Sequence record: PP449093.1
Direction: 5' to 3' (one strand)
Source: Escherichia coli phage phiS
DNA: 64,000 nt
Shown: positions 1-64,000 of the stretch, one piece after another
Layout of the letters: the number at the start of each line of letters is the position of its first letter
How positions within the stretch are numbered: the first letter of the stretch is position 1
Notes under the pieces: generated by a model
Told to the model about the DNA's origin: nothing
Database searches by the model: none
The model's input: the letters and a program-made list of their open reading frames with translations, nothing else
Translations under genes and position numbers: made by a program

Positions 1-426
1 ATAAAAACGACGATAAAACTATAAACGATGCATCTAACCTTGAGTGGGGAACTAACAGCGAAAACACGAAAGAAGGTTACGAAAACGGATGTTACAAGTT
101 CAAACGTCGATCATATAAGGTTACTGTTATCCATAAGGAAACCGGACAGGAACAGACATTTAAAAGCGTGAGAAGCCTTTCTGAAACATTGGGCTTACAT
201 CGTAAAAATGTATCTGCAATTCTTGATGGTCGGAAAACCAATACTTATGAATACGAGTTCCGCTATGAAATGCCTAACGACTAGCCGTGATGAATGTAGC
301 GGCGTAGGGTCAAGCGATCCGAAATGGTAGACTATCGAAAGATAGAAGATATAGTCTGATCTGCATGGCGACATGCAGCAGCCGAAAGGCGGGGGTAGAG
401 TAGCGACCTACCCTGAACAAATAATG
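1..426 (+). mobile_element. Group I intron, 3' portion, carrying a homing-endonuclease ORF and interrupting nrdD; 5' end lies outside the window
   Basis: After the ORF stop at 284 come GNRA-loop hairpins (ctatcGAAAgatag, ctgcatgGCGAcatgcag) and an S-element-like AAGATATAGTCT paired with upstream GACTAT (P7-like). The region ends in G just before the nrdD reading frame resumes. T4 nrdD is known to contain a group I intron. Confidence 0.55.
3..284 (+). CDS. Intron-encoded homing endonuclease, C-terminal fragment (start upstream of window)
   Basis: Open frame from the window edge to TAG at 282-284. The translation ...FKSVRSLSETLGLHRKNVSAILDGRKTNTYEYEF resembles the helix-turn-helix DNA-binding tail of GIY-YIG/HNH homing endonucleases. 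Confidence 0.45.
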   Translation, partial: KNDDKTINDASNLEWGTNSENTKEGYENGCYKFKRRSYKVTVIHKETGQEQTFKSVRSLSETLGLHRKNVSAILDGRKTNTYEYEFRYEMPND

Positions 427-1419
427 TGTAGAAGTTTCTTAGGTGTGTGGCATAATGAGAAAGGCGAGGAAGTATTAGACGGACGTAATAACTTAGGTGT
501 TGTGACTCTGAATCTTCCGCGTATTGCCCTTATTGCCGCTCGTCGTGCTGGTAAAGCGTCTGTAATGCGCAGAATTGAGCTATTCGAACAAGAGCTAGCT
601 AATCGTATGCCTATTTGCTTTGATGCTCTCATGAGTCGCGTAGACGCTTTAAAAGGCGCTAAAGCCAATGTTGCTCCGGTGCTGTATACAGAAGGTGCAT
701 TTTTCCGTATTCATCAAAACGATGAAATTTTGGAAGTGTTGAAAGATGGTCGCGCTAGTATCTCTCTTGGATATATTGGTTTACATGAGGTATTGAGCGT
801 CCTGTTTGGTGTTCATCCGTTTGATTCGGAAGATGCGCAGCGATACGGTAAACATATTCTTAAGATCTTGCGTCATTATACTGAAAAATGGAAGGATGAA
901 ACCGGACTTGGGTTTAGTCTTTACGGTACGCCAGCCGAGAGCCTTTGCTATCGATTTAATCGACTGGACCGAGAGCAATTTGGTATTGTTAAGGGTGCTA
1001 CCGATAAAGACTGGTACACCAACTCATTCCACCTTGACGTAGACCGGAAAGTCACACCATTTGAGAAAATCGACTTTGAGAAAGATTATCACTGGCTGGC
1101 GTCCGGTGGCATGATCTCTTATGTTGAGTTCCCAGACATGAAAAACAACCTGAAAGGGCTTGAAACTGTAGTAGACTATGCAATGGATAAATTGCACTAC
1201 TTCGGTGTTAATACTCCTTCTGATGTATGTCATGTATGCGGATCTACTAAGGAAATGAGAGCGACCGAGTCTGGCTTTGTTTGTCCTGATTGCGGCAATG
1301 ACAATCTGGAAAAGATGAATGTTATCCGTCGCGTTAGTGGATATCTTGGATCTGTTGATCTGCGTCCATTTAACCACGGGAAACACTCCGAGATGGTAAA
1401 CCGCGTTAAGCATATGTAA
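427..1419 (+). CDS. nrdD: Anaerobic ribonucleoside-triphosphate reductase NrdD, exon 2 (C-terminal part)
   Basis: Glycine-radical motif RVSGYLG near the C-terminus and a Zn-ribbon CHVCGSTKEM...CPDCG. Position is upstream of nrdG as in T4. The 5' boundary is an inferred splice site; the track ORF 373..1419 begins inside the intron. Confidence 0.85.
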   Translation, partial: CRSFLGVWHNEKGEEVLDGRNNLGVVTLNLPRIALIAARRAGKASVMRRIELFEQELANRMPICFDALMSRVDALKGAKANVAPVLYTEGAFFRIHQNDEILEVLKDGRASISLGYIGLHEVLSVLFGVHPFDSEDAQRYGKHILKILRHYTEKWKDETGLGFSLYGTPAESLCYRFNRLDREQFGIVKGATDKDWYTNSFHLDVDRKVTPFEKIDFEKDYHWLASGGMISYVEFPDMKNNLKGLETVVDYAMDKLHYFGVNTPSDVCHVCGSTKEMRATESGFVCPDCGNDNLEKMNVIRRVSGYLGSVDLRPFNHGKHSEMVNRVKHM

Positions 1420-1424
1420 TTTTC

Positions 1425-1451
1425 AGCCGATCCGAAAGGGTCGGCTTTTTC
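1425..1451 (+). terminator. Intrinsic terminator after nrdD
   Basis: Hairpin agccga-tccgaaaggg-tcggct followed by TTTTT. Confidence 0.6.
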
Positions 1452-1462
1452 GTTTTGGGGTG

Positions 1463-1490
1463 TTGACAACATGATTAGCTAATGTATAAT
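1463..1490 (+). promoter_or_regulatory. Sigma70-like early promoter (TTGACA, 16-nt spacer, TATAAT), followed by a conserved CATCGAAAACAA leader
   Basis: TTGACA at 1463-1468 and TATAAT at 1485-1490. The leader acatcgaaaacaacgagagga recurs at three other sites. Confidence 0.55.
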
Positions 1491-1519
1491 GCTCACATCG
1501 AAAACAACGAGAGGACAAC

Positions 1520-1705
1520 ATGATGATGTTTTGTGTACTGAACAAAGAAGTTAAACTTCGTAAACTGGAAATTGGCGATGGTGTTGTTGTTAAAATGCAC
1601 GCTAGCACATTGACTAGTTTTAATTTAAAGGAAAGTTTTTTATTAGAGGAACGGTGGTTAATATCTGCTGGAGTAAAGGCGAAGGAATCCGTAGCTTTTG
1701 CGTAA
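1520..1705 (+). CDS. Hypothetical protein (61 aa)
   Basis: ORF with RBS GAGAGG just downstream of the promoter. It overlaps the next ORF in another frame. Confidence 0.3.
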   Translation: MMMFCVLNKEVKLRKLEIGDGVVVKMHASTLTSFNLKESFLLEERWLISAGVKAKESVAFA

Positions 1706-2058
1706 TTGACGATGATAATAACCTGTATGTGATTCGCTATCATAATAATTCTGTATTGGTCTATACCGACAATTCACGAGAATTATATACTCTTGAATTT
1801 GTTAAGCGTACTGATTGCGACCGATTTGTTCGTGCTTATGAAGAAGATGGCTGTTTTGCGACTGAAACAGAAACAAATGAATATGTTCCTATGGAAGTAG
1901 GGGCAGAAATTAAACACAAGATCACGGATCGTATTTTTAAGGTTGTGGCGGTTGCTCATACTCAATTTGTAGCGCAAGCGCCGGATGAAGAATTTATTAT
2001 CTACAATATTGGTAATGCAAGTTCTCATTTTCATAATGTACTATATCGCGACCTTTGA
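1654..2058 (+). CDS. Hypothetical protein (134 aa)
   Basis: ORF from the track. Its start is unclear (non-ATG at 1654), so it may be joined to 1520..1705 by a frameshift. Confidence 0.4.
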   Translation: MVNICWSKGEGIRSFCVIDDDNNLYVIRYHNNSVLVYTDNSRELYTLEFVKRTDCDRFVRAYEEDGCFATETETNEYVPMEVGAEIKHKITDRIFKVVAVAHTQFVAQAPDEEFIIYNIGNASSHFHNVLYRDL

Positions 2059-2075
2059 TAATGTGTGAGGTGAAT

Positions 2076-2603
2076 ATGAAATCATTAAACCGTAAGCGTA
2101 AAGCACAACGACACAAAGAACGAGCTAAAAAGATTGCTATTGAACTGGTTGAGCGTGAGGATAGCTATTTGTCTACGGGTCGTTTGTATACATTCCATGC
2201 ATTGATTGATGGTAAGCCAGTGTTGCATAATCATGATTGTTTGGCACTCTTTCACGAAATCAAACCAATTCATCGTGAATGGGATGACAACAAAGCAAAA
2301 GGTCAATATTTCCTTACTTGTTCGTGTGGTCATGCTGGATGTGCTGGATATTGGGAACCTGTTACTATCCGTGAGAAAAATGATACCATTCAATGGGTCG
2401 CCCGTACCCGCGATGGTTATGATAAAGGTGCTGATGGTACTGGAGATAACGTAGTTTACTTTAATCGTGATTGGTATTATATGGCGCGATGTATGATCCT
2501 GTTTTATCTTGACTCGATGCCGTATGAATATTTCAGTTTCCAGAATGGGACCGAACTGACAGGGAAGGAATGGTCTGACTACATTCGAAAAAATTTAAAA
2601 TAA
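2076..2603 (+). CDS. Hypothetical Cys/His-rich protein (175 aa)
   Basis: ATG at 2076 preceded by GAGGTG. Contains CSCGHAGCAG and a basic N-terminus. Confidence 0.55.
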   Translation: MKSLNRKRKAQRHKERAKKIAIELVEREDSYLSTGRLYTFHALIDGKPVLHNHDCLALFHEIKPIHREWDDNKAKGQYFLTCSCGHAGCAGYWEPVTIREKNDTIQWVARTRDGYDKGADGTGDNVVYFNRDWYYMARCMILFYLDSMPYEYFSFQNGTELTGKEWSDYIRKNLK

Positions 2604-2607
2604 ATGC

Positions 2608-2636
2608 TTGACGGGGATCGCGAGATCCCCTATACT
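2608..2636 (+). promoter_or_regulatory. Early promoter with stem-loop in the spacer (TTGACG ... TATACT)
   Basis: TTGACG, then the 17-nt spacer ggggatcgcgagatcccc forming a hairpin, then TATACT. Confidence 0.5.
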
Positions 2637-2678
2637 ATATTCATCAAGACGAGATACAACTTTACAGGAGAATCAAAT

Positions 2679-2831
2679 ATGTGGACTTTACTGATTTGGG
2701 AAACTGAAAACGCACAAGTAGAAATCCGTGAATACGAATACCTAAGCCCAGCTTATCTATTAGCATCTCGCGGTGGTTACTATAAAGCGCAGATTGTAAA
2801 CGAGTTCGGGGTAATTGAATATGAGTTCTGA
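2679..2831 (+). CDS. Hypothetical small protein (50 aa)
   Basis: ATG at 2679 after RBS AGGAG. It overlaps the nrdG start. Confidence 0.35.
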   Translation: MWTLLIWETENAQVEIREYEYLSPAYLLASRGGYYKAQIVNEFGVIEYEF

Positions 2832-3324
2832 TACATACGGCAAACTACGCTATGCCGATATTAAAGATTGTGATATGGTTAACGGTGAGGGAGTGAGAGT
2901 CTCCCTTTACGTTACCGGATGTTCACACGCATGTGATGGTTGCTTTAATGCTAGCCTACTCAATCCTAAGAACGGGGAACCATTCACCGATGATACAATG
3001 GGATTGATTCTGGATCTGCTTAGACCTGATTTTATTCAGGGGCTAACATTCTTAGGTGGCGATCCACTGTATAAACGCAATTTAAAGGGTGTACAGCGGA
3101 TCATCGATGAAGTAAAATCATGGATGCCAAATAAAGATATTTGGCTATGGTCTGGTTATACCCTTGACCAATTGAATGATGAGCAAAGAAAAATTGTAGA
3201 ATCAGTTGACATGTTCATCGATGGGCGTTATATTAAAGATATGCCAACGAAGAAGCCGTGGCGGGGGTCTGACAATCAAGTACAATACAAGATTGTTAAT
3301 AGTATTCCAGTGAAAATTATTTGA
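2815..3324 (+). CDS. nrdG: Anaerobic ribonucleotide reductase activating protein NrdG (radical SAM)
   Basis: CxxxCxxC cluster GCSHACDGC, then KDIWLWSGY and IDGRYIKDMPTKKPWRGSDNQ, matching T4 NrdG as I recall it. Adjacent to nrdD. Confidence 0.85.
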   Translation: MNMSSDTYGKLRYADIKDCDMVNGEGVRVSLYVTGCSHACDGCFNASLLNPKNGEPFTDDTMGLILDLLRPDFIQGLTFLGGDPLYKRNLKGVQRIIDEVKSWMPNKDIWLWSGYTLDQLNDEQRKIVESVDMFIDGRYIKDMPTKKPWRGSDNQVQYKIVNSIPVKII

Positions 3325-3334
3325 GGTGATTATT

Positions 3335-3859
3335 ATGGAATGGGAAGTTGGTAAAACTTACAAGATTGAATGCGAAGCGTCGAAAGCCGAACTGACTAAA
3401 TTTTCGTCGTCTATTAACAGATGTATTGTTGACTTGTTGGCTGGTCGCCCGTTTAGGGTAGAAGACCTTGACGATGATGGTGATGTTAGAGAAATTACTA
3501 TTATTGGTAGTAATTTCGACTCTATGACGTTAAAAGAATCCCCTATTGGCTGTTCCGGTGTGTGGTTTTGGTCGGGTGAGCGTCGTTTCTTTACCGAAGT
3601 TACTATTGAACCTAAGATTCCAGATTCGGAAGAAAAAGAAGACCTAACTTTAGAACGCCTGGGTCTGCTTATGGAAGCCTACGACATTCAGTTGATCGAT
3701 AAGATGGGGTTACATAATAGCATTGCCAAAATTACTACCCTAGAAGGTATTAAGAGCGTACTGGATGGTATGCCTAGCCGGATCGGTGCTATCCGAGAAT
3801 ACAAACAAACGCGCGACCGTATGATCCAATTAGAATCACGTATCAAAAATGAGAGATGA
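3335..3859 (+). CDS. Paralog family member 1 (WExGKTY ... RRFFxEV domain), function unknown
   Basis: Starts MEWEVGKTYKIE and contains WFWSGERRFFTEV. RBS GAGGTGA. Shares its domain with the next three genes. Confidence 0.65.
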   Translation: MEWEVGKTYKIECEASKAELTKFSSSINRCIVDLLAGRPFRVEDLDDDGDVREITIIGSNFDSMTLKESPIGCSGVWFWSGERRFFTEVTIEPKIPDSEEKEDLTLERLGLLMEAYDIQLIDKMGLHNSIAKITTLEGIKSVLDGMPSRIGAIREYKQTRDRMIQLESRIKNER

Positions 3860-3863
3860 TATT

Positions 3864-4328
3864 ATGAAATGGGAAGCTGGTAAGACCTATGCGTGGAAAG
3901 ATGTAAAAGATGCAAACCAATTTTTTAAATGGTATGATGTTGATTATTTGAAATATCTGCGATTACCGTTTAAAGTTGCGTCGGTTGATGCGAAAAAAGG
4001 ATACGTGCGGTCTGTTTATCTTCATGATGGAACTTATATGAGTTCAACCGATGTAGGTCTATCTTGTTGGTTTCTGGATCATGACCGTAGCAGATTTGAA
4101 GAAATTATTATTCCAGAAGAATCTAAATTAATTGATCTTCTCAAGTTGGCGATGGATAATTATAAAATCCGCTTTGAATGCAAATCACATGCGGCTATCG
4201 GTGCTAACGCCTTGCGTCATATCTCCAGTTTTGAAGAGTTGAAAGATTTTCTTGACAAAATGCCGGAAAGGGTGCAAGCTATACAGGAAGCAGAGAAAGC
4301 ATTAAACGAACTTGATAAAATCGGTTAA
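3864..4328 (+). CDS. Paralog family member 2
   Basis: Starts MKWEAGKTYAWKD and contains CWFLDHDRSRFEEI. C-terminal helical tail FLDKMPERVQ. Confidence 0.65.
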   Translation: MKWEAGKTYAWKDVKDANQFFKWYDVDYLKYLRLPFKVASVDAKKGYVRSVYLHDGTYMSSTDVGLSCWFLDHDRSRFEEIIIPEESKLIDLLKLAMDNYKIRFECKSHAAIGANALRHISSFEELKDFLDKMPERVQAIQEAEKALNELDKIG

Positions 4329-4340
4329 GGGGAATATATT

Positions 4341-5165
4341 ATGAAATGGGAAATTGGTAAAACTTACACCTGGAAAGACGAAAACGCTAAAACTGAGTTT
4401 ATTACTAACGGAGAAGGTGTTCTTTCTCCACTTAACAGCGATATTAGTGCAGCTATTGGTGACACGCCATTTACCATCATCGAGATCGATGGCAACGGTT
4501 GGATTAATGCAATAGAGCTAGACGGTGTTTATCATACGGCGAAAACTGCTACAGGAAAAGACATTTGGACTGCAACATATTTCTTTAGTCCATTCGATAG
4601 AAAATTCTTTCGTGAAGTTGAAGAAGTTCCCCAGAAATGGGAAGTTGGTAAAACTTATACTTGGAAAGATGCGAATGCTATGACCGACTTCTGTCATTAT
4701 GCTGAAAACGTATCTAATCTTAATTATGTTATTGCACGAGCAATAAATTATAGACCTTTTACTGTTAAAAATGTTAGTCCATGTGGGCAAATTGATGTAA
4801 TTGAAATTGATGGTAAAGACCATACTCTAATGAGCGCAACCGAAGATAGAGACCATAAAGGAACTAGCTGGTTTATTGATTCTGATAGAAAATTCTTTCG
4901 TGAAGTAGAAGAATTGGAAGTTATAACCACTGATTCTAAAATCGTTGGACAGTTGAAACGTCTGTTTAGTAGTCGTTACGGCCTGACAATGGTTAAATTT
5001 GGCGAAGCAAATGAAGGTAAAACCTTTGAACGTTTCGATGACTTCATTACAGCACTTGACAAGATGGATGAAATCATGCAAGATCGCCAGAAGATTAAAG
5101 ACCTTCAAGAAGACATTAAACGTCGTGAAGTTGAATTTTTGATTGGTAAAGAGCGAGGTTGGTAA
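4341..5165 (+). CDS. Paralog family member 3, carrying two tandem copies of the domain
   Basis: MKWEIGKTYTWKD...FDRKFFREVEEV, then a second copy KWEVGKTYTWKD...SDRKFFREVEEL. Confidence 0.7.
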   Translation: MKWEIGKTYTWKDENAKTEFITNGEGVLSPLNSDISAAIGDTPFTIIEIDGNGWINAIELDGVYHTAKTATGKDIWTATYFFSPFDRKFFREVEEVPQKWEVGKTYTWKDANAMTDFCHYAENVSNLNYVIARAINYRPFTVKNVSPCGQIDVIEIDGKDHTLMSATEDRDHKGTSWFIDSDRKFFREVEELEVITTDSKIVGQLKRLFSSRYGLTMVKFGEANEGKTFERFDDFITALDKMDEIMQDRQKIKDLQEDIKRREVEFLIGKERGW

Positions 5166-5166
5166 T

Positions 5167-5664
5167 ATGTTTGTTGATGGTAATATGTTTGTTGTTGGTA
5201 TGACCTATCAGTGGAAAAACGAGCGAGCGCGGAAAGCCTTTGCAACCAGTGTTGCAAATGATGCAATAGCAGACTTTATCGGTGACCGTACATTTAAAGT
5301 TATCGCTTTTGAAAAAATTGCGTCAGATATCGAATATGTTTCTGCGATTGAAATTGATGGAAAAACATACACCTGTCGAGATGTTGATGATGTACGGGAA
5401 TACGCGCACAACTGGTTTTTGCAATCCGAAGAACGTTATTTTAAAGTGGTGTCGTCAGAACTGACTACTGATGCAATGTTGGAACAATTTTTCAACAACT
5501 ACGAAGTTTCTGTACGTCGCTATGGCGAAGAAGAAGTGTTTAAAATCGATGATTACAATCAGTTTAAACGAGTATTCGCCACTAAGTTACAGCGTGATTT
5601 TGAACGCGAGAATCGAATCAAGGAACTGGAAGAAGAACTAGAAAGATTAAAGGCTGAGAAATGA
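5167..5664 (+). CDS. Paralog family member 4 (divergent)
   Basis: MFVDGNMFVVGMTYQWKNE...NWFLQSEERYFKVV with a coiled-coil tail. The gene starts with an 18-nt near-tandem duplication. Confidence 0.6.
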   Translation: MFVDGNMFVVGMTYQWKNERARKAFATSVANDAIADFIGDRTFKVIAFEKIASDIEYVSAIEIDGKTYTCRDVDDVREYAHNWFLQSEERYFKVVSSELTTDAMLEQFFNNYEVSVRRYGEEEVFKIDDYNQFKRVFATKLQRDFERENRIKELEEELERLKAEK

Positions 5665-5930
5665 TCGAGATATACGGCATACCGAAAGAGGCTTATCATT
5701 GTTATGGTTGTATTAGTGCAATGAAGCTACTGGATGATCTGGGTATTCCGTATACACTTAAACCAGTATTCAAGCAGGTCGGGGTTGACATTATTCCCGA
5801 CCGTGATATGATTGAAGAACTGGCGGGGAGGCTGAACTCAAAGAGCCTCCGGTTTGTATACCCCCAGATATTCATTGACAACGAGCACATTGGAGGCTAT
5901 AAAGAACTGAGGGCGATTTATGATTATTGA
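5661..5930 (+). CDS. nrdC: Glutaredoxin/thioredoxin-like protein NrdC
   Basis: 89 aa with CYGC redox motif and glutaredoxin-like C-terminus ...IGGYKEL. T4-like position near the nrd genes. Confidence 0.75.
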   Translation: MIEIYGIPKEAYHCYGCISAMKLLDDLGIPYTLKPVFKQVGVDIIPDRDMIEELAGRLNSKSLRFVYPQIFIDNEHIGGYKELRAIYDY

Positions 5931-6078
5931 GAATTTAGTTTCGGTATTCATTATTGCTTTATTTGCTATAATGGCTTTACCGTTGAAGAAGTGTAAACAC
6001 TGTAACGGAACAGGATTGCGTGGTGATGGGTGTTGCGCTCATTGTCATGGATCTGGTAAAGTAAGTATCATTAAGTAA
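5920..6078 (+). CDS. Small membrane-anchored protein with DnaJ-type CxxCxGxG zinc-finger repeats (52 aa)
   Basis: My own translation, not in the track: hydrophobic N-terminus VSVFIIALFAIMALP, then CKHCNGTGLRGDGCCAHCHGSGK. Start overlaps the nrdC stop. Confidence 0.4.
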   Translation: MIIENLVSVFIIALFAIMALPLKKCKHCNGTGLRGDGCCAHCHGSGKVSIIK

Positions 6079-6099
6079 TTCTTGAGTGAGGAATATATT

Positions 6100-6387
6100 A
6101 TGTTAGTACACAATGCAATCGCACACATGGTTTATTCTCGATTTGGGCGCAGGGAAGAAATCAATATTACCGACGCAGATTTAGATCTGATGCAAGTCGA
6201 AGGCCAGACATATCTGAAAAATAACGGCGTGAATATCGGTAAAGCGCGTGTGCGTGAATTGTTGGTTGAATATATTCTCTCTGAATTTGGCATTAGTGCT
6301 TTCGGTGTGAAAGAGCTTGCACCTAAGCGCGAAATTTCTGATAAAATGATCAAGAAATGCCAGAAAGCACGACGTAAGGGTTTCTAA
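6100..6387 (+). CDS. Hypothetical protein (95 aa)
   Basis: ATG at 6100 after GAGGAA. Confidence 0.5.
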   Translation: MLVHNAIAHMVYSRFGRREEINITDADLDLMQVEGQTYLKNNGVNIGKARVRELLVEYILSEFGISAFGVKELAPKREISDKMIKKCQKARRKGF

Positions 6388-7856
6388 TGAAGATTGAAAC
6401 ATTAATCGCATTGCCAGCGGCGGGGAAAACTGATGCTATACTTTCCCACGTCCTAGAGACAAAAGAAAAAGCGGTTATTGCTTCGCCATCTCGTGTTTTA
6501 AGTGAACAATCTTACAATAAGTTTAAAAGAATGGGCGGTCGTGCTGTCTTGATCGATAGCACAAGACTAAGAAGCCTTAAGACAGTGCAAGCGTCGATAA
6601 TGCAATCAGTTAAAGACGGTGCTGATGTGATATTCATTACACATACAGCGTTATCTAATATGGAACGTTCAAAAATGTTTGGTGAATATGCTCTTTACAT
6701 TGATGAAGTTCCTCAACTGGTTGAATTTAATGAGTATCCGTTTAAGTCTAATCTTGAACTTATCACGAAGCATTGCGAACCAATCGCCGACGAATCGGAA
6801 TGCCTACAGAACTTAGTTCTAAAAGACTCTGAGAAGGCCGCTATCAAAGAAAAGATAGAAAGTGCAAAGGATGGTACTGATATGATCGATTCTTCTCTTA
6901 GAGGGCTTTATGAGGCGTTATTAGAGAAGAAAATCAACGTTATGGTAAAACATAACGAAGGACACCGGAAGAATGGGTCGAAAATTGTTTTCTTGAACGA
7001 TAACAAACACGGTACGTGGGGAGACTTTAAAAAGGTTACGATAGCATGTGCAAATCTCTTTGATACATATAGTGGGAAGTATCTACGATACTATGCAAAT
7101 TGCGATTTTGTTCCGAGTGCGCTAGAATCCAGACTATATTTCAAAGAGTATAAAAATACAGATAGAGTTAATATCATCCTTATGACGGACTCCGAACGAT
7201 GGTCGCGTCACCAGTCAGAAACAAACAATACCTTTGAACGTCTTGTTGATATGGTTAAAAATGAATGTGGTGATGACTTCATTTATACCGTTAATCGGGA
7301 CCGTGAAGCGTGTACAAATGGTATTGGTGAGCGGATACCTTACGGATCTTATGGTCTTAACTCTTACATTCATCATAAAAATGTTGCTGTGATGTTCAGC
7401 TTTAACCCTCAACGATGGGAGATTGATATTTTAAAAGGTCTTGCTAATAGTTGTGATCTCCCGACAAATGAGTTTTTGAAAGCGCGTCATGTGTCTGATT
7501 ATCTGGAACCAGCATTTCAATTATGTTTGCGTTGTAACCTGAGAGACAACGAGAGCAAGGAGAATGTTAATCTATATGTTCCTGATTGGGCGTTGGTGGA
7601 TTATCTAAAAACGTTTCTACCTAATGCCAATGTAATAACAGACCGAATGATTCCGCTAGAATGTGGTGAGCGTAAAGGGCGAAAATCATTTAAAAAGATG
7701 TTCGACTTTAACGAGCAAGAGAATGCAAGATTTAACGGATTTAAGTACCGCATGAAGAAAAAAGGAAAAACTCTTGATCCGTCTGACGGTGAATCAGTAG
7801 AGATGGTTAGAGTGTGGATAACTAAGCAAAGAAAGTATAATGGCAATGGGGAATAG
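6387..7856 (+). CDS. P-loop NTPase of unknown function (489 aa)
   Basis: Walker A-like LPAAGKT near the N-terminus and Walker B-like ALYIDEV. No assignable family. Confidence 0.65.
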   Translation: MKIETLIALPAAGKTDAILSHVLETKEKAVIASPSRVLSEQSYNKFKRMGGRAVLIDSTRLRSLKTVQASIMQSVKDGADVIFITHTALSNMERSKMFGEYALYIDEVPQLVEFNEYPFKSNLELITKHCEPIADESECLQNLVLKDSEKAAIKEKIESAKDGTDMIDSSLRGLYEALLEKKINVMVKHNEGHRKNGSKIVFLNDNKHGTWGDFKKVTIACANLFDTYSGKYLRYYANCDFVPSALESRLYFKEYKNTDRVNIILMTDSERWSRHQSETNNTFERLVDMVKNECGDDFIYTVNRDREACTNGIGERIPYGSYGLNSYIHHKNVAVMFSFNPQRWEIDILKGLANSCDLPTNEFLKARHVSDYLEPAFQLCLRCNLRDNESKENVNLYVPDWALVDYLKTFLPNANVITDRMIPLECGERKGRKSFKKMFDFNEQENARFNGFKYRMKKKGKTLDPSDGESVEMVRVWITKQRKYNGNGE

Positions 7857-7896
7857 CCCGAAAGGGTTATTTCCTAAATAATAGCGAGGGTGCGAA

Positions 7897-8430
7897 GTGT
7901 CTGATTATGTAAACAATAAAGAGCTTTACGAAGAAATTTGCCGTTGGAAACAACGAATTGCAGCCGAAGGTCGGCAAGTGCCAATGAGCGATCAAATTGG
8001 CCTAGCAATTATGCAAATCTCTAAAAATCTATCACGTCGTTTTAACTTTTCTGGTTATAGTCAAACATGGCGCGAAGAAATGATCGACGACGGAATCGAA
8101 GCGGCGGTCAAGGGTTTGATTAATTTTGACGAGACAAAGTATAAAAATCCTCATGCTTACATCACGCAAGCGTGCTTTAATGCTTTTGTACAGCGCATTA
8201 AAAAAGAGAGAACAGCGACAGCCGCAAAATACAAATATTTTGTGCATCATGTATATGACGAACGCGACGCTGATATGTGCCAGATTGCTGATGAGGCATT
8301 CATACAGGACATTTACGATAAAATCAACAACTACGAGGAATCGGTCAATAAACCGAAAGCGCCAAAGGTTGAAGATGTATTGACTGAGGAATTGCCTAGC
8401 CTGGACCAATTTTATGAGATTGAAAATTAA
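7897..8430 (+). CDS. 55: Late-transcription sigma factor gp55
   Basis: [29 protein letters not shown] and YVNNKEL match T4 gp55 as I recall it. GTG start after RBS GCGAGGG. Confidence 0.85.
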
Positions 8431-8647
8431 CATTTCCCGTTTGCTGGAAGAAGCAGAGTTTGAAACTGACCTCGTGCCGTATTTCGCCAAATTATTTTTG
8501 AGAGATTGCGGCGTTCCGGTGATTATCGATCCGTGCAATATCAAATCACCGGATCTTGAGGTCTTGACGGGTACAATCTCACATAGCTATAATGTATCAG
8601 AAGATGAATTTTCTTTAATAATTGATTATATCCCAGAGGTAAAATAA
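8414..8647 (+). CDS. Hypothetical protein (77 aa)
   Basis: ORF from the track, overlapping the end of gene 55. Confidence 0.45.
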
Positions 8648-8648
8648 C

Positions 8649-8936
8649 ATGACTTACGATGAACAGCATGACAAGATTGCAGTGAATGAAGTAGACAAAG
8701 TACAAGCAGAACTAGAGGCTAAAGCCGCTAAGAAAGCGGAAAAGATCTTGCGTAAGAACTCGCGAGAGATTGCACGCCTTAAGCGGTGGGCTGAACAAGC
8801 TATCATCGATGATAACCGTGATGCGTATATCTACGCTATCGGAAAGTTACGTGATATCTACAAACAGCCACACACGCCAGAACTGCTTTCTGCTATGTGG
8901 ATTAGTACACGGCAAACGGTATTAAGTATGCTGTAA
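8649..8936 (+). CDS. Hypothetical protein (95 aa)
   Basis: ORF from the track; charged, helical N-terminus. Confidence 0.5.
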   Translation: MTYDEQHDKIAVNEVDKVQAELEAKAAKKAEKILRKNSREIARLKRWAEQAIIDDNRDAYIYAIGKLRDIYKQPHTPELLSAMWISTRQTVLSML

Positions 8937-8945
8937 TGGCTTTAT

Positions 8946-8980
8946 AAGGGAGACTCCGAAAGGGGTTTCCCTTTTTATTT
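8946..8980 (+). terminator. Intrinsic terminator
   Basis: Hairpin aagggagactcc-GAAA-ggggtttccctt followed by TTTTTATTTTT. Confidence 0.55.
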
Positions 8981-9026
8981 TTCTATGATATAGTGAGAGC
9001 ATCGAAAACGAAGAGAGGAAGAGACT

Positions 9027-9581
9027 ATGACAAAATTTAAGTATTGGGATGAAGAACTACAGAGTGAAATAAGGGATCATTTTGCCCATGACGAGAACGG
9101 CATACTCTATCACAAAACTCATAGTATTCATAAGGGTAAATTTGCACCTGGCGATATTGTCAAAACTCATGTAGGGTCACAAAGAGGACATTTATCTATT
9201 TGGTTATATCTAGGAAATGGTGTAAAATATAAATTGTATGTGCATAGGGTTGTTTGGTTTCTTGAGCATGGGTATCAGGTTGCTATAATCGACCATATAG
9301 ACCAAAATGTATTAAACAATGCACCAAGAAATTTAAGAGAAGCCACTAACCAAGAAAATAAAAGAAATCAGGGAAAGATCAAGAATGTAGGCGGAAGATA
9401 TAAGGGCGCATATCGTGCAAGTTCAGCTATGAAGTCTAAACCGTGGATATGTAAAGTCAGAATAGATGGGAAAACAAAACATTTTGGATATTTCGCGACA
9501 GAAGAAGAAGCGGCAAGAAAATATGATGAGGTGGCTAAGACTCTGTATGGAGAGTTTGCCGTTTTAAATTTTCCAGAATAA
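9027..9581 (+). CDS. HNH homing endonuclease with C-terminal AP2 DNA-binding domain (copy A)
   Basis: HNH core HRVVWFLEHGY...IDHIDQN...NLREAT..EN, then AP2-like GKTKHFGYFATEEEAARKYDEVAKTLYGEFAVLNF. It sits where T4 has alpha-gt. Confidence 0.8.
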   Translation: MTKFKYWDEELQSEIRDHFAHDENGILYHKTHSIHKGKFAPGDIVKTHVGSQRGHLSIWLYLGNGVKYKLYVHRVVWFLEHGYQVAIIDHIDQNVLNNAPRNLREATNQENKRNQGKIKNVGGRYKGAYRASSAMKSKPWICKVRIDGKTKHFGYFATEEEAARKYDEVAKTLYGEFAVLNFPE

Positions 9582-9600
9582 CTTTTAAGAGGATAATATT

Positions 9601-10626
9601 ATGAAAATTTTGATGTTGGGTGATTTGCACACTGGTATTGGTAATGATGATCCGTGGGTACATGACTATATTCTTGATACCATTAAAAAAGCACTAGATT
9701 ATTCTAAAAAACACAATATTAAGGTATGGATTCAGACAGGGGATTGGTTTGATTGCCGTAAAGCTATTACTCATGCGACGATGAGTTTTAACCGTACTAA
9801 GGTCATCCCGTTACTGGAAGAAGCTGGAATCACCTGTTATGTGACCGTAGGGAACCACGATCTATTCAAACGTCATAAGATCCAGCCTAACGCGCCGCGT
9901 GAAGTGTTAAGCCAGTATGATTGCATTAAGGTTATCGATAAACCAGAAACAGTTACCTTTGATGGGGTATCATTCGACCTGTTCCCGTGGTTTTGTGATG
10001 ACAATAAATCCGAGGTTTTAGAGTTTATTCAAAATTCATTCAGCGAATATTGTGTAGGCCATTGGGAATTGTCCGGCTACTATTTCTATAAAGGGTTAAA
10101 ATCCGAAGGTTATAGCGCGGACTTCCTCAAGAAATACCGTGAAGTGTTTTCCGGTCACTTTCATACTATCAGTGATGGCGGTAACGTAACGTATATTGGC
10201 ACACCATACACACTAACGGCTGGCGACGAAAATGATCCGCGTGGTTTTTGGGTATTCGATACAGATACACACAAAAAGGAGTTTATCCAGAATGACAAAA
10301 CTTATCATGTGCGTATCACTTACCCGTCAGATGATAAAATCGATGTAGAACGCTTTAAAGGGCTTAGTGTGCGCCTAATTGCAACGGTCGCTGATAATGG
10401 GTTAACTAAGTTAGAAAGCGCGTTAGAGGCCGTTGTACACAAGCTAAAAGTGGTCCATAAGCTGGAGAGTAGCGCATCACAGGAAACAGGTGTTATTGAA
10501 GTTAAAAGCACTATTCAGATGGTCTATGAATATCTGGAAGAACAAAACCTAGAACCGGAAGAACTTGCGGCAGTTAAGCGTATCTCCGATGAGCTTTTAG
10601 CCGAAGTAAATAGCGCAAAAAGTTAG
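9601..10626 (+). CDS. 47: Recombination endonuclease subunit gp47 (Mre11-like)
   Basis: MKILMLGDLHTG... and GNHD phosphoesterase motifs; upstream of gene 46 as in T4. Confidence 0.9.
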   Translation: MKILMLGDLHTGIGNDDPWVHDYILDTIKKALDYSKKHNIKVWIQTGDWFDCRKAITHATMSFNRTKVIPLLEEAGITCYVTVGNHDLFKRHKIQPNAPREVLSQYDCIKVIDKPETVTFDGVSFDLFPWFCDDNKSEVLEFIQNSFSEYCVGHWELSGYYFYKGLKSEGYSADFLKKYREVFSGHFHTISDGGNVTYIGTPYTLTAGDENDPRGFWVFDTDTHKKEFIQNDKTYHVRITYPSDDKIDVERFKGLSVRLIATVADNGLTKLESALEAVVHKLKVVHKLESSASQETGVIEVKSTIQMVYEYLEEQNLEPEELAAVKRISDELLAEVNSAKS

Positions 10627-10655
10627 TTGACGCGGGGAGAAATCCCCGTTATACT
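10627..10655 (+). promoter_or_regulatory. Early promoter with stem-loop in the spacer (TTGACG ... TATACT)
   Basis: TTGACG, the hairpin cggggagaaatccccg in a 17-nt spacer, then TATACT. Confidence 0.5.
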
Positions 10656-10681
10656 CTCTAAAAAATTGATGGGAGGTTATT

Positions 10682-10933
10682 ATGATTACTGACACACTGA
10701 AAGAATTTAACGCAAGTTTAGAGAAGTTTACTAAGATCCGAGTTTTTGAGGTTGTTCGGAATGGTCAACATATGCTATCCTTCCGTTCTAATTACGGGAT
10801 GTGGACACATGATGAAATTCCTTTCGACCGAGACAATATCACTAGACTGGAACTAGCAACCATCGTATCCCGTAAGGTTGCTGATATTACCCAGAATGTT
10901 ATTGCTCGTGGGTCTATGGAGTCTGTACGATGA
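10682..10933 (+). CDS. Hypothetical protein (83 aa)
   Basis: RBS GGGAGG; the N-terminus LKEFNASLEKF resembles that of the next ORF. Confidence 0.5.
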   Translation: MITDTLKEFNASLEKFTKIRVFEVVRNGQHMLSFRSNYGMWTHDEIPFDRDNITRLELATIVSRKVADITQNVIARGSMESVR

Positions 10934-11247
10934 AAACACTTGCACAAAAAGTAATGGAATTTAATGCAGCGTTGCCTATGTTTGCTCGCCGTAAGGGGAT
11001 CTCCGTTGATGTATGGTATTCCAAAGAGCATGAAGAAGTTCGGATGATGCTCGAAAAGCGACTCACTGACACTACCGTTAAGTGTAAGTTTCGCTCTATT
11101 CCTCGCGATGAAATAGAATTTGATGAAAGCTATTACTTTACGCTGCGTCATGTGCTGAAACAAGCAATGGATGAACTTTTAGAAGACCTGAAACAATATG
11201 AGATTGAATGGGGAACATATTATGAATACGACTATGGTCGCGGCTGA
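10930..11247 (+). CDS. Hypothetical protein (105 aa), weak paralog of the previous ORF
   Basis: N-terminus VMEFNAALPMF. Confidence 0.5.
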   Translation: MKTLAQKVMEFNAALPMFARRKGISVDVWYSKEHEEVRMMLEKRLTDTTVKCKFRSIPRDEIEFDESYYFTLRHVLKQAMDELLEDLKQYEIEWGTYYEYDYGRG

Positions 11248-11794
11248 TCCAGATAAATTGGTAATGCAACATTTTATTACGCTGTTGCATAACTACACGA
11301 TAAAACAATCACATTACAAGAATCCGATTTATGGTTATCTGAAAGCGAATATTTCATCTACGTGGGGTCAGCCAGTGGTTAAGCTGTATTATGATGATGG
11401 TTATCATCGTTATCTTAAAGTGATACATCCACAAGAATTGATGATCAATATGGATATGGGCGTATTTGTAAAAGACAAAGTAGAAGCTATTATTAAGAGT
11501 GTGGTTGGTGAATATAATCCGATTGTATATGGTGCTTTCGTCCAGTGGAAACAATCCAGCAAATATTATTTTCCGAATACTCCATTGACTCTAACAGGTT
11601 GGATCTCTGTCATGCATAGCGGGGTATTCCTGGAAGCGTCAGAGACAATGTACAAGGGGTATATTCTCCCGCATAGACTGGTGAAATGTGATCACCGCTT
11701 GACTGTAGGTGAATTTCGCGATATTCTGGAACAGCAAGCGGAAGACCTGCAAGGTGAAATTGAAGAATTTTTAGAGGAACATAAACTAAAATGA
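11222..11794 (+). CDS. Hypothetical protein (191 aa)
   Basis: ORF from the track; start moved to the internal ATG at 11222. Confidence 0.5.
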   Translation: MNTTMVAADPDKLVMQHFITLLHNYTIKQSHYKNPIYGYLKANISSTWGQPVVKLYYDDGYHRYLKVIHPQELMINMDMGVFVKDKVEAIIKSVVGEYNPIVYGAFVQWKQSSKYYFPNTPLTLTGWISVMHSGVFLEASETMYKGYILPHRLVKCDHRLTVGEFRDILEQQAEDLQGEIEEFLEEHKLK

Positions 11795-12054
11795 TTCTAT
11801 CGATGACCTACCTTAGACACAGGGTTATAGAAGGTCTTCGCGAATATCTGGCATTGAATAAAGGGATTTATGTTGATCCCTTTATGACATATGATCCTGC
11901 GACACTGGATTATGTGATCATGTTGCCAGATCGCAGAGACACATTAGTTAAAGTGAAGGCGGCAAGTGTTTACAACATTGATGAAGATGTGTTAGCATTT
12001 AATATTATGGAATGTGTGATTGCGGAGTGGTTTAATGGCAAAGTTAAATTTTAA
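11791..12054 (+). CDS. Hypothetical protein (87 aa)
   Basis: ORF from the track; overlaps the gene 46 start. Confidence 0.45.
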   Translation: MILSMTYLRHRVIEGLREYLALNKGIYVDPFMTYDPATLDYVIMLPDRRDTLVKVKAASVYNIDEDVLAFNIMECVIAEWFNGKVKF

Positions 12055-13717
12055 AACCTTGCGCTATCAAAATATAATGAGCGTGGGTGCTGAACCTGTT
12101 GAGATTCAGCTAGACGGATTCAAAAAGACACTGATCACTGGTGTTAACGGTGCTGGTAAATCAACAATGATCGAGGCGCTTTGCTTTGTATTGTTTGGTA
12201 AACCGTTTCGTAGTATCAAGAAAGGCCAATTGATTAACAGCGTCAACAAAAAGAAACTGTTAGTCGAAGTCTGGTTTGAACTGGACGGGAAAGAGTTTTA
12301 TATCAAACGTGGTCAAAAGCCGGAAGTATTCGAAGTGCATCGCGACGGTCAAAAGATCGACGAGAGCGCAAGCACCAAAGACTTTCAGGAATATTTTGAA
12401 GGTATCATAGGAATGAACCTAGCCAGCTTTAAACAGATCGTTGTTTTAGGCACTGCTGGTTATGTTCCGTTTATGAGTCTTCCGGCAGCGGGTCGCCGTA
12501 AACTGGTCGAGGATTTGCTTGATATTGCTACGCTAGGCGAAATGGATAAACTGAATAAAGCGTATGTGCGCGAGATTACCCAGAATATCCAAATGCAGGA
12601 AATGAAAGCTAATCACGTTCAGCAACAAATCAACACTCATAAAAAGTACATAGAGGACGCGAGCAAGGCGAGTGCCGAGAATCTCCAGCGTTTACAGAAT
12701 ATGTATGATAAAGAGGTGGAATCGGCTAAAGCATTTAAAGCCGAAGAAACGCGCTTGACCGATGAGCTATTGGCTGTTGTTATGCCGGAAGATCCTAGCG
12801 CGGCATTGGCTAAAATTAATACGGCAATCGCACAGATTGGTGCGCAGATCCAGAACTTTGACCGTGTTATCCATATGCACGAGAAAGGCGGGATCTGTCC
12901 TACGTGCACACAACCGATCATTCAGGGTAATGATCAGGCTGTACGCGAACAAAAAGCACAAGCAGAACATAAACTGTCTCTTATTGACGAGAAACGCGTA
13001 GAATACGCAGAGAAAGCCAATTCTTTCCAGACAGCACAAACTAAGGTCTTGGAAATTAAACGCGCTATAGAGTCACAGAGAGCGAATTTAACGGCATCTG
13101 TAGGTCGTGCTAAACAGATCCAGAAAGCAATGCAGGAATTGCAAAAAGAAAGGGTTGACAATTCCGAAGAACTTGCTAAACTGGAACACGAACTGGTAGA
13201 GATTACTAATGAAAAATCAAAACTAGTTCTTGAAAAATATCACCGTGGATTTGTAACAGAAATGTTGAAGGATTCCGGTGTTAAGGCGTCTATCGTCAAG
13301 AAATATATTCCATATTTCAATGATCGGATTGCATATTATCTTGATATCATGGAAGCGGATTATATCTTTACGCTAGATGAAGAGTTTAACGAAACAATCA
13401 AATCACGGGGGCGTGAATCGTTTTCGTATACATCATTCAGTCAAGGCGAAAAAGCACGTATTGACCTTGCGATGCTCTTTACATGGCGTGATGTTGCTGG
13501 TAAAGTATCTGGTACTAATATTTCTTTGTTGGTACTCGACGAAATTTATGATGGGGCTACGGACGTTCAAGGCGTAAAAGCACTTGATTCCATCATTGAC
13601 AAGTTAGATGATAACGTGTATATTATCAGCCATCGTGACCATAACCCTGATGATTTTAGCCGTCATCTCAAGATGGTTAAACGTGGGCGATTCACTGAAA
13701 TGAATGTTAACATTTGA
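12035..13717 (+). CDS. 46: Recombination endonuclease subunit gp46 (Rad50/SbcC-like ATPase)
   Basis: Walker A GVNGAGKST, central coiled coil with CPTC zinc hook, C-terminal LLVLDEIYDG. N-terminus matches T4 gp46 as I recall it. Confidence 0.9.
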   Translation: MAKLNFKTLRYQNIMSVGAEPVEIQLDGFKKTLITGVNGAGKSTMIEALCFVLFGKPFRSIKKGQLINSVNKKKLLVEVWFELDGKEFYIKRGQKPEVFEVHRDGQKIDESASTKDFQEYFEGIIGMNLASFKQIVVLGTAGYVPFMSLPAAGRRKLVEDLLDIATLGEMDKLNKAYVREITQNIQMQEMKANHVQQQINTHKKYIEDASKASAENLQRLQNMYDKEVESAKAFKAEETRLTDELLAVVMPEDPSAALAKINTAIAQIGAQIQNFDRVIHMHEKGGICPTCTQPIIQGNDQAVREQKAQAEHKLSLIDEKRVEYAEKANSFQTAQTKVLEIKRAIESQRANLTASVGRAKQIQKAMQELQKERVDNSEELAKLEHELVEITNEKSKLVLEKYHRGFVTEMLKDSGVKASIVKKYIPYFNDRIAYYLDIMEADYIFTLDEEFNETIKSRGRESFSYTSFSQGEKARIDLAMLFTWRDVAGKVSGTNISLLVLDEIYDGATDVQGVKALDSIIDKLDDNVYIISHRDHNPDDFSRHLKMVKRGRFTEMNVNI

Positions 13718-13934
13718 CAGAGTAACGCAGCCGGAGTTAGAATTGTATACATTAATCAATCTATATTCCGGTGAAGAATATGTAGTTAGTATGGGGGATA
13801 TGAAAAACAGCATATACAGCGATGAAGACATAACAAAAATGTTGTCTTGTCGTCATCATGGGTTTATGCTGGTCCCCAAATTTGATAAACTTGATTACCC
13901 TGATGCTGGGGTTGCAACAAACTTTAGAACGTGA
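13704..13934 (+). CDS. Hypothetical protein (76 aa)
   Basis: ORF from the track. Confidence 0.45.
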   Translation: MLTFDRVTQPELELYTLINLYSGEEYVVSMGDMKNSIYSDEDITKMLSCRHHGFMLVPKFDKLDYPDAGVATNFRT

Positions 13935-13964
13935 TATACTGATTTTATTTTGGAGATTAATATT

Positions 13965-14342
13965 ATGACTACTTCCGCAAACCTGGCTAAAATTACTGTA
14001 GCAGACATTCAGAACAAGAAAACCAGTCTCGAATTTGACCGAGCAATGAACAAGATCCGTAAAGCGTGGGTACTACAAATGCCAGAAAGCGAGAAAGCTA
14101 AAATGAAGGTTATCCCGCAGCAAGCACGCTTTGAACTGTACGCGCATATTGATGATATGGTGCAAAAAGAATGGATCGCTGCAATGCGCAAGTATTACGA
14201 TGATTCAATTGCTAAAGGCGCTAAAACTATTCGAGGTAAAGATATTCTCGAAAAGGGTTATCAGATTGACACTGATGAACTGCTGATTGAAGCCGCTAGC
14301 GTAGTAGTAACTCGTCTGATCGCAATTGCTGATGGGAAGTGA
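13965..14342 (+). CDS. Hypothetical protein (125 aa)
   Basis: ATG at 13965 after GGAGA. Lies in the 45.2/rpbA region by synteny. Confidence 0.5.
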   Translation: MTTSANLAKITVADIQNKKTSLEFDRAMNKIRKAWVLQMPESEKAKMKVIPQQARFELYAHIDDMVQKEWIAAMRKYYDDSIAKGAKTIRGKDILEKGYQIDTDELLIEAASVVVTRLIAIADGK

Positions 14343-14346
14343 TAGA

Positions 14347-14724
14347 ATGAAACGTATGAGCTTAAAAGAACAATTAATGTTTATCGAACTTGACTATAAA
14401 CTATTTCCGATACCGTTTGATTATGTCAAACGAGGATGTGTGGTTAATTTTGATATTGGAACCGATAGCAACATTTGGCATTTTGTTGTTGATGAGTTTG
14501 TTGATAATGTGATTCGTCGTAAACTTGCGTTTGATGTTCGTGGTGATCTGATATATCTCGAAGGCAAGAAGACCGCAAAGAATCCTGTTACTGTCTATGC
14601 TCTGCAACAATACTTGACAGCATACATTGGATTTAAGTATACTCATGCTATTGATGAGCAAGCTGCGGAAAACTTCCAAAACAAAATGCTCAAGATTCGT
14701 AACGAACACGCAGTAAACCCATAA
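14347..14724 (+). CDS. Hypothetical protein (125 aa); possible rpbA counterpart by position only
   Basis: ORF immediately upstream of gene 45; no sequence-level identification. Confidence 0.4.
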   Translation: MKRMSLKEQLMFIELDYKLFPIPFDYVKRGCVVNFDIGTDSNIWHFVVDEFVDNVIRRKLAFDVRGDLIYLEGKKTAKNPVTVYALQQYLTAYIGFKYTHAIDEQAAENFQNKMLKIRNEHAVNP

Positions 14725-14754
14725 TTAATTGATTAACATGATAAAGGTGATTTG

Positions 14755-15441
14755 ATGAAACTGACTAAAGAAACCATTGCTACCCTGAAAAACTTTTCCG
14801 CTATTAACCCAGGTATCATCCTGAAAAAAGGAAACGTCCTAATCACCAAAAACATGACAAACGTTGTATATGGTGAAGCGACTCTGAATCAAGAACTGGA
14901 ACACGAAATCGGGATCTATGATCTTAACTCTTTCCTGGGCATTCTGAATCTGGTGGGCGATGAAGCAGATATTACGGTTGATAACCGAACCGGAAACATT
15001 CGTGTGTCTAATGATCGTCTGAAAATTAATTATCCTGGTGCTAGTGCTGCCGCTATCGTATCACCGAAAGGCCGAGTTACTCCACCTGCAAGCGATGTAG
15101 ATTACGAACTGAGCAACGACGATCTGAAACAGCTTATGAAAATGAGCAATCAGCTTAAAGTGGATCGCCTTGAATTTCTTCCGATTGATGGTCGTCTGAT
15201 GATCAAAGGTTGGGAAGAGATTGACAAAAATAATCCTAATGAGATGTTTTGTCTTGACATGGGCGAATATGCCGGAACCGCCGACTTCCATTTCTTTATT
15301 CGTAAAGATAACATGAAACTGGTTGCTACTGACTTCGGCGATTATAAATTGAGCTTCACTCGCCGCAAGGCTGTATGGTTGGCAAGTGAAACCGTGTCTT
15401 ACATGATCGCGTGTGACCTTGACTCCAGCTACACCGACTAA
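14755..15441 (+). CDS. 45: Sliding clamp gp45
   Basis: MKLTKETIATLKNFSAINPGI..., close to the T4 gp45 N-terminus, and about 228 aa. Confidence 0.9.
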   Translation: MKLTKETIATLKNFSAINPGIILKKGNVLITKNMTNVVYGEATLNQELEHEIGIYDLNSFLGILNLVGDEADITVDNRTGNIRVSNDRLKINYPGASAAAIVSPKGRVTPPASDVDYELSNDDLKQLMKMSNQLKVDRLEFLPIDGRLMIKGWEEIDKNNPNEMFCLDMGEYAGTADFHFFIRKDNMKLVATDFGDYKLSFTRRKAVWLASETVSYMIACDLDSSYTD

Positions 15442-15505
15442 TATAATGATTATGGGGAGTATAAAACTCCCCTTTTTAATGATGTAACTTGTGAGAGGTG
15501 ATTAT

Positions 15506-16480
15506 ATGCTGAGTGTTAATGAAAATGAGTTTCAGTGGGAACAGAAATACCGTCCTAAATCAATTTCTGAATGTATTCTGCCGGAAGCAGATAAAAAGAT
15601 CTTCGCGCAGATCGTGAAACAAGGCCGAATCCCTTCAATGATTCTGCATAGCCCATCGCCGGGTACTGGTAAAACAACCGTTGCTAAGGCGCTTTGTGAA
15701 GATGTGGGTGTTGATTATCTGTTTGTTAACGGCGCAGATTGTAAGATTGATTTTATCCGCGATGAGATTACACGCTTTGCGCAGAGTGTATCACTCGATG
15801 AAGAAAAACGAGAAAAAGGCAAAGTTGTTATTATCGATGAGTATGACCGAGCGGGGCTGGCTGATGCTCAAAGACACTTGCGTAGTTTCTCTGAGGCATA
15901 CTCAAACAATGTGACCTTCATTATCACAGCAAACGATCTAGAAGGTATTATCCCAGCGTTGAGATCTCGATTTGATCCAATCACGTTTGGATCTCCGACT
16001 AAAGATGATCAGCTTCGCATGATGAAAGAAATGATCGTCCGGTGTAAAGCAATTCTTGATAAAGAAGGTGTACCGGTAGAAGAAATGCGCGTATTGGCGG
16101 AACTGGTTAAGCAGAACTTCCCAGATTTCCGGCGCGTAATGAAACTTTTGGACCGTTACGCAAAACACGGTAAAATTGATGCTGGCGTATTGAGTATGGT
16201 TATCGAAAGTAGCAATACCGAAGTAACCGATGTAGTGGAAGCACTTAAAACTAAACAGTTTGCTAATGTGCGTAAACTTGCGCCACGATATACCAATACA
16301 TACGCTCAATTTGTCAAGAAACTTTATAATGAGTTGTATACTCAAGTTAAGCCAGCTTCTATTATTCGTCTCACTGAGATTATCGGTGAAAATAATCAGA
16401 TGTTTGCGCACGCGGCTGATAAAGAGATTCACATTGTCTTTTTGTTAATGCAATTAATGGTTGAATTGGAGTTCGTATAA
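15506..16480 (+). CDS. 44: Clamp loader large subunit gp44 (AAA+)
   Basis: EQKYRP...HSPSPGTGKTTVAKALC...VIIDEYDR...NFPDFR match T4 gp44 as I recall it. Confidence 0.9.
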   Translation: MLSVNENEFQWEQKYRPKSISECILPEADKKIFAQIVKQGRIPSMILHSPSPGTGKTTVAKALCEDVGVDYLFVNGADCKIDFIRDEITRFAQSVSLDEEKREKGKVVIIDEYDRAGLADAQRHLRSFSEAYSNNVTFIITANDLEGIIPALRSRFDPITFGSPTKDDQLRMMKEMIVRCKAILDKEGVPVEEMRVLAELVKQNFPDFRRVMKLLDRYAKHGKIDAGVLSMVIESSNTEVTDVVEALKTKQFANVRKLAPRYTNTYAQFVKKLYNELYTQVKPASIIRLTEIIGENNQMFAHAADKEIHIVFLLMQLMVELEFV

Positions 16481-17058
16481 TGTTAGGTCAATTTTTCGGT
16501 GAAGATGATACACAATTAAACGAGCATGAAATTGCATGGCGTTCTCGTGATTGGGAAAAGGTGTCTGAATTAGCGGATACATTCACCGAGAAAACCGACA
16601 ATGCATTATTTGCTCTGATGGATCATATCACCTTAGATAAACAGCGCGTTAATGTGGGAAACAATTCTGCATATAACCAGAGATGGATTAACACCGCTCT
16701 TTCCCAGCACGCAGATTGCCTATATAGCGCGTATGTGATGAATTTAATCGGTCATGGCCTCCCAGATCAAATGCATTTTGATTATCTCTTACAGAGTATT
16801 TCTAAGGGGAAACGATACGGTAAATGGGCTAAACTAACAGAAGAATTGGACCAAAAATTGGTTTTAACGGCAGTGGCGAAAGCATATTGTGTAAATATGG
16901 ATGACGCCCGGTTTTATCTCGATTTGGCTAATGAAAAGGGATATATGGACAAGTTATTGAAGCACATTAAACCGTATGCGACCGATGAACTTTTGGCGGG
17001 TGTTACTAAGAATAAGACAGAAAGGAAACGACTTAAAAAGATTATAGAAAGGTGGTAA
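16480..17058 (+). CDS. 62: Clamp loader small subunit gp62
   Basis: LNEHEIAWRSRDW and KRYGKWAKL resemble T4 gp62; position between 44 and regA. Confidence 0.8.
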   Translation: MLGQFFGEDDTQLNEHEIAWRSRDWEKVSELADTFTEKTDNALFALMDHITLDKQRVNVGNNSAYNQRWINTALSQHADCLYSAYVMNLIGHGLPDQMHFDYLLQSISKGKRYGKWAKLTEELDQKLVLTAVAKAYCVNMDDARFYLDLANEKGYMDKLLKHIKPYATDELLAGVTKNKTERKRLKKIIERW

Positions 17059-17059
17059 A

Positions 17060-17422
17060 ATGATTGAAATTAATTTGATTAGTCCTGAAAACTTCCTTAA
17101 AATTAAGGAGACTTTAACCCGCTGCGGCATTGCCAACAATCGAGACAAGACACTGTATCAGTCTTGTCATATTCTCCAGAAGAAAGGGCGCTATTACATC
17201 GTTCATTTCAAGGAGTTGTTGAAATTAGATGGTCGTAGTGTTAAAATGACGTGGGAAGATGAATTACGCCGCAATAACATTGCAAAACTTCTGGCGCAGT
17301 GGAATCTGTGTACCCTGATTGATAGTGATTTTGAAACTACCGAAGTTAATAATTTCCGTGTACTGTCTTTTAAACAGAAAGAAGAGTGGACGCTGATCGA
17401 GAAATATCAGATCGGACGCTAA
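17060..17422 (+). CDS. regA: Translational repressor RegA
   Basis: LYQSCHILQKKGRYYIVHFKE...NNFRVLSFKQKEEW is near-identical to T4 RegA as I recall it. Confidence 0.9.
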   Translation: MIEINLISPENFLKIKETLTRCGIANNRDKTLYQSCHILQKKGRYYIVHFKELLKLDGRSVKMTWEDELRRNNIAKLLAQWNLCTLIDSDFETTEVNNFRVLSFKQKEEWTLIEKYQIGR

Positions 17423-17443
17423 GATACTGATGGGATAGGGGTA

Positions 17444-17472
17444 TTGACAAACTAGGTCGATTCCCCTATAAT
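17444..17472 (+). promoter_or_regulatory. Sigma70-like promoter upstream of gene 43 (TTGACA, 17 nt, TATAAT)
   Basis: TTGACA and TATAAT in the regA-43 intergenic region. Confidence 0.5.
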
Positions 17473-17504
17473 GAGTGTCTTTCGTAAGTGAAGGAGTTTA
17501 TATT

Positions 17505-20183
17505 ATGTATTTTCTGTCATGTGAGCGAGTAGGTGATAAGATCTACGAGCGTTATATTGATGATGCTGGACAAGAGCAAGAGCGTTACGTTGAATATACG
17601 CCAACTTTATTTCATCATGCCGCGCCTGGTATGGTTACGAATTATAAAGATATCTATGGCAAGCCTTGCATTGCTAAAAAATTCCCATCTATGAACGAGG
17701 CCAACAAATGGCGTAAAAAGATGGGGGAGATGGGGCAAGAGGCACTAGGGATGGATGATTTTATCATCTCCTATCTGTCCGATACGTATAAAGGAGAGAT
17801 TCGATATGACCGAAATAAAATCCGTGTAGCATGGGTTGATATTGAGGTCACTGCACCTGAATTTCCTAAACCAGAAGAAGCGAAATATCCTATCGATGCA
17901 ATTACGCATTATGATTCCGTACATGATCGTTTCTTTGTATTTGATTTGAAAGGAAAGAACGGTGAAATCTGGGAAGCAAGCAAATCTATTCTTCGACCTG
18001 ATATTGTAGAGCGCGTTGTTTATAACGTCTATGATACAGAAGATGAATTGCTATTAGAATACATCCGATTCTTTGAGGAAAACCGACCAGTTGGCTTCAC
18101 TGGCTGGAACACAGAAACATTCGATATTCCATATATCATTAAGCGTATCAGTAATAAGTTTGGAAGTCGAACGGCAAACCGATTAAGCCCGTGCGGTAAG
18201 ATTAAATCCCGAATCTCACAGGATGATTTTGGCAACGAGCGTGAAGCATTTACGATCATGGGGATCGAAAGCCTTGATTATATTGACCTGTACAAGAAAT
18301 TTAGCTTTACGACTCAACCAACATATGCATTAGATTATGTTGCTGAATATGAGACAGGAATCGGTAAGGTTGATTATGATGGTCCATTAAAGAAATTGCG
18401 TGATGACAACCATCAACTTTACATCGATTATAACATCGGCGACGTTGACCGTGTGCTGGCGATTGATAAAAAGCGTGGTTTTATTGATCTGGTGTATAGC
18501 CTATGTTTCTATGCAAAGATTAAATTTAACCATGTTTATAATCCGATGAAAGTATGGGATGCTATTATCTTCGGATCTCTGAAAGCAGAGGGTAAAGTAG
18601 TACCGGAAAATAAGATACAGCCTAAGCAGACGTATCCAGGCGCATTTGTAAAAGAACCTGTGCCGAATGCTTACCGTTGGATGATGAGCTTCGATCTCAC
18701 GAGTTTGTATCCTTCAATAATTAGGCAGGTAAATATTTCACCCGAAACTATCGCTGGGTCTTTTGATGCTGCACCGATGCACGAGTATATCAATAAAACT
18801 GCACCACGTCCGAGTGATGAGTATTCTTGCTCGCCTAACGGATGGATGTATAGAAAAGATATTCATGGTATCGTACCGATTGAGATTAAAAAGGTATTCG
18901 ATCAGCGTAAGCAGTACAAAAACATGATGTTGGCATGTGATCGCAATGCTGAACTATGTAAAGCGATTCTACACGATGAAAATCATGTTTATGGGGGAAC
19001 CATTAGCTATAGCGTTGAAGTGCGTCACGACTTCGATGAAGCGTTTAAATCGATGCTTTCTGAATTAAGCAAAGATACCTTAGAGAAATTGCTGGAAGAA
19101 TGTAAAGACGAGTCGATCTTGTGCAATACAAACCAGCTTTCTCGAAAAGTTTTGATCAACTCCCTTTATGGTGCGTTGGGGAATCCTAAATTCCGTTTTT
19201 ATGATCTCCGTAACGCTAGTGCGATCACCTTGTTCGGTCAGCTTGCAATTCAGTGGATTGAGCGTAAGATTAACGAATACTTAAACGAGCTTTGCGGAAC
19301 AACCGATTTTGCATATGTTCGTTATTGTGATACTGACTCCGTTTATGTGCTGGTTAACAATGTTGTTGATAAGGTTGGCGGGGAAGATCGTTTCGACGAT
19401 ACCGAAAAACTTGTTGACTTCCTTGATAATTTCGGTAAACATCGGATGGAACCTATTATCGACAAGGGATATCGCGAGTTATGCGAGTACATGAATAACT
19501 ATGAGCACTTGATGTTTATGGACCGCGAGGCAATTGCTGGTCCTCCGTTGAAATCTGCGGGTATCGGTGGATTCTGGACTGGTAAAAAGCGTTATGCTCT
19601 TAATGTTTGGGATATGGAAGGAACGCGCTTTGCTGAACCTAAGCTAAAAATCATGGGCTTGGAAACGCAACGTAGCTCCACCCCGAAAGCATGTCAGAAA
19701 TCACTGAAAGAATGTATTCGCCGTATGTTGCAGGAAGGTGAAGAGTCATTGCAGGAATACTACGGTATTTTTGAGCAAGAATTTAGAAAACTTGACTATC
19801 TTGATGTTGCTGCGGTATCATCTGCAAACAACCTACAGAAATACAGCGATTCAAACGGGTATCCGATTAAGGGTTGTCCGTATGCGGTTAAGAGTGTATT
19901 GTGTTATAATCGTAATGCTCGAAAATTCGGACTAGATCCGATTCGTGAAGGCGAGAAGGTTATGATTGTACCGCTTAAAGATCGAAATCCGTTTGGAGAA
20001 ATCTGTTTTGGTTGGTTGTCCGGTACTCGTATTCCTCCAGAAATTGAATCAGAGGTGTTAAAGTGGTTAGACTGGCCTTTGTTGTTTAATAAGACTTTCG
20101 TCAAACCACTGGAGAACATTACAACGGCTGCAAAGCTGCAATATGAAAAAGTGGCATCTCTTACAGACCTGTTTGACATTTAA
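17505..20183 (+). CDS. 43: DNA polymerase gp43 (family B)
   Basis: ERYIDD...VEY.PT.F, exonuclease motifs and the YCDTDS polymerase motif. Start moved to ATG 17505 after RBS AAGGAG. Confidence 0.95.
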   Translation: MYFLSCERVGDKIYERYIDDAGQEQERYVEYTPTLFHHAAPGMVTNYKDIYGKPCIAKKFPSMNEANKWRKKMGEMGQEALGMDDFIISYLSDTYKGEIRYDRNKIRVAWVDIEVTAPEFPKPEEAKYPIDAITHYDSVHDRFFVFDLKGKNGEIWEASKSILRPDIVERVVYNVYDTEDELLLEYIRFFEENRPVGFTGWNTETFDIPYIIKRISNKFGSRTANRLSPCGKIKSRISQDDFGNEREAFTIMGIESLDYIDLYKKFSFTTQPTYALDYVAEYETGIGKVDYDGPLKKLRDDNHQLYIDYNIGDVDRVLAIDKKRGFIDLVYSLCFYAKIKFNHVYNPMKVWDAIIFGSLKAEGKVVPENKIQPKQTYPGAFVKEPVPNAYRWMMSFDLTSLYPSIIRQVNISPETIAGSFDAAPMHEYINKTAPRPSDEYSCSPNGWMYRKDIHGIVPIEIKKVFDQRKQYKNMMLACDRNAELCKAILHDENHVYGGTISYSVEVRHDFDEAFKSMLSELSKDTLEKLLEECKDESILCNTNQLSRKVLINSLYGALGNPKFRFYDLRNASAITLFGQLAIQWIERKINEYLNELCGTTDFAYVRYCDTDSVYVLVNNVVDKVGGEDRFDDTEKLVDFLDNFGKHRMEPIIDKGYRELCEYMNNYEHLMFMDREAIAGPPLKSAGIGGFWTGKKRYALNVWDMEGTRFAEPKLKIMGLETQRSSTPKACQKSLKECIRRMLQEGEESLQEYYGIFEQEFRKLDYLDVAAVSSANNLQKYSDSNGYPIKGCPYAVKSVLCYNRNARKFGLDPIREGEKVMIVPLKDRNPFGEICFGWLSGTRIPPEIESEVLKWLDWPLLFNKTFVKPLENITTAAKLQYEKVASLTDLFDI

Positions 20184-20244
20184 GATAAAGTGTGTATAAT
20201 GGCGGGTGTTGGGTGACGATACCCGCCAATGTGAGAAATATATT

Positions 20245-20433
20245 ATGAGAGACATTGAAAAGATTAAACGTGAACGTGAGGAAGGCATAGAGTATTTCAA
20301 GAAAGTTCACGGAAATCACAGCAACGAAGTATTTGTGACGATCAATGTTGATGCGATGAAAAAGTTAATTCAAGAGCACTACAAAGATCGAATAACAATG
20401 AAGCAATTAAAGTATTACGGATTAACTGAATAG
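20245..20433 (+). CDS. Hypothetical protein (62 aa)
   Basis: The only ORF between 43 and uvsX. It is not membrane-like, so it is not an Imm homolog. Confidence 0.4.
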   Translation: MRDIEKIKREREEGIEYFKKVHGNHSNEVFVTINVDAMKKLIQEHYKDRITMKQLKYYGLTE

Positions 20434-20444
20434 AGGTATTAATA

Positions 20445-21515
20445 ATGTCTGTACTGGAAAAACTGAAAAAGAACTCTACCCTGAAAACTACTGCGGTACT
20501 GTCTAAATCCAGCTTCTTTAACGAAAAAACAAATACTCGCACTAAGATCCCGATGCTGAATATTGCGTTTTCAGGTGATCTTAAAAAGGGCTTTCAATCT
20601 GGTCTGATTTTCTTTGCTGGTCCGTCTAAGCACTTTAAATCAAACATGGGATTAACTTGTGTTAGTGCATACATGAAACAGAATCCTGATGCGGCGTGTT
20701 TGTTCTTTGATTCTGAGTTCGGTATTACACCAGCTTATCTGGAATCTATGGGCGTAGATCCTGATCGCGTAGTGCATGTTCCAATCAAGAACATCGAAGA
20801 ACTTAAATTTGAAATCATGAACCAGCTTGAGCAAATTACCCGTGAAGATAAAGTGATCATCTTTATTGACTCAATTGGTAACTTAGCAAGTAAAAAAGAA
20901 GTTGAAGACGCGATTAATGAGAAATCCGCACAGGATATGACGCGAGCGAAAGCACTTAAAGGCTTGTTCCGTATGGTTACGCCGTATCTGACTATGAATG
21001 ATATCCCGTGCATCGCTATTAACCACACTTACGAAACGCAAGAAATGTTTAGTAAGACCGTTATGTCCGGCGGTACGGGCGCGATGTACAGCGCGAATGA
21101 AGTTTTTATTATCGGTCGTCGCCAGCAGAAAGAAGGTACAGAGTTGACTGGTTATGAGTTTATATTGAAGGCCGATAAGTCACGAACTGTTAAAGAAGGG
21201 TCGAAGTTCCCGATTGATGTAACGTTTAGCGGTGGTATTAACCCATATTCCGGTTTACTGGATCTCGCAATCGAGCTTGGGTGGGTCGTCAGCCCGTCGA
21301 AAGGTTGGTATTCTCGTTCCATTCTGAATACTGAAACAGGAGAAATGGAAACAGAAGAACGCAAGTTCCGTGCTAAAGAAACTAATAGTGTTGATTTTTG
21401 GAGACCGCTTCTGACTAATGATAAGTTTAACGAAGCGATTAACGAACACTATCAGCTGGGTCAAGTTATAAGCGATGAGGCAGTTGACAAAGAAGTCGAA
21501 GATATGTTAGCATAA
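20445..21515 (+). CDS. uvsX: Recombinase UvsX (RecA-like)
   Basis: KIPMLNIAFSGD...AGPSKHFKSN...CLFFDSEFGITPAY...INHTYETQEMFSKTVM match T4 UvsX as I recall it. Confidence 0.95.
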   Translation: MSVLEKLKKNSTLKTTAVLSKSSFFNEKTNTRTKIPMLNIAFSGDLKKGFQSGLIFFAGPSKHFKSNMGLTCVSAYMKQNPDAACLFFDSEFGITPAYLESMGVDPDRVVHVPIKNIEELKFEIMNQLEQITREDKVIIFIDSIGNLASKKEVEDAINEKSAQDMTRAKALKGLFRMVTPYLTMNDIPCIAINHTYETQEMFSKTVMSGGTGAMYSANEVFIIGRRQQKEGTELTGYEFILKADKSRTVKEGSKFPIDVTFSGGINPYSGLLDLAIELGWVVSPSKGWYSRSILNTETGEMETEERKFRAKETNSVDFWRPLLTNDKFNEAINEHYQLGQVISDEAVDKEVEDMLA

Positions 21516-21570
21516 CAATGGTAGTAAAGGGGCTACGTGCCCCTTTTTCATATCTAGAGAGGATTATATT

Positions 21571-21888
21571 ATGGATAAGAAACCAACAAGTTTAGAAGAA
21601 GCACACAGCTTGATTCAAGAAGCAATGAAGACAGTTATCCAGGAACTGATAATTGTTGATGAAGAGGGAGAACATCATATTGTCTATATTCATAATGTTG
21701 AATACGATCCAGACACTAAAGGTATTGTGGTCGACTACTCCACGCCGTCAGATCGTGATGTGGTATATCCACACGTCATTAAGGCGTTAACCGCGCAGAT
21801 CAAAGAAGCAGAAGAAAAGTTGAAAAAAGAAACTTTCTGGTATAAACTCAAGACCTTTGTTATGCGTGTAGTTGGGGGCTATGTATGA
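21571..21888 (+). CDS. Hypothetical protein in the gene-40 position
   Basis: 105-aa ORF between uvsX and 41, identified by synteny only. Confidence 0.4.
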   Translation: MDKKPTSLEEAHSLIQEAMKTVIQELIIVDEEGEHHIVYIHNVEYDPDTKGIVVDYSTPSDRDVVYPHVIKALTAQIKEAEEKLKKETFWYKLKTFVMRVVGGYV

Positions 21889-23297
21889 TTAAAACTATCT
21901 TTTCACAGTTGATTTACAATGGCGCATTCTTTACGAATGTATGGCCTCACCTTAAAGCGGACTACTTCACCGAAGACGAAGAAAAACTGATTTATAAGCT
22001 GATTAAAAAGCACGTAGACGAATATTCCAATATTCCTACGCCAACTGCATTACAGATTGCTTTAGACAAGGAGAGAGGCAATCAGAAAACATATGAAGGG
22101 GCTAAAACTCTTCTTGATTCGCTTGAGAATACACCGGAAGACCTTGATTGGTTAATGAAGGAAACCGAAAAATTTATTCGTGACCGTGCCATGTATAATG
22201 CAATGTCACGGGCGCTAGAGATTCAGGCGAACGCACAACTACCAAAAGAGAAACAGAATAAGAAATTGCCGAGTGAGGGAGCTATTCCTGAGATCATGCA
22301 GGAAGCACTATCCATTACGTTTGATTCTGATGTAGGTCATGACTGGTTTAATGACTTTGAAAAACGATTCCTGTTATATCAGACTAAGGCGAATAAGATC
22401 CCATTTAAGCTGCCGATGTTGAATAAAATCACGAAAGGAGGGGCGGAAAGAAAAACGCTAAATGTGTTGCTTGCTGGTGTAAACGTTGGCAAATCGCTTG
22501 GACTGTGTTCTCTTGCTGCGGATTATATGGAATGTGGTTATGATGTATTGTATATCTCAATGGAGATGGCAGAGCATGTAGTAGCAAAACGTATCGACGC
22601 AAACTTGCTTGACATTACATTAGATGAATTGGATAATGGTAATGTTTCTTTTGCGGAATATTCCGCACGCATGAAGCGTGTTAAGAATAAGAAGATCGGA
22701 GATCGTCCGGTTGGAAAATTGATGATCAAGCAGTATCCGACTGGTGGCGCGAACTCCAATCACTTTGAGGCGCTAATGAATGAATTGCGCCTCAAGAAAC
22801 AGTTTAAACCTGATGTTGTGATTGTTGACTATCTGGGGATTTGCGCATCGTCTCGCTTGCGTGTATACTCTGAGAATAGCTATACTCTAGTTAAAGCGAT
22901 TGCGGAAGAACTGCGAGGATTTTTTGTTAAGTGGGATGTTGTTGGTTGGACTGCGGCACAGACTACCCGCGCGGGTTGGGACGCTTCCGACCTTAACATG
23001 AGTGATACCGCTGAATCAGCAGGTCTTCCGGCTACTGCCGACTTTATGTTGGGTGTTATCGAAACCGAAGACCTGGCTAAAATGGGCGTCCAACTCATGA
23101 AGCAGATCAAGTCTCGTTACGGTGATAAGAACTATTATTCACGGTTTAACGTTGGTGTGAAGAAAGGCAATCAGCGTTGGTATGAAGTACCAAACCAGAT
23201 CGCAGATCAGGAGAATGCACAAGTTAAACCACAAAGCGCACAGCAAGCCGAGAAACGAGAAAAACTCGACGAGCTAGCAAATAACATGACTTTCTAA
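21885..23297 (+). CDS. 41: Replicative DNA helicase gp41 (DnaB-like)
   Basis: The N-terminus resembles T4 gp41; Walker A GVNVGKS; RecA-like C-terminal domain. Confidence 0.9.
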   Translation: MIKTIFSQLIYNGAFFTNVWPHLKADYFTEDEEKLIYKLIKKHVDEYSNIPTPTALQIALDKERGNQKTYEGAKTLLDSLENTPEDLDWLMKETEKFIRDRAMYNAMSRALEIQANAQLPKEKQNKKLPSEGAIPEIMQEALSITFDSDVGHDWFNDFEKRFLLYQTKANKIPFKLPMLNKITKGGAERKTLNVLLAGVNVGKSLGLCSLAADYMECGYDVLYISMEMAEHVVAKRIDANLLDITLDELDNGNVSFAEYSARMKRVKNKKIGDRPVGKLMIKQYPTGGANSNHFEALMNELRLKKQFKPDVVIVDYLGICASSRLRVYSENSYTLVKAIAEELRGFFVKWDVVGWTAAQTTRAGWDASDLNMSDTAESAGLPATADFMLGVIETEDLAKMGVQLMKQIKSRYGDKNYYSRFNVGVKKGNQRWYEVPNQIADQENAQVKPQSAQQAEKREKLDELANNMTF

Positions 23298-23347
23298 TAA
23301 AATGCGCCCTGCGGGGCGCTGGTGAATGATTTGATAGGAGATATAAC

Positions 23348-23983
23348 ATGATCGCTAATGCTTTACCGCCAAAATGGATCGTAAGTCGCTTTTATACTCT
23401 CAAGGAAGGTAACGCACCTGATGGTCGTCCGATCCGAGATCTGTTTCTGGAGATGACTACAGCCGAAGCACAGTTTTATAATGATCTGACAGACGATAAG
23501 CCATTTCTCGTAAATTCGGTGGACCTTGATGGGAATGTCACATCAATTATCACGCATGATGGAACACTGAAAAATATTACTTCTCTGCGTGATCACGGTT
23601 GGGAAATTGCTTGTGTATTTCCTGCGGATGTACGCGGATTCTTTGATGAGGTATCTGACATTAAAGTAAATGCACTGGAACCATATGACGAGATCCCACC
23701 ACTGAAAGAAGAAAAAGAGTTGACACCGGAAGATGTAGATAGTACACTACACCCCGACCAATTTAAGAAGATTAGCGGTTTATGGACTGTTACCTTGTAT
23801 CCAACCGCATTAGGTCTAGAATTGGGTATGTCAACTTATTCTGATATTGATAACTGGAATAAGAGTATTGATAAAGATGTTGAAAAACAGCGAAATAATG
23901 CTAAAATGCAACTTAAAGAGAAACGCAAAGATCTTGAACGACAACTGAAAGAAACAAAACATTTGCTTTCTACATTCGCTTGA
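23348..23983 (+). CDS. Hypothetical protein (211 aa)
   Basis: ORF from the track, preceded by a GC hairpin gcgccctgcggggcgc. Confidence 0.55.
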   Translation: MIANALPPKWIVSRFYTLKEGNAPDGRPIRDLFLEMTTAEAQFYNDLTDDKPFLVNSVDLDGNVTSIITHDGTLKNITSLRDHGWEIACVFPADVRGFFDEVSDIKVNALEPYDEIPPLKEEKELTPEDVDSTLHPDQFKKISGLWTVTLYPTALGLELGMSTYSDIDNWNKSIDKDVEKQRNNAKMQLKEKRKDLERQLKETKHLLSTFA

Positions 23984-24013
23984 TCTATAATGAAACTCTA
24001 AGGAGACTATATT

Positions 24014-24391
24014 ATGAAAAATATGATTACGCCGGAAGATGTAGCATTCAAAACCGCATTCAACGGAGATATTCTTATTTTTATCGACGGTAAACACGCC
24101 GGAATGATTGAACCGGAAGGTCGCTGGGGTGTTGCTGAACTATATAACGTGGCGGGTGTAGAAGGTCATAAAACAGCACTTGTTTTCTTGTCAGATAAAG
24201 ATCAAATGCGTCGAAAAATTGCTGCGCTCTATAATGAAGCAGTATATTTCTACGAACCGTTTCATCGTATTAAAACGATCTCCCGCGTGACTCGAAAAGA
24301 TGTTAATGCTTGTGTTATCAAGATTGTAGAGAATCAGGATAAACTGACGAAAGACCAGATTGTTGACTTACTGAAAGAGATTATTCTATGA
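24014..24391 (+). CDS. Hypothetical protein (125 aa)
   Basis: RBS AAGGAG. Confidence 0.55.
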   Translation: MKNMITPEDVAFKTAFNGDILIFIDGKHAGMIEPEGRWGVAELYNVAGVEGHKTALVFLSDKDQMRRKIAALYNEAVYFYEPFHRIKTISRVTRKDVNACVIKIVENQDKLTKDQIVDLLKEIIL

Positions 24392-24564
24392 TTGGATTTA
24401 AACAGTTTGTTGAAGAAAATAAACTCAAAGAAGATATGACCGCTGGCGATGCTGGCGGCAATCCTGAGAAGATCGCAGCAGGTGAAACGAGCGGATCTAT
24501 TACCAATCGTGGACCTAGTGTAGCGGGTAAAGAAAAACGCAAAAAGGAGAAAGACGGTGCTTAG
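24388..24564 (+). CDS. Hypothetical small protein (58 aa)
   Basis: My own translation; start overlaps the upstream stop (ATGA). Confidence 0.3.
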   Translation: MIGFKQFVEENKLKEDMTAGDAGGNPEKIAAGETSGSITNRGPSVAGKEKRKKEKDGA

Positions 24565-24715
24565 TATCATCATGTTTATCGTTGGCTTGCTGTCCGCTAT
24601 TATCGGTGTTGTTGTTTTCGGATTATCTGGACACAAAACAAAAACAGAAAAGTTATCCGAGATCACAATGTATGTTGGTGTAGTTCTCATTCTGTTGTCG
24701 GTGGCGCTTAAATGA
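24557..24715 (+). CDS. Small two-helix membrane protein (52 aa)
   Basis: GTG after AAGGAGA. Two hydrophobic segments, IIMFIVGLLSAIIGVVVFGL and MYVGVVLILLSVAL. Confidence 0.35.
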   Translation: MLSIIMFIVGLLSAIIGVVVFGLSGHKTKTEKLSEITMYVGVVLILLSVALK

Positions 24716-24915
24716 TTACGATGAAATGTCTTAAAAGCACATATGCACTTTTTGAAGCCGGAAAAGAATATGAATTTACAGAACTTGATTCGGTAGGCCG
24801 TTTTCGTGTATTCTCTTACACATCGCCAGATGGTAGTGTCTACAAATTTGGCTTAGATGAAAACGGAGAGAATGCAAATGAAAGTGTGGGAACTTTCATG
24901 AAATTTGAGCTATAA
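24712..24915 (+). CDS. Hypothetical protein (67 aa)
   Basis: ORF from the track. Confidence 0.45.
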   Translation: MITMKCLKSTYALFEAGKEYEFTELDSVGRFRVFSYTSPDGSVYKFGLDENGENANESVGTFMKFEL

Positions 24916-24924
24916 GAGGTTATT

Positions 24925-25953
24925 ATGATTTACTACGCAGATTATGAAATAGCGGAAAAAGCCATATATGGCGAACGAAATTTTAAACGGTTGCATACTA
25001 GCTCATTTACGCTGGTCTGTAGTTGTCCGATCTGCGGTGACTCAAAGAAAAATCATACTCAAGCGCGATTCCGTATCTATACCTATAAGGATAGTTTGCG
25101 AGCCGGATGTTTCAACTGTAACTACAATCAGCCGTTAGGTGAATTTCTTAAACAATATAAGCCGGACCTATTCAGGGAATGGCTTATGGAACGACGGAAG
25201 GAACAAGGAGATCACAAGAACACTACGTTCAAGCCACTGAAAAAGGTAGAAAAGCCGGAGATTAAGAAAGTGCAAACATTGCCTTTCTGCGAGAGGTTAG
25301 ATACTCTTCCGGCTAATCATCCTATAATAAAGTATGTCAGTGATCGTTGCATCCCTCACGATAAATGGGATCTTCTGTATTTCACGAGAGAATGGCAAAA
25401 GGTAGCAAATCACATTAAGGCTGATACTTTCAAGAATCCACAACCTGAACCGCGTTTAGTGATTCCTATCTTTAACCGCGAGAACAAGATAGAATCCATT
25501 CAGGGGCGAGCATTGAGAAAGGATTACGGAAAGACCAAATATATGACGATTAAAACTCACGAGTTAGCGAGTAAGGTCTATGGTCTTGAACGCGCCGATC
25601 CGAGTAAACCAGTGTATTTCTTAGAAGGTCCGATCGATTCATTGTTTATTGATAACGGGTGTGCAATTACTGGCGGTACGTTGGGATTAGATGAAATCCC
25701 TTTCCCAGACCAGCGAGTGTTTGTACTTGATGCGGAACCACGGTCTGCCGATACAATGCACCGACTGGAAAAGTTTATCAATGCAGGGGAAAAGATTGTA
25801 TTGTGGGACCGTTGCCCGTGGCATTCTAAAGACGTTAACGCCATGATTCAGGACGAGGGCGCTACACGCGACCAGATCATGGAATACATCAAAGAGAACA
25901 CCGTACAAGGTCTGATGGCTAAAATGCGGTTTATGAAATATTGTAAATTTTAA
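24925..25953 (+). CDS. 61: DNA primase gp61
   Basis: Zn-ribbon CSCPICGDSKKN...CFNCNYN and toprim-like C-terminus; ...EGATRDQIMEYIKENTVQGLMAKMR matches T4 gp61 as I recall it. Confidence 0.9.
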   Translation: MIYYADYEIAEKAIYGERNFKRLHTSSFTLVCSCPICGDSKKNHTQARFRIYTYKDSLRAGCFNCNYNQPLGEFLKQYKPDLFREWLMERRKEQGDHKNTTFKPLKKVEKPEIKKVQTLPFCERLDTLPANHPIIKYVSDRCIPHDKWDLLYFTREWQKVANHIKADTFKNPQPEPRLVIPIFNRENKIESIQGRALRKDYGKTKYMTIKTHELASKVYGLERADPSKPVYFLEGPIDSLFIDNGCAITGGTLGLDEIPFPDQRVFVLDAEPRSADTMHRLEKFINAGEKIVLWDRCPWHSKDVNAMIQDEGATRDQIMEYIKENTVQGLMAKMRFMKYCKF

Positions 25954-25970
25954 TTAATGAGGGTTGTATT

Positions 25971-26534
25971 GTGAGGGTAAGGAAAGCCAAAGAATGGAGA
26001 GATGAATTAAAGGATGAAATACGTCGAAGATATAGACACGAAAGGGGTATATTGATTCATAAAACAAACAGCAAAGCAAGCCGAACGACGAAAGAAGGCC
26101 AGTTTTATAAGGTTGGTGATATAGTAAAGGTATCTAAAGTCACAGCCGGACACCTAAAAGTCTCATTTTCTTTTGAAGGAAAACAATATTTTGAGCTTGT
26201 GCATAGAATAGTATTCTTCTTAGAGCATGGGTATTGCCCACCTGTCATTGACCATATTGACGGGAATCCAGAAAACAACGATCCTCCAAACTTAAGAGAG
26301 GCGACACAAAAACAGAATACCCAAAATATGAGAAGAAATAACCAAACTAAAACTAGCAATTTTAAAGGAGTGCATTATAATAGTCGTTCGGGTAAATGGG
26401 TCGCCCAGATAAGGGACAATGAAGGAAATAAAGTCTATATAGGACAATTTGACCTAGAAATAGACGCCGCAATAGTATATAATGACTATGCGTATAAGTA
26501 TCACGGTGAATTTGCAGTGTTTAATGTTATTTGA
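25971..26534 (+). CDS. HNH homing endonuclease with AP2 domain (copy B)
   Basis: VHRIVFFLEHGY...IDHIDGNPENN...NLREAT, then AP2-like KGVHYN...GKWVAQI...YIGQFDLEIDAAIVYNDYAYKYHGEFA. GTG start. Confidence 0.8.
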   Translation: MRVRKAKEWRDELKDEIRRRYRHERGILIHKTNSKASRTTKEGQFYKVGDIVKVSKVTAGHLKVSFSFEGKQYFELVHRIVFFLEHGYCPPVIDHIDGNPENNDPPNLREATQKQNTQNMRRNNQTKTSNFKGVHYNSRSGKWVAQIRDNEGNKVYIGQFDLEIDAAIVYNDYAYKYHGEFAVFNVI

Positions 26535-26544
26535 GAGGTTTATT

Positions 26545-27063
26545 ATGAGTGAATTTAATTCTTGTGCTGGTCTTGTTAATGATGAAACTATGTCTAAAGC
26601 TGGTATTGCGTATTCCGAGGCAATCACTAGCGGTAAAGATCCGCTGCAAGTAATGTTAGATATGCAAAAAGGATTGCAGGTCGCACTAGCTGATAAATTT
26701 GAGTGGGTAATGCATCCTGATAAGCTGGAAACTTGCGGGGAGATCCTTGACTGGATGAAGTTGTGGGATGACGCAATCGACGACGAGACACGAGAACTTT
26801 ATGTTGCCCTGGGTGGCATGTCAAATGGCAAAGATGCAAGCGCAATTACTAAAGTGTGGAAGAAGAACCACGGCGAAGCACGAGCGCGTAAATTTGCTGA
26901 TCTGTCAGATGACGATAAAACCGAAATTGCGATGGAATTGATCGATATCTGGCATTTTGTGCTGATTAAAATGCTGGGCTTAGGTTTAACCGCTAAGGAT
27001 ATCTTCAAGCTGTACTATCTGAAAAATGCTGAAAACTTCGCCCGTCAAGAACGCGGCTACTAA
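26545..27063 (+). CDS. 56: MazG-like nucleotide pyrophosphohydrolase, probable gp56 dCTPase homolog
   Basis: PLQVMLDMQ...HPDKLET...FKLYYLKNAENFARQERGY fits my recollection of T4 gp56. Position between 61 and dda. Confidence 0.6.
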   Translation: MSEFNSCAGLVNDETMSKAGIAYSEAITSGKDPLQVMLDMQKGLQVALADKFEWVMHPDKLETCGEILDWMKLWDDAIDDETRELYVALGGMSNGKDASAITKVWKKNHGEARARKFADLSDDDKTEIAMELIDIWHFVLIKMLGLGLTAKDIFKLYYLKNAENFARQERGY

Positions 27064-27070
27064 AAATTAG

Positions 27071-27099
27071 TTGACACTACTCTATAATGGTTTTATTAT
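27071..27099 (+). promoter_or_regulatory. Early promoter (TTGACA, 17 nt, TATTAT) followed by a leader hairpin that includes the RBS
   Basis: TTGACA ... TATTAT. Downstream hairpin gcctcc-cgtcgaaagatt-ggaggc plus a T-run sits 8 nt before ATG 27133. Confidence 0.4.
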
Positions 27100-27132
27100 G
27101 CCTCCCGTCGAAAGATTGGAGGCTTTTTTATT

Positions 27133-27636
27133 ATGCAATTTACACCAGAAGAACTTAACATCATTGATCAGGTGATGAACTCTAAAGAAAATATCGATAT
27201 GTCGATCCTTAATGGATTGATTGAAAAGACTGAGCGGTTAGTGCATCATGAAGCCTTGTATCGCGGTGTGAGCAAAAGAGAAGGTCGTAAGCTGGATACC
27301 TTAATTGTAGGCGATTCTTTCGTTGTAGAGCGTCCTATGAGCTTTACGCCACTGCAATCAACAGCAGAGGACTTTGCAACCGATGTTTATGCAACGGGAA
27401 AGATTATTGCAATAAAACCTACCAAGCCTTGCATGAATTATTACGAACATGCTATTGACCGAGTGGTGTCTAAAGAGTATGACAATCCGACTACTCGACT
27501 GTCTTTGTATGCTATGTTGGCAGATGAGCGCGAGTGCATATACAAGACAGGGACGACCATGATCCTTGATGAGATCGAGGAAGTTTACGCGTGTAATGGC
27601 GATCTGATAGAGATTTACAAATTTTCTTTAATTTAA
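27133..27636 (+). CDS. Hypothetical protein (167 aa); possible ModA/ModB-like ADP-ribosyltransferase
   Basis: Ordered YRG ... SFT/QST ... EIEEV motifs resemble the R-S-ExE ART triad. It occupies the T4 modA/modB neighbourhood. The function call is weak. Confidence 0.45.
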   Translation: MQFTPEELNIIDQVMNSKENIDMSILNGLIEKTERLVHHEALYRGVSKREGRKLDTLIVGDSFVVERPMSFTPLQSTAEDFATDVYATGKIIAIKPTKPCMNYYEHAIDRVVSKEYDNPTTRLSLYAMLADERECIYKTGTTMILDEIEEVYACNGDLIEIYKFSLI

Positions 27637-27697
27637 GTGTTGACAGCACAAACCAGATAGACAATAATACACACATACCAACTAAGGAGAATCAATT

Positions 27698-28453
27698 ATG
27701 AAACTGTTTGCTTTTAAATCTAACGAAGAATTGGCGCTGGTTGTTTTCCGGCTGAACTCTATCATGGCTGGTGCTTCACGTCGCAACAAAGACTTCTCTA
27801 TGAGCTTAGTCACTGTGCGTAACATTTACCGACAGACTCATTGCGCCTATTCCGGTGAGGCTTTCGGTGAAGGTGATGATGGACTCTCCTTAGAGCGCAT
27901 TGATTGCAATCTGGGATATGTTGATGGCAATGTAATTCCGGTTAAACTGAAATACAATTCTTTCCGTGGCAATCACACTATCGAATCTCTTAAAGAGATC
28001 CAGGAACTAGGAACTAACGGTAAACTTTCTGATGATGAAATTGCCCTACGTGCGAAGTACATCGAGTGGATCGAACTTAACGAGAATCGCATCAAAAATC
28101 AGGAAATGGCAATCGAAGAAAAGAAATTAGCAATCGAGCGCCACAAAAAGCACAACGAACCGGAGAAAGCAGAGGCAGCCGAGCGAGCGATTAAAAATAC
28201 TCTCTTCCGTATGGAAGAACGTTATCAGAAAATTGCCGATCTCAAGCAAGCCCTTAGCGAAATCAACAAGAAAGAAGAAAAACTTAAGGCTATTGCAAAC
28301 AATACCGAAATCGTGCTAAAATATACCAGCGTTTTGATTGAATCTCTTTCTAAGTATGAGAACTTAACGCCAGCACAAAAAGAACGCGTGAAATACGGGA
28401 TTCCGATTGATGCGTCGTGGATTGAATTGATGAAAGCGAAGGTAGGTTTATAA
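27698..28453 (+). CDS. HNH-motif protein with C-terminal coiled coil (251 aa)
   Basis: CAYSGEAF...LSLERID...GYVDGNVIPV...NSFRGN (HNH-like); the C-terminal half is K/E-rich and helical. Confidence 0.55.
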   Translation: MKLFAFKSNEELALVVFRLNSIMAGASRRNKDFSMSLVTVRNIYRQTHCAYSGEAFGEGDDGLSLERIDCNLGYVDGNVIPVKLKYNSFRGNHTIESLKEIQELGTNGKLSDDEIALRAKYIEWIELNENRIKNQEMAIEEKKLAIERHKKHNEPEKAEAAERAIKNTLFRMEERYQKIADLKQALSEINKKEEKLKAIANNTEIVLKYTSVLIESLSKYENLTPAQKERVKYGIPIDASWIELMKAKVGL

Positions 28454-28767
28454 TGCATGTATTTGCTGTATGTTATCGTGATAAAGACGGATTCTTTCAA
28501 TACTCAGTGGACGCGAAAGGTCGAGTCCTAACTTGCGAAACACATGATGCTGCGTTAGCGTCAATGTGTGATCAGATAGATTATTGTGAGAGTCTATTGG
28601 CAGGTGAACCGAAATACAAGGTTGTACCTAAACGAAAATTTGGCATAATCCGGTCTTCTGAAATTGTTCGGGATGGTATCGAATATAAAATTCCTGAATA
28701 TGAAAAAGAACGGGTACGGCGAGAACTCAATACTATCTGTGTTCGCAAGGTGAGGATTTTAGGATAA
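28453..28767 (+). CDS. Hypothetical protein (104 aa)
   Basis: ORF from the track; start overlaps the upstream stop. Confidence 0.5.
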   Translation: MHVFAVCYRDKDGFFQYSVDAKGRVLTCETHDAALASMCDQIDYCESLLAGEPKYKVVPKRKFGIIRSSEIVRDGIEYKIPEYEKERVRRELNTICVRKVRILG

Positions 28768-30158
28768 TGAGCAGAGTATTAACTTTCGATATGTTAACAG
28801 ACGGGCAAAAACATGCTTTTGATGTTCTAATGAAACGCATTGAACAAAAGAAGCATACAACTGTCCGGGGTGCGGCGGGTACTGGTAAAACCGCAATGAT
28901 GAAATTCATTGTTCAGGAAATGGTCCGCCGTGGTGTAACTGGTGTGGTTTTGGCAACGCCTACCCACCAGGCTAAAAAAGTTTTGAGTAAAGCGGTAGGT
29001 CGTCAAGCATTTACTTTACATGCTTTATTGCGTCTTAATCCGACCAACTATGAAGATACTCAAGTATTTGAACAAAAAGATACTCCTAAGCTAGATGATG
29101 TTCAGATCATCATTGTTGATGAAGCGAGTATGGTCGATAAGAAGTTATTTGATATTCTCATGAAGAGTATCAACGGTCGAATTGTTGTTATTGCAGTTGG
29201 CGATCCTCACCAGTTACGACCAGTTGATCCGAGCGGTGCAACGTCAATTTCTCCTTTCTTCACGGATGAAAATTTTCAAAACGTGGAGTTGACAGAAATT
29301 AAACGATCTAATGCACCGATCATTGATGTGGCGACCGCTGTCCGTAACGGTAAATGGGTATTCGAAAAGCAGTGCGGTAACGAGGGTGTATTCCATAGCT
29401 CAACTCTGCCGGAGTTTATGAAGCATTATTTCGAAACCGTTAAAACGCCGGAAGACCTTCTAGAAAACCGTATTCTGGCTTACACTAACAAGAGCGTCGA
29501 AAAACTCAATGAAATTGTGCGTAAGCGCGTTTATAACACCGATGAACCCGTGATTGTAGATGAAATTCTTGTTACTCAGGAACCGTTGATCGAATATCTG
29601 CGAGATGAACGCGGGAAGAAAATTCCCAATGTTATTTTTAACAATGGTGAGATGATCCGGGTTAAAGAGGTTATACCGCGTGAATTTACATTACGTTGCA
29701 CGGGGGTAGATCCGCAACCAGTTTTAGGCTATACTCTGAAAGTGGAAAGCGTCGATGATGACGAAGACAAAGAAATCCTAAATCAGAAAGTCGGTTTAGA
29801 TGCAGTCGGAATCACTACAGATAAACCGGATTTGGTAGAAATCAACATTCTGACAGAACAACGTCAGAAGAACATTTTCTCTATCTATCTGAATACGGTC
29901 GCCGGACAATATCGCGAAATGAAGAAAGAGAATCCAAAATTTAAACCAGATTGGGATTCCTTCTGGACGATGAAGCGTATGTTCTTGAATGTAAAAGCAT
30001 TACCAGCTTGCACCATTCATAAGTCACAAGGGATCAGCGTAGACCGCGTGTTCCTGTATACTCCTTGTATGTGTACAGACAATGTTGACTTTGAATTGGC
30101 AATGCAGTTATTATATGTGGGTGTTACCCGTGCGAGGTATCGAGTAGACTATATTTGA
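28767..30158 (+). CDS. dda: DNA helicase Dda (SF1)
   Basis: GAAGTGKT, VDEASMV, TEIKRSNAPIIDVATAVRNGKW and LYVGVTRARY match T4 Dda as I recall it. Confidence 0.9.
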   Translation: MSRVLTFDMLTDGQKHAFDVLMKRIEQKKHTTVRGAAGTGKTAMMKFIVQEMVRRGVTGVVLATPTHQAKKVLSKAVGRQAFTLHALLRLNPTNYEDTQVFEQKDTPKLDDVQIIIVDEASMVDKKLFDILMKSINGRIVVIAVGDPHQLRPVDPSGATSISPFFTDENFQNVELTEIKRSNAPIIDVATAVRNGKWVFEKQCGNEGVFHSSTLPEFMKHYFETVKTPEDLLENRILAYTNKSVEKLNEIVRKRVYNTDEPVIVDEILVTQEPLIEYLRDERGKKIPNVIFNNGEMIRVKEVIPREFTLRCTGVDPQPVLGYTLKVESVDDDEDKEILNQKVGLDAVGITTDKPDLVEINILTEQRQKNIFSIYLNTVAGQYREMKKENPKFKPDWDSFWTMKRMFLNVKALPACTIHKSQGISVDRVFLYTPCMCTDNVDFELAMQLLYVGVTRARYRVDYI

Positions 30159-30168
30159 GGAAATTATT

Positions 30169-30336
30169 ATGATTATGCGAAGTATCCCAGAATTTAATGA
30201 TGTGACGGTAAGCCGTCACAATGGAACTGTTACCATGTGCTTTAGATGGGGTCTATACGGCTGGAACGTGTCCGGCGATAGTGAAGCTGCATGTATCAAT
30301 AAAATGATCGAGCATTTCACTAAGCGAGGTTTTTGA
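30169..30336 (+). CDS. Hypothetical small protein (55 aa)
   Basis: My own translation; ATG after GAGGAA. Confidence 0.35.
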   Translation: MIMRSIPEFNDVTVSRHNGTVTMCFRWGLYGWNVSGDSEAACINKMIEHFTKRGF

Positions 30337-30337
30337 T

Positions 30338-30580
30338 ATGGTTGTTATTAATGATATGGCTAATGTAATACATCTACAATCAATTGTCGCGTGGAACCGT
30401 CAAAAGATTCATTGTGACTATGCACAACATGTAATGAATTTTAACAACAAAGTACGCGCATACATGGCAACGGACCGACTGTTAACCGATAATTACGGTA
30501 ACGGGATTATTGATTGTAGCGGTTTCATTCTGGATAAAAACGATCTGGATTTGTTCCGGCATATCGCGGAGGATATTTAA
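30338..30580 (+). CDS. Hypothetical protein (80 aa)
   Basis: ORF from the track. Confidence 0.5.
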   Translation: MVVINDMANVIHLQSIVAWNRQKIHCDYAQHVMNFNNKVRAYMATDRLLTDNYGNGIIDCSGFILDKNDLDLFRHIAEDI

Positions 30581-30581
30581 A

Positions 30582-31250
30582 ATGCTTCCAGTGGATTTAA
30601 TGATTGACTTTGAAAGTTTAGGTTATCCGCCTGATGGGGCGGTGATCAATATGGCGGCAATCGGATTTAAAGAAGATCCGCACAATCCACCTACATTTAA
30701 AGAACTGGTTGACAATTCCTTTCTGGTAAAATTTGATATTCCTTCCCAGAAAGGTGTAAGGGTGTTTGATCATGGTGTGGTTGAATGGTGGAAGAATACC
30801 GCCTCAGAAGGCATGAGAAAGCAATTAATCACAAATGGTACGGAAGTATCAACTAAAGAAGGTTTAGCGCGTTTTAACGCATTCTGTGAAGCCGTAGGAG
30901 TAGATCCGGTTAAATCCGTAATGTGGTCACGCGGTAATGCGTTTGATATTCCGTTACTAGTTGATATGATCCGCCGTGCACACAATACACGAGATACGTT
31001 CAGCCTTGAACCTGTGCGATTCTGGAATATCCGAGATGTTCGCACCGCCATTGAGCGTACATTGATGCATCGCGGGATGTGTGAGTGTCCGTTACCAATG
31101 GGTACGCTAGATGGTTTTATCGCACATGATGCGATTCATGATTGCGCTCGCGATATTCTTATGCTAATCTATGCACAACGTTATGCTATGGGTCTGGAAG
31201 ACCTACCAGAAAATCCAGATCCAAATTCAGTTAAGAAACAAAGGGGATAA
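30582..31250 (+). CDS. dexA: Exonuclease A DexA (DnaQ-like 3'-5' exonuclease)
   Basis: DFE..G, WWKN, FWNIRDVRT and CPLPMGTLDGFIAHDAIHDCARDILM match T4 DexA as I recall it. Start moved to ATG 30582. Confidence 0.85.
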   Translation: MLPVDLMIDFESLGYPPDGAVINMAAIGFKEDPHNPPTFKELVDNSFLVKFDIPSQKGVRVFDHGVVEWWKNTASEGMRKQLITNGTEVSTKEGLARFNAFCEAVGVDPVKSVMWSRGNAFDIPLLVDMIRRAHNTRDTFSLEPVRFWNIRDVRTAIERTLMHRGMCECPLPMGTLDGFIAHDAIHDCARDILMLIYAQRYAMGLEDLPENPDPNSVKKQRG

Positions 31251-31251
31251 T

Positions 31252-31425
31252 ATGCCATTATACGATTATTCTTGTGAAGAACACGGTCAATTTCAGAAAA
31301 TCCGCAAAATTTCCGAGCGTGAAAAGGCAGAATGCCCTGAATGCGGTAAAGAATGCAAACAGGGATTGACTGCCCCGCGCGGGATTAATGGCGGGTACTA
31401 TGATAAAAATGTGCGCGTGTCATGA
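31252..31425 (+). CDS. Zinc-ribbon protein (57 aa)
   Basis: CEEHG ... CPECGKEC, two CxxC pairs (FmdB-like). Confidence 0.5.
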   Translation: MPLYDYSCEEHGQFQKIRKISEREKAECPECGKECKQGLTAPRGINGGYYDKNVRVS

Positions 31426-31531
31426 GTCATATACTTGACAATCACTCAATTTTTAATATGATTGTTGCAGCCGTCTTTGTGGCGGTTGCAGTAAGTTATG
31501 GTTATGTTATGAGCAAAATTAAGGTTTAGCT

Positions 31532-32071
31532 ATGGGCGATTTGGAATTATATGAATATCTCCACGAAAGATACTACTACGAAAACGGTAGGCTATTTTTC
31601 AAAAAGGATTTAAAGAATCAGATTAAAGCTGGCGATGAAGCCGGAAACCAATTGACAAAATATGCCGAGGATGGCAGTATCATGTGGAGTCGATGGGTCA
31701 TGAAGGTCAACCGAAAACATTTTTATCGGGCGACCGTTATATGGGTGATGTTTAACAAACAATTACCGCCTAAAGGTTTTGAGGTCGACCATATTGACAG
31801 AAACTCATTAAATGATAAAATAGAAAACCTTCGATTGGTGACTCGAACCAACAACGTAAGAAACCGAGGGAAGATGAGAAAGAATCCTTCGTCAAAATAT
31901 ATTGGCGTTTGTTGGAACAAGTCACATAAGAAATGGGTTGCTAGGATAGGTGGTTATAAGCGCGTATACTTAGGATCATTTAAAGACGAAAAAGAGGCTG
32001 CATTGGCCTATGATAAAGCCGTTAAAGAACTTCATGGAGAATTTGCGGTTTTAAATTTCCCAAATGACTGA
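31532..32071 (+). CDS. HNH homing endonuclease with AP2 domain (copy C)
   Basis: VDHIDRNSLNDKIENLRLVTRTNN, then AP2-like YIGVCWNKSHKKWVARIGG...YLGSFKDEKEAALAYDKAVKELHGEFAVLNF. Confidence 0.8.
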   Translation: MGDLELYEYLHERYYYENGRLFFKKDLKNQIKAGDEAGNQLTKYAEDGSIMWSRWVMKVNRKHFYRATVIWVMFNKQLPPKGFEVDHIDRNSLNDKIENLRLVTRTNNVRNRGKMRKNPSSKYIGVCWNKSHKKWVARIGGYKRVYLGSFKDEKEAALAYDKAVKELHGEFAVLNFPND

Positions 32072-32088
32072 TAAATGAGGAAAATATT

Positions 32089-33912
32089 ATGACAGATTTT
32101 TTGATCCTTTCAGATAGGGAACATGTGATTCGCAGACCTCATATGTACGTGGGGAGCACAACGTATGAGGCTCAAAAACGCTTTTTGTTTGGTAAATGGC
32201 AGTCTGTATCATACGTTCCCGGACTAGTTAAAATCATTGATGAGATCATCGACAACTCTGTAGACGAGGCGATTCGCACTAATTTTGAATTTGCCAATGT
32301 GATTAGCGTCGATATCCAAAACAATATTGTTACGGTAACAGACAACGGTCGCGGTATTCCTCAACATATGGTTACTACACCAGAGGGCACGCAGATTCCG
32401 CAACCTGTAGCCGCATGGACACGAACAAAAGCAGGGTCTAACTTTGATGATACCAATCGATTAACGCAAGGGATGAACGGTGTTGGGTCGTCGTTGTCAA
32501 ATTTCTTTAGCGATTGGTTTACTGGTGTGACCTGTGACGGTGAAACAGAAATGACCGTTCAATGCACAAACGGTGCTGAAAATATCACATGGTCATCAAA
32601 ACCATCAAAATTGAAGGGAACGAAGGTTACATTTTGTCCAGACTTCGACCACTTCGAAGGTTATATGATGGACAACTCTGTTTTAGATATTGTTCATGAT
32701 CGTCTGCAATCATTGAGCGTAATCTTTCCTAAGATCACGTTTAAGTTTAATGGTAAACGTATTGTTAGTAAGTTCAAGGATTATGCTAAACTATACAATG
32801 ATGATCCGTTTGTCATTGAAGATAAAAACTTCTCACTTGCCCTAGTTCCTGCGGTCGAGGGAGAAGGTTTTAAATCAGTATCCTTTGCTAATGGTCTGTT
32901 TACCAAAAACGGGGGAACACACGTAGACTACGTGACAGATGATCTTTGTGAAGAGATTGTAAAACGAATCAAGAAAGAATATAAGGTTGATGTTACTAAA
33001 GCTGCGGTTAAGTCTGGATTGACCTGTATTCTTATTGTTCGTGAATTGCCAAACCTCCGTTTTGATTCACAGACAAAAGAACGATTGACTAATCCAACTG
33101 GTGATATCAAGCGTCATATTGATCTTGATTTTAAAAAGCTGGCTAAAGTCATTGCGAAGAAAGAAAACATTATCATGCCTATTATTGCTGTAGTCCTGGC
33201 ACGCAAAGAGGCAGCAGATAAAGCGGCAGCGACTAAGGCAGCAAAGGCAGCAAAACGGGCTAAGGTAGCAAAACACGTTAAAGCTAACCTTATTGGAACT
33301 GACGCAGAAACTACCCTGTTTTTGACGGAAGGTGATTCCGCGATCAACTATCTGATCTCTGTACGTGATCAAGATTTACATGGAGGTTTCCCGTTGCGAG
33401 GCAAAACTCTTACAACGTGGGAACAACCGGAGGCAAAGATCGTTAAGAACGCCGAAATTTTTAACATCATGGCGATCACTGGCTTGCAATTTGGTGTTGA
33501 TGCATTGGAAGTTATGCAATACAAAAATATTGCGATTATGACCGACGCTGATACTGACGGGATCGGGTCTATTAAACCTAGTCTGATCTCTTTCTTTGCA
33601 CGTTGGCCTGAATTGTTCGAAGATGGACGAATCCGGTTTATCAAAACACCTATTATCATTGCTGAACCAAAGAAAGGTGATGATGTTCGATGGTATTATG
33701 ACCTAGAAGAGTTCGAGAACGACCGAGATAATATCAAAGGTTACAACATTCGATATATCAAAGGTTTAGCATCGCTCACAGAATCAGACTATCATCGCGT
33801 GATCAACGATCCTGTCATGGAGATCATCACGTTACCGGAAAACTATAAAGAGCTATTCGATTTGCTCTATAGTGAAGATGCAGATCAGCGCAAAATTTGG
33901 ATGCAATCATAA
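32089..33912 (+). CDS. 39: DNA topoisomerase II large subunit (GyrB-like), 39 and 60 fused in one ORF
   Basis: GHKL ATPase motifs (IDNSVDE, DNGRGIP, GMNGVGSS) and a C-terminal toprim region (TEGDSA, IMTDADTDG) in one 607-aa frame. Confidence 0.9.
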   Translation: MTDFLILSDREHVIRRPHMYVGSTTYEAQKRFLFGKWQSVSYVPGLVKIIDEIIDNSVDEAIRTNFEFANVISVDIQNNIVTVTDNGRGIPQHMVTTPEGTQIPQPVAAWTRTKAGSNFDDTNRLTQGMNGVGSSLSNFFSDWFTGVTCDGETEMTVQCTNGAENITWSSKPSKLKGTKVTFCPDFDHFEGYMMDNSVLDIVHDRLQSLSVIFPKITFKFNGKRIVSKFKDYAKLYNDDPFVIEDKNFSLALVPAVEGEGFKSVSFANGLFTKNGGTHVDYVTDDLCEEIVKRIKKEYKVDVTKAAVKSGLTCILIVRELPNLRFDSQTKERLTNPTGDIKRHIDLDFKKLAKVIAKKENIIMPIIAVVLARKEAADKAAATKAAKAAKRAKVAKHVKANLIGTDAETTLFLTEGDSAINYLISVRDQDLHGGFPLRGKTLTTWEQPEAKIVKNAEIFNIMAITGLQFGVDALEVMQYKNIAIMTDADTDGIGSIKPSLISFFARWPELFEDGRIRFIKTPIIIAEPKKGDDVRWYYDLEEFENDRDNIKGYNIRYIKGLASLTESDYHRVINDPVMEIITLPENYKELFDLLYSEDADQRKIWMQS

Positions 33913-33915
33913 CAC

Positions 33916-33963
33916 TTGACATACAAGGGAGATTCTCTATAATGGGAGTCTCCCTTTTCTTTT
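33916..33963 (+). promoter_or_regulatory. Promoter-stem-loop cassette: TTGACA, TATAAT inside a hairpin loop, then a T-run (terminator-like)
   Basis: cttgacatacaa-gggagattc-tctataatgg-gagtctccc-ttttctttt; the 9-bp stem encloses the -10. Confidence 0.5.
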
Positions 33964-33977
33964 ATGAGGATTTAATA

Positions 33978-34277
33978 ATGAGCAAAAAGAATAACATGAT
34001 GATGAGTATGGCAAAGTTCATGGAAGCAGACCTGATCAAAAATACAGTACAGCATGAACGCCAGCGCGAAGCCGCAGTGATTGCAGAACAAGGTTTTCAG
34101 GTTATCCGCAATCCACCTAAAGACACGGTTAAATCGAAATACAGAGACGATCTGAAAGACCATGAAGTACGGGAACTGGTTAATGATCTGCGTGACATTG
34201 CCATCAAATATCATGGTTATCAGTGCTTACGAGAACTGATCGCAGAGCGAGTAATGGACGCACTGAAAAAAGATTAA
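33978..34277 (+). CDS. Hypothetical protein (99 aa)
   Basis: ATG after GAGGA. Confidence 0.5.
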   Translation: MSKKNNMMMSMAKFMEADLIKNTVQHERQREAAVIAEQGFQVIRNPPKDTVKSKYRDDLKDHEVRELVNDLRDIAIKYHGYQCLRELIAERVMDALKKD

Positions 34278-34284
34278 AAATCTG

Positions 34285-34313
34285 TTGACACTGGATCGGG
34301 GATATATCATAAT
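34285..34313 (+). promoter_or_regulatory. Early promoter with hairpin spanning the -10 (TTGACA ... CATAAT)
   Basis: ttgaca-ctggatc-ggggatatatcataatgtcccc. Confidence 0.45.
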
Positions 34314-34343
34314 GTCCCCATCAAAAACAAAAGGTTGACTTAT

Positions 34344-34538
34344 ATGAAACCGTTTAAGAATGAAGAAACTCAAAAATTTTGTGAAAAAATTGCAGAAATC
34401 TACTTGACAGGGGATAAGGAAAAAGCTAATATTATGTTCAAAGAGTCGGTTTCCATGATGAAAGTAGCACGCTGGGAACTGATCGCAATGCAAGACCAAA
34501 TTCGTTATCTAGTAACAAAGGAGAATCAAAATGCGTAA
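34344..34538 (+). CDS. Hypothetical protein (64 aa)
   Basis: ORF from the track; its 3' end overlaps the start of the interrupted ORF. Confidence 0.4.
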   Translation: MKPFKNEETQKFCEKIAEIYLTGDKEKANIMFKESVSMMKVARWELIAMQDQIRYLVTKENQNA

Positions 34539-34725
34539 CCATTACATCTAACTGGCAAGCCGTAAAGTTTCAGACCTGAAAGGCGTAATTGCTTACTATG
34601 AAGAAGTCCTGAAAAACAAAATTGCTGATTGGGAACGTAAAGAATACAGCAAGTGCTTAGAGAAAAGCCGCGCTGAACTGGTTGACGCAGAAGCCCATCT
34701 GCAATGGGTGATTGAAAATGTATAA
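34531..34725 (+). pseudogene. ORF with strong RBS interrupted by an in-frame TAA at codon 7 (pseudogene or recoding candidate)
   Basis: AAGGAGA, then ATG CGT AAC CAT TAC ATC TAA, then 57 open codons (LASRKVSDLKGVIAYYEEV...QWVIENV) ending just before the next gene's RBS. Confidence 0.3.
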
Positions 34726-34735
34726 GGAGTAGAAA

Positions 34736-34993
34736 ATGAATAGAAGTTTTGATTTTATGTTCGCCAAGTATCATCGAGACAAGAAATCGATGGACCTGTT
34801 TATGAAATGTCTGAGGTATGAATATGCGCACCTTCGTAAACACAAAATTGACCCGCAAGTTTCCTACGAAAACATCAAGAAATATGCGAAAGAAGTGATT
34901 GACAACGATTGCACCGTGACATATAATGCGTTTATTGATTTATGGGCGTGGGATGTAATCTACGCAGAGATGGACAAAGAAGATTTTAATTAA
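34736..34993 (+). CDS. Hypothetical protein (85 aa)
   Basis: RBS AAGGAG. Confidence 0.5.
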   Translation: MNRSFDFMFAKYHRDKKSMDLFMKCLRYEYAHLRKHKIDPQVSYENIKKYAKEVIDNDCTVTYNAFIDLWAWDVIYAEMDKEDFN

Positions 34994-35007
34994 GTGAGGA
35001 TTATATT

Positions 35008-37116
35008 ATGAAAATGCATATTGATAATGAAGAAGTATTTGGTAGTGACCTGAGCGGTGCGGTTGATTTTTCACTGAAAGCAAGTAGCAAGGCTTTTATG
35101 GTGCTTTCTAAGAATACCTATCAATATTGTGAGCGTGCTTGCGTCCGTGAATATTCATGTAATGCTACCGACACTCACAAAGAAGCCGGAACCTTAGACC
35201 GTCCGTTTGATATTCATTTACCGACTGCAATCGAACCGTATTTTTCTGTGCGTGATTATGGTACTGGTATTCCGTCTAAGAAAGAATTAGAACAACTGTT
35301 TACGGTTTACTTTGAATCAACAAAAGACCAGACTAATGACTATATCGGATCTTTTGGTTTAGGTGCGAAGTCTGCGTATAGCTATACCGACACCTTTACA
35401 ATCGTAAACTATTACAATGGTCGCGCTTATGGCTTTACAGCATTTGTGCAAAACTCTATGCCGAAAATGGTGCAGATTTTCGACGAACCGACCTATGAAG
35501 ACAATGGTCTGAAAATCACTATTCCGGTGAAAGAAAAAGACATTCAGACATGGCATCGAGAAGCGCAATTTGTACTGCGTCATTTTGGGGAACACAAACC
35601 TAATATCAATGCAATCGAAATTAATTATTTCCCTAGCTTTGATAATTATTATGTGTGTAATGGGCGTGATAACGATTCCTATGTAGTATATGCAATCATG
35701 GGTAAGATTCAGTATCCGATCCCGTATGAATATGTTCGCGGAACATGGTTAGAAGCTGTAAACCGCCAGCACCAGACCATTTACATTAATTTTGAGTTGG
35801 GTGATCTGGACCTGATGCCATCGCGTGAAGAAGTTCACTTGTCAATTGAGACTAAAGCGAACATCGAAAAACGTATTGCAGAAATCAATGAAATGATGTT
35901 GGAAAAGGTCAAAGAGAAGATCGCCAACATTAAAACAGAGCGTAAACTTGCGCAATTTATGAGCGAGTATTCATCGACTCAACGCAATATTATTAGCAAG
36001 ATGGGTAAGATCGGACAATGGGATGATCCGGTAGCAATCTATAATAAGTTTGTGAATGCGGGTAAAGATTCGCCTAATGACGTAGAAGGTCAGGTGTATA
36101 CTCTGTATCGTACTCGTCACACAATCAGTAAATTGCGCCCTGCTTTCGTTAGAAGTCAATACAACATTACGCATTTTGTATGGATGCATAAAGAAGATAT
36201 TCTGTGTGTAATTGATGATACCGATAAACCGAAACTGCGTGCACTGACTCTTAACGGCATGGTCCAGGAATACGGAATCAATAAAAAGGTACTTGTGTTC
36301 CGTCAGCGCAACGAAAAACATATGGAGACTTTCGAGTACATCAAACAGTATTATGATGATTCTGAAATGACCGTGATTAAAGTGTCTGAGGCCGATGATC
36401 TGCGTGCTAAAGCAGTTAAACCGGAGAAGACCGAGCGTACACAACATGAAGCGACTCCTAAGCTGCCTAACGTGTATATCATGGAAAAGATTGGTGACAG
36501 TTGGCATAAAACCAGCCATCACATGAAAGCGGCAGAGATTCGCGAGTTATCAGGCTTGCACATGTTCCGCGTAGGTGATGCATTCGAAAGCCGTAGTCGT
36601 AAATCGATCCATAGTGAAAATACATTACACACGGCGCTTGACTACTTCGGGGTAACAAAGTATATTATTACCCGTAACGAGACACAAAAATATCTCGTTG
36701 ACGAACAATTGGAATGTGCGCTAGAATTTGTTCGCGGTAAGCTGGCTGGTCTGGCTAAGAAGGTTAAGACCAATCATCTGGGGTATGGCGAATATCTGGG
36801 TGTGATCACTATGTTGTTTCATGACGATGAACTAGAACGCTGTGTTCCAGAATTTATTGACAGACTGTACGGTCGTCATTATAATAAAGAGGTTTCCAAG
36901 TTACTCCTTCGCACCCGTTGGATTATGGACGAAGAAACTAAAAAGATTTGTGATGAAAAATTCACGGCAGCAAACGAACGAATTAAAGCAGTTTGTGCGA
37001 AGTTTAAAGAGAATAGCCCGTTACTGTATGATATTGTAGATAACTGGTATCGTATTCTGCATAACGACAAACGCGCACAAGACTTTATGAAACTGGTTAA
37101 GAATGTTAAATTTTAA
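35008..37116 (+). CDS. rIIA: rIIA protein (GHKL-ATPase-like)
   Basis: 702 aa with DYGTGIP and GSFGLGAKS motifs; sits between 39 and rIIB as in T4. Confidence 0.85.
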   Translation: MKMHIDNEEVFGSDLSGAVDFSLKASSKAFMVLSKNTYQYCERACVREYSCNATDTHKEAGTLDRPFDIHLPTAIEPYFSVRDYGTGIPSKKELEQLFTVYFESTKDQTNDYIGSFGLGAKSAYSYTDTFTIVNYYNGRAYGFTAFVQNSMPKMVQIFDEPTYEDNGLKITIPVKEKDIQTWHREAQFVLRHFGEHKPNINAIEINYFPSFDNYYVCNGRDNDSYVVYAIMGKIQYPIPYEYVRGTWLEAVNRQHQTIYINFELGDLDLMPSREEVHLSIETKANIEKRIAEINEMMLEKVKEKIANIKTERKLAQFMSEYSSTQRNIISKMGKIGQWDDPVAIYNKFVNAGKDSPNDVEGQVYTLYRTRHTISKLRPAFVRSQYNITHFVWMHKEDILCVIDDTDKPKLRALTLNGMVQEYGINKKVLVFRQRNEKHMETFEYIKQYYDDSEMTVIKVSEADDLRAKAVKPEKTERTQHEATPKLPNVYIMEKIGDSWHKTSHHMKAAEIRELSGLHMFRVGDAFESRSRKSIHSENTLHTALDYFGVTKYIITRNETQKYLVDEQLECALEFVRGKLAGLAKKVKTNHLGYGEYLGVITMLFHDDELERCVPEFIDRLYGRHYNKEVSKLLLRTRWIMDEETKKICDEKFTAANERIKAVCAKFKENSPLLYDIVDNWYRILHNDKRAQDFMKLVKNVKF

Positions 37117-37127
37117 GAGGTGATATT

Positions 37128-37259
37128 ATGACTAAACTGACCGCTATCCAGAAAGAAACCATCCGTAAACAATACGCTCGCGGCTTGACTAAAGGCGAAC
37201 TGGCACGAATCTATAATGTATCAGACCGCACAATCCGCAAGGTTGTAGAAGCAAAATAA
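37128..37259 (+). CDS. Small helix-turn-helix protein (43 aa)
   Basis: My own translation; RBS GAGGTGA. GLTKGELARIYNVSDRTIRKVV is a classic HTH. Confidence 0.4.
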   Translation: MTKLTAIQKETIRKQYARGLTKGELARIYNVSDRTIRKVVEAK

Positions 37260-37321
37260 TTCTGGTATAATGATGTGAATCGGGCGGCGATAGTCGCCCA
37301 ACTAATAGAGGAATGAATACT

Positions 37322-38314
37322 ATGACTAAAGCAAAAATCACCGTCTCTGACCGTAACGTTCAATGCCTGGATTCTGCGAAACAAATCAAACTGGCTAAAC
37401 AGTGGGGCGAAGGTAAGTTTACTACCCGCGAAGCACTTGCGGCAGCATTTGGTGTATCTCGTCGTACTGCTTCCCGTGTATTACTGATTCAGAAAGACGC
37501 AGTAGCGGAAGGTCGCAAGGCACTAGAAAAACGTAAAGCACGCCGTAAAACAAGTAAAGGAAAAGGCGGTGAACGCGCAAAAAAGCCCGTGACTACTACC
37601 TCAAAAATCGTAGCCATAGCCTCAACTAAGTTTATTACTATTACATGCGGTGACATTGTTTATATTGCTGATCCATCACATGTTAACTTTAAGGAAGCAC
37701 TGGAAGCAGTTAAGCAGAATGATTTTATTAAAGCAATTACGCTGATTGACATTAAGAAAGCGGTTGAAGTATATTATCACGGCGCTTTCCGTATCGAAAA
37801 TGGTATTGTGTATTATCATAATATTGTTCTTGATAATAATCTGACTCGTCGAGTTGTTGAGTCTATTAAAGAGAATAAGCCATATACGCACTATCTGAAC
37901 TTCTTTGAGAAGTGCAAGAAAAACCCTAGCCGTAAGGCGGTAGATCGTCTGTTTGACTTCTTAGAACACAACGACATTGAGATCGGGGAAGATGGTTGTT
38001 TCTATGCATGGAAACGTGTTGATGTTGATTATAAAGATTTCTTTACGCATACGTTTGATAATAGCCCAGGGCGCACGGTTAAAATGAAGCGTAAAGACGT
38101 TGGCCCAGATGATGATCGCACTTGCTCTAATGGCCTCCACGTTGCAGCGAAACACTATATTCCACACTATGGCGGTGGACGAGGCCGAATCATTAAATGT
38201 AAAGTTGATCCGCGTCACGTTGTAAGTATCCCGAAAGATTATGCGAATGCCAAAATGCGCTGTCATCGTTACTATGTGGTTGAAGATGTAACCGAAGGTT
38301 TTAGCCATTACTAA
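37322..38314 (+). CDS. rIIB: rIIB protein
   Basis: SRKAVDRLFDFLEHNDIEIGEDGCFYAWK...TCSNGLHVAAKHYIPHYG...DPRHVVSIPKDYANAKMRCHRYYVVEDVTE matches the T4 rIIB C-terminal region as I recall it. Confidence 0.85.
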   Translation: MTKAKITVSDRNVQCLDSAKQIKLAKQWGEGKFTTREALAAAFGVSRRTASRVLLIQKDAVAEGRKALEKRKARRKTSKGKGGERAKKPVTTTSKIVAIASTKFITITCGDIVYIADPSHVNFKEALEAVKQNDFIKAITLIDIKKAVEVYYHGAFRIENGIVYYHNIVLDNNLTRRVVESIKENKPYTHYLNFFEKCKKNPSRKAVDRLFDFLEHNDIEIGEDGCFYAWKRVDVDYKDFFTHTFDNSPGRTVKMKRKDVGPDDDRTCSNGLHVAAKHYIPHYGGGRGRIIKCKVDPRHVVSIPKDYANAKMRCHRYYVVEDVTEGFSHY

Positions 38315-38328
38315 CAGAGGAATTAATT

Positions 38329-38655
38329 ATGGTTGATATGAAAGTTACTTGCGAAAGTGCACATGTTGAAGTTGAAAGTAGCCAATATTCATTGCGTCCG
38401 TCCGGTCGCGTTACTGTGACTATGGATGATGTTGATTTGGTTAATAATGTTAGTGTTGAAGATATCGTTAATGAGTATGATCATAGCGAACTGCTAGACG
38501 CAATTCCTGAACATGTTGTGATCCAGCACGTAGTAAGCAATAATGATCCATCGACTTTCATTAAAGAATATGGCGCTGATGAAATGCTCGATGAAATTGG
38601 CGAAAAGATTGTTATTGCATGGCTTGAAAACAACGGCTATACTGTAGAACAATAA
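38329..38655 (+). CDS. Hypothetical highly acidic protein (108 aa)
   Basis: About 25 percent Asp/Glu and no Cys clusters; candidate DNA-mimic-type protein. Confidence 0.5.
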   Translation: MVDMKVTCESAHVEVESSQYSLRPSGRVTVTMDDVDLVNNVSVEDIVNEYDHSELLDAIPEHVVIQHVVSNNDPSTFIKEYGADEMLDEIGEKIVIAWLENNGYTVEQ

Positions 38656-38700
38656 TCAACATAGGCCGCTTTGCGCGGCCTTTCTTAGAGGGAATACATT

Positions 38701-38994
38701 ATGACGGTCACGGTTATTACCAAATACGACGACGAAAATGTGATTTACGGTGACGTGGTTGTTGTTCACGGTCGTAGCATGAAAGTTACTGGTAATTGTA
38801 AAGATGGTGCTATTATTTGCGGTGAATTGGTGAGAACAGTCAATCCTATCACCGACGAACAAAAGCGAGTTATTATCAGAAAACTTAAAGACAGTGGATA
38901 TTGTAACGTCGTGGTGATTCAAGAAAAAATTGAAGTAGGCCAGTTATACACAAACCAGAAAACAATTCCAGTATCAATGATAAAAGGCGGTTAA
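38701..38994 (+). CDS. Hypothetical protein (97 aa)
   Basis: ORF from the track; its 3' end lies inside a 30-bp tandem duplication. Confidence 0.5.
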   Translation: MTVTVITKYDDENVIYGDVVVVHGRSMKVTGNCKDGAIICGELVRTVNPITDEQKRVIIRKLKDSGYCNVVVIQEKIEVGQLYTNQKTIPVSMIKGG

Positions 38995-39025
38995 TTTCCA
39001 GTATCAATGATAAAAGGCGGTTAAT
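38966..39025. repeat. Perfect 30-bp tandem direct duplication (two copies)
   Basis: ttccagtatcaatgataaaaggcggttaat occurs twice back to back, spanning the stop codon of the 38701 ORF. Confidence 0.85.
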
Positions 39026-39026
39026 A

Positions 39027-39389
39027 ATGCTAGGTCATTCTAAAATAGAAGATTGCTCATTCAGAGCAATGAAAGATGATTTTTCAGTCCTGTACGCGTC
39101 TATCCGAGAGTTGTTTGTAGATTTTAAGCAATTCAGAGAATACAAAGGCGTTAAGATGCGGGAGTGGGTATTCTGGCCTTTCTATATCATTACTCTGTTT
39201 TCTATGGTATTTTGTTTTGTCGGGATCACGATCGCTAGCTTTGTTACTTGCGCTTTCCTGATTATCCGGTGTATCATGTTTGCTTTGATTGCTGCCCCGT
39301 TTATTGTTTCAATCCTTCCGTTAAAATGGCTATTGGATTGGGCTGATAAATCTGATAAAGTAAAGAATGTGATTTGTAAGCGTGTATGA
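39027..39389 (+). CDS. Integral membrane protein (120 aa); possible ac counterpart by position
   Basis: Two or three hydrophobic helices (FYIITLFSMVFCFVGITIASFVTCAFLII, ALIAAPFIVSILPL); directly upstream of gene 52. Confidence 0.5.
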   Translation: MLGHSKIEDCSFRAMKDDFSVLYASIRELFVDFKQFREYKGVKMREWVFWPFYIITLFSMVFCFVGITIASFVTCAFLIIRCIMFALIAAPFIVSILPLKWLLDWADKSDKVKNVICKRV

Positions 39390-39396
39390 GGTGAAG

Positions 39397-40743
39397 ATGA
39401 ATAAATCAGTTACTTACCGTAGCCTTGAAAGCATTGTACATAATGAAGCTAAGGAATATGCGATCTATTCTGCCGAGGAACGCGGGATTCCTCAATTAGT
39501 TGATGGTCTTAAACCAGTGCAACGCTTTGTTATGGAATGTGCTTTGCAAAAGAGTAAAGGCGACCGTAAGAAATTCCGTAAGATGGCAGATATTGGATCT
39601 GGTGTTGCTGAGTTGGGTTATCACCACGGGGAAACTAATGCCGTAGAAGCCGGATCACTCATGGCGAATACATGGAGCAATAATACTCCACTGCTTGATG
39701 GTCAAGGTAACTTCGGATCGCGTTTAGTCCAGAAAGCAGGTGCGGCACGTTATATCTTTGCTCGTGTGCATGAAAACTTCTTTAAAATCTATAAAGATAT
39801 GAATTGCGCACCTAAGCACGAAGATCTGGAACACATCCCGCCAGCGTTCTACTTGCCAGTTGTTCCAATGGTATTGGCTAACGGTATTAGTGGTATTGCT
39901 ACAGGGTATAAAACTGACATTTTACCGCATTCACTGGAAAGCCTTATTGAATGCACAGAGCTAGCACTTGCCGGAAAACTGGATAAAGAACCTAGTGTTC
40001 AATTCCCGAAATTCACGGGTAAAGTTATCCCACGAGATGATCGCGATGGTGTGATTCTTGAGGGTACATATGAACTAAACGGCAAGACTAAACTGACAAT
40101 ATCAGAAGTTCCTTATAAGTTCGACCGTGAAGAATATGTAGCGGTACTGGATGCACTGGAAGAAAAAGATCTGATTGTCTCATATAATGACCGTTGCTCT
40201 AAGGACGGATTCAGATTTGAAGTAACACTGAAACGCGATTATTTCAAAAGCGAAGATGAATCCGCTCGACATGAGCAGATCATGAAGGATTTTAAACTAA
40301 CGCAGTTAGTAGCACAGAATATCGTAGTGGTTAATGAACGTGGTTTAGTCGAAGTATTCGAGAAAGCGAGCGATCTGATCCGTCGATTCGTCGAAATCCG
40401 CTTAGGCTATATAGACAAACGCATTGAATTGATGCAAGCGGAAACGCTAGAAGCATACAATTATGCAATGGCTAAAGCCGAATTTATCGACCGCGTAATT
40501 AAGGGCGAAATCGAGCTACAGGGCAAGAAAAAGGCCGAGGTAATGCAATCCATCAATGGACATGAAAAACTGCGTCCATACGCCGATAAGCTAGTTTCTA
40601 TGCCATTGTATAGCGTTACTCAAGAAGAGTATGAACGACTGGTCAAAGATGCCGATAAACATCATAGTGAATATGAGTATTGGACAAAGACGACCGCAAT
40701 GAAGGAATATAAGAAAGATCTTAAAGAACTTAAGAAGGGTTGA
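39397..40743 (+). CDS. 52: DNA topoisomerase II medium subunit gp52 (GyrA-like)
   Basis: DGLKPVQRF, GYHHGE, LLDGQGNFGSR and RYIFARV match T4 gp52 as I recall it. Confidence 0.9.
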   Translation: MNKSVTYRSLESIVHNEAKEYAIYSAEERGIPQLVDGLKPVQRFVMECALQKSKGDRKKFRKMADIGSGVAELGYHHGETNAVEAGSLMANTWSNNTPLLDGQGNFGSRLVQKAGAARYIFARVHENFFKIYKDMNCAPKHEDLEHIPPAFYLPVVPMVLANGISGIATGYKTDILPHSLESLIECTELALAGKLDKEPSVQFPKFTGKVIPRDDRDGVILEGTYELNGKTKLTISEVPYKFDREEYVAVLDALEEKDLIVSYNDRCSKDGFRFEVTLKRDYFKSEDESARHEQIMKDFKLTQLVAQNIVVVNERGLVEVFEKASDLIRRFVEIRLGYIDKRIELMQAETLEAYNYAMAKAEFIDRVIKGEIELQGKKKAEVMQSINGHEKLRPYADKLVSMPLYSVTQEEYERLVKDADKHHSEYEYWTKTTAMKEYKKDLKELKKG

Positions 40744-40949
40744 TTATGAAAGAATATCCAGAAGGCGGTTATATTGCATTTGTGTACAACAATAAAAAGA
40801 TTGTGCCAATGGTCGTTGAGACTATGGAAGAAGCCAACCGGATCACTATTGAATCTCTGAATAAGTTAGCAGAGATAACAAACACACCAGAACACAGAGC
40901 AACGATAGACTATTTGATGAAAGAATTTTTGGAGGGAAAGTATGACTGA
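40740..40949 (+). CDS. Hypothetical protein (69 aa)
   Basis: ORF from the track. Confidence 0.5.
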   Translation: MIMKEYPEGGYIAFVYNNKKIVPMVVETMEEANRITIESLNKLAEITNTPEHRATIDYLMKEFLEGKYD

Positions 40950-41337
40950 ACGACGCATTACTTCAAGTAATTTAGGCAATCATCATGCATGGATGGTTGA
41001 TCCAGACAAAAATCCTTATAAACTGTACGACACAACAATTCAACCGTGGGATACTGGCGTATGGAAAACATCACCGACAACAGCACCTATTATGACCGAT
41101 CCGAAACCGATTAGCCCGATGGCGGAACCAGTACAGATTAAGCCGTTACCATACCAGATAACGACGAATAGCATCGCCAACAAGCAAGAAAATGATATTG
41201 ATATGATCTACGAGATGATCAAACTTTGGCGTGATGTTTATCTTGGTGTTCTTTGCAACACAGATAAAAGTGCACATGCGGCAGCGGTACTTGCATCTCA
41301 TGCGGTAGACGAAGCCAAAAAGAAATTTAGTAAGTAA
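40942..41337 (+). CDS. Hypothetical protein (131 aa)
   Basis: ORF from the track. Confidence 0.5.
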   Translation: MTERRITSSNLGNHHAWMVDPDKNPYKLYDTTIQPWDTGVWKTSPTTAPIMTDPKPISPMAEPVQIKPLPYQITTNSIANKQENDIDMIYEMIKLWRDVYLGVLCNTDKSAHAAAVLASHAVDEAKKKFSK

Positions 41338-41346
41338 CTGATTATT

Positions 41347-41378
41347 AAGCCGATCCTTGTGGTCGGCTTTTTTATTTT
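41347..41378 (+). terminator. Intrinsic terminator
   Basis: aagccgatcc-ttgt-ggtcggctt followed by TTTTATTTT. Confidence 0.65.
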
Positions 41379-41387
41379 AAAAAGTTG

Positions 41388-41416
41388 TTGACTTACAGAA
41401 TCCAACATCGCATAAT
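41388..41416 (+). promoter_or_regulatory. Early promoter (TTGACT, 17 nt, CATAAT) with conserved CCCATACCAAACAAAAGGAGAATCA leader
   Basis: Leader shared with promoters at about 27639, 41921 and 42234. Confidence 0.5.
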
Positions 41417-41447
41417 ACACCCATACCAAACAAAAGGAGAATCAAAG

Positions 41448-41720
41448 ATGTGCAACGAAAACAGCAAAGTGTTGGCAATTGCAGATAAAGTAGGTTACTG
41501 GAAATGCTGGGATGATATGGAGAAATTAGGCGGTCGCTATCTCGATAACTTAGAGTTGCATTATTGCCAAGCGCGTAATGCAGAAGTTGCGGGAGTAGCA
41601 ATCGAAGATATTCCGTCTAAAGTCTTCGGATTCTCTAAAGATGATACTCTAGAGTATGTTTTTAAGGCTGTAATGGATCAAGCATGGGAAGACGCAGAGA
41701 CACGCGCTCTTGATTGGTGA
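41448..41720 (+). CDS. Hypothetical protein (90 aa)
   Basis: ATG after AAGGAGAA. Confidence 0.5.
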   Translation: MCNENSKVLAIADKVGYWKCWDDMEKLGGRYLDNLELHYCQARNAEVAGVAIEDIPSKVFGFSKDDTLEYVFKAVMDQAWEDAETRALDW

Positions 41721-41724
41721 TAAT

Positions 41725-41943
41725 ATGAACTGGTATAAAATTTGGAAAAATCAGGTGGAGGCTTATCTAGGGTATAAGCCCACCGACGAAGAATTACTCG
41801 ATGCAATGTACGAAGACGGACTAAATCCGAAAGTAGCCGCGCAAGAATACGCGGAATGGATGAAGGTCGAAAAGAACCTAGAGGCAACGAAAAATTTTCA
41901 CGAAAATAATAAAAAAGCAGTTGACGCCAAAGGTCATCGGTAG
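41725..41943 (+). CDS. Hypothetical protein (72 aa)
   Basis: ORF from the track with adjusted start. Confidence 0.45.
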   Translation: MNWYKIWKNQVEAYLGYKPTDEELLDAMYEDGLNPKVAAQEYAEWMKVEKNLEATKNFHENNKKAVDAKGHR

Positions 41944-41949
41944 TATTAT
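41921..41949 (+). promoter_or_regulatory. Early promoter (TTGACG, 17 nt, TATTAT) with CCCATACCGAAACGAA leader
   Basis: Lies inside the 3' end of the upstream ORF. Confidence 0.4.
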
Positions 41950-41983
41950 ACCCCCATACCGAAACGAAGTGGAGGAAATAAAA

Positions 41984-42226
41984 ATGGTTAAAGTTAATGT
42001 TATCGAAGTTGCACTGTACGACGCTGGAATCTTCCTGAATGAAAAAGAAGCTGCCGTCCTCGACGAACTGAAAACTGTTTTTGTTCCTGTAGTAGAAGAC
42101 GTAGAAGCAATCAAAATCGCTTCTCGTAAACTGTCCCGTGAAGCATTTGACATGATTGATCCGGTTTTCAAAGTTATGCACGAATGCGCGGTTATGATGA
42201 CCGAAGAAGAAGCGAAAAATTTCTAA
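41984..42226 (+). CDS. Hypothetical acidic protein (80 aa)
   Basis: ATG after GTGGAGGAA. Confidence 0.5.
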   Translation: MVKVNVIEVALYDAGIFLNEKEAAVLDELKTVFVPVVEDVEAIKIASRKLSREAFDMIDPVFKVMHECAVMMTEEEAKNF

Positions 42227-42233
42227 AAACCAG

Positions 42234-42262
42234 TTGACGTAAAGAAACGGGAGTAGTAAGAT
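42234..42262 (+). promoter_or_regulatory. Early promoter (TTGACG ... TAAGAT) containing hairpin gggagtagtaagatactccc
   Basis: The same 20-nt palindromic element recurs in the promoter at 42512. Confidence 0.4.
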
Positions 42263-42291
42263 ACTCCCATACCAAACGAAAGGAGAATCAC

Positions 42292-42504
42292 ATGAAATCT
42301 ATCGAGCAAGTAGTAACAGAGTTTATGAGCTACGAAGGAAACCGCATCTTTGGACGTTCTCAAGTTCGCGAGATCGTGGAAGAGGTCTCTGGAGAGTTTG
42401 CGGAATCTGGTCACGTTACCACGCAAGAACGTAAAGAAGAAGCAGTAAACCAGATCATGGCTATGCAGAAAATGCGTATTAATGCACGAGCGGGTAAAAA
42501 TTAA
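42292..42504 (+). CDS. Hypothetical protein (70 aa)
   Basis: ATG after AAGGAGAA. Confidence 0.5.
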   Translation: MKSIEQVVTEFMSYEGNRIFGRSQVREIVEEVSGEFAESGHVTTQERKEEAVNQIMAMQKMRINARAGKN

Positions 42505-42511
42505 AAAGTAG

Positions 42512-42540
42512 TTGACACCGGATTAAGGGAGTAGTAAGAT
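42512..42540 (+). promoter_or_regulatory. Early promoter (TTGACA ... TAAGAT) containing hairpin gggagtagtaagatactccc
   Basis: Duplicate of the element at 42249. Confidence 0.4.
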
Positions 42541-42573
42541 ACTCCCATCAAGAAAAACATTGAGGAATATATT

Positions 42574-43332
42574 ATGAAAAACATTATCGCTGCTATCGTT
42601 CTTTCTGCTACTGCTTTCGGTGCTAACGCTGCGTCCTTTGATTGCGCTAAAGCGACTACCAAATCAGAGAAGTTTATTTGTGCTAACGAGTCTATCTCCG
42701 CGCTGGATTCGAAACTTCATGAAGTATATGTTAAGGCTGTTAAGATTGATCCGTCTCTTAAACAAGAGCAACGCAACTGGAATAAAACTGTTCGTGATAC
42801 AATGATCAATATCGGGCAGATTCAGCCACTGGAGGCTGTATACAACGCTCAAATCCAAAACTTGATGAATGCATTACCTAAAGAAGAAACCGCGTCAGAA
42901 AGCGATTCAGAGACTTCTGTGAAGGTTGACGAAGAACAACCGAAACAGGAAGAAAAAGTGGTGGAAGAACCGAAGGTCGAAACTTTTACCTATCAATGCA
43001 CCGTTCGTTATGAGTGGAGTATGAAAGATGGAATTTCCACAAAAATTAAAGAAGCGCCACTGTATGCCAAATATGGAAATCAACCAGGAGATCTTAAAGT
43101 AACCATTAAAAATGGGAAGATGGTTGATTTTGTATACATTGATGAATACAACGTACACAAAGCAAACGTACAAGAAACCGTTATGACTAAAGGCGGGTTT
43201 TATAAGAATGTTGGCAAGAAAGATCTATATGAATACTCCGTTTTCGAACCAAACGACGGAACTATTCGATTTGAAAAACGTCATCCTACATTCGGTGGCG
43301 CAATTGATGTAGATCAATACGTTTGCAAGTAA
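42574..43332 (+). CDS. Secreted protein with DUF1311/LprI-like (lysozyme-inhibitor-type) N-terminal domain (252 aa)
   Basis: Signal peptide MKNIIAAIVLSATAFGANA, then SFDCAKATTKSEKFICANESISALDSKLHEVY, the DUF1311 signature as I recall it. Acidic linker and a C-terminal domain follow. Confidence 0.65.
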   Translation: MKNIIAAIVLSATAFGANAASFDCAKATTKSEKFICANESISALDSKLHEVYVKAVKIDPSLKQEQRNWNKTVRDTMINIGQIQPLEAVYNAQIQNLMNALPKEETASESDSETSVKVDEEQPKQEEKVVEEPKVETFTYQCTVRYEWSMKDGISTKIKEAPLYAKYGNQPGDLKVTIKNGKMVDFVYIDEYNVHKANVQETVMTKGGFYKNVGKKDLYEYSVFEPNDGTIRFEKRHPTFGGAIDVDQYVCK

Positions 43333-43343
43333 GAGGTTAAATT

Positions 43344-43631
43344 ATGCAATTCAATAACATGAAGATTACAAAAGATTGGTGGAAGGCGATGCAAGATACT
43401 CCAGAAACCAAATTAAGCGAGACAACAACCACGATACAAGTTGATTACGAAGATCCGAAAGACATATACAGGGAAATTTTAATCAGAGAGCTTATAAAAG
43501 CTGGTAATTATCAAACACCGGACGGTCTTATTGACATGATGGTTAAAGGTCTGTATAGTGGTAAAAATCCAGATGTTTTACCGTGGTACGAGGGATATTT
43601 TAAAACATATCGTGACCACAACCGAAAATAA
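43344..43631 (+). CDS. Hypothetical protein (95 aa)
   Basis: ORF from the track. Confidence 0.5.
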   Translation: MQFNNMKITKDWWKAMQDTPETKLSETTTTIQVDYEDPKDIYREILIRELIKAGNYQTPDGLIDMMVKGLYSGKNPDVLPWYEGYFKTYRDHNRK

Positions 43632-43654
43632 GTTGTTGACGTGAGGATTATATT

Positions 43655-43846
43655 ATGGTAATTTTTAATCGCGATGGTATCATAGTTCGGCAACATCCAT
43701 TCCTTGAATACTATCAGGTTGAACAATGGGGATATGGGGATTGCTCGCGATCATACGGTCAAAGCTGGGGATACCGTACAGTTTTTGAATCAACTAATAT
43801 TGACAAAGTACGACAGAAAGTTTTAGAACTTCTTAACGATAAGTGA
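43655..43846 (+). CDS. Hypothetical protein (63 aa)
   Basis: Preceded by TTGACG and a GAGGA RBS. Confidence 0.45.
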   Translation: MVIFNRDGIIVRQHPFLEYYQVEQWGYGDCSRSYGQSWGYRTVFESTNIDKVRQKVLELLNDK

Positions 43847-43856
43847 GGATTACATC

Positions 43857-44225
43857 ATGGAAATTCAAAACAATTACGAAAAATGTGTTATTATCAATGA
43901 TTTGCAACGTCAATTGCATCATTACGAAACCGATTATAAAACATCAACAAAAACCGGAAAGTTGAAAGTGTGGGAAGTCTGGTATAACCGAAACTATCTG
44001 GGAAGCATCCACAAACTTGATCGCAGTGATGTTTATACAATGCATGTGGGCGCTTGTGGTGAATCGGATGTAGCATTTAATTTCATGGAAGCACTTGCAT
44101 TCTATGTAGAATATCTGGTAGACTATATCGAGTTGGAAGAGGAAGTGGTAGAATTGCTTCCTCCACCGGAAGAAGCGCCGGAAGCAACGATCCTGAAAGC
44201 ATTAAAGAAAATCTTTGTTAAGTGA
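43857..44225 (+). CDS. Hypothetical protein (122 aa)
   Basis: ORF from the track; acidic C-terminus. Confidence 0.5.
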   Translation: MEIQNNYEKCVIINDLQRQLHHYETDYKTSTKTGKLKVWEVWYNRNYLGSIHKLDRSDVYTMHVGACGESDVAFNFMEALAFYVEYLVDYIELEEEVVELLPPPEEAPEATILKALKKIFVK

Positions 44226-44233
44226 GGTGAACT

Positions 44234-44566
44234 ATGAAAAATGTACTGATTGTGTGGGAACTGATTCCAGAAACTACTGAATTATACATGGTACAGGTTG
44301 ACAATAAAGAATTTGAAATTCTGAAACGCGTCAACTGCAAATATATTAACATTGATGACATGACCCCAGAAATGGACTATGTAAACTATGCTCTCATGCA
44401 GCCTAGTTGGATTATGGATGAAACTAAAGCAGACGCCGAATCACTGGGTGTACCGGAAGAAGTATTAGCGAAATGGCATCAATTCAAAGTTGAAATAAAA
44501 GAGGGTGAACCGTTTATTCCTAGCGGTATGATCGATGCGGTGATTGTAACAGGTTTTCATCTGTAA
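44234..44566 (+). CDS. Hypothetical protein (110 aa)
   Basis: ORF from the track. Confidence 0.5.
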   Translation: MKNVLIVWELIPETTELYMVQVDNKEFEILKRVNCKYINIDDMTPEMDYVNYALMQPSWIMDETKADAESLGVPEEVLAKWHQFKVEIKEGEPFIPSGMIDAVIVTGFHL

Positions 44567-44578
44567 GGACATTATACA

Positions 44579-44911
44579 ATGTTTAATTATGACAAATATG
44601 AATCATGGAAAGCAACCGAATTGAAAGAGGCAGCGCGGTTAATCACACCGCGTCTTTATCCGGTGTTGTTTAGCGCCGATAAAGTAACAAGGGAAGTAAA
44701 CGAGGCGCTATCGGTTTTAGGCTATCTGATCGATAAAGTAGAGAAAACATCGGTATTCACAAATAGCGTAGAATATACCAGATATCGAGTGTTTTTAGAT
44801 TCCTTGCTCGTTGTCATTAAGGCACTAAATGATCATAACTACACCATGAACATGACGAAAATAATCGACGAAGCAAGAATTATGACAGAGAATATTTTCG
44901 GTAAATTTTGA
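44579..44911 (+). CDS. Hypothetical protein (110 aa), paralog of 45026..45349
   Basis: C-terminus IDEARIMTENIFGKF is paralogous to VKDARKLAENVYGKF. Confidence 0.5.
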   Translation: MFNYDKYESWKATELKEAARLITPRLYPVLFSADKVTREVNEALSVLGYLIDKVEKTSVFTNSVEYTRYRVFLDSLLVVIKALNDHNYTMNMTKIIDEARIMTENIFGKF

Positions 44912-45025
44912 TTATGAAAGATGATGAATCATTGAAAATTGCACTGGTTATGCTATTACAAGGTATAGAATTAGCAAACCACGAAAAAATGTTGAAACAA
45001 CAGCGTGAAATTATGAGAGGTGATT

Positions 45026-45349
45026 ATGATCGAGTTTGAAATTGACAACTTTCACGAAAAAGCAGAAGACCTAACCAAAATTTTGATTAGTCGAGGTGCA
45101 TATAATACGAAAGATATTATAAAAGAAGTTAATGTAGCGATGGACGCGATCCGAAAGGAATTTAAACACATTTCAGCGATTGGAGAAAATGGTCATCTTG
45201 AAGATGTTGAGCTGGTAGCACTGCGACGCTATTACTTCTTTGTTGATTGTATCATTGATCTAGCTAAAAATTATAGTCATTACATGAAAGATATTGTAAA
45301 AGATGCACGTAAGCTGGCAGAGAATGTTTACGGGAAGTTTCCAGAATGA
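45026..45349 (+). CDS. Hypothetical protein (107 aa), paralog of 44579..44911
   Basis: As above; RBS GAGAGGTGA. Confidence 0.5.
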   Translation: MIEFEIDNFHEKAEDLTKILISRGAYNTKDIIKEVNVAMDAIRKEFKHISAIGENGHLEDVELVALRRYYFFVDCIIDLAKNYSHYMKDIVKDARKLAENVYGKFPE

Positions 45350-45594
45350 AATTAGAGCAAGCGATTGTATACTTTGAGATGGGCTATGATATTGCTCGTG
45401 TAGAGTGGGAAGATGGTGATTTTGTCCGATTGATTGATCTTCCAGAAACAGCTATTGCACTGGTCAAAGTAGAAAACGGCATACAACGAAATTACGCGTT
45501 CTCTGACGAAGACAAACAAGCAGATGACTGGTACGCTACATGTTTTCATCATACAGCGTCAAAATGTGATTCAGGGGCTTCTATGCGCCAATAA
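45346..45594 (+). CDS. Hypothetical protein (82 aa)
   Basis: ORF from the track. Confidence 0.5.
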   Translation: MKLEQAIVYFEMGYDIARVEWEDGDFVRLIDLPETAIALVKVENGIQRNYAFSDEDKQADDWYATCFHHTASKCDSGASMRQ

Positions 45595-45596
45595 AA

Positions 45597-45630
45597 AGAA
45601 GGGGAGGCCGAAAGGCTTCCCCTTTAAGTT
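45597..45630. terminator. Bidirectional terminator between convergent early (+) and late (-) transcription units
   Basis: aagggga-ggccgaaaggc-ttcccctt hairpin with flanking A/T runs. Confidence 0.55.
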
Positions 45631-46285
45631 ATCTAATCCTTCCGAGGATTCTGGCAGATTGATTGCAAAGAGTATCTAAATTCTCAATGTCAATATCCGG
45701 TTTATTCTTCCATGCAATGGAGATACTACCAGAATAGACATTATCGAGATTGAATATAGGACAAGAATACATAACCCCTATATCGATACTCTCTAATTTC
45801 TTTTCTCTTGATGGAATATACTGGAAATCTTTATCGGTAAAATAGGATTTACCTAAAAGATGTCTACGATATTCTTCACTCGTTTTATTGATAGGGAATC
45901 CGCCTAAATTTTTTTCATCGATTGTATGCGGTAGCTTTCCTTCATATGCCACCAAATCAACAAAATAGTTTAGGTTTTTCGGACGAAAACTAAAAACAGC
46001 AGAAAAATCGGCATCAGCCGACACATGAACTATCTGTAACTGCTCCTGTGCTGCATTATCAAAATTGCGGTCTTTCTCTACCTGGAGAACGTGAGCATAA
46101 GTCTCATAACGAGTCTCTTTATAAAGCGCAAATAACTCGTTTTTACTATAAACGACAAATGCTAATATAGACAACACGACGGCAGCAAAAACACGAAGTA
46201 CGAGCAACTCCGTGCTTTTAGTTGTGAAAATAGCGCGCAGGACATTTGAGATAGCAAAGTCTTTCCCTTTTTCAGAAACTTGCAT
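45629..46285 (-). CDS. t: Holin T
   Basis: 218 aa; LQIVHVSADADFSAVFSFRPKNLNYFVDLVAYEGKLP and CNQSARILGR match T4 holin T as I recall it. Confidence 0.9.
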   Translation of the reverse strand: MQVSEKGKDFAISNVLRAIFTTKSTELLVLRVFAAVVLSILAFVVYSKNELFALYKETRYETYAHVLQVEKDRNFDNAAQEQLQIVHVSADADFSAVFSFRPKNLNYFVDLVAYEGKLPHTIDEKNLGGFPINKTSEEYRRHLLGKSYFTDKDFQYIPSREKKLESIDIGVMYSCPIFNLDNVYSGSISIAWKNKPDIDIENLDTLCNQSARILGRIR

Positions 46286-46318
46286 ATAATGCCCTAAGAT
46301 AACTATGACAGTGTACTC

Positions 46319-46558
46319 TTATTTAGGTAGTTGACTATCACTAGGTTTATCTTGCTCGTTGCTATCTTCTGACTGATCTTTATTAAACTCCTTATAAAGT
46401 TCTTCCACAAAACGATCATCAATTGGCGTATTGGTATAAGCCGCAAGACGACGAGCGCAATAGAAGAAAATTTTAGTGAGCATTTTTTCACTAATTAACT
46501 TTGACAATAATTTCATTCCGAAATTAGACAAAGCACCAATGACGATATTATAGACCAT
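46319..46558 (-). CDS. Hypothetical protein (79 aa) inserted between gene 38 and t
   Basis: Strong RBS AAGGAGAA; hydrophobic N-terminal stretch IVIGALSNFGMKLL and acidic C-terminus. Confidence 0.5.
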   Translation of the reverse strand: MVYNIVIGALSNFGMKLLSKLISEKMLTKIFFYCARRLAAYTNTPIDDRFVEELYKEFNKDQSEDSNEQDKPSDSQLPK

Positions 46559-46622
46559 AGCCGTTTCTCCTTAGTAGTTTCCCTTCCGTGGGAGTTTTCC
46601 TTAATTCTTTTTATAATTAAGT

Positions 46623-47405
46623 CTAAACAGCCGGTCCGTAAATGGCTCCGCGATTTTGCCACGTTGGGGCAGACCCTATAACAGCATAACCGGCATCGCC
46701 GCCATTGTATTCATATCCTTGACCACGAATATTACATCTACCTCCTGCGGCGCCTACCTCACCACCGCTTCCGCCATTATAGACATCGTTCATGGACCCC
46801 GAACCAGGCGCATAAAGAGTACCAGCAGTTGCGCCTGATTGCATGTTGGCAGATCCACCAGCAGCACCAAACGGACGACCGCCGCCACCACCAAAAGTTA
46901 ATTTCATTGGTTTCGTAGGAGAATAATACCCACCACCTCCACCGCCACCGCCGCCAGCGATAGCACCGCCATTATTAATTCTTAGCCTCCCACCAATATC
47001 ATTTTGAATACAATGACCCCCAGCTGATCCAGGACTATTGCTACCGCCATTCCCTCCACGACCATACATCGTTACGCCATGTATATTCAACTGAACATAT
47101 TCATTCGGTGTATCTCCATACATAAAGAATAAAGGAACATCTTTAGAATATGATACTAAATCTCCAGTGATATTAAACACTATAGGTGTACTACCTGCCT
47201 CAAAGCATCTATCACGGAACCACTGACCATTGAAGTTATGGTCTGCTCCAAGTGTATGAATAATTTCTCGCGAGCGACCTGCAAATTGACTCATCCAGCA
47301 AGGAACACCCAATCTTAATTGACCAGCCGCTTGACTCATCCATCGTTGTCCTGTTTCATTTACGGATGAACTACCAATCCAACCAGGAACACCAACTACT
47401 GCCAT
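46623..47405 (-). CDS. 38: Receptor-recognising adhesin gp38 (T2-type, glycine-rich motifs)
   Basis: Poly-Gly segments [12 protein letters not shown] and [15 protein letters not shown] typical of T2-like gp38; follows gene 37. Confidence 0.8.
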
Positions 47406-47441
47406 AATTTATACTCCAAAGGGGGCATTGCCCCCTTGTTG

Positions 47442-50342
47442 TTAGAATTTAAAATATTTACTAATTTTGCGAGCAATTTTAGTGAAGAAAGGAGTTTTCA
47501 ATTCTTTAATTTCTTCACTCATTTCCTGAATAGCCTTAATTAAAAGAGCATTCACAGCAGAGTTAGAAATTGTCAGAACATCGTCTGGATTATCAAGATT
47601 GCCAACCTTTGAAGATTTTACAGCTTCCGGTAATATTTCTTGTAAATCCTGTGCGATAATGCCGATCTCGTGACCGATAATTTCACGGTCTTTAAGAGAT
47701 TTAACTTTATCGTAAGTTTTCACTTTCAGTTTGCCAATTAAACTTAACGCATTTCCTGTATAATCTTCTATATTGTCTTTAAGGCGACGATCTGAACGAA
47801 TATACACATCGTTAAAGCTACCGTTTCCGGTTGCGTTAAATTCACCGCTTGCGTGGAATTGGAACTCCCCAGCTTGAACATGAAGAACAGCGGCTGCGGT
47901 ATTATTACCATCACCGGGACAATGAACGTCCATAGCAGCGATATATTGACGCCCCCAATCAACCGCTTTCCAAACAGCATGAGCACTGTCAATACTTTTC
48001 TGGCAGTCAACCAACAAACCAGCAGGGCGGTCTCTCCATGAAACATATGCACCACCATCAACTTCACCACGGATAAGTCCTTGATCTGCGGCATAAGGAA
48101 CACGCCCTTCCAGTTGAATCATTGCGCCCTTAAAGTGATGACTAAATGGTCCACCGTGGTTATTGCGAATATGTAAAATACCCTCATCGGTCGCCCAAAT
48201 AACAGCCTTTTCTGTTTCGCTAGCATCTCTAAACCAGATATGGCGTGCACCAGTTGAGTTTTTGATGGTTATTCCATTAGGTCCACGCACGGTCAAAGCA
48301 CCGGATACATCAAATAAAACGGTGTCATCTGTTCTACGTTCCGTATAGAAGTGATAACCTTTGGAATCACCGATTTCCATTACTGCCGCGCGTCCAACTT
48401 CTGAATTTCCCCAATTGTTGATAGAGAATCGTTCAGAGCTATTATTCATCTGATTTAGGTATAATGTACCGTCAGTGAAGGTTTCGCCAAAGAATCTGGT
48501 TTTAACGCCGTTAGTACCCCCCACGCGTTCAAATTCAGCCAAGAAACCTTTGGAATCTCGCATACTCAAAACGTTATTGCGTCCTGTATTACTGTTACCC
48601 CAATGGATTAATTCAATATAGTCCATTGACTGACGAGACCCTGATCTAAACACCATATTATCTTCGATGCGGGTGCTACCATCAATTCCCAGATGTAAAC
48701 AGCGTGCGGTAGCTGTGCCACCTAGATCTAATCCACCTTCGGCGAAATCATAGCTGAATGGTCTACGAGTATTCCAATTTCCAAAAGAATCTTTTAAATC
48801 GGTAGTCAGTATATGGAAACTAGTACCATCATTTCTAAAAATTAAGCCATAATTGCCACCTTTAACAGCCAAACGAGCATTTTCAGATAATGCAACTTCG
48901 CTATTCATTACAATTTTCTGGCCTTTACCGCCAGTAATATGCAATTCACCGTTTTCGATCAAGTTTATTGAGTTTTGACCGTTATCGTTCCACCAAATAA
49001 AATCTTTGGTCGTCAAATCACCAAAACCAAACCAGCCATTACGAACATCTTGACCAGTGCGATAATCCATAAAATTAAAATGGCTTGCTTCGTTTGGTCC
49101 TCGACGAATATCAATACCAGCATTAGAACCGGAACCTAAGCCACCATCGATGGTCAATCTACGAATATGCAAACCGGTTACAGCCGAAAGCAATAATTGT
49201 TGGGTTACATCGGTATATCCAGTAGCAAGACGATAATTTTGGTCATCAACACTTTCGTGCCAGATAGTGGCAGGACCAGAGCTTCTAAACCGACGTAACA
49301 TCTTTTTAGCATTTGTCGGTTGTTCGTTCATATGCTCAATGTCATATTGTCCTTGATGGTTGCCAGCAAAATTTAATGTTCCACGGTTACTGAAACTGTT
49401 AAAAGAGCGTATTGTATATGCATCATAGATATGATCAGCTACAGGTTTTTCGCCTACATATTCAGGTCGATCAAGTACAGTTAAATTAACATCGCTGGAC
49501 GCTTGATATTCAGCCATTACCATATTAGTAAATTCGAAGTAACATGCATAGATATCATAAGTGTCATCACCTGTATTAATGGCACAAAATTGATTTTCGT
49601 AACCGGAAACATGATGATACGCAACAAAGTTAATTCCTTTAGGCGAACCGTTGCTAGTCCTTATAACAAGTTCAATAATATTACATTGTCCAGTTCGTCC
49701 TACGTTCCACCCATTTCCACCAATCAATCTAATTTTCAAGCCACGTCCGTCATTTTGCGGAATAAAGGCGGTAGCAATTTTAAACCATCCACTTTCTACA
49801 CCAAAGTTGATGGTCTTCTGGAACATCCGATCTACTTCTTGCTTGCTGTATACATTCAATTCCGACGGACTAGGCTTATCTCCTTCGTGATACATGCGAT
49901 ATGAATATGCTAATACACCATCGGCATTATAACCATAGGTTTTTACAGTAGGGACAATGCTAGAACCATAAGTAAAATCAAACCCACGAGCATGATTGAT
50001 ACCGCTAGGATGGGGAATATGCAAAGCAAGTGCTAGATGACCATCCATATCATTAGTGCGAAATGCCCCGAATTTGTCAAGATTTCGTGCGGTCGGATCA
50101 TCGAAATAGTTTGCGGTATTACTCCACACAAGGTCACCCACAACCACGCGACCGTTTACATTAAAGCCTTTGTCATAAACAGGAGGGCAGCTTAAATTAA
50201 CAATTTGCCCATCATCATTTTTTGTAAGCAGATATTGGTCTGCTAAGTTAATTGCCAACTCTCCCGGATTCATCGTACCAGCATCCGGTTTACGTCCGGC
50301 TGCGCTAGTGCGTTTAAACTGGATTCTGTTTAAATCTGCCAT
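47442..50342 (-). CDS. 37: Long tail fibre distal subunit gp37
   Basis: MADLNRIQFKRTSAAGRKP...GELAINL resembles the T4 gp37 N-terminus. The C-terminal ~120 aa look like an intramolecular chaperone domain. Confidence 0.9.
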   Translation of the reverse strand: MADLNRIQFKRTSAAGRKPDAGTMNPGELAINLADQYLLTKNDDGQIVNLSCPPVYDKGFNVNGRVVVGDLVWSNTANYFDDPTARNLDKFGAFRTNDMDGHLALALHIPHPSGINHARGFDFTYGSSIVPTVKTYGYNADGVLAYSYRMYHEGDKPSPSELNVYSKQEVDRMFQKTINFGVESGWFKIATAFIPQNDGRGLKIRLIGGNGWNVGRTGQCNIIELVIRTSNGSPKGINFVAYHHVSGYENQFCAINTGDDTYDIYACYFEFTNMVMAEYQASSDVNLTVLDRPEYVGEKPVADHIYDAYTIRSFNSFSNRGTLNFAGNHQGQYDIEHMNEQPTNAKKMLRRFRSSGPATIWHESVDDQNYRLATGYTDVTQQLLLSAVTGLHIRRLTIDGGLGSGSNAGIDIRRGPNEASHFNFMDYRTGQDVRNGWFGFGDLTTKDFIWWNDNGQNSINLIENGELHITGGKGQKIVMNSEVALSENARLAVKGGNYGLIFRNDGTSFHILTTDLKDSFGNWNTRRPFSYDFAEGGLDLGGTATARCLHLGIDGSTRIEDNMVFRSGSRQSMDYIELIHWGNSNTGRNNVLSMRDSKGFLAEFERVGGTNGVKTRFFGETFTDGTLYLNQMNNSSERFSINNWGNSEVGRAAVMEIGDSKGYHFYTERRTDDTVLFDVSGALTVRGPNGITIKNSTGARHIWFRDASETEKAVIWATDEGILHIRNNHGGPFSHHFKGAMIQLEGRVPYAADQGLIRGEVDGGAYVSWRDRPAGLLVDCQKSIDSAHAVWKAVDWGRQYIAAMDVHCPGDGNNTAAAVLHVQAGEFQFHASGEFNATGNGSFNDVYIRSDRRLKDNIEDYTGNALSLIGKLKVKTYDKVKSLKDREIIGHEIGIIAQDLQEILPEAVKSSKVGNLDNPDDVLTISNSAVNALLIKAIQEMSEEIKELKTPFFTKIARKISKYFKF

Positions 50343-50410
50343 TTTATAAAATCCTTAAACGGTTATTAGAATAATATTATTTAGAAAAGCGGGGATTCTC
50401 CCCGCTAGAA

Positions 50411-51901
50411 TTAGAAAGTACCAAAATCAATTACCGCATTGAGCGGAACAGCGCCAACCTCATCAGGAGTTGGTTTATGTCCTTCGTGGTATAATTCAAA
50501 GGTATCGGTGTCCTGAGTATTGCCACGAGATTTAACGAAAATAATTTTAGAATCATGTGTGATTCCTAGTTTCTCGTGCGCTTTAATATCGCTAACACGA
50601 TGAATCATTGCTGTACCATTTAAGCTATTAAGTCCAGCGTAGCAATTATCACCATTATAGTTAGCTTCGGCTGTATGAACGCCGTTTGCAGCAGGAACCG
50701 TCAACGCACCTGTCATGGTATCGCCAGTCACATTAACATAGCGAGCATCAGCCAATTTACGGTGATCTACATAGTTCCATGCGGTCCACGAGTTACCGGA
50801 ACAAGAACGCCAGCAAACAGGATGATTAATTGATTCAGGGTAATAGACCTGAACAACTCGAACAGTACCAACCGCATCTTCCGGTCGATATACCATCAAA
50901 ACACCGTTATAATAGCTATCAGATGGTTTATTTTGTCCGGCTTCGGCATTCTCCACCCTGAACATACCGCGATTAATAAGGGTATTCCAATCAACATTTC
51001 CAATGATAGTTGGACTAGCTACCATTGCTTTTTTCTCAAAGTAGCTCAATCTAACCAGATCATTAGGTCCAGATGGATCGGTTGTCACAAGCATTTTGGG
51101 CGCTTGCAAATTACCTTCCATAATGTCACCAGCACGCTTAACTTGCGCGTCATTGGTGACATTACCCAATCCTACGTCGGCTTTAGTAGGCTTGTTGTTG
51201 GTATGATAAAAATTACCTTCACTACCGTTAACAAAAATTTTAGGCTCGTTCTTGCTACGAAATACTAAAGTATCAAGAACGTTTCCATAATAAATGTTTT
51301 CAGCATCGAAAGTAATAAAATCCCGATCCCTCGCAACCAGCTTAGAATCAACCGACAATTTAAAATTAACCGTGTTTAAATTATAAGTTCCGGTGATTGT
51401 ATCGCCTTGTCTGGAAACCAAATCCAAATCATTGTTTGTTGGCTTATTAACAGGACTATAGACGCGTTGACCAGTGTCTTTAATGGTTGTCCCTTCGATG
51501 GTCCCTTTAGTTTTAAAATCACCTGTGGTAGTGTCAATATAAGCCATGATAACATCATCACGAGCATTAACAAAACCAATAGATTTCCACGAATGCAGAC
51601 CCCAACTTACGCCATCAAAGTTAGCCGCATCACTATTTCCTTTAAAGATCCCGTTCTTTTTGGTTTCTCCACCGGATGCGCTACCTACGCTTAAACCTTC
51701 CTCAAAATGGACCTGCTTTTGAAATGTGCCACCGTCTTTAGCACTAACAGCATCAAAATCGGCAGCCGAAGGTTTATCAAAAGCGGTATAGATTTTATGA
51801 CCTTTGTAGAAAAGCTGATCCCCCGCTGGCTGGATCGTCAAGTTTCCTTGCGTCCAAATGGGAGATCCGCCTACAGTAGATCCATGTTTCAAATCTGCCA
51901 T
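50411..51901 (-). CDS. 36: Long tail fibre subunit gp36 (enlarged, 496 aa)
   Basis: MADLKHGSTVGGSPIWTQGN resembles the T4 gp36 N-terminus; position between 35 and 37. Confidence 0.8.
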   Translation of the reverse strand: MADLKHGSTVGGSPIWTQGNLTIQPAGDQLFYKGHKIYTAFDKPSAADFDAVSAKDGGTFQKQVHFEEGLSVGSASGGETKKNGIFKGNSDAANFDGVSWGLHSWKSIGFVNARDDVIMAYIDTTTGDFKTKGTIEGTTIKDTGQRVYSPVNKPTNNDLDLVSRQGDTITGTYNLNTVNFKLSVDSKLVARDRDFITFDAENIYYGNVLDTLVFRSKNEPKIFVNGSEGNFYHTNNKPTKADVGLGNVTNDAQVKRAGDIMEGNLQAPKMLVTTDPSGPNDLVRLSYFEKKAMVASPTIIGNVDWNTLINRGMFRVENAEAGQNKPSDSYYNGVLMVYRPEDAVGTVRVVQVYYPESINHPVCWRSCSGNSWTAWNYVDHRKLADARYVNVTGDTMTGALTVPAANGVHTAEANYNGDNCYAGLNSLNGTAMIHRVSDIKAHEKLGITHDSKIIFVKSRGNTQDTDTFELYHEGHKPTPDEVGAVPLNAVIDFGTF

Positions 51902-51934
51902 AAAGTAACCTCAAAAATTAGTTATAGTTCCGAG

Positions 51935-51942
51935 TATTTATA
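51935..51942 (-). promoter_or_regulatory. T4-type late promoter TATAAATA upstream of gene 36
   Basis: Minus-strand TATAAATA about 35 nt upstream of the gene 36 start. Confidence 0.5.
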
Positions 51943-52057
51943 GAATGTTAACAAAATATCGCTTCGCGACGTGCCGTAGGCACTGACTATTTTTTAACCG
52001 AAACAAATTTTCTATTATTCTAAAGATCTTTCTTCGTTTTGGTTATGTTTTAACCAA

Positions 52058-52093
52058 CTGTATAAAAATAAAGCCGACCACGAGGATCGGCTT
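52058..52093 (-). terminator. Intrinsic terminator after gene 35
   Basis: Minus strand reads aagccgatcc-tcgt-ggtcggctt followed by a T-rich run. Same hairpin family as at 41347. Confidence 0.5.
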
Positions 52094-52103
52094 GTTAAAA
52101 ATG

Positions 52104-53243
52104 TTAATCAACATCGAACTCTTTAAAGTTGTTGGATGTGATGTGTTTATTATCTCTAGGCAGTTTAAGAAGACTCATTACAGGGTTAGTAAAATCACCG
52201 TTATCCTGAATGTGAGTTGTTCTAACACCATTAACACCAAATGAAGTAGGACCAGTAGTTTTGACTACTCCACTGATCGGCGTTATTAGTATGTTTCTAA
52301 TTTTAACAATACCTTCATTTGAGTTGGTTGGATATCTGATACAACCAGTGGCAACACTATCAACTCCTTCAGGTACGGTATAGACGGCTTCAAACTTTTC
52401 CCATTGATCTTTCTGGCTGGCATTATAACGAACGCCAGTTTGATATTGTCCATCAGTGAAGTAGTTGTGATAGAAACGCGCTGTTACGTTGGCTGCGGCT
52501 GCGGCACTATCACGGAACAATTCAAAGGATATTGATAGTTTGTCACCTGCCTTTATGTTAAAATATTCAAGTGGTGCGCTGATCTCATCATGAGGCCATT
52601 GTATTAGCTCGAAATGTTCGGCATCTTCGCTAACATATTCAACCGGATTATCTAAAAATCGTTGTGGTGTTCCTGTTATTGCAAGATCGTCTATAGTATC
52701 ATAAACTTTCTCGATCTGTATAGACGAATCTTGACCTTCCCCGTTCGTTGCTTGCATCCCTTCGCACACAATTTTGCCCATTTTAGTAGAATAAATTGCT
52801 GCATAGGATACACGAGGCATTTGCTGTAACAAAATGTGATTCGGGAATGATACAGATCCCAGCTTAGAAAATATATCATCACTTATCGGATCTGCAAACA
52901 ATTCTCCATGCGTTGCCATCGCAATGATATAGTCACCTTTCAGCAAATAAAGATAATCACGCATTGCCAATACAGCACCACGACCATAGAATACCTTTTC
53001 TTCGTGCAATTGTCCAGTTGGAGTAAGAACTTTAAAGTTTAGGCCAGTCTCATAGCCAGCGCCAACGATCTCCACTCCATTAAATCTAATTCTTGCTGGT
53101 TTGGTAGAATCCGCATTAGATCCGCGCACTTCCAGCTTATACATCACAGAGTTGTTTTCTGAAATGCTTGTAAATGTCGCGGAGTCTTCGTCGAAATGCG
53201 CAAACTTAATTCCAGTATTGCGTAATTCTATCTCTTGTGTCAT
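52104..53243 (-). CDS. 35: Long tail fibre hinge connector gp35
   Basis: 379 aa, immediately downstream of gene 34; FGVNGVR and RFYHNYF resemble my recollection of T4 gp35. Confidence 0.75.
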   Translation of the reverse strand: MTQEIELRNTGIKFAHFDEDSATFTSISENNSVMYKLEVRGSNADSTKPARIRFNGVEIVGAGYETGLNFKVLTPTGQLHEEKVFYGRGAVLAMRDYLYLLKGDYIIAMATHGELFADPISDDIFSKLGSVSFPNHILLQQMPRVSYAAIYSTKMGKIVCEGMQATNGEGQDSSIQIEKVYDTIDDLAITGTPQRFLDNPVEYVSEDAEHFELIQWPHDEISAPLEYFNIKAGDKLSISFELFRDSAAAAANVTARFYHNYFTDGQYQTGVRYNASQKDQWEKFEAVYTVPEGVDSVATGCIRYPTNSNEGIVKIRNILITPISGVVKTTGPTSFGVNGVRTTHIQDNGDFTNPVMSLLKLPRDNKHITSNNFKEFDVD

Positions 53244-53276
53244 AATAACCCCATAGGGGGCTTTCGCCCCCTTTAA

Positions 53277-56200
53277 TTAGTCTTCCCAGATAAAATCTAC
53301 GGTACGAGTCAGATTATTGGCAATAATTTTAACATTACCAACCTTGATCCAGTCACGAACCGTCATAGAGTTCATTAAACCACCTTCGGCAACCACTGCC
53401 CCGATTTCCTGAGCGGTAGGCTTGTTCTGTTTGGTGTAAATTTCGCCCCATGCGGTCCATTGACCATCTGTACCGGAACGGATATAATGCTTATGAGTAC
53501 CATCAGGCGACCAGATTTGGGTAAGGCCGTTTTCATCAGTACCCCATTGCATCAATGTACCATTTTTCTTTTCTGGGTAGGTTTCTTTGATGTTCTGGGT
53601 AGTAACTCGCATATTCCAGAAACCGATGTTACCGATTGCAGGAGCGGTTGCCGCGCTAGCTTCATGCTTAACAGAAACAATAGGCGCATTATCCATAGTC
53701 AGCTTACCGACCATTGTATCGCCAGCATTCTTAACAAACTGACGGTTAAGAACTTCGTCGGCGTTTCCTGCGTGTACGATCTGATATTTCTGTCCGGCGA
53801 TCTCTGTAGTTAACGTTTGATAACCTGCCTTGATGTTAACACTTCCACCGTGACCGATATTCAACATACCGTCTGGAGAGCGAGTCATTGCCGGATTGGA
53901 GTGGTCTACAATATATAAACCGCCTTGCTTCGCATACAGGTTACGACCTGCTATGAAGTCTCTATATGCTAACGCATCGCCGTCACGTTCCATAGCAAAG
54001 GCATAATGTTCAACAGATCCAGAATCGTCAATCTTACAGAAAGCGATAGCATCACTATTAACTGCTTGCGCCGTTCCAGTGCCACCAACGATAATAGACC
54101 ATGAGTTTTCCATACCTTCTGACAAGGTTGTGCCATGCAGAGTAATTCCGGTGTGACCGTCAACTCCACGCTCACCCAATACCAGATGACCATTACTCGG
54201 ATCGTCAGTCGAGTTCTTAGTCACAAACAGAGTTTCAAAGGAACCGGATTTTAAGCACTCTAAATCGCCCTTCACGTTAACGTTTTTATTAAACGTGTAA
54301 TTGCTCTCAATGGTCTGGTCAATGTCTCTACGCGCCCATTTAGCGGCCTCTACGTTACCCAATTTCAAACTATTCTGAGCGGTTGCCATTTTAGGTAAGA
54401 AATTAGCAAGTGCGTAGTTTAATCCTTTCGGAGTTACCGCAATCCCATCATGCTGATATTCATCAAGCTCTTGAGTAGAACCTTGCAGATTATCACCAAC
54501 AAAACAGTTTTCCTGAGTAGCAACTTTCAAGAATCCACGACGCGCTTCGGTTGCTTTCCATGTATCCTCTGTATGGACAACATATTTGAAATTCTTCGGA
54601 GAAATTGCTACATTGTCCAGTGCACCAGCGACGGTTTCGGCTTGAGTACCAACTCTGATAATACCTTCTTTACCTTCGGTGGCCTTTTTGCCTTGCAGCT
54701 TTTTAGGAGTAATGATCGTGGCGTCATCTTCTCCCACATCGGTAAGCTGACTAGTAGCAACTTTCGCGACACCTTTTGTATCTTCGGTTGCATCAAGACC
54801 GCTGATCGTGATACCTTGCCATAAATCACCCGTAAGGTTAAGCCCCTGATTCGGATCTACTCTCAAACGCTGTGCTTTCTCAAAGAAGGTTTTAATCTTC
54901 AATGGAGTAGAAATGCGAGCATCGTCACGACCTGCGTCAAATTCCGGCTGAGTTGCAATTTCTGCTAAACCATGTAAAGTTTCAGTTGCGCGGCGAGTAT
55001 GCAGCTTTTTAGGCGTGATGATATGGTTATCACTCTGGCCTAAGTTAGTTTCTTCCTGCGTAGCAATTTCAGCGATACCAGTACGCGATTCGGTAGCAGT
55101 ACGCTTGGTTAACGTGCGAGTAGTGATCAGCATTGCATCTTGCGGGGTTGCTTCTGTAGCCCCTTGCACTTCCGCGTCAGTTGCCAGATAACCAACACCA
55201 CGGGAAGTTTCGGTCGCCTTAACTTCGTTGATGTTTTGTGGTGTAACGATTTTAGCATGGTCATTGATGTTATAGACCCCTGTACCAGCTTCGCCACGTC
55301 GAGCGGCAGCACTACCACCCATCTGAACAATTTCAGCGATACCAGCAAGGTCTTCCGACGCGCGACGTTCCTCTAATTTCTTAGGGGTGATTGCGCGTGT
55401 ATCGTCTAAACCTACGTTGGTTTCTTCCTGAGTTGCAATCTCCAACACGCCTCGATGTTCTTCGGAAGCAACACACGCATTTAGTTTTTTAGGAGTTACG
55501 ATCACATCATCAAGAAAATTTGCCCCTGTATGTTGGTGCGTTTCTTCTTGAGTAGCGATTCTAGCAATACCTCGACGCGTTTCGTTTGCAGTCTTATTGG
55601 CAAGCATTTTTGGCGTTACTGCAACTTCGTCGCTAGGATTATCTTCATGGTTTTTGTTGGTTTCGTCCTGTGTTGCAAGCGCAATAACACCAACACGCTC
55701 TTTACGAGTCGGATCTACTCGTTCTACGATCGGGTGAGCATGTGCTACCAACCAGTGTTTCTTACCATCATCACCTTCTGAATAAGAGAACTCCAGATAA
55801 GGTACATAATCATTTGCAGCGTTGAAAGACAATTCAGACACTTCCTTCCATGTATCGGTCCCATTGAACGGGTACTCGCTACGCTTAGGAAACTGAACCA
55901 TGTTTTTCTGCATAAGGATTTTTGTATCCTCTTCTGCGGTAACGATTCGGCAATTCTGGTTTCCGTGCATATACTGCATAGAAATTTGGATACGATCACC
56001 ATGCTCGACGCTGGTCGGTAAAGTCAAGGTAACATCACGATCACCAAATACTGCAACATAGCTATTGGGGGACAAGCGAGTATCACTAATGATAGGATTC
56101 AAGCGAACAGACTGATCACCATCCCACAAACGCCATAAGTTTTCCGGTTTGTCAAATATGAATACACCATGACCGCTACGCTTACCAACAATTTCTTTTA

Positions 56201-57017
56201 CCCCGAAAGTACCGATCGATTGTTCTTGCGCACCTTCATGCACTTTTACCGTAACATGGTTGGTTGCAGTCAATCCGTCAAGATCGGTAGTCTGGATCAT
56301 ATCACCGTTATTAGCAAACTTAGGAAGCATCAAAACAATGTTACCCAAAGAACTACGGCGGAATACCTGATCACCGTTTTGCATCTGGATCGGGTCGATA
56401 GATGGTTGTGCATATACCCCGCGTGGCTCCGTTCCCGTCTGGTAAACGTGCCAGCGATTGCGAACAAAAATGAAGTAGTTCATTGCATAAGGGGTAGTAC
56501 AGTACCATTTGCGGTTGTTTACCACACCATTATGATAGAACTCATGACCAACCGAAAGGAACGATAACTCATTAACACCGCACTTGCCACCGATATCTTT
56601 TACTGTTATAGTGTCGCCCTCTACCGGATTTGTAGGCATTGAGAATGTCAAGTTTGCAAACTGACAGTCCGCTGCGATATAATCACCGGACTTTAAAGGA
56701 GTATCGCCGGAAGTTGCTGCAACATAATCCCAACGTGGGTCCGTGCGCAGTGCTTGCCATTTAGTCGGGTCAAAATCACCTGCTGGTTTTGTGATATCTT
56801 CTTTTGCATAATACGGACGGTTTTGATAGATTGTAGTGCCGTATTGATCATAACCGCGAGTTGCGTCATACTGAGTAATACCATTATGGTAATTGAAAAA
56901 TTCAACGTTGACCGCATCGGTGTTGACATTCTTATCAGCCAATGCTACATTGACGACCTTTTCATTACCAGCGTCAAAGCCAAATGTGGCCTTGAAATGT
57001 TGAGAAAAATCTGCCAT
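53277..57017 (-). CDS. 34: Long tail fibre proximal subunit gp34
   Basis: 1246 aa; N-terminus resembles T4 gp34; repeated ...GIAEIATQEETN... motifs. Confidence 0.9.
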   Translation of the reverse strand: MADFSQHFKATFGFDAGNEKVVNVALADKNVNTDAVNVEFFNYHNGITQYDATRGYDQYGTTIYQNRPYYAKEDITKPAGDFDPTKWQALRTDPRWDYVAATSGDTPLKSGDYIAADCQFANLTFSMPTNPVEGDTITVKDIGGKCGVNELSFLSVGHEFYHNGVVNNRKWYCTTPYAMNYFIFVRNRWHVYQTGTEPRGVYAQPSIDPIQMQNGDQVFRRSSLGNIVLMLPKFANNGDMIQTTDLDGLTATNHVTVKVHEGAQEQSIGTFGVKEIVGKRSGHGVFIFDKPENLWRLWDGDQSVRLNPIISDTRLSPNSYVAVFGDRDVTLTLPTSVEHGDRIQISMQYMHGNQNCRIVTAEEDTKILMQKNMVQFPKRSEYPFNGTDTWKEVSELSFNAANDYVPYLEFSYSEGDDGKKHWLVAHAHPIVERVDPTRKERVGVIALATQDETNKNHEDNPSDEVAVTPKMLANKTANETRRGIARIATQEETHQHTGANFLDDVIVTPKKLNACVASEEHRGVLEIATQEETNVGLDDTRAITPKKLEERRASEDLAGIAEIVQMGGSAAARRGEAGTGVYNINDHAKIVTPQNINEVKATETSRGVGYLATDAEVQGATEATPQDAMLITTRTLTKRTATESRTGIAEIATQEETNLGQSDNHIITPKKLHTRRATETLHGLAEIATQPEFDAGRDDARISTPLKIKTFFEKAQRLRVDPNQGLNLTGDLWQGITISGLDATEDTKGVAKVATSQLTDVGEDDATIITPKKLQGKKATEGKEGIIRVGTQAETVAGALDNVAISPKNFKYVVHTEDTWKATEARRGFLKVATQENCFVGDNLQGSTQELDEYQHDGIAVTPKGLNYALANFLPKMATAQNSLKLGNVEAAKWARRDIDQTIESNYTFNKNVNVKGDLECLKSGSFETLFVTKNSTDDPSNGHLVLGERGVDGHTGITLHGTTLSEGMENSWSIIVGGTGTAQAVNSDAIAFCKIDDSGSVEHYAFAMERDGDALAYRDFIAGRNLYAKQGGLYIVDHSNPAMTRSPDGMLNIGHGGSVNIKAGYQTLTTEIAGQKYQIVHAGNADEVLNRQFVKNAGDTMVGKLTMDNAPIVSVKHEASAATAPAIGNIGFWNMRVTTQNIKETYPEKKNGTLMQWGTDENGLTQIWSPDGTHKHYIRSGTDGQWTAWGEIYTKQNKPTAQEIGAVVAEGGLMNSMTVRDWIKVGNVKIIANNLTRTVDFIWED

Positions 57018-57045
57018 TATTGGGTCTCCTTTTATAGTATGTTCA

Positions 57046-57053
57046 TATTTATA
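57046..57053 (-). promoter_or_regulatory. T4-type late promoter TATAAATA upstream of gene 34
   Basis: Minus-strand TATAAATA about 30 nt upstream of the gene 34 ATG. Confidence 0.5.
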
Positions 57054-57091
57054 AAATAAGGCTTGATAGAAACAAAAGAGGATGATATATT

Positions 57092-57277
57092 ATGGTTAAA
57101 TTTGATTTGTCAGATGGTGCAAAATGGGTAGTTGACAGAATCCCTGATAAGGATTACAATTATTTCCGTGCCGAATTAAACAATGCAATTCTGCGAGTTA
57201 TGGAGAAATACGGGTATGATCGTGAAGTATCTAACTCGTTTGGCGAATATGTTGTTGTGAGAGTGGAGAGAACTTAA
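57092..57277 (+). CDS. Hypothetical protein (61 aa)
   Basis: RBS AAGAGGA; divergent from gene 34. Confidence 0.4.
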   Translation: MVKFDLSDGAKWVVDRIPDKDYNYFRAELNNAILRVMEKYGYDREVSNSFGEYVVVRVERT

Positions 57278-57279
57278 TT

Positions 57280-58227
57280 ATGACGTATAACCCGTTTACA
57301 AAAACTACCGCTACACTTAATGATTTCTTCGATGATCCAGAAGATAAACTACCGGAAGGTGTGCATTTGATTGATATGTCACAGCTTATGATTGCTACTA
57401 TCTCTCATACATTTAAACCGGAAGATCCTATTAATGAAGGCATGATCCGTCATCTTATTCTTGACACCATGCGTTATAATATGACAAAATTCAAAGAGCA
57501 ATACCCAATAACGGTACTTGCATTCGATTCAAGCAAAGGTTACTGGCGACGTGATATCGCCCCTTACTATAAACGCAACCGTAAGGAAAAACGAGACGCA
57601 GATCCGCGTGATTGGGAGATGATCTTTGCTGCGATCAATAAGATCACCGAAGAGTTTAAAGAGAACATGCCTTATCACGTTATTAAGGTTGACAAAGTTG
57701 AGGCAGATGATATAATCGCTGTGTTAACTAAAAAGTTTTCTGTAGAAGGTCGTCAGGTGCTAATCAACTCCGGCGATGGTGACTACACACAGTTACACAA
57801 ATACAAAAATGTGAAACAGTGGGCGCCAGTACAGAAAGCATGGAAGAAATGCAAATATGGTAGCCCTTACAAAGACCTTATGGTAAAATGTGTTAAGGGT
57901 GACGCAAAAGACGGTGTGGCTTCTGTCAAGTGTCGTAGTGATTTCATTATCTCTCGACTGGAAGGGGAACGAGCTAAACCAATTGCAACCAAATGGTTAG
58001 AGCAAATTTTCGATGCCGAAGATCCAAAGTCTTTGATGACAGAGGAAGAAGCACGACGTTTTGACGAAAACCGCGAACTTATTGATTTCGATTACATCCC
58101 AGACAATATTCAGAATCAGATTCTGGAGTCATGGGAAAAATCTAAACCAGCACCACGCGGTAAAATTTATAACTATTTTGTAACAAATGCGTTAGTTAAA
58201 ATGTTGCAGAAAATTGGTGAGTTCTAA
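57280..58227 (+). CDS. rnh: RNase H (5'-3' exonuclease / flap endonuclease)
   Basis: GYWRRD, YYKRNR, EADDIIAVL, ERAKPIATK and FDYIPDNI match T4 RNase H as I recall it. Confidence 0.9.
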   Translation: MTYNPFTKTTATLNDFFDDPEDKLPEGVHLIDMSQLMIATISHTFKPEDPINEGMIRHLILDTMRYNMTKFKEQYPITVLAFDSSKGYWRRDIAPYYKRNRKEKRDADPRDWEMIFAAINKITEEFKENMPYHVIKVDKVEADDIIAVLTKKFSVEGRQVLINSGDGDYTQLHKYKNVKQWAPVQKAWKKCKYGSPYKDLMVKCVKGDAKDGVASVKCRSDFIISRLEGERAKPIATKWLEQIFDAEDPKSLMTEEEARRFDENRELIDFDYIPDNIQNQILESWEKSKPAPRGKIYNYFVTNALVKMLQKIGEF

Positions 58228-58237
58228 GGGTTGACAT

Positions 58238-58834
58238 ATGAAAGAACTTGAATTAAAATACTATGCACACTCACAAATTGGCGTCGAAACCATCTGTGAT
58301 TTGTGGGTAGCAATGTATGACGGGTACAATCTCGTAGACCGAGATAACATTCTAAAACACGAATTTTATTATGATACCGAAGATCATGCACTGCGTCGAA
58401 AAGGAATTTATGCTCGACTTGACGTTAATAGATCATTGATCATGGTCAAAATAGGTGATGGTGAATCTGGACCATTCAACCGAGAAGAAATTACTTTTTC
58501 AACAATGGATGATTTCTATCATTATGTTGATAGTCTGGGTGTTAACTCCGACCTTATCGTTCCTTTACTGCAAGTAAAGACATATCGCAAGTCATTGACA
58601 CTTGACCTTGAGGGTGCTATAGTGGAAATGTGCAAAGACACTTTCTATTATTGCATAGTCGGCGAAAGAATGGGAGAGGCTCACTATGAACTTGAGTTCG
58701 AGTTAAAATCAGGTGATGAAAAAGCACTTGGCATTATCCGAGAAATGATGCTAGAATATGTGGGTGACGATTTAAGTCCTAGCGAAATCTCAAAAGCTGA
58801 ACGTGGTTTTCAATTAATGACGAAAGAGGGTTAA
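58238..58834 (+). CDS. CYTH-like (triphosphate tunnel metalloenzyme / class IV adenylyl cyclase-like) protein, 198 aa
   Basis: N-terminal ExExK (MKELELKY), paired Arg (ALRRKG), C-terminal acidic strand HYELEFELK; about 200 aa. An insertion relative to the T4 rnh-dsbA junction as I recall it. Confidence 0.5.
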   Translation: MKELELKYYAHSQIGVETICDLWVAMYDGYNLVDRDNILKHEFYYDTEDHALRRKGIYARLDVNRSLIMVKIGDGESGPFNREEITFSTMDDFYHYVDSLGVNSDLIVPLLQVKTYRKSLTLDLEGAIVEMCKDTFYYCIVGERMGEAHYELEFELKSGDEKALGIIREMMLEYVGDDLSPSEISKAERGFQLMTKEG

Positions 58835-58839
58835 ATATT

Positions 58840-59115
58840 ATGACTGAACAGAAAAAAGAAAAAGTAGTATTCGATGAAAATGTACACGGAAATACCCTGG
58901 CACAACTGATTAAAGAAGCCAGCGATCAGAAAACCATTCAAGAAGCATATGGCGATAAGATCAAAGAGATCAAACAGCGTGCTAAAGAAGAATTAGGCGT
59001 AGATGGTAAAATGTGGGGCATTCTGTTTAAACTGTATCACCAGCAACAGCGCGAAACCTTCGAAGCAGAACGCGATGAAGCAGTAGAACTCTATGATCGG
59101 GTGTTCAATGCTTAA
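58840..59115 (+). CDS. dsbA: Small protein in the dsbA position (91 aa)
   Basis: Right size and position between rnh and 33; sequence assignment is tentative. Confidence 0.45.
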   Translation: MTEQKKEKVVFDENVHGNTLAQLIKEASDQKTIQEAYGDKIKEIKQRAKEELGVDGKMWGILFKLYHQQQRETFEAERDEAVELYDRVFNA

Positions 59116-59362
59116 TGAACATGCGGTAAAAGCCGCGAACAAAACAGCAAACGGTCTTGCAATCGAAAAACTGGTTGTTGAAGAGGGATTGACTTATCTT
59201 GAAGCGACCACTCAGTTTGTAGAGGAAAACTCTATAGAATATGGTCACTATCAGAAGTATATTCCGGTGTCCATTATTGACAAGATCACACAAGAATGTA
59301 TAGTAAATAGAACACTCAGGAAGGGAGTGATCGACGAACCGACCAACACTCTCGATATTTAA
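59108..59362 (+). CDS. 33: Late transcription co-activator gp33
   Basis: EKLVVEEGLTYLEATTQFVEENSIEYG...KYIPVSIIDKI...NTLDI matches T4 gp33 as I recall it. The start could instead be 59093. Confidence 0.75.
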   Translation: MLNEHAVKAANKTANGLAIEKLVVEEGLTYLEATTQFVEENSIEYGHYQKYIPVSIIDKITQECIVNRTLRKGVIDEPTNTLDI

Positions 59363-59371
59363 GGGGTATGT

Positions 59372-60052
59372 ATGATCAGAAACCGTCTTCCTCCAGATCC
59401 AGATATGCGAATTAATGCTAAATCTGTGTATATGTTATATTGCATGATGAAAGCTCATATGAACGGGCGTTATGATTGCGTAAAATATAATTGGAGGATG
59501 CGGTTATCTGATGCCGCATTCAATAAACGCAGAGATAAGTATTATTTCGCGAAATTAGCGGAAAAATACAATCTAAGAGAATTATACTTTCTATTCCTAA
59601 GCAATCTGGTAGCCAATACCGATGCATGGGTAGGTGAAATCACTGATGTTGACGCATACGGCTTTTATATGGAATACATAGGAAAGATAACCGATGCAGC
59701 AACACGATTTGACGATGACATTAAAAGTCTGGTATACTTCTCCGAGAAACGCGGGGTTACTCTTAAAGAGCTAATTACATACAATCCCGCAACCGAAACT
59801 AGCGGTATCTTTAAACTACTGCAAAATCGGATTATATCGTTTGAGTCGTTTATGTTGTTAGATAGCTTTCTAAATATAATCGACGAACACGACAAGGTAG
59901 CCAAAGACTTGATTTGGCAAACTTATAGTGTTAAAATGAAGGCGTACAAGAAACTACTTGTTATTGACGCCGCAAAAGCAAGAGCATTATTTGTTAAAGT
60001 AGTTAAAGAGTGTAAAGAAATATCTCAATTAAAAGCCGAAACAAATAGTTGA
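59372..60052 (+). CDS. 59: Helicase loader gp59
   Basis: KSVYMLYCMMKAHMNGRYDCVKYNW, FLSNLVANTDAW and ISFESFMLLDSFLNIIDEHD match T4 gp59 as I recall it. Confidence 0.9.
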   Translation: MIRNRLPPDPDMRINAKSVYMLYCMMKAHMNGRYDCVKYNWRMRLSDAAFNKRRDKYYFAKLAEKYNLRELYFLFLSNLVANTDAWVGEITDVDAYGFYMEYIGKITDAATRFDDDIKSLVYFSEKRGVTLKELITYNPATETSGIFKLLQNRIISFESFMLLDSFLNIIDEHDKVAKDLIWQTYSVKMKAYKKLLVIDAAKARALFVKVVKECKEISQLKAETNS

Positions 60053-60076
60053 CAAGTAAACTTAAATCTGTATAAT
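60049..60076 (+). promoter_or_regulatory. Promoter upstream of gene 32 (TTGACA, 16 nt, TATAAT)
   Basis: Overlaps the gene 59 stop; an AT-rich unstructured leader follows. Confidence 0.45.
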
Positions 60077-60118
60077 AGTCTAGCAAATTAATAGTTAATG
60101 TATAAAAGAGGTATAATT

Positions 60119-61066
60119 ATGAACATTTTTCGTCGTCAAGATTCTTCCAAACTGCAAGCTCAACTGGCAGCACTGAAAGGTAGCAACGGCTTCTCCAAAG
60201 AAGATCCGAAAGAGTGGAAGATTAAGACTGATGCAGCAGGTAACGGTGAAGCCCTGATTCGCTTCCTGCCGTCTAAGACAGAAGACGGTCTGCCGATTGT
60301 GAAACTGGTAAACCATTCCTTCAAAGTTAATGGCAAATGGTATTGGGAAAACTGCTCCAGCACCCACGGTGATTTTGATTCTTGCCCTGTGTGCAAATAT
60401 ATTAACGAAAAAGATCTGTACAATACCGATAAAACAGAATGGCAACTGATTAAGCGTAAAGCCTCTTACTACGCAAATATTCTGGTACTGAAAGATCCTC
60501 AAGCACCAGAAAATGAAGGTAATGTATTCAAATTCCGCTTCGGTCAGAAAATTTATGATAAGATCGTTGCAATGGTGAACGTGAATACCGACATGGGCGA
60601 AGTTCCGGTAGATGTAACTTGTGTGTTCTCCGGTGCTAACTTCCTCCTGAAAGCTAAGAAGGTTGATAAACACCAGAACTATGATGATTCTCGTTTCATG
60701 CAGCAATCACAGCTTCCGAAAATTGAAGACGAAGCATATCAGAAATATCTGATGGAAAACATGGTTGACCTGAGTGAGATTGTAGCGCCTAGCCAGTTTA
60801 AACCGTTCGATGAACTGGAAACCAAATTTAAGAAAACTATGGGCGTTTCTATGGTAGCTGGTGCTGCGGCTTCCAGTGCTGCGGCAGCGATTAACAGCCA
60901 GCTTGACGATTTTGACGCACAGATGAATGCATTCGATTCTGGTATAACCGCAGCTAGCACGGCGTTAGATTCTTCCGCTGATGACCTGATGGCATCTCTG
61001 GACCTGGGTGGCGGTACTTCCTCCGCTTCTGATCTGGATGATCTTGACGCTCTGTTAGGGATGTAA
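60119..61066 (+). CDS. 32: Single-stranded DNA-binding protein gp32
   Basis: IRFLPSK, KWYWENCSSTHGDFDSCPVCKYI, NILVLKDPQAPENEGNVFKFRFG and acidic C-terminus DLDDLDALL match T4 gp32 as I recall it. Confidence 0.95.
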   Translation: MNIFRRQDSSKLQAQLAALKGSNGFSKEDPKEWKIKTDAAGNGEALIRFLPSKTEDGLPIVKLVNHSFKVNGKWYWENCSSTHGDFDSCPVCKYINEKDLYNTDKTEWQLIKRKASYYANILVLKDPQAPENEGNVFKFRFGQKIYDKIVAMVNVNTDMGEVPVDVTCVFSGANFLLKAKKVDKHQNYDDSRFMQQSQLPKIEDEAYQKYLMENMVDLSEIVAPSQFKPFDELETKFKKTMGVSMVAGAAASSAAAAINSQLDDFDAQMNAFDSGITAASTALDSSADDLMASLDLGGGTSSASDLDDLDALLGM

Positions 61067-61076
61067 TGAATTTTAA

Positions 61077-61104
61077 AGCCTTCCTTCGGGGAGGCTTTTT
61101 TATT
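61077..61104 (+). terminator. Intrinsic terminator after gene 32
   Basis: agccttcc-TTCG-gggaggct hairpin (UUCG loop) followed by TTTTTATT. Confidence 0.65.
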
Positions 61105-61128
61105 GCCTAAAATTTTATGAAAAAGGTG

Positions 61129-61156
61129 TTGACATGCTGATGTTAGGATGTATAAT
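61129..61156 (+). promoter_or_regulatory. Early promoter (TTGACA, 16 nt, TATAAT) with CATCGAAACAAAGGAGGA leader
   Basis: Near-identical cassette to the one at 62420. Confidence 0.5.
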
Positions 61157-61186
61157 ACAAACATCGAAACAAAGGAGGATAAAAAT

Positions 61187-62431
61187 ATGAAAACTTACTT
61201 TGCAAAAGATGTTTGTTATATTATCAAAAATAAATCCGTCTCAAAAACACCAGAACATTACGAGAATCTCTCAATAAGTTATGCATTGTCTCATGGTTTC
61301 GTTTATTTGGGGTTTATTGGAGAATATTCTGGATGCCAAACCCTGTCAAATTTTGAATGTAAAAGACATGGAACGTTTGCGGTCAGAGTAAAAAATCTAA
61401 ATCATGCTAAACATGGTTGCCCAAACTGTGCCCTTGAGAATAGGGCAGAAAAAAGAAAATTGAGTATAGAAAAGATTTATAACGACATAAATCGAATCTG
61501 TGATGAGAACGGAACCATAGAATTAACAGAAATTAAAGGTGGGTATAAAACAACAAAAACACGAAATTTATTTTTTAAATGTAAATTGTGTAATGGCATG
61601 TTTAATACATCACATGATCATTTAAAACGAGGTCAAGCATGTCCAAAATGTCGGTATAAAAAAATTTCTGTGTGTAATACTAGAAACCAACTTGATATTG
61701 AACTTGACATAAAAATAGAATGTAAAAAAAGAAAAACCGTTGAATTTGTAGAATTTGAAAATGGATATTGCAGATACAAGTCAAAAAATTTAATAATGAG
61801 ATGTTTGCGTGGACACGGAAATTACACAACAACAGCAAACGACTTTTTTAAGGGATGTGGTTGTCCTACATGCGGAGGAACGAAAAGACTAACAGAAAAA
61901 CAAGCATCTGAACAAATGATAAAAGAGTGTGAAATTAGAGGTTATGATTTTTTGGGATTTTTTAATGGGTATAAAAAGTCGGCAGAACCTAATGCAAAAT
62001 TAAAATGTAAACGCAGCGGGGTAAGTTTTTATACATCACACAACAATTTTATGAAAGGACAAAACTGTAAGTGTTGCTCTGAATTTGGATATAGAACAAC
62101 GAAATCTGGTGTTTTCTATGTACAGAAACTGTTAGAAAATAATATTTTTTGTGGTGTTAAATTTGGTGTAACCAATAGAACAACAAAAGAACGAATTGGA
62201 GGTCAATCTCGCCTTTCCAAATTCGACCACGAGATCTTTTATGAACTTACTTTACAAGACGGTCAAAAGATCTTAGACTTAGAGAACAAGATCAAGGAAG
62301 CGATGAAAGGTAAAACTTCCTATATCTCAAAAGAAGATATGCCGGATGGCTACACAGAGACAGTAGCACCGTCCGAATTGAGCACTATCATGTATATCGT
62401 AAAATCTTTTGAAAAAGAGTTGACAAAGTAA
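61187..62431 (+). CDS. Zinc-finger-repeat protein with C-terminal GIY-YIG / T5orf172-like motif; putative free-standing homing endonuclease
   Basis: Repeated CxxC modules (GCPNCA, CKLCNG, ACPKC, GCPTCGG) and C-terminal GVFYVQKLLENNIFCGVKFGVTNRTTKER. Inserted between 32 and frd. Confidence 0.55.
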   Translation: MKTYFAKDVCYIIKNKSVSKTPEHYENLSISYALSHGFVYLGFIGEYSGCQTLSNFECKRHGTFAVRVKNLNHAKHGCPNCALENRAEKRKLSIEKIYNDINRICDENGTIELTEIKGGYKTTKTRNLFFKCKLCNGMFNTSHDHLKRGQACPKCRYKKISVCNTRNQLDIELDIKIECKKRKTVEFVEFENGYCRYKSKNLIMRCLRGHGNYTTTANDFFKGCGCPTCGGTKRLTEKQASEQMIKECEIRGYDFLGFFNGYKKSAEPNAKLKCKRSGVSFYTSHNNFMKGQNCKCCSEFGYRTTKSGVFYVQKLLENNIFCGVKFGVTNRTTKERIGGQSRLSKFDHEIFYELTLQDGQKILDLENKIKEAMKGKTSYISKEDMPDGYTETVAPSELSTIMYIVKSFEKELTK

Positions 62432-62447
62432 CATAGTATTGTATAAT
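62420..62447 (+). promoter_or_regulatory. Early promoter (TTGACA, 16 nt, TATAAT) with CATCGAAACAAAGTGAGGA leader
   Basis: Lies within the 3' end of the preceding gene; paralogous to 61129. Confidence 0.5.
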
Positions 62448-62478
62448 ACGAACATCGAAACAAAGTGAGGATTACATT

Positions 62479-62808
62479 ATGTGGACTGTAGAACAAGAAG
62501 TTAACGGATCAATCGAAATTCTGTCTTGTGGTACTATTGAGGAATGTCTTAATACAGCCAACCGCAATTGTATTACAATTTATGAGTCTCGTCGCGGTGA
62601 TGGTAGTTTAATTCAAAGTGATTATCGTTACACTGCCGATAAAATTATCTTTCGTTTCTGGGAAAATGGTGTTAACGTTGGTGTCAGCCTACTGAAAAAG
62701 TATCGTGACTATTCAGAACGCTATTATGTTTGCCCTGATGATGGCACAGTGTTTAAAACAGAGATTAACGAAGAAAACGTTAACGAAAACTACCTTAAAA
62801 TGGTCTGA
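62479..62808 (+). CDS. Hypothetical protein (109 aa)
   Basis: ORF from the track. Confidence 0.5.
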   Translation: MWTVEQEVNGSIEILSCGTIEECLNTANRNCITIYESRRGDGSLIQSDYRYTADKIIFRFWENGVNVGVSLLKKYRDYSERYYVCPDDGTVFKTEINEENVNENYLKMV

Positions 62809-62821
62809 TAGGAGATATATT

Positions 62822-63403
62822 ATGATTCAATGTGTATTTGCGATTGGTGACACTAAAATGTCGGATGAAAATTGGGCGTTTGGTTTTAAAGGCGGCTTAC
62901 CGTGGGGTCGTCCAATCAAAAAGGATATGGAAAACTTTAAAATGCGCACTATGGGAGATGTTGATCTTGCGGCGGTGGTAATGGGACGTAATACCTTTGA
63001 AAGTCTCCCTAAAGCACTGGAAGGTCGTGTGAATGTGGTTGTTAGCACCGATACCAGTAAGCCAGCACCGAAAGCAAAAAACGGCGACCAACCAGATGTG
63101 TATACCGCGATTACTAATGATGGTGGATTGAAGGAATTATTAGAAGTCATAGAGAAATTGCAAGGTTTGGTAAGCGTTATTGGTGGACCTTCCCTGATTG
63201 AAAAAGCAGTTGACTTTGCGGACCGTATTGTGTTAACGTATGTTCAACGTTCAGGGATCAACGATCCATTTGAATATGATGTTGGTATATCTAAGGAAAT
63301 GATTCAGGAATTGTATTTTGACTTTGTAACCAAAGAAGAACATAATTACTTCCTTGATAATTACCTGATCAGCGAACAAATTTTAGAACGTAAGAAGGCG
63401 TAA
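62822..63403 (+). CDS. frd: Dihydrofolate reductase
   Basis: AFGFKGGLPWGRPIKKDMENFKMRT, VVMGRNTFESLP and VIGGPSL are DHFR hallmarks. Start moved to ATG 62822. Confidence 0.85.
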   Translation: MIQCVFAIGDTKMSDENWAFGFKGGLPWGRPIKKDMENFKMRTMGDVDLAAVVMGRNTFESLPKALEGRVNVVVSTDTSKPAPKAKNGDQPDVYTAITNDGGLKELLEVIEKLQGLVSVIGGPSLIEKAVDFADRIVLTYVQRSGINDPFEYDVGISKEMIQELYFDFVTKEEHNYFLDNYLISEQILERKKA

Positions 63404-63404
63404 C

Positions 63405-63497
63405 ATGAAAATTCTGACAGATTATGAGTGCAAACATTGTGGTGAATCTTTGATGTTTGCTGGTAGTCGGTGCTTACATTGCGGACGGGAGCAATAA
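63405..63497 (+). CDS. Small zinc-ribbon peptide (30 aa)
   Basis: My own translation: MKILTDYECKHCGESLMFAGSRCLHCGREQ. Confidence 0.3.
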   Translation: MKILTDYECKHCGESLMFAGSRCLHCGREQ

Positions 63498-63766
63498 TGA
63501 AAGTCGGTATTATTCAATTATGGACGGCTACCAGTGAAAACTACGCAGTAGCCGTAGATTATTACGGGTTACAATATCTCTATGATGAAGCTAAAGCGTC
63601 ATGGCTTCCAGTACAGGAAAATAGCGACATTTCAAGACCTGTTACTGTATTCGATCCTGGAGTTGTCTTTATCGATATTGACGAGACAGTAGCAAAACTG
63701 CGTAAGAAAGCAATCAACAAGAAAAAGGTGATGTGGGATGAAAGAATATTTGAAACTGTTGCGTGA
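63497..63766 (+). CDS. Hypothetical protein (89 aa)
   Basis: ATGA overlap with the upstream stop; start moved from the track's 63470. Confidence 0.45.
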   Translation: MKVGIIQLWTATSENYAVAVDYYGLQYLYDEAKASWLPVQENSDISRPVTVFDPGVVFIDIDETVAKLRKKAINKKKVMWDERIFETVA

Positions 63767-64000
63767 TGTTCTTGATAATGGCTGGCCTCGTGAAGACCGA
63801 ACTGGGGTAGGTACGCTCTCTAAATTCGGCGCAGAGATGCGAATTGATTTAAGCAAGGGTTTCCCATTACTGACCACTAAAAAGATGGCTACAGCCTCTG
63901 TAATTGGCGAATTGCTATGGTTTATGGAGGGATCACTTGACCGCCGTCGCTTACAGGAAATTACACGCGGCAAGTTTGACGAAGAAGCCTTCGACATTTG
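63738..64000 (+). CDS. td: Thymidylate synthase, N-terminal fragment (continues beyond window)
   Basis: MKEYLKLLRDVLDNGWPREDRTGVGTLSKFGAEMRIDLSKGFPLLTTKKM is a ThyA N-terminus; follows frd as in T4. Confidence 0.85.
   Translation, partial: MKEYLKLLRDVLDNGWPREDRTGVGTLSKFGAEMRIDLSKGFPLLTTKKMATASVIGELLWFMEGSLDRRRLQEITRGKFDEEAFDI

Follow-up and report, generated by a model that had tools for sequence, protein, structure and literature searches.

A Krischvirus gene between the gp38 adhesin gene and holin t as a member of the PM2 gp l (P18) lysis-factor family

The DNA considered here is a stretch of 64,000 nucleotides (termed the window) from Escherichia coli phage phiS (record PP449093.1), which by a megablast search with a 2-kb region is a Krischvirus, that is, one of the RB49-like "pseudo-T-even" phages. 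The gene of interest, termed here ORF79, lies on the minus strand between an adhesin gene and a holin gene. The features of this locus, listed from upstream to downstream, are as follows:

47442 to 50342, minus strand: gp37, with Gp34_trimer and Peptidase_S74 matches, upstream of ORF79.
46623 to 47405, minus strand: gp38 adhesin of the T2 type (PF05268, E = 2e-72; PF21721), upstream of ORF79.
46559 to 46613, minus strand: conserved 5' leader of ORF79, common to RB49-type phages in which gene 37 lies directly upstream.
46567 to 46572, minus strand: Shine-Dalgarno sequence AAGGAG, with an 8-nt spacer to the ATG (46558).
46319 to 46558, minus strand: ORF79, an ATG-initiated open reading frame of 79 aa plus TAA, orthologous to RB49 "Dc5"/RB49ORF251w and assigned to PHROG 402/PF26925.
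45629 to 46285, minus strand: t, encoding holin T (PF11031, E = 3e-60), 33 nt downstream of ORF79 and its presumed functional partner or context.

A first-pass annotation had described this 79-aa reading frame between the gp38 adhesin gene and holin t and had credited it with a strong ribosome binding site. Both points hold: the gene is real and conserved, and the AAGGAG 8 nt ahead of its ATG is unchanged in RB49 and in phage kvi. In RB49 the start codon has the same position behind an identical Shine-Dalgarno sequence and is GTG; the copy differs from ORF79 at only 4 of 240 nt, which leaves dN/dS within Krischvirus uninformative. A shorter "dc5" annotation corresponds to a start at Met15 and would remove the first predicted helix; because this helix (with F13) is conserved across the family described below, the 79-aa form is the right one. 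No late promoter of the form TATAAATA was found near ORF79, scans for sigma-70 promoters and terminators around it gave results at chance level, and a TATAAAAA at 46608-46615 is not conserved in RB49. Just 5' of the Shine-Dalgarno sequence, at 46579-46594, the minus strand contains a short hairpin (CUCCC-ACGGAA-GGGA), which in RB49 gains a fifth base pair through a C-to-T change; the terminator scan flagged this site on the plus strand only, where no gene terminates.

The same annotation had regarded ORF79 as a small gene inserted between gene 38 and t, from the correct premise that in T4 gene t comes straight after gene 38 (the gap is 20 nt). For Krischvirus this polarity is wrong. The best megablast matches (MIZ4, FL04, KMB43 and kvi) are 93-97% identical to the window across the entire 2 kb, while RB49, Phi1, JSE and dozens of other phages match at about 98% over a region limited to t, ORF79 and about 55 nt 5' of its ATG. 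The similarity to RB49 stops where gp38 starts, and this point marks where the variable gp37/gp38 host-range cassette ends on the right; in RB49 the ORF79 orthologue comes straight after gene 37, and in every Krischvirus examined ORF79 directly precedes holin T. Judged from these alignments, it is ORF79 plus t that forms the conserved flank in Krischvirus, and gp38 that has been inserted or relocated. RB49 carries a gp38-type gene, RB49p079 (NC_005066 45367-46143; L029 8368-9144), whose product is 57% identical to the gp38 of the window. Inasmuch as gp38 occupies the T-even position here but lies about 110 kb from gene 37 in RB49, the adhesin gene has moved or been re-acquired within the genus. 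ORF79 and t, as the invariant right flank of the gp37/gp38 cassette, are therefore relevant to Krischvirus host-range engineering.

Felix O1-like metagenomic contigs contain a fibre with the gp37-like Gp34_trimer plus Peptidase_S74 architecture (L012 1353-5947; L013 563-5948), downstream of which come one or two Gp38_N adhesin genes and, after these, a relative of ORF79. The junction ahead of this relative looks like an adhesin-cassette hot spot shared by two unrelated myovirus groups.

ORF79 was said at first to match no family, yet it is already catalogued as Dc5, VOG1393, PHROG 402 and PF26925. It matches phrog_402 ("unknown function") directly, with E = 5e-20. PF26925 (Phage_PM2_Gpl) is assigned by way of homologues: precomputed matches to this model are carried by all of those found in a collection of 5.8 billion proteins (15 close and 87 wider), including cluster representatives 84-92% identical to ORF79. 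Aligned by hhalign with PM2 gp l alone, a 40-sequence family alignment yields a probability of 92% (E = 6e-7); with a PM2-type alignment of 5 sequences (from PM2, GXT1010, an autolykivirus, Pseudomonas phage Bjorn gp62 and cyanophage S-CAM9 gp154) the probability is 97.4% (E = 1.5e-11, 60 columns). In an hmmsearch PM2 gp l scores 24.6 bits with the family profile, at an identity of only about 17-21% across a very short protein. By these profile comparisons ORF79 is classed in the PM2 gp l (P18) family, as its representative in Krischvirus. The survey of relatives that the first-pass annotation had called for finds the gene conserved in Krischvirus; in a set of 1.84 billion representatives the family profile matches, at E <= 0.001, about 300 clusters formed at 50% identity, nearly all of them stand-alone proteins of 55-80 aa.

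Other searches with ORF79 returned little. Pfam-A without the PF26925 model gave only sub-threshold noise (TPR_LAA1_C, DUF1287), NCBIfam gave no match, and neither collection produced a tail-fibre assembly family, such as the T4 gp38/Tfa-type chaperones. A Foldseek search with the ORF79 model found nothing better than E = 1.4 in the PDB, and the ECD7 orthologue was the sole match in BFVD. Rejected as relatives were a repetitive cadherin/Big-domain protein of 4303 aa (P0130), whose 10 partial matches were taken as low-complexity noise, and weak PM2 gp l matches in Acinetobacter T4-like phages, which run antisense to annotated genes. Every phage record examined labels Dc5 or its relatives (Felix O1-like, 7-11-like and vibriophage) as hypothetical, except for one that has L-fuculose phosphate aldolase. 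No functional statement on Dc5 was found in the literature searched; its sole mention there is as an unexplained arrow in a figure of the fibre locus (PMC6832132).

Given the family alignment, AlphaFold2 predicts three helices and a low-confidence tail (mean pLDDT 70). The individual helices are predicted with confidence, their packing is not: the BFVD model of the ECD7 protein (97% identical) differs by an rmsd of 8.9 Å. The predicted elements, mapped onto the window, are:

46499 to 46555, minus strand: helix 1 (residues 2-20), amphipathic and, in this protein, too polar for a transmembrane segment of the Sec type; it contains two Lys, and F13 hardly varies across the 40-sequence alignment.
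46436 to 46489, minus strand: helix 2 (residues 24-41), cationic and aromatic-rich, with E24, F31, F32 and A35 conserved.
46415 to 46435, minus strand: the T42-x-T44-x-x-D47-D48 motif at the N-terminus of helix 3, the family's most conserved feature.
46364 to 46426, minus strand: helix 3 (residues 45-65), acidic.
46322 to 46363, minus strand: acidic tail (residues 66-79), of low confidence.

Among 232 family sequences the motif is conserved at T42 in 95%, at T44 in 86%, at D47 in 99% and at D48 in 95%. The whole protein is roughly neutral (11 K/R versus 12 D/E), with its charges sorted into two halves: residues 1-44 contain 6 K/R and 1 D/E (+5), and residues 45-79 contain 5 K/R and 11 D/E (-6), in line with the acidic C-terminus originally noted. 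This dipole--a cationic N-half and an acidic C-half--recurs in 71% of the 232 sequences. Tails as long as that of ORF79 are confined, among the aligned homologues, to its closest relatives (58-75% identical), most others being shorter. Residues 52-58 of ORF79 (window 46385-46405, minus strand) and residues 117-123 of T4 gp38 share the heptapeptide EELYKEF, which is the sole similarity to T4 gp38 (blastp E = 0.005 in a search set of only 6 proteins); T4 gp38 is an unrelated chaperone whose gene has the corresponding map position in T4, and the identity probably reflects chance in Glu/Lys-rich helices.

The N-terminal segment had been described as hydrophobic or amphipathic. It is amphipathic; a transmembrane character finds no support, the maximum Kyte-Doolittle value for a 19-mer being 1.31 and the best 19-mer on the Hessa scale costing +6.8 kcal/mol, compared with a family median of +4.3, with -2.1 for holin T and with +1.3 for PM2 P17. 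No family member reaches 0 kcal/mol or less on the Hessa scale, and on both scales ORF79 lacks the genuine transmembrane domain (TMD) by which a holin is recognized. Its N-terminus shows no signal-like features, and a lipobox pattern was flagged in only one of the 232 family sequences (P0093), which is not ORF79. The protein is thus predicted to be of a membrane-surface-active type rather than an integral membrane protein.

The characterized relative is the lysis factor P18 (gp l) of the corticovirus PM2. According to PMC6356626 and PMC9502842--two secondary sources that summarize Krupovic et al. 2007 and from which the phenotype is taken here--P18 is required for, or aids, disruption of the outer membrane, and P17 (gp k) is the holin that permeabilizes the cytoplasmic membrane. 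Proteins P12-P18 are described as non-structural in PMC5656799. Genes k and l are adjacent and overlap, at the end of the late operon. Like ORF79, gp l is small, with the same layout of helix, TxTxxDD-like motif and acidic helix, has a cationic N-half and an acidic C-half, and is encoded where a late operon ends, next to the gene for the single-TMD holin of the phage. Unlike ORF79, it has 51 aa, with a shorter helix 1 and no long acidic tail, and its motif is degenerate (S-x-N-x-x-D-N). The gene order also differs, the holin gene preceding that of P18 in PM2 whereas the P18-like gene precedes the holin gene here, as do the hosts (marine Pseudoalteromonas versus E. coli). Finally, PM2 stands on a published list of phages without spanins (PMC6139136), whereas spanins are present in RB49-type phages; none of the phages named on that list is among the matches listed in the P18-family search.

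In the genomes and contigs where relatives of ORF79 occur, their genes are placed as follows:

Shewanella contigs L009 and L010: directly after a Phage_lysozyme gene.
Contig L018: directly after a Phage_lysozyme gene, inserted between topoisomerase genes.
Contig L011: directly after the gene for a 1112-aa lysin (Phage_lysozyme).
Contig L016: directly after an Amidase_3 gene.
Vibrio phage 1.090.B: directly after a GH108 endolysin gene.
Felix O1-like phages: directly before the gene for a protein of 111-124 aa that combines a single N-terminal TMD with a long coiled coil and is often annotated as holin (phrog_4038).
Pseudomonas phage Bjorn: directly before the gene for a similar TMD-coiled-coil protein.
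Krischvirus: directly before holin T.
7-11-like and Lahexavirus podoviruses: in the structural module, beside an SU10-type adaptor gene and with no adjoining lysis gene.
Contig L015, the only such case: after a Tad2-like gene.

Linkage to three unrelated types of endolysin and to several unrelated single-TMD proteins of holin type is hard to explain other than by a role in lysis. The phrog_4038 proteins and Bjorn gp61 have a common N-terminus, MKWLxD, that leads into one TMD and then a long coiled coil; such neighbours occur at L003 3686-4060, L007 3201-3536, L012 6222-6566 and L021 2670-2918. Their architecture is that of the PM2 holin P17 and also that of an i-spanin. Between the Felix O1-like or Bjorn neighbour and either PM2 P17 or holin T homology is undetectable, the likeness being one of architecture alone.

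The reading favoured here, to which we give about an even chance, is that ORF79 is a membrane-active, pro-lysis accessory factor that acts after holin T and is auxiliary to the spanins. We infer that it may have retained the role of P18, and likewise the order of events, the self-masking and the effect on cations that are outlined in the following scheme. ORF79 would be a non-enzymatic, helical lysis accessory (of a family of 50-80 aa), made late and co-transcribed with holin T, that collects as a three-helix hairpin, either in the cytoplasm or against the cytoplasmic side of the inner membrane. There the acidic helix 3 and tail would neutralize the cationic, aromatic-rich amphipathic helices 1 and 2. 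Once holin T has triggered and the endolysin has opened the murein, ORF79 would gain the periplasmic side, where helices 1 and 2 would insert into and destabilize the last barrier, the outer membrane, and the acidic region of TxTxxDD and helix 3 may compete with LPS for the divalent cations by which it is stiffened. In this scheme it would assist T4-type spanins rather than serve as the sole disruptor of the outer membrane. PMC6139136 credits RB49, Phi1 and JSE with T4-type spanins, and Felix O1 and 7-11 with spanins as well; the RB49 record annotates them as pseT.2/pseT.3. Because RB49-type phages already possess such spanins, and RB49 the antiholin RI as well, ORF79 can be auxiliary or condition-specific at most. 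Counting against a pro-lysis role are the 7-11-like and Lahexavirus members, which lie in the structural module without a lysis gene alongside; these placements are not contradictory, since the lysis pairs of PM2 and Bjorn also sit inside a late structural operon. On the same side of the balance stand the low identity to PM2 gp l, the roughly neutral overall charge, the differing predictions of helix packing, and the finding that phages named as spanin-less do not appear among the matches listed for the family.

It is unlikely, but would account for the position of the gene immediately upstream of t in every Krischvirus examined, that ORF79 instead modulates the holin, binding the cytoplasmic N-terminus or the TMD of T and tuning its timing as a cytoplasmic antiholin or co-holin in place of RIII. 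The family is paired with single-TMD holin-type genes in PM2, Felix O1-like phages and Bjorn, which with Krischvirus makes four lineages. The T4 proteins RI and RIII are likewise small and act with holin T, as is presumed for ORF79, and RIII (82 aa) is a helical, cytoplasmic protein of similar length. Phage CSP1 provides a precedent in the form of antiholin genes behind an S74-type tail-fibre gene, although their products, of 235 and 122 aa, are far larger. By tblastn no rIII homologue was found in RB49 (37-87 kb and 100-138 kb) or in the window. T4 has rIII between 30.9 and gene 31; RB49 has beside its gene-31-type co-chaperone gene only a 54-aa hypothetical, RB49p215 (NC_005066 126078-126242; L030 26079-26243). 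Krischviruses may, to judge from these sequences, be without the cytoplasmic antiholin RIII. A weak RIII candidate at 7628-7801 of the window was rejected as lying antisense inside a gene of 489 aa.

Several observations speak against such modulation of the holin. Compared by blastp with RI, RI.1 and RIII, ORF79 gives no match at E <= 100; RB49 retains an rI gene at the syntenic place; and RI is secreted, whereas ORF79 is without a signal-like N-terminus. Many relatives lie beside an endolysin gene without an adjoining TMD protein, so that holin-specific binding is not what unites the family. Moreover, T4 antiholins delay lysis, whereas PM2 P18 is described as needed for lysis. Hence, of the antiholin-like, lysis-timing role that had been suggested initially, the connection with lysis is upheld by the homology to P18 and by the gene neighbourhoods, but the antiholin component is not.

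Quite improbable is a part in the tail fibre, the other role suggested initially, whereby ORF79 would be a factor for assembly or attachment of the distal fibre or adhesin, or else no more than the conserved recombination flank to the right of the host-range cassette, without any role in lysis. In Krischvirus and Ounavirinae the gene is always preceded by that for the distal fibre or adhesin; in 7-11 it is found among tail genes resembling those of the Felix O1-like phage phiEa21-4; in podoviruses it adjoins the SU10-type adaptor gene; and ORF79 is almost invariant while gp37 and gp38 vary. Such a role leaves unexplained the endolysin-adjacent relatives in phages with no fibre gene nearby. ORF79 is also 97-100% identical among Krischviruses that differ at the fibre/adhesin flank (gp38 being present or not), and is therefore not tuned to the adhesin. 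The fibre, for its part, already has the S74 intramolecular chaperone, RB49 has a gp57A-type chaperone, and the PM2 homologue is a non-structural protein and lysis factor.

Scarcely probable, finally, is a holin-like former of lesions, whose amphipathic helices would oligomerize in the inner membrane and release the endolysin, as the main holin in cassettes of endolysin plus family member and redundantly here: several cassettes do consist of these two genes with no other adjoining TMD protein, and helix 1 reaches a Kyte-Doolittle value of at least 1.6 in 47% of members, but the Hessa values given above, the two Lys inside helix 1, the existence of separate holins (P17 in PM2, T in the ORF79 phage) and the TM-helix genes elsewhere in Vibrio phage 1.090.B, which could include a holin, all argue against it.

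A pro-lysis accessory that acts on the outer membrane after holin and endolysin has a counterpart in the disruptin gp28 of coliphage phiKT (Holt et al.; bioRxiv 10.1101/515445), for which the same site and order of action have been proposed. Like ORF79, gp28 is small, helical and amphipathic and has no signal sequence, and its gene adjoins endolysin and holin genes, as in the ORF79 family. The two are not homologous. Gp28 has a net charge of +7, whereas ORF79 is roughly neutral overall, with a dipole whose N-half is amphipathic and carries +5; and gp28 replaces spanins, whereas ORF79 coexists with them. The disruptin class is without a sequence definition, and gp28 has no database homologues except a near-identical protein in a closely related phage (bioRxiv 10.1101/515445). 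The spanins (T4 PseT.3/PseT.2 and lambda Rz/Rz1) serve the same outer-membrane step as is proposed for ORF79, and several relatives of ORF79 occupy the slot straight after the endolysin gene, where lambda has Rz/Rz1. But spanins have either an N-terminal TMD and a periplasmic coiled coil or a lipobox, and ORF79 has neither; it is also far too short to span the periplasm.

ORF79 does not represent a new type of system, as the founding member of its family has a published lysis phenotype. Two points go beyond the literature searched: across tailed phages the family is paired with endolysins and holins, and it occurs together with spanins. More generally, though this is doubtful at present, P18-like proteins may form a third widespread class of envelope disruptors in phages of Gram-negative bacteria, separate from spanins and cationic disruptins, which travel as a pair of genes with an endolysin or a single-TMD holin and which in T4-like and Felix O1-like coliphages work beside spanins, for example where the outer membrane is stiffened by divalent cations. 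If so, ORF79 in an RB49-like phage would open to E. coli genetics a mechanism recorded until now only from a single marine corticovirus. Linking Dc5 to PM2 P18 and to the endolysin/holin pairing gives a set of hypothetical genes a testable role in lysis, and brings a poorly understood step of PM2 lysis into phages of E. coli and Salmonella, for which lambda-based complementation assays exist.

Two outlying relatives deserve mention. S-CAM9 gp154 of a Synechococcus phage (65 aa; L020 2513-2710) scores 16 bits against the family profile and has relatives on hundreds of marine contigs; the genes beside it have no Pfam matches. Many T4-like cyanophages stand on the published list of phages without spanins, S-CAM9 itself not being among those named (PMC6139136). 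In Vibrio phage 1.090.B (L028), the GH108 and P18-like pair lies at 26575-27308 on the minus strand, among recombination genes and on the strand opposite to the structural genes, and four TM-helix genes cluster at 39331-40746 on the plus strand, immediately ahead of the genome end; this P22-like vibriophage seems to have its lysis functions distributed over two loci.

Follow-up and report, generated by a model that had tools for sequence, protein, structure and literature searches.

The product of 46623-47405 in Escherichia coli phage phiS (PP449093.1) is an adhesin-type gp38. Judged by its homologues, predicted fold and genomic setting, it is likely to be a monomeric adhesin with which a Krischvirus caps its long tail fibre, with Tsx as predicted primary receptor and with a gene drawn from a Tequatrovirus-like cassette. 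Positions throughout are those of the whole stretch of DNA that was analysed (64,000 nucleotides, hereafter the 64-kb window). Host range in T-even-like phages is switched chiefly through gp38. The family, structure and modular evolution of the adhesin encoded here have already been published, as has a Krischvirus gene order that puts gp38 beside the holin region, and the exact protein is already public, a 100% identical entry being present in NCBI (WWV92261.1, 'tail fiber [Escherichia coli phage phiS]').

Family, fold and glycine motifs

The gp38 open reading frame occupies 46623-47405 on the minus strand, runs from ATG to TAG, encodes 260 residues and is intact, with a Shine-Dalgarno sequence ahead of its start codon. 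The features of the gene and of its conserved parts are as follows.

46623..47405 (stop codon included), minus strand: gp38 long-tail-fibre adhesin coding sequence, 260 aa (open-reading-frame list, Pfam, PDB and NCBI identity)
47268..47405, minus strand: N-terminal attachment domain (Gp38_N), about aa 1-46, predicted to dock on the tip of the gp37 trimer
46929..46955, minus strand: nine-Gly motif, aa 151-159, predicted core of the polyglycine-II sandwich (run, codons and conservation)
46857..46892, minus strand: Gly-rich motif, aa 172-183 (conservation in homologues)

The Pfam profile GP38 (PF05268) matches aa 47-259 over its positions 1-217 of 218 (2.2e-72; 243.9 bits against a cut-off of 25), and Gp38_N (PF21721) matches aa 1-42 (1.3e-19; 70.3 bits against a cut-off of 25). 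The role given here to the N-terminal domain follows Trojet 2011 (PMC3157838) and the structure of the S16 complex (6F45). PHROG 2056, annotated 'tail fiber protein; host specificity', also matches gp38 (8.6e-112), and the sequence matches in the PDB are the receptor-binding domain of PP01 gp38 (9V85, 4e-79) and the S16 gp38 of the gp37-gp38 tip complex (6F45_D, 3e-48).

An AlphaFold2 model of gp38, built from a 68-sequence alignment, reached a mean pLDDT of 87.2 and a pTM of 0.80. Its N-terminal ~45 residues are helical and of low confidence in the monomer, as is expected because this segment folds against gp37. A Foldseek search of the PDB with this model returned 9V85 (TM 0.89, rmsd 2.2 Å, E 3e-27, 67% identity) and 6F45_D (E 6e-22, TM 0.77), and nothing besides these two below E = 3. 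The predicted fold is thus that of PP01 and S16 gp38, a beta-helix combined with a polyglycine-II sandwich.

Glycine makes up 23.5% of the protein (61 residues) and 32.4% of aa 113-260. The sequence-only reading had remarked on long Gly runs that separate short variable segments; both of the strings it quoted are present, the first run really being one Gly longer, as a nine-Gly stretch at aa 151-159 with YY next, and the second Gly-rich motif being located at aa 172-184. Because the Gly codons are mixed (GGC/GGT/GGA/GGG), the run is not a DNA homopolymer. When the C-terminal half was shuffled 20,000 times, runs of at least nine Gly arose in only 47 cases, but conservation is a stronger argument than these shuffle statistics. 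Across 68 homologues, the three tightest Gly motifs are near-invariant, with mean column entropies of 0.25-0.42 bits: the nine-Gly motif (0.42 bits) has G152-G156 invariant in 68/68, and aa 172-183 (0.32 bits) has G172-G176, P178 and G180 invariant. The Gly-rich motif at 211-222 is looser (1.03 bits), and the segments between motifs are hypervariable (1.7-2.5 bits). These column entropies bear out the pattern that had been read from the sequence; since the motifs are conserved whereas the loops are hypervariable, the division of gp38 into poly-Gly motifs and short variable segments is real and selected.

Two other accounts of the gene have to be weighed against the adhesin. In T4, gp38 is a chaperone and no component of the virion. 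A protein of that type would serve gp37 assembly from outside the virion and leave receptor binding to gp37 itself, and the only arguments for placing the phiS protein there are the name of the gene and its position downstream of gp37. However, BLASTP against T4 gp38 revealed no relationship, its best match spanning 11 residues at E = 1.9, so that the alignment named by the sequence-only reading as its refutation did not emerge; all Pfam and PDB matches go to the adhesin family, and gp37 of phiS ends in an S74 self-chaperone domain of the S16/T2 type, not in a T4 needle tip. We regard a chaperone role as extremely improbable; the adhesin assignment was already that of the sequence-only reading, and Pfam, PHROG, PDB matches and predicted fold agree with it. 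An equally slight chance attaches to the idea that the gene is decaying or without function and that its Gly runs reflect low complexity or chance. Slippage can yield Gly-rich low-complexity sequence, but here the frame and its translation signals are intact, the Gly codons are mixed, the invariant motifs and varying loops over 68 homologues contradict decay, the AlphaFold2 model is confident, and an identical protein is found in a deposited phage genome.

Receptor subtype and the loop allele

The subtype of the adhesin was addressed through identities to gp38 proteins of known receptor, computed for whole gp38 and separately for aa 113-260, the C-terminal specificity domain.

FL04, Tsx: whole 93.8%, C-terminal domain 90.5%
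FL15, Tsx: whole 93.5%, C-terminal domain 91.2%
RB3 (identical to RB5), Tsx: whole 91.2%, C-terminal domain 85.1%
Bas35, Tsx: whole 89.6%, C-terminal domain 87.2%
T6, Tsx: whole 88.1%, C-terminal domain 85.8%
EV240, OmpA: whole 84.5%, C-terminal domain 74.3%
M1, OmpA: whole 80.8%, C-terminal domain 68.6%
RB49, OmpA: whole 56.6%, C-terminal domain 63.8%
AR1 (loop residues A-E as published for PP01), OmpC: whole 66.2%, C-terminal domain 56.3%
FL08, OmpA: whole 63.2%, C-terminal domain 52.9%
T2, FadL: whole 50.4%, C-terminal domain 51.0%

The receptors of FL04 and FL15 are known from the loss of infectivity on tsx deletion (PMC12032242), that of Bas35 from complemented tsx dependence (PMC8594841), and those of EV240, RB49, JK23 and others from genome-wide screens (bioRxiv 10.64898/2026.04.02.716166); RB5 and T6-like adhesins recognize Tsx (PMC3157838), and Tsx binders share essentially one HVS set (Trojet 2011, PMC3157838).

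The C-terminal domain of phiS gp38 is 85-91% identical to those of Tsx binders, as against at most 74% for binders of OmpA, OmpC and FadL. In a neighbour-joining tree of C-terminal domains, it forms a clade with all of the Tsx binders, comprising FL04, FL15, T6, PST, RB3/RB5, Bas35 and JK23, in 199/200 bootstraps, in which it is sister to FL04 + FL15 and has the longest terminal branch. Its loop lengths all equal those of T6, whereas loops B and D of the OmpA, OmpC and FadL types contain indels. Because its C-terminal domain falls inside the Tsx-dependent clade and its loops have T6 lengths, Tsx is the most probable receptor. The sequence-only reading had spoken of a T2-type adhesin; the family is upheld, but alignment with both phages shows T6 as the closer of the two (88% identity versus 50-52% to T2), and 'T6-type' fits the protein better by this comparison. 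Tsx, the most likely receptor, is missing from the examples that it had offered (OmpA, OmpC, FadL and similar).

Five receptor loops have been defined in PP01 gp38, loop A being W119-I124 (PMC12892980). Mapped onto phiS gp38 through the AR1/PP01 alignment, they correspond to the following segments.

47031..47045, minus strand: receptor loop A, aa 121-125, GSNSP (mapped; hypervariable, 1.74 bits)
46896..46925, minus strand: receptor loop B / HVS2, aa 161-170, containing TKPMK (mapped; 2.51 bits)
46839..46856, minus strand: receptor loop C, aa 184-189, GSANMQ (mapped from PP01)
46779..46793, minus strand: receptor loop D / HVS3, aa 205-209, MNDVY (mapped from PP01)
46710..46733, minus strand: receptor loop E / HVS4, aa 225-232, NIRGQGYE (mapped from PP01)

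The 16 residues by which phiS and FL04 gp38 differ are concentrated in the wider loop segments (12/16 within 46 residues; Fisher p = 3e-7), with four substitutions in loop B, two in loop C, three in loop D and one in loop E, all lengths being identical and most residues shared. Loop B has TKPMK in phiS versus FSQMR in FL04, and differs by four substitutions from FL04, RB3 and T6; in loop C, A186 and N187 differ from FL04; loop D has MND versus VNG; and in loop E, Y231 stands in place of an FL04 serine. Among the 68 homologues, M205 is unique and D207 nearly so.

The uncommon loop-B allele TKPMK was matched in just two database proteins, P0006 and P0127. In these, the loop B/C combination (TKPMK + AAGGSAN) recurs, joined to other N-terminal domains and to other alleles of loops D and E. 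Segment shuffling at the Gly motifs has been described by Trojet et al. (PMC3157838), and the combinations in P0006 and P0127 are of this kind. The TKPMK loop-B allele is absent from the phage genomes of a 50,697-record collection, in which the best C-terminal identity is 90.8%, and the TKPMKL allele from the supplements of the 2026 receptor-screen preprint; a literature search on phage phiS returned nothing relevant and no phenotype for the phage or for the TKPMK allele.

These substitutions raise the question of whether the same adhesin might have acquired a shifted or widened specificity through its loop B/C/D allele (TKPMK, SAN, MND). Such a change might take the form of recognition of a variant form of Tsx found in other E. 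coli, Shigella or Yersinia strains, of added OmpA or LPS binding, or of a loss of dependence on K-12 Tsx. Besides the concentration of changes in receptor loops and the essentially unique M205 and D207, P166 and D207 occupy two of the three host-range sites that set T6 apart from PST, a phage of wider host range (T6 167 and 208), D207 aligning with T6 G208 and PST I208. Published cases show specificity to be alterable by very few loop changes: PST gp38 differs from that of T6 only by Q167R, M168I and G208I, and PST gains recognition of OmpA and of Yersinia (PMC3157838); likewise, a single HVS3 residue (RB68 Q206L, in the pair RB51/RB68) switches the receptor from OmpF to OmpW (bioRxiv 10.64898/2026.04.02.716166). 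Against this, phiS gp38 has the loop lengths, and shares most of the loop residues, of adhesins proven to bind Tsx, and it nests within the Tsx clade at 199/200. We therefore hold a shifted specificity to be unlikely, although by no means negligible, and it is only tentatively that the phiS loop allele may be seen as a naturally evolved specificity variant, which might recognize a variant form of Tsx, or a further receptor, beyond the reach of FL04 and T6. Were this true, phiS and FL04 gp38 would constitute a ready-made pair for mapping loop residues to Tsx loops. The assignment to the Tsx-dependent subtype itself, although not new in kind, gives a usable receptor prediction for phiS.

A Tequatrovirus-like cassette in a Krischvirus backbone

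Across the 18 kb around gp38, identity to E. coli phages of the RB49-like genus Krischvirus is 93-96%, and 45001-46613 is 98.3% identical to RB49. The gene itself lies directly downstream of gp37, on the same strand and 36 nt away, and gp37 is chimeric, with nt 1-1817 matching Krischvirus FL20 at 94% identity and nt 1838-2901 matching Tequatrovirus ECML-134 at 92.6%. The elements concerned are listed here.

47442..50342, minus strand: gp37, distal long-tail-fibre subunit, 966 aa (PHROG 1699, 1e-157; Pfam Gp34_trimer and Peptidase_S74)
47442..47795, minus strand: gp37 C-terminal intramolecular chaperone domain, aa 850-966 (Peptidase_S74, SDRRLK)
46633..48505, minus strand: Tequatrovirus-like cassette, comprising the last ~355 gp37 codons and gp38 (88.5% DNA identity to RB3)
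47417..47435, minus strand: RNA hairpin AAGGGGGCAAUGCCCCCUU, following the gp37 stop codon and preceding GGAG, the Shine-Dalgarno sequence of gp38 (-15.5 kcal/mol, z -3.2)

A tblastn search of the 64-kb window with RB49 gp38 matched only the gene at 46623-47405, so that no second gp38 was found there, nor was any counterpart of the remote gp38 locus of RB49 found in the window; the relative FL04 carries a single gp38. Taken together, the sequence comparisons support import of gp38 and the gp37 tip, as one Tequatrovirus-like cassette, into a phage of Krischvirus backbone. The phiS locus is a clean example of the known, and not new, exchange of gp37-tip + gp38 modules between Straboviridae genera.

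The boundaries can be followed at close range. On the gp37 side, the resemblance to Krischvirus FL20 and KFS-EC (94% and 90%) extends over the N-terminal ~605 codons and gives way, at about 48505-48525, to one with Tequatrovirus ECML-134 and RB3 (93% and 88%) over the last ~355. At the downstream junction (46601-46633, minus strand), RB3-like identity stops 10 nt before the gp38 stop codon, and RB49-like identity (98.3%) resumes about 10 nt past it, within what are the last gp37 codons of RB49. Just after the stop codon, the string TTAAAA(A)G is common to both parents, and this shared microhomology suggests a microhomology-mediated crossover.

In RB49, the order is gp37, dc5, t, with no gp38 in between; its gp38 is at a separate locus near rI and tk (AY343333 45367-46143), and in five Krischviruses, this type of locus is about 55 kb from gp37 (bioRxiv 10.64898/2026.04.02.716166). 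In phiS, gp38 is followed by a 79-aa ORF and then by the T holin. This ORF (46319-46558, minus strand), which has no Pfam match, is homologous to RB49 ORF251w/'dc5' (PHROG 402) and precedes the holin gene t. As it directly follows gp37 in RB49, the cassette was inserted just upstream of it. The gp37-gp38 arrangement of phiS is also found in the Krischviruses FL04, FL15 and MIZ4, and a Krischvirus arrangement with gp38 beside gp37 was noted by Lutz et al. 2025 (PMC12032242). Krischviruses thus have two architectures, with gp38 either remote or at the canonical position, and phiS belongs to the second group.

The C-terminus of gp37 aligns with S16 gp37 of the 6F45 complex. Its Peptidase_S74 match covers aa 850-909 (2.3e-15), and its SDRRLK motif, which aligns with SDRRIK of S16 gp37 (6F45), begins at Ser850, leaving a C-terminal piece of 117 residues. 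By analogy with the family, this piece is predicted to be cleaved off, which would expose the tip for gp38.

Upstream of gp37 on the minus strand lies gp36 (50411-51901; 496 aa), with a weak match to Pfam Phage_T4_gp36 (2.5e-6); its length is that of gp36 in RB49 and FL04, and more than twice the ~217 aa of the Tequatroviruses RB3, T6 and PST. Exact T4 late-promoter boxes (TATAAATA) occur twice in the 64-kb window, at 51935-51942 and 57046-57053, both on the minus strand, a count not above chance, so that position is the sole argument for function. The box at 51935-51942 precedes the gp36 start codon by 33 nt, a placement consistent with late co-transcription of gp36, gp37 and gp38. Scans for sigma-70 promoters and intrinsic terminators around gp38 gave sites no commoner than in shuffled sequence. 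RB3, FL04, T6 and T2 retain the hairpin between gp37 and gp38, with stem changes that compensate one another; it might affect mRNA stability or translational coupling.

These elements can be combined into a proposed route to adsorption, for which S16 and the homologous adhesins serve as the guide. gp37 would trimerize with the aid of its own C-terminal S74 chaperone domain, which would be cut from it at SDRRLK, and the N-terminal ~45 residues of gp38 would dock on the tip so exposed, as in the S16 complex. By homology and predicted fold, the remainder of gp38 forms the beta-helix and polyglycine-II sandwich, in which the conserved Gly-rich motifs serve as a rigid core and from whose distal end five hypervariable loops jut. 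Through these, gp38 would bind the extracellular loops of an outer-membrane beta-barrel protein, resulting in reversible adsorption. Loop lengths and sequences place the protein in the T6 / RB5 / FL04 subtype, and since members of this subtype are Tsx-dependent, Tsx is the predicted primary receptor. The gene would have arrived with the Tequatrovirus-like gp37-tip cassette and taken the canonical site between gp37 and the holin region.

Relation to known gp38 systems

The resemblance to T4 gp38 is confined to gene name and map position, the sequences being unrelated. T2 gp38 (FadL/OmpF) belongs to the same family and has the same place after gp37, but is only 50-52% identical, and its N-terminal attachment domain is also divergent (49.6%). 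RB49 gp38, again of the same family and from the genus of the phiS backbone, has only 57-59% identity overall and 64% in the C-terminal domain; its loop B is shorter and its loop D longer.

PP01 gp38 (9V85) and S16 gp38 (6F45) have in common with the phiS model the beta-helix, the polyglycine-II sandwich and the protruding loops, and S16-type gp37 shares the SDRRxK chaperone motif with gp37 of phiS. However, these two adhesins are 67% and 42% identical to phiS gp38, their loop sequences are unrelated, and their receptor is OmpC, as compared with the predicted Tsx.

The order of Gly-rich motifs and hypervariable segments in T6 and RB3/RB5 gp38 is identical to that in phiS. By contrast, these phages are Tequatroviruses, whereas the gene resides in a Krischvirus backbone in phiS, the loop residues differ, and the C-terminal tail, NVGAIYGPRV in T6 and RB3/RB5, is different in phiS. 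FL04 and FL15 gp38 have the same 260-aa length, in the same gp37-gp38-79-aa ORF-holin order and in a Krischvirus backbone, although the gp37 shaft of FL04 differs from that of phiS, identity beginning only at 47828.

Follow-up and report, generated by a model that had tools for sequence, protein, structure and literature searches.

The nuclease gene and its neighbours

The DNA comes from a Krischvirus, that is, an RB49-like phage of the T4 type, and all features described here lie on the plus strand of the window, the whole stretch of 64 kb that was analysed. Gene 59 (59372-60052) is followed by gene 32 (60119-61066, stop codon at 61064-61066) and by a terminator hairpin (61075-61098), which is the stem-loop part of a left promoter-leader cassette (61118-61186). 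This cassette leads into a homing-endonuclease-like ORF (61187-62431) of 414 aa plus stop codon, whose last seven codons and stop are overlapped by a right promoter-leader cassette (62410-62478). Downstream lie frd.x (62479-62808), a 109-aa ORF of PHROG 16287, frd (62822-63403) and then td. An initial account of this locus made from the letters (the sequence-only reading) gave the nuclease ORF 415 aa; as its ATG is at 61187 and its stop codon at 62429-62431, the length is corrected to 414 aa. In a nucleotide search the region 60100-63500 matched 63 phage records, the best being Escherichia phage kaaroe with 92.9% identity over 3.4 kb.

The terminator scan describes the hairpin after gene 32 as ten pairs and then a T run. 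It dominates the fold of 61060-61230 (z = -4.8), and its matches in Rfam were sub-threshold only. The interval from gene 32 to frd spans 1,755 nt. The sequence-only reading had compared it with T4, where the two genes are closer together; the T4 interval is indeed shorter (1,258 nt) but T4 is a poor comparator, as its interval holds frd.1, frd.2 and frd.3. In T4, segG is found on the opposite side of gene 32. Among RB49-like phages, the space from gene 32 to frd.x is a variable gene slot.

Two promoter-leader cassettes form a direct repeat

Both cassettes carry a promoter of the form TTGACA-N16-TATAAT, which fits the sigma-70 consensus at 12 of 12 positions with a spacer of 16 nt. In the left cassette TGAAAAAG (61118-61125) precedes the -35 element (61129-61134) and the -10 element (61151-61156), and a core shared with the other cassette (61149-61174) runs into the Shine-Dalgarno sequence GGAGGA (61174-61179), located 7 nt before the ATG at 61187. 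The right cassette, which would serve frd.x, has TGAAAAAG at 62410-62417, the -35 and -10 elements at 62420-62425 and 62442-62447, the shared core at 62440-62465 and GAGGA at 62467-62471, again 7 nt before an ATG (62479). The 30 nt preceding each -35 element have a GC content of 0.23. Based on these elements we infer that both cassettes act as promoters.

The direct repeat formed by the two cores begins 2 nt before the -10 element and is identical at 25 of 26 positions (61149-61174 compared with 62440-62465). With up to three mismatches allowed, the 26-mer is found at these two sites only in the 64 kb, and shuffles predict none. A single 1-nt gap extends the repeat through the Shine-Dalgarno region, with 29 of 31 positions identical, and what had been taken for a G/T substitution before GAGGA is in fact this 1-nt indel. 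Because the likeness resumes upstream of the -35 element, as TGAAAAAG(G/A).GTTGACA, the repeat units measure about 69 nt each (61118-61186 and 62410-62478) and agree in 55 of 73 aligned columns. The left and right 16-nt spacers are unrelated (5/16 identical).

Near-identical cassettes on both sides of the gene, as the sequence-only reading had described them, are thus present, given the core and the consensus promoters starting at 61129 and 62420. They also resemble each other more than they resemble other promoters, as that reading supposed; among 465 pairwise comparisons of near-consensus promoters across the window, with a mean of 13 identical positions of 36 (sd 2.8), the left/right pair is the most alike (27/36). 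Leaders akin to the left cassette are found at promoter 1463 (26/36) and promoter 27640 (25/36). As these two are nearly as similar, the cassettes are members of a small family and not a unique pair, and since the shared core spans no more than 26-31 nt and similar leaders exist elsewhere, part of the similarity may reflect function and not descent.

For the right cassette the terminator scan returned no terminator-like site, and the fold of 62240-62480 has a z of -1.9. A separate candidate hairpin, pairing 61157-61165 with 61208-61216 and enclosing the ribosome-binding site, was rejected, as its left arm differs in kaaroe, where the ORF is the same.

The ORF encodes a zinc-finger array and a predicted GIY-YIG-superfamily domain

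The 414-aa ORF matches PHROG 681, annotated 'endonuclease', with E = 8.5e-71, and a match to PHROG 559 ('HNH endonuclease') is confined to the zinc-finger part. The zinc-finger modules proposed earlier are well founded, as four stretches match CapR (PF21817) above the curated cut-off (E = 8.1e-11; 42.4 bits, cut-off 24.2); DUF4379 reaches 21.8 bits, slightly under its cut-off of 24.5. The four tandem CapR-type modules (61247-62086) span aa 21-86, 93-158, 166-232 and 235-300, and the Cys/His pattern likewise resolves into four modules, each about 66 aa long. The likely ligands are C58/H61 with C78/C81 in the first module, C132/C135 with C152/C155 in the second, C206/H210 with C226/C229 in the third and C274 with C294/C297 in the fourth, in which the first knuckle is degenerate. 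Presumably the four modules bind DNA. A full-length model with a pLDDT of 88.9 and a pTM of 0.42 suggests that the modules fold independently and have no fixed mutual arrangement; as expected for such a model, Foldseek against the PDB found nothing below E = 0.1. The GC content of 61187-62150 is 0.31, compared with 0.445 for gene 32.

The C-terminal part (62087-62428) is predicted to be a nuclease domain of the GIY-YIG superfamily, near T5orf172 and MUG113. An assignment of this kind in the sequence-only reading, to be checked by HMM search, stands by way of fold and profile relatives; a direct family match does not support it, as neither the whole protein nor its C-terminal 117 aa matches the Pfam models T5orf172 (PF10544), MUG113 or GIY-YIG, even at E <= 10, and NCBIfam gave no such match either. 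The T5 gene T5p137, a homologue annotated as similar to RB49p240, is likewise without a T5orf172, MUG113 or GIY-YIG match in Pfam/NCBIfam. The model of the domain contains the predicted beta-beta-alpha-beta-alpha-alpha GIY-YIG core fold, and among its fold matches in BFVD are a GIY-YIG protein and one annotated 'T5 Orf172' (E = 2.2e-6), along with phage proteins annotated as CapR-homology or homing endonuclease. At E <= 0.001 a domain profile retrieves 1,347 proteins; in a sample of 80 of these relatives, all at E <= about 5e-16, 34 match MUG113 (PF13455) and 15 match PF10544. A homology search with the domain alone returned close relatives only, mostly truncated.

Residues invariant across the family alignments are Y311, K325-F326-G327, R336, H348, E366, K370, D387-G388 and T390-E391-T392. 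Y311, R336 and E391 fall in the expected secondary-structure elements of the GIY-YIG fold, and the catalytic Arg and Glu probably correspond to R336 and E391. Searched with either the protein or the domain profile, the PDB sequences yielded chance-level matches only, the PADLOC defence library held no match for the gene, and tblastn detected no paralogue of it elsewhere in the window. We regard the ORF as a homing-endonuclease-like gene, whose product would be a nuclease and whose homing is putative.

The slot is empty or differently occupied in related phages

The same interval was compared in eleven Krischvirus phages. In JSE and FL20 the slot is empty and a single cassette lies between gene 32 and frd.x, with about 126 nt from the end of the one to the start of the other, which upholds the earlier view that the nuclease gene is inserted between gene 32 and frd. 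The 5' part of the JSE/FL20 cassette consists of the left-type upstream region and spacer (tgct.atgtggtaa) and the 3' part of the right-type Shine-Dalgarno region (caaagagaggattatatt; also given as caaagagaggattatattATG), the two halves being joined somewhere inside the shared core. This structure agrees with the suggestion in the sequence-only reading that the repeats could mediate gain or loss of the gene. The chimera may be the expected product of recombination or, equally, the ancestral site before a cassette-duplicating insertion.

Eight phages besides JSE and FL20 have different contents between the same borders. The kaaroe_205 protein is the ortholog of the 414-aa ORF (97.8% aa identity), and ORF240 of RB49 and of phi1 occupies the same slot. 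The nuclease in the slot is 485 aa long in RB49, 460 aa in phi1 and FL38, 541 aa in JEP8, 392 aa in Skers and 486 aa in Whisky, as against 414 aa in the window. MIZ4 carries a broken copy, reduced to a 185-aa ORF and two short pieces of the N-terminal part, and kvi an unrelated 109-aa ORF without a family match, which is followed by the same right cassette, spacer included. Within common borders the slot thus accommodates, besides a broken copy and an unrelated ORF, at least six nuclease alleles that differ greatly from each other. Among the 40 records listed of the 63 that match, the slot-spanning stretch falls into several size classes between about 2.07 and 3.77 kb, suggesting that the slot is widely polymorphic. 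As phages that are otherwise similar have the slot empty, the gene broken or other contents in its place, the nuclease gene appears to be dispensable.

Alleles share a 3' block and diverge in the zinc fingers

Compared with the window, the ten relatives are 95-98% identical in the bin before the left cassette (61064-61123) and 76-100% identical in the left-cassette bin (61124-61183), and identity falls to 30-60% at the ATG (61184-62083). It recovers to 86-100% at about 62145-62200 in RB49, JEP8, FL38 and Skers, and at about 62330-62380 in MIZ4 and Whisky. Otherwise unrelated alleles have in common a 3' block of about 230 nt (62200-62431). At the protein level, the last 75 aa are 92-99% identical among the alleles of window/kaaroe, RB49, phi1/FL38, JEP8 and Skers, and the zinc-finger parts of the same alleles are 27-41% identical (27-49% with Whisky and the MIZ4 fragment included). 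The zinc-finger parts of RB49 and phi1 ORF240 are 34% identical; the genome-wide average identity of these two phages is 95.8% (PMC2839356). The fold of the conserved 3' block gave no significant RNA structure (z = -1.9).

As the 3' breakpoints vary by allele, the right homology arm comprises the 59-nt cassette together with the 3'-terminal ~50-330 nt of coding sequence, and since some breakpoints lie within the nuclease domain the cassettes are not the sole exchange points. That the cassettes do serve as such points is suggested by the comparison of the window with kaaroe, in which gene 32 and the nuclease ORF are 97.8% and 98.5% identical at the nucleotide level and the left cassette region and the right cassette only 86% and 78%. 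In the same comparison frd.x is 69% identical (nt) and frd 91%. It appears that frd.x is itself a mosaic segment, and its haplotypes do not track the nuclease allele. The 3' end of gene 32 is 95-100% identical in all phages compared, whatever the slot contains, and no polymorphisms tracking slot occupancy were detected in gene 32 or frd.x, a comparison of little power with only two empty alleles.

Discussion

Based on these data we propose that the slot harbors a mobile nuclease gene whose gain, loss and replacement proceed through homologous recombination in the cassettes and in its conserved 3' end, an explanation that as a whole we consider moderately probable. When present, the free-standing nuclease gene would be expressed early from its own sigma-70 promoter and strong Shine-Dalgarno sequence, and the right cassette would again give frd.x and frd an early promoter and a ribosome-binding site. 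As promoter and ribosome-binding site are supplied anew, the insertion should not silence frd.x and frd. Through recombination within the shared core (TGTATAATAC.AACATCGAAACAAAG) the gene would be lost and a single chimeric cassette would stay behind, as found in JSE and FL20, and in the reverse reaction a circle bearing one cassette would integrate and insert the gene. Deletion and insertion by this route would correspond to the published shuffling mechanism of the promoter-early stem-loop (PeSL) elements. In the exchange of alleles the left cassette would be one arm, and the right cassette together with the conserved final ~50-330 nt of the gene would form the other, so that the zinc-finger array is swapped. 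This recombination pathway is a proposed one, and the events may have run in either direction, insertion or deletion.

PeSLs were defined in RB49 and phi1 as composite early-promoter/stem-loop cassettes flanking variable ORFs; their promoter and terminator activities were demonstrated experimentally, and tandem copies were shown in these phages to recombine, deleting the ORF as a mini-circle (Arbiol 2010, PMC2839356). They were extended to other T4-like phages by Comeau (2014, PMC4122927). The cassettes described here belong to the same phage group and share with PeSLs the sigma-70 early promoter, the AT-rich upstream region and the 3' Shine-Dalgarno sequence with start codon; tandem copies bracket a variable gene, relatives lacking the gene have a single chimeric cassette, and a GC-rich stem-loop precedes the -35 element of the left copy. 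Unlike a PeSL, the right copy is without a stem-loop, and is for this reason an incomplete PeSL, and it overlaps the end of a coding sequence. In addition, the cargo is a nuclease gene and not an orphan ORF of unknown function, and the slot lies within the conserved replication module. The gene 32-frd slot is absent from the main texts of both papers (PMC2839356 and PMC4122927).

The protein resembles a second published system. CapR is a zinc-finger DNA-binding protein whose cysteines are required, and it is related to the N-terminal parts of putative T5orf172 homing endonucleases (Netter 2021, PMC8096241). T5orf172 genes usually carry repeated CapR, DUF723 or DUF4379 fingers, adjoin essential genes and exchange domains; T4 itself is without them (Barth 2023, PMC10448857). 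With the CapR+T5orf172 endonucleases of ICP1 (Gp53/121/130/165/174) and T5-like phages, our ORF shares the N-terminal beads-on-a-string CapR-type modules, a C-terminal GIY-YIG-superfamily domain, an essential gene as neighbour and the swapping of domains or alleles. It differs in that its C-terminal domain scores below the Pfam T5orf172 and MUG113 models, being linked to them by intermediate relatives and fold, and in that its host is a T4-type phage. Odn (ICP1 Gp88), whose T5orf172 domain cleaves DNA and is inactivated in cleavage by E180A (Barth 2021, PMC8263062), likewise joins a T5orf172-type nuclease domain with conserved Arg and Glu, of which the Glu is needed for cleavage by Odn, to an exchangeable DNA-binding module, which in Odn is a RepA_N domain targeting the replication origin of a satellite. 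The ORF is further from I-TevI and the T4 Seg proteins, as it has no match to Pfam GIY-YIG (PF01541), its DNA-binding part is a zinc-finger array and its domains come in the opposite order, the catalytic domain of I-TevI and of the Seg proteins being N-terminal.

Could the nuclease itself drive the polymorphism? In classical homing it would cut the DNA of a co-infecting phage, either at the empty allele or in gene 32 or frd.x close by, double-strand-break repair would copy the gene, and the cassettes would be a by-product of insertion. A predicted nuclease fold in which the candidate Arg and Glu are invariant, presence/absence polymorphism at a fixed locus beside an essential gene together with the decayed MIZ4 copy, the low GC of the gene body (0.31) and variable breakpoints in the flanking homology, which resemble co-conversion tracts, are all in line with homing, and T4 and several Krischvirus phages have other homing-endonuclease genes beside gene 32. 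Yet the non-nuclease ORF of kvi has the same cassette borders, indicating that the borders are generic joints that do not need a nuclease; no target site can be deduced; and the 3' end of gene 32 is conserved (95-100%) regardless of slot content. The consensus early promoter and strong Shine-Dalgarno sequence are moreover unlike the expression of the T4 seg and mob genes, which is tightly limited. On balance we judge homing as the driving process to be rather unlikely, though still a serious contender. Quite improbable, in our opinion, is that the cassettes are alike only because strong early promoters share one optimum, and have no special role in recombination. The related leaders at 1463 and 27640 (26/36 and 25/36) and the unrelated spacers (5/16) speak for such convergence, but it does not account for empty alleles whose cassette switches exactly from left to right type within the shared core, for homology that reaches upstream of the -35 element (TGAAAAAG) into what is now coding sequence, or for mosaic borders that fall at the cassettes, and mini-circles between such cassettes were shown in RB49/phi1 (PMC2839356).

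The gene may also have ceased to be selfish and serve as an early-expressed weapon directed at rival phages, at satellites or at host DNA, like Odn in ICP1, or as a DNA-binding regulator like CapR. Precedents exist for both the weapon (PMC8263062) and the regulator (PMC8096241), the consensus early promoter and strong Shine-Dalgarno sequence fit such a use, and the extreme diversity of zinc-finger arrays at one locus (27-49% identity) fits an arms race over specificity. Given that the gene appears to be dispensable, with its empty, broken and replaced alleles, and is without a match in the PADLOC defence library, we find co-option improbable, and as the nuclease motifs are retained the protein is not a pure repressor. 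Returning to the mobile gene exchanged at cassettes and 3' end, we can conceive of the slot as a natural locus that swaps zinc-finger arrays through standing homology arms and so retargets an early nuclease in the competition between phages, an unlikely and speculative extension. If true, the gene would be more than an ordinary selfish homing gene.

Two points go beyond what the sequence-only reading had noticed, namely that the PeSL mechanism is published in the same phage group and that the right homology extends, as the allele alignments indicate, about 230 nt into the gene. This shared 3' end of ~230 nt combined with hypervariable zinc-finger arrays would be a modest addition to the main texts of the PeSL and T5orf172 papers. 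As the locus fits both published kinds, PeSL shuffling and the CapR/T5orf172 putative homing endonucleases, it is a clear example of a known cassette arrangement and a known nuclease family and not a new kind of element. What it adds is that promoter cassettes serving as recombination linkers and domain-swapping zinc-finger/T5orf172 nucleases both act on one gene. The allele series, comprising empty slots, at least six nucleases, a decayed copy and an unrelated ORF within the same borders, is a ready-made test system, which could separate nuclease-driven homing from plain homologous recombination at regulatory repeats and could show whether the exchange of zinc-finger arrays retargets the nuclease.

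Alleles of the gene 32-frd.x interval

In phage MIZ4 the interval between gene 32 and frd.x carries a decayed copy of the homing-endonuclease-like gene (L009, 1369-2220), in which two short N-terminal fragments, of 27 and 36 aa after trimming to the homologous part, are followed by a 185-aa ORF that retains a single zinc finger together with the nuclease domain. In the protein database, eight short clusters of 115-196 aa are similar in kind to this decayed copy. The ORF240 genes of RB49 (L002, 2577-4034) and phi1 (L013, 1378-2760) are different alleles, being 34% identical over the zinc-finger part and 96% over the last 75 aa. RB49 and phi1 are the phage pair underlying the concept of the PeSL (promoter-early stem-loop) cassette (Arbiol 2010, PMC2839356), in the main text of which neither '240' nor ORF240 was found.

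The zinc-finger array of the window's nuclease ORF (aa 37-321; 61297-62149) is also matched by PHROG 559, labelled 'HNH endonuclease' (E = 2.7e-22), and some of the database relatives (P0043, P0045) terminate in another kind of C-terminal domain. As these ends fail to align with the predicted GIY-YIG-like domain, the same putative DNA-binding array is joined to different C-terminal domains.

Promoter-leader cassettes and the start of the nuclease gene

Two further members of the promoter-leader family that brackets the nuclease ORF were located elsewhere in the window. The one at 1425-1522 has its promoter at 1463 (TTGACA-N16-TATAATgctcACATCGAAAACAACGAGAGGAcaacATG) with a hairpin upstream, and matches the left cassette at 26 of 36 positions; the other, at 27640-27720, matches it at 25 of 36. 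Across the whole window, all 31 near-consensus sigma-70 promoter matches, defined by at most one mismatch over both hexamers together, are on the + strand; the - strand has none.

A possible RNA hairpin (61157-61165 / 61208-61216) would enclose the nuclease gene's start codon together with its Shine-Dalgarno sequence. It is probably due to chance, because most of its left arm is upstream of where transcription is expected to begin and the arm is not the same in kaaroe.

Variation around frd

The frd.x gene (62479-62808) encodes a 109-aa protein of unknown function (PHROG 16287) and is strongly polymorphic among Krischvirus phages that are otherwise alike. Between the window and kaaroe, nucleotide identity is 69% in frd.x, 98.5% in the adjoining nuclease ORF and 97.8% in gene 32. 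At least four frd.x haplotypes occur and they do not track the nuclease allele. Between frd and the following ORF lies a 30-aa mini-ORF (63406-63498) with a CxxC...CxxC arrangement (MKILTDYECKHCGESLMFAGSRCLHCGREQ), which the annotations of RB49, FL38, Skers and FL20 include and those of kaaroe, JSE and kvi lack.

A nuclease slot on the other side of gene 32

The window has no gene at 60053-60118, between genes 59 and 32. At this position, which segG takes in T4, kvi encodes a 198-aa HNH endonuclease (L004, 862-1458; PHROG 99, E = 1.5e-50). In Skers, MIZ4 and FL20 the same position holds a 597-nt ORF (L008, L009 and L010, at 1-258), annotated as an HNH endonuclease in the first two and as a hypothetical protein in FL20. 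Since the ORFs of these four phages sit between genes 59 and 32, gene 32 is flanked on both sides by slots for mobile nuclease genes.
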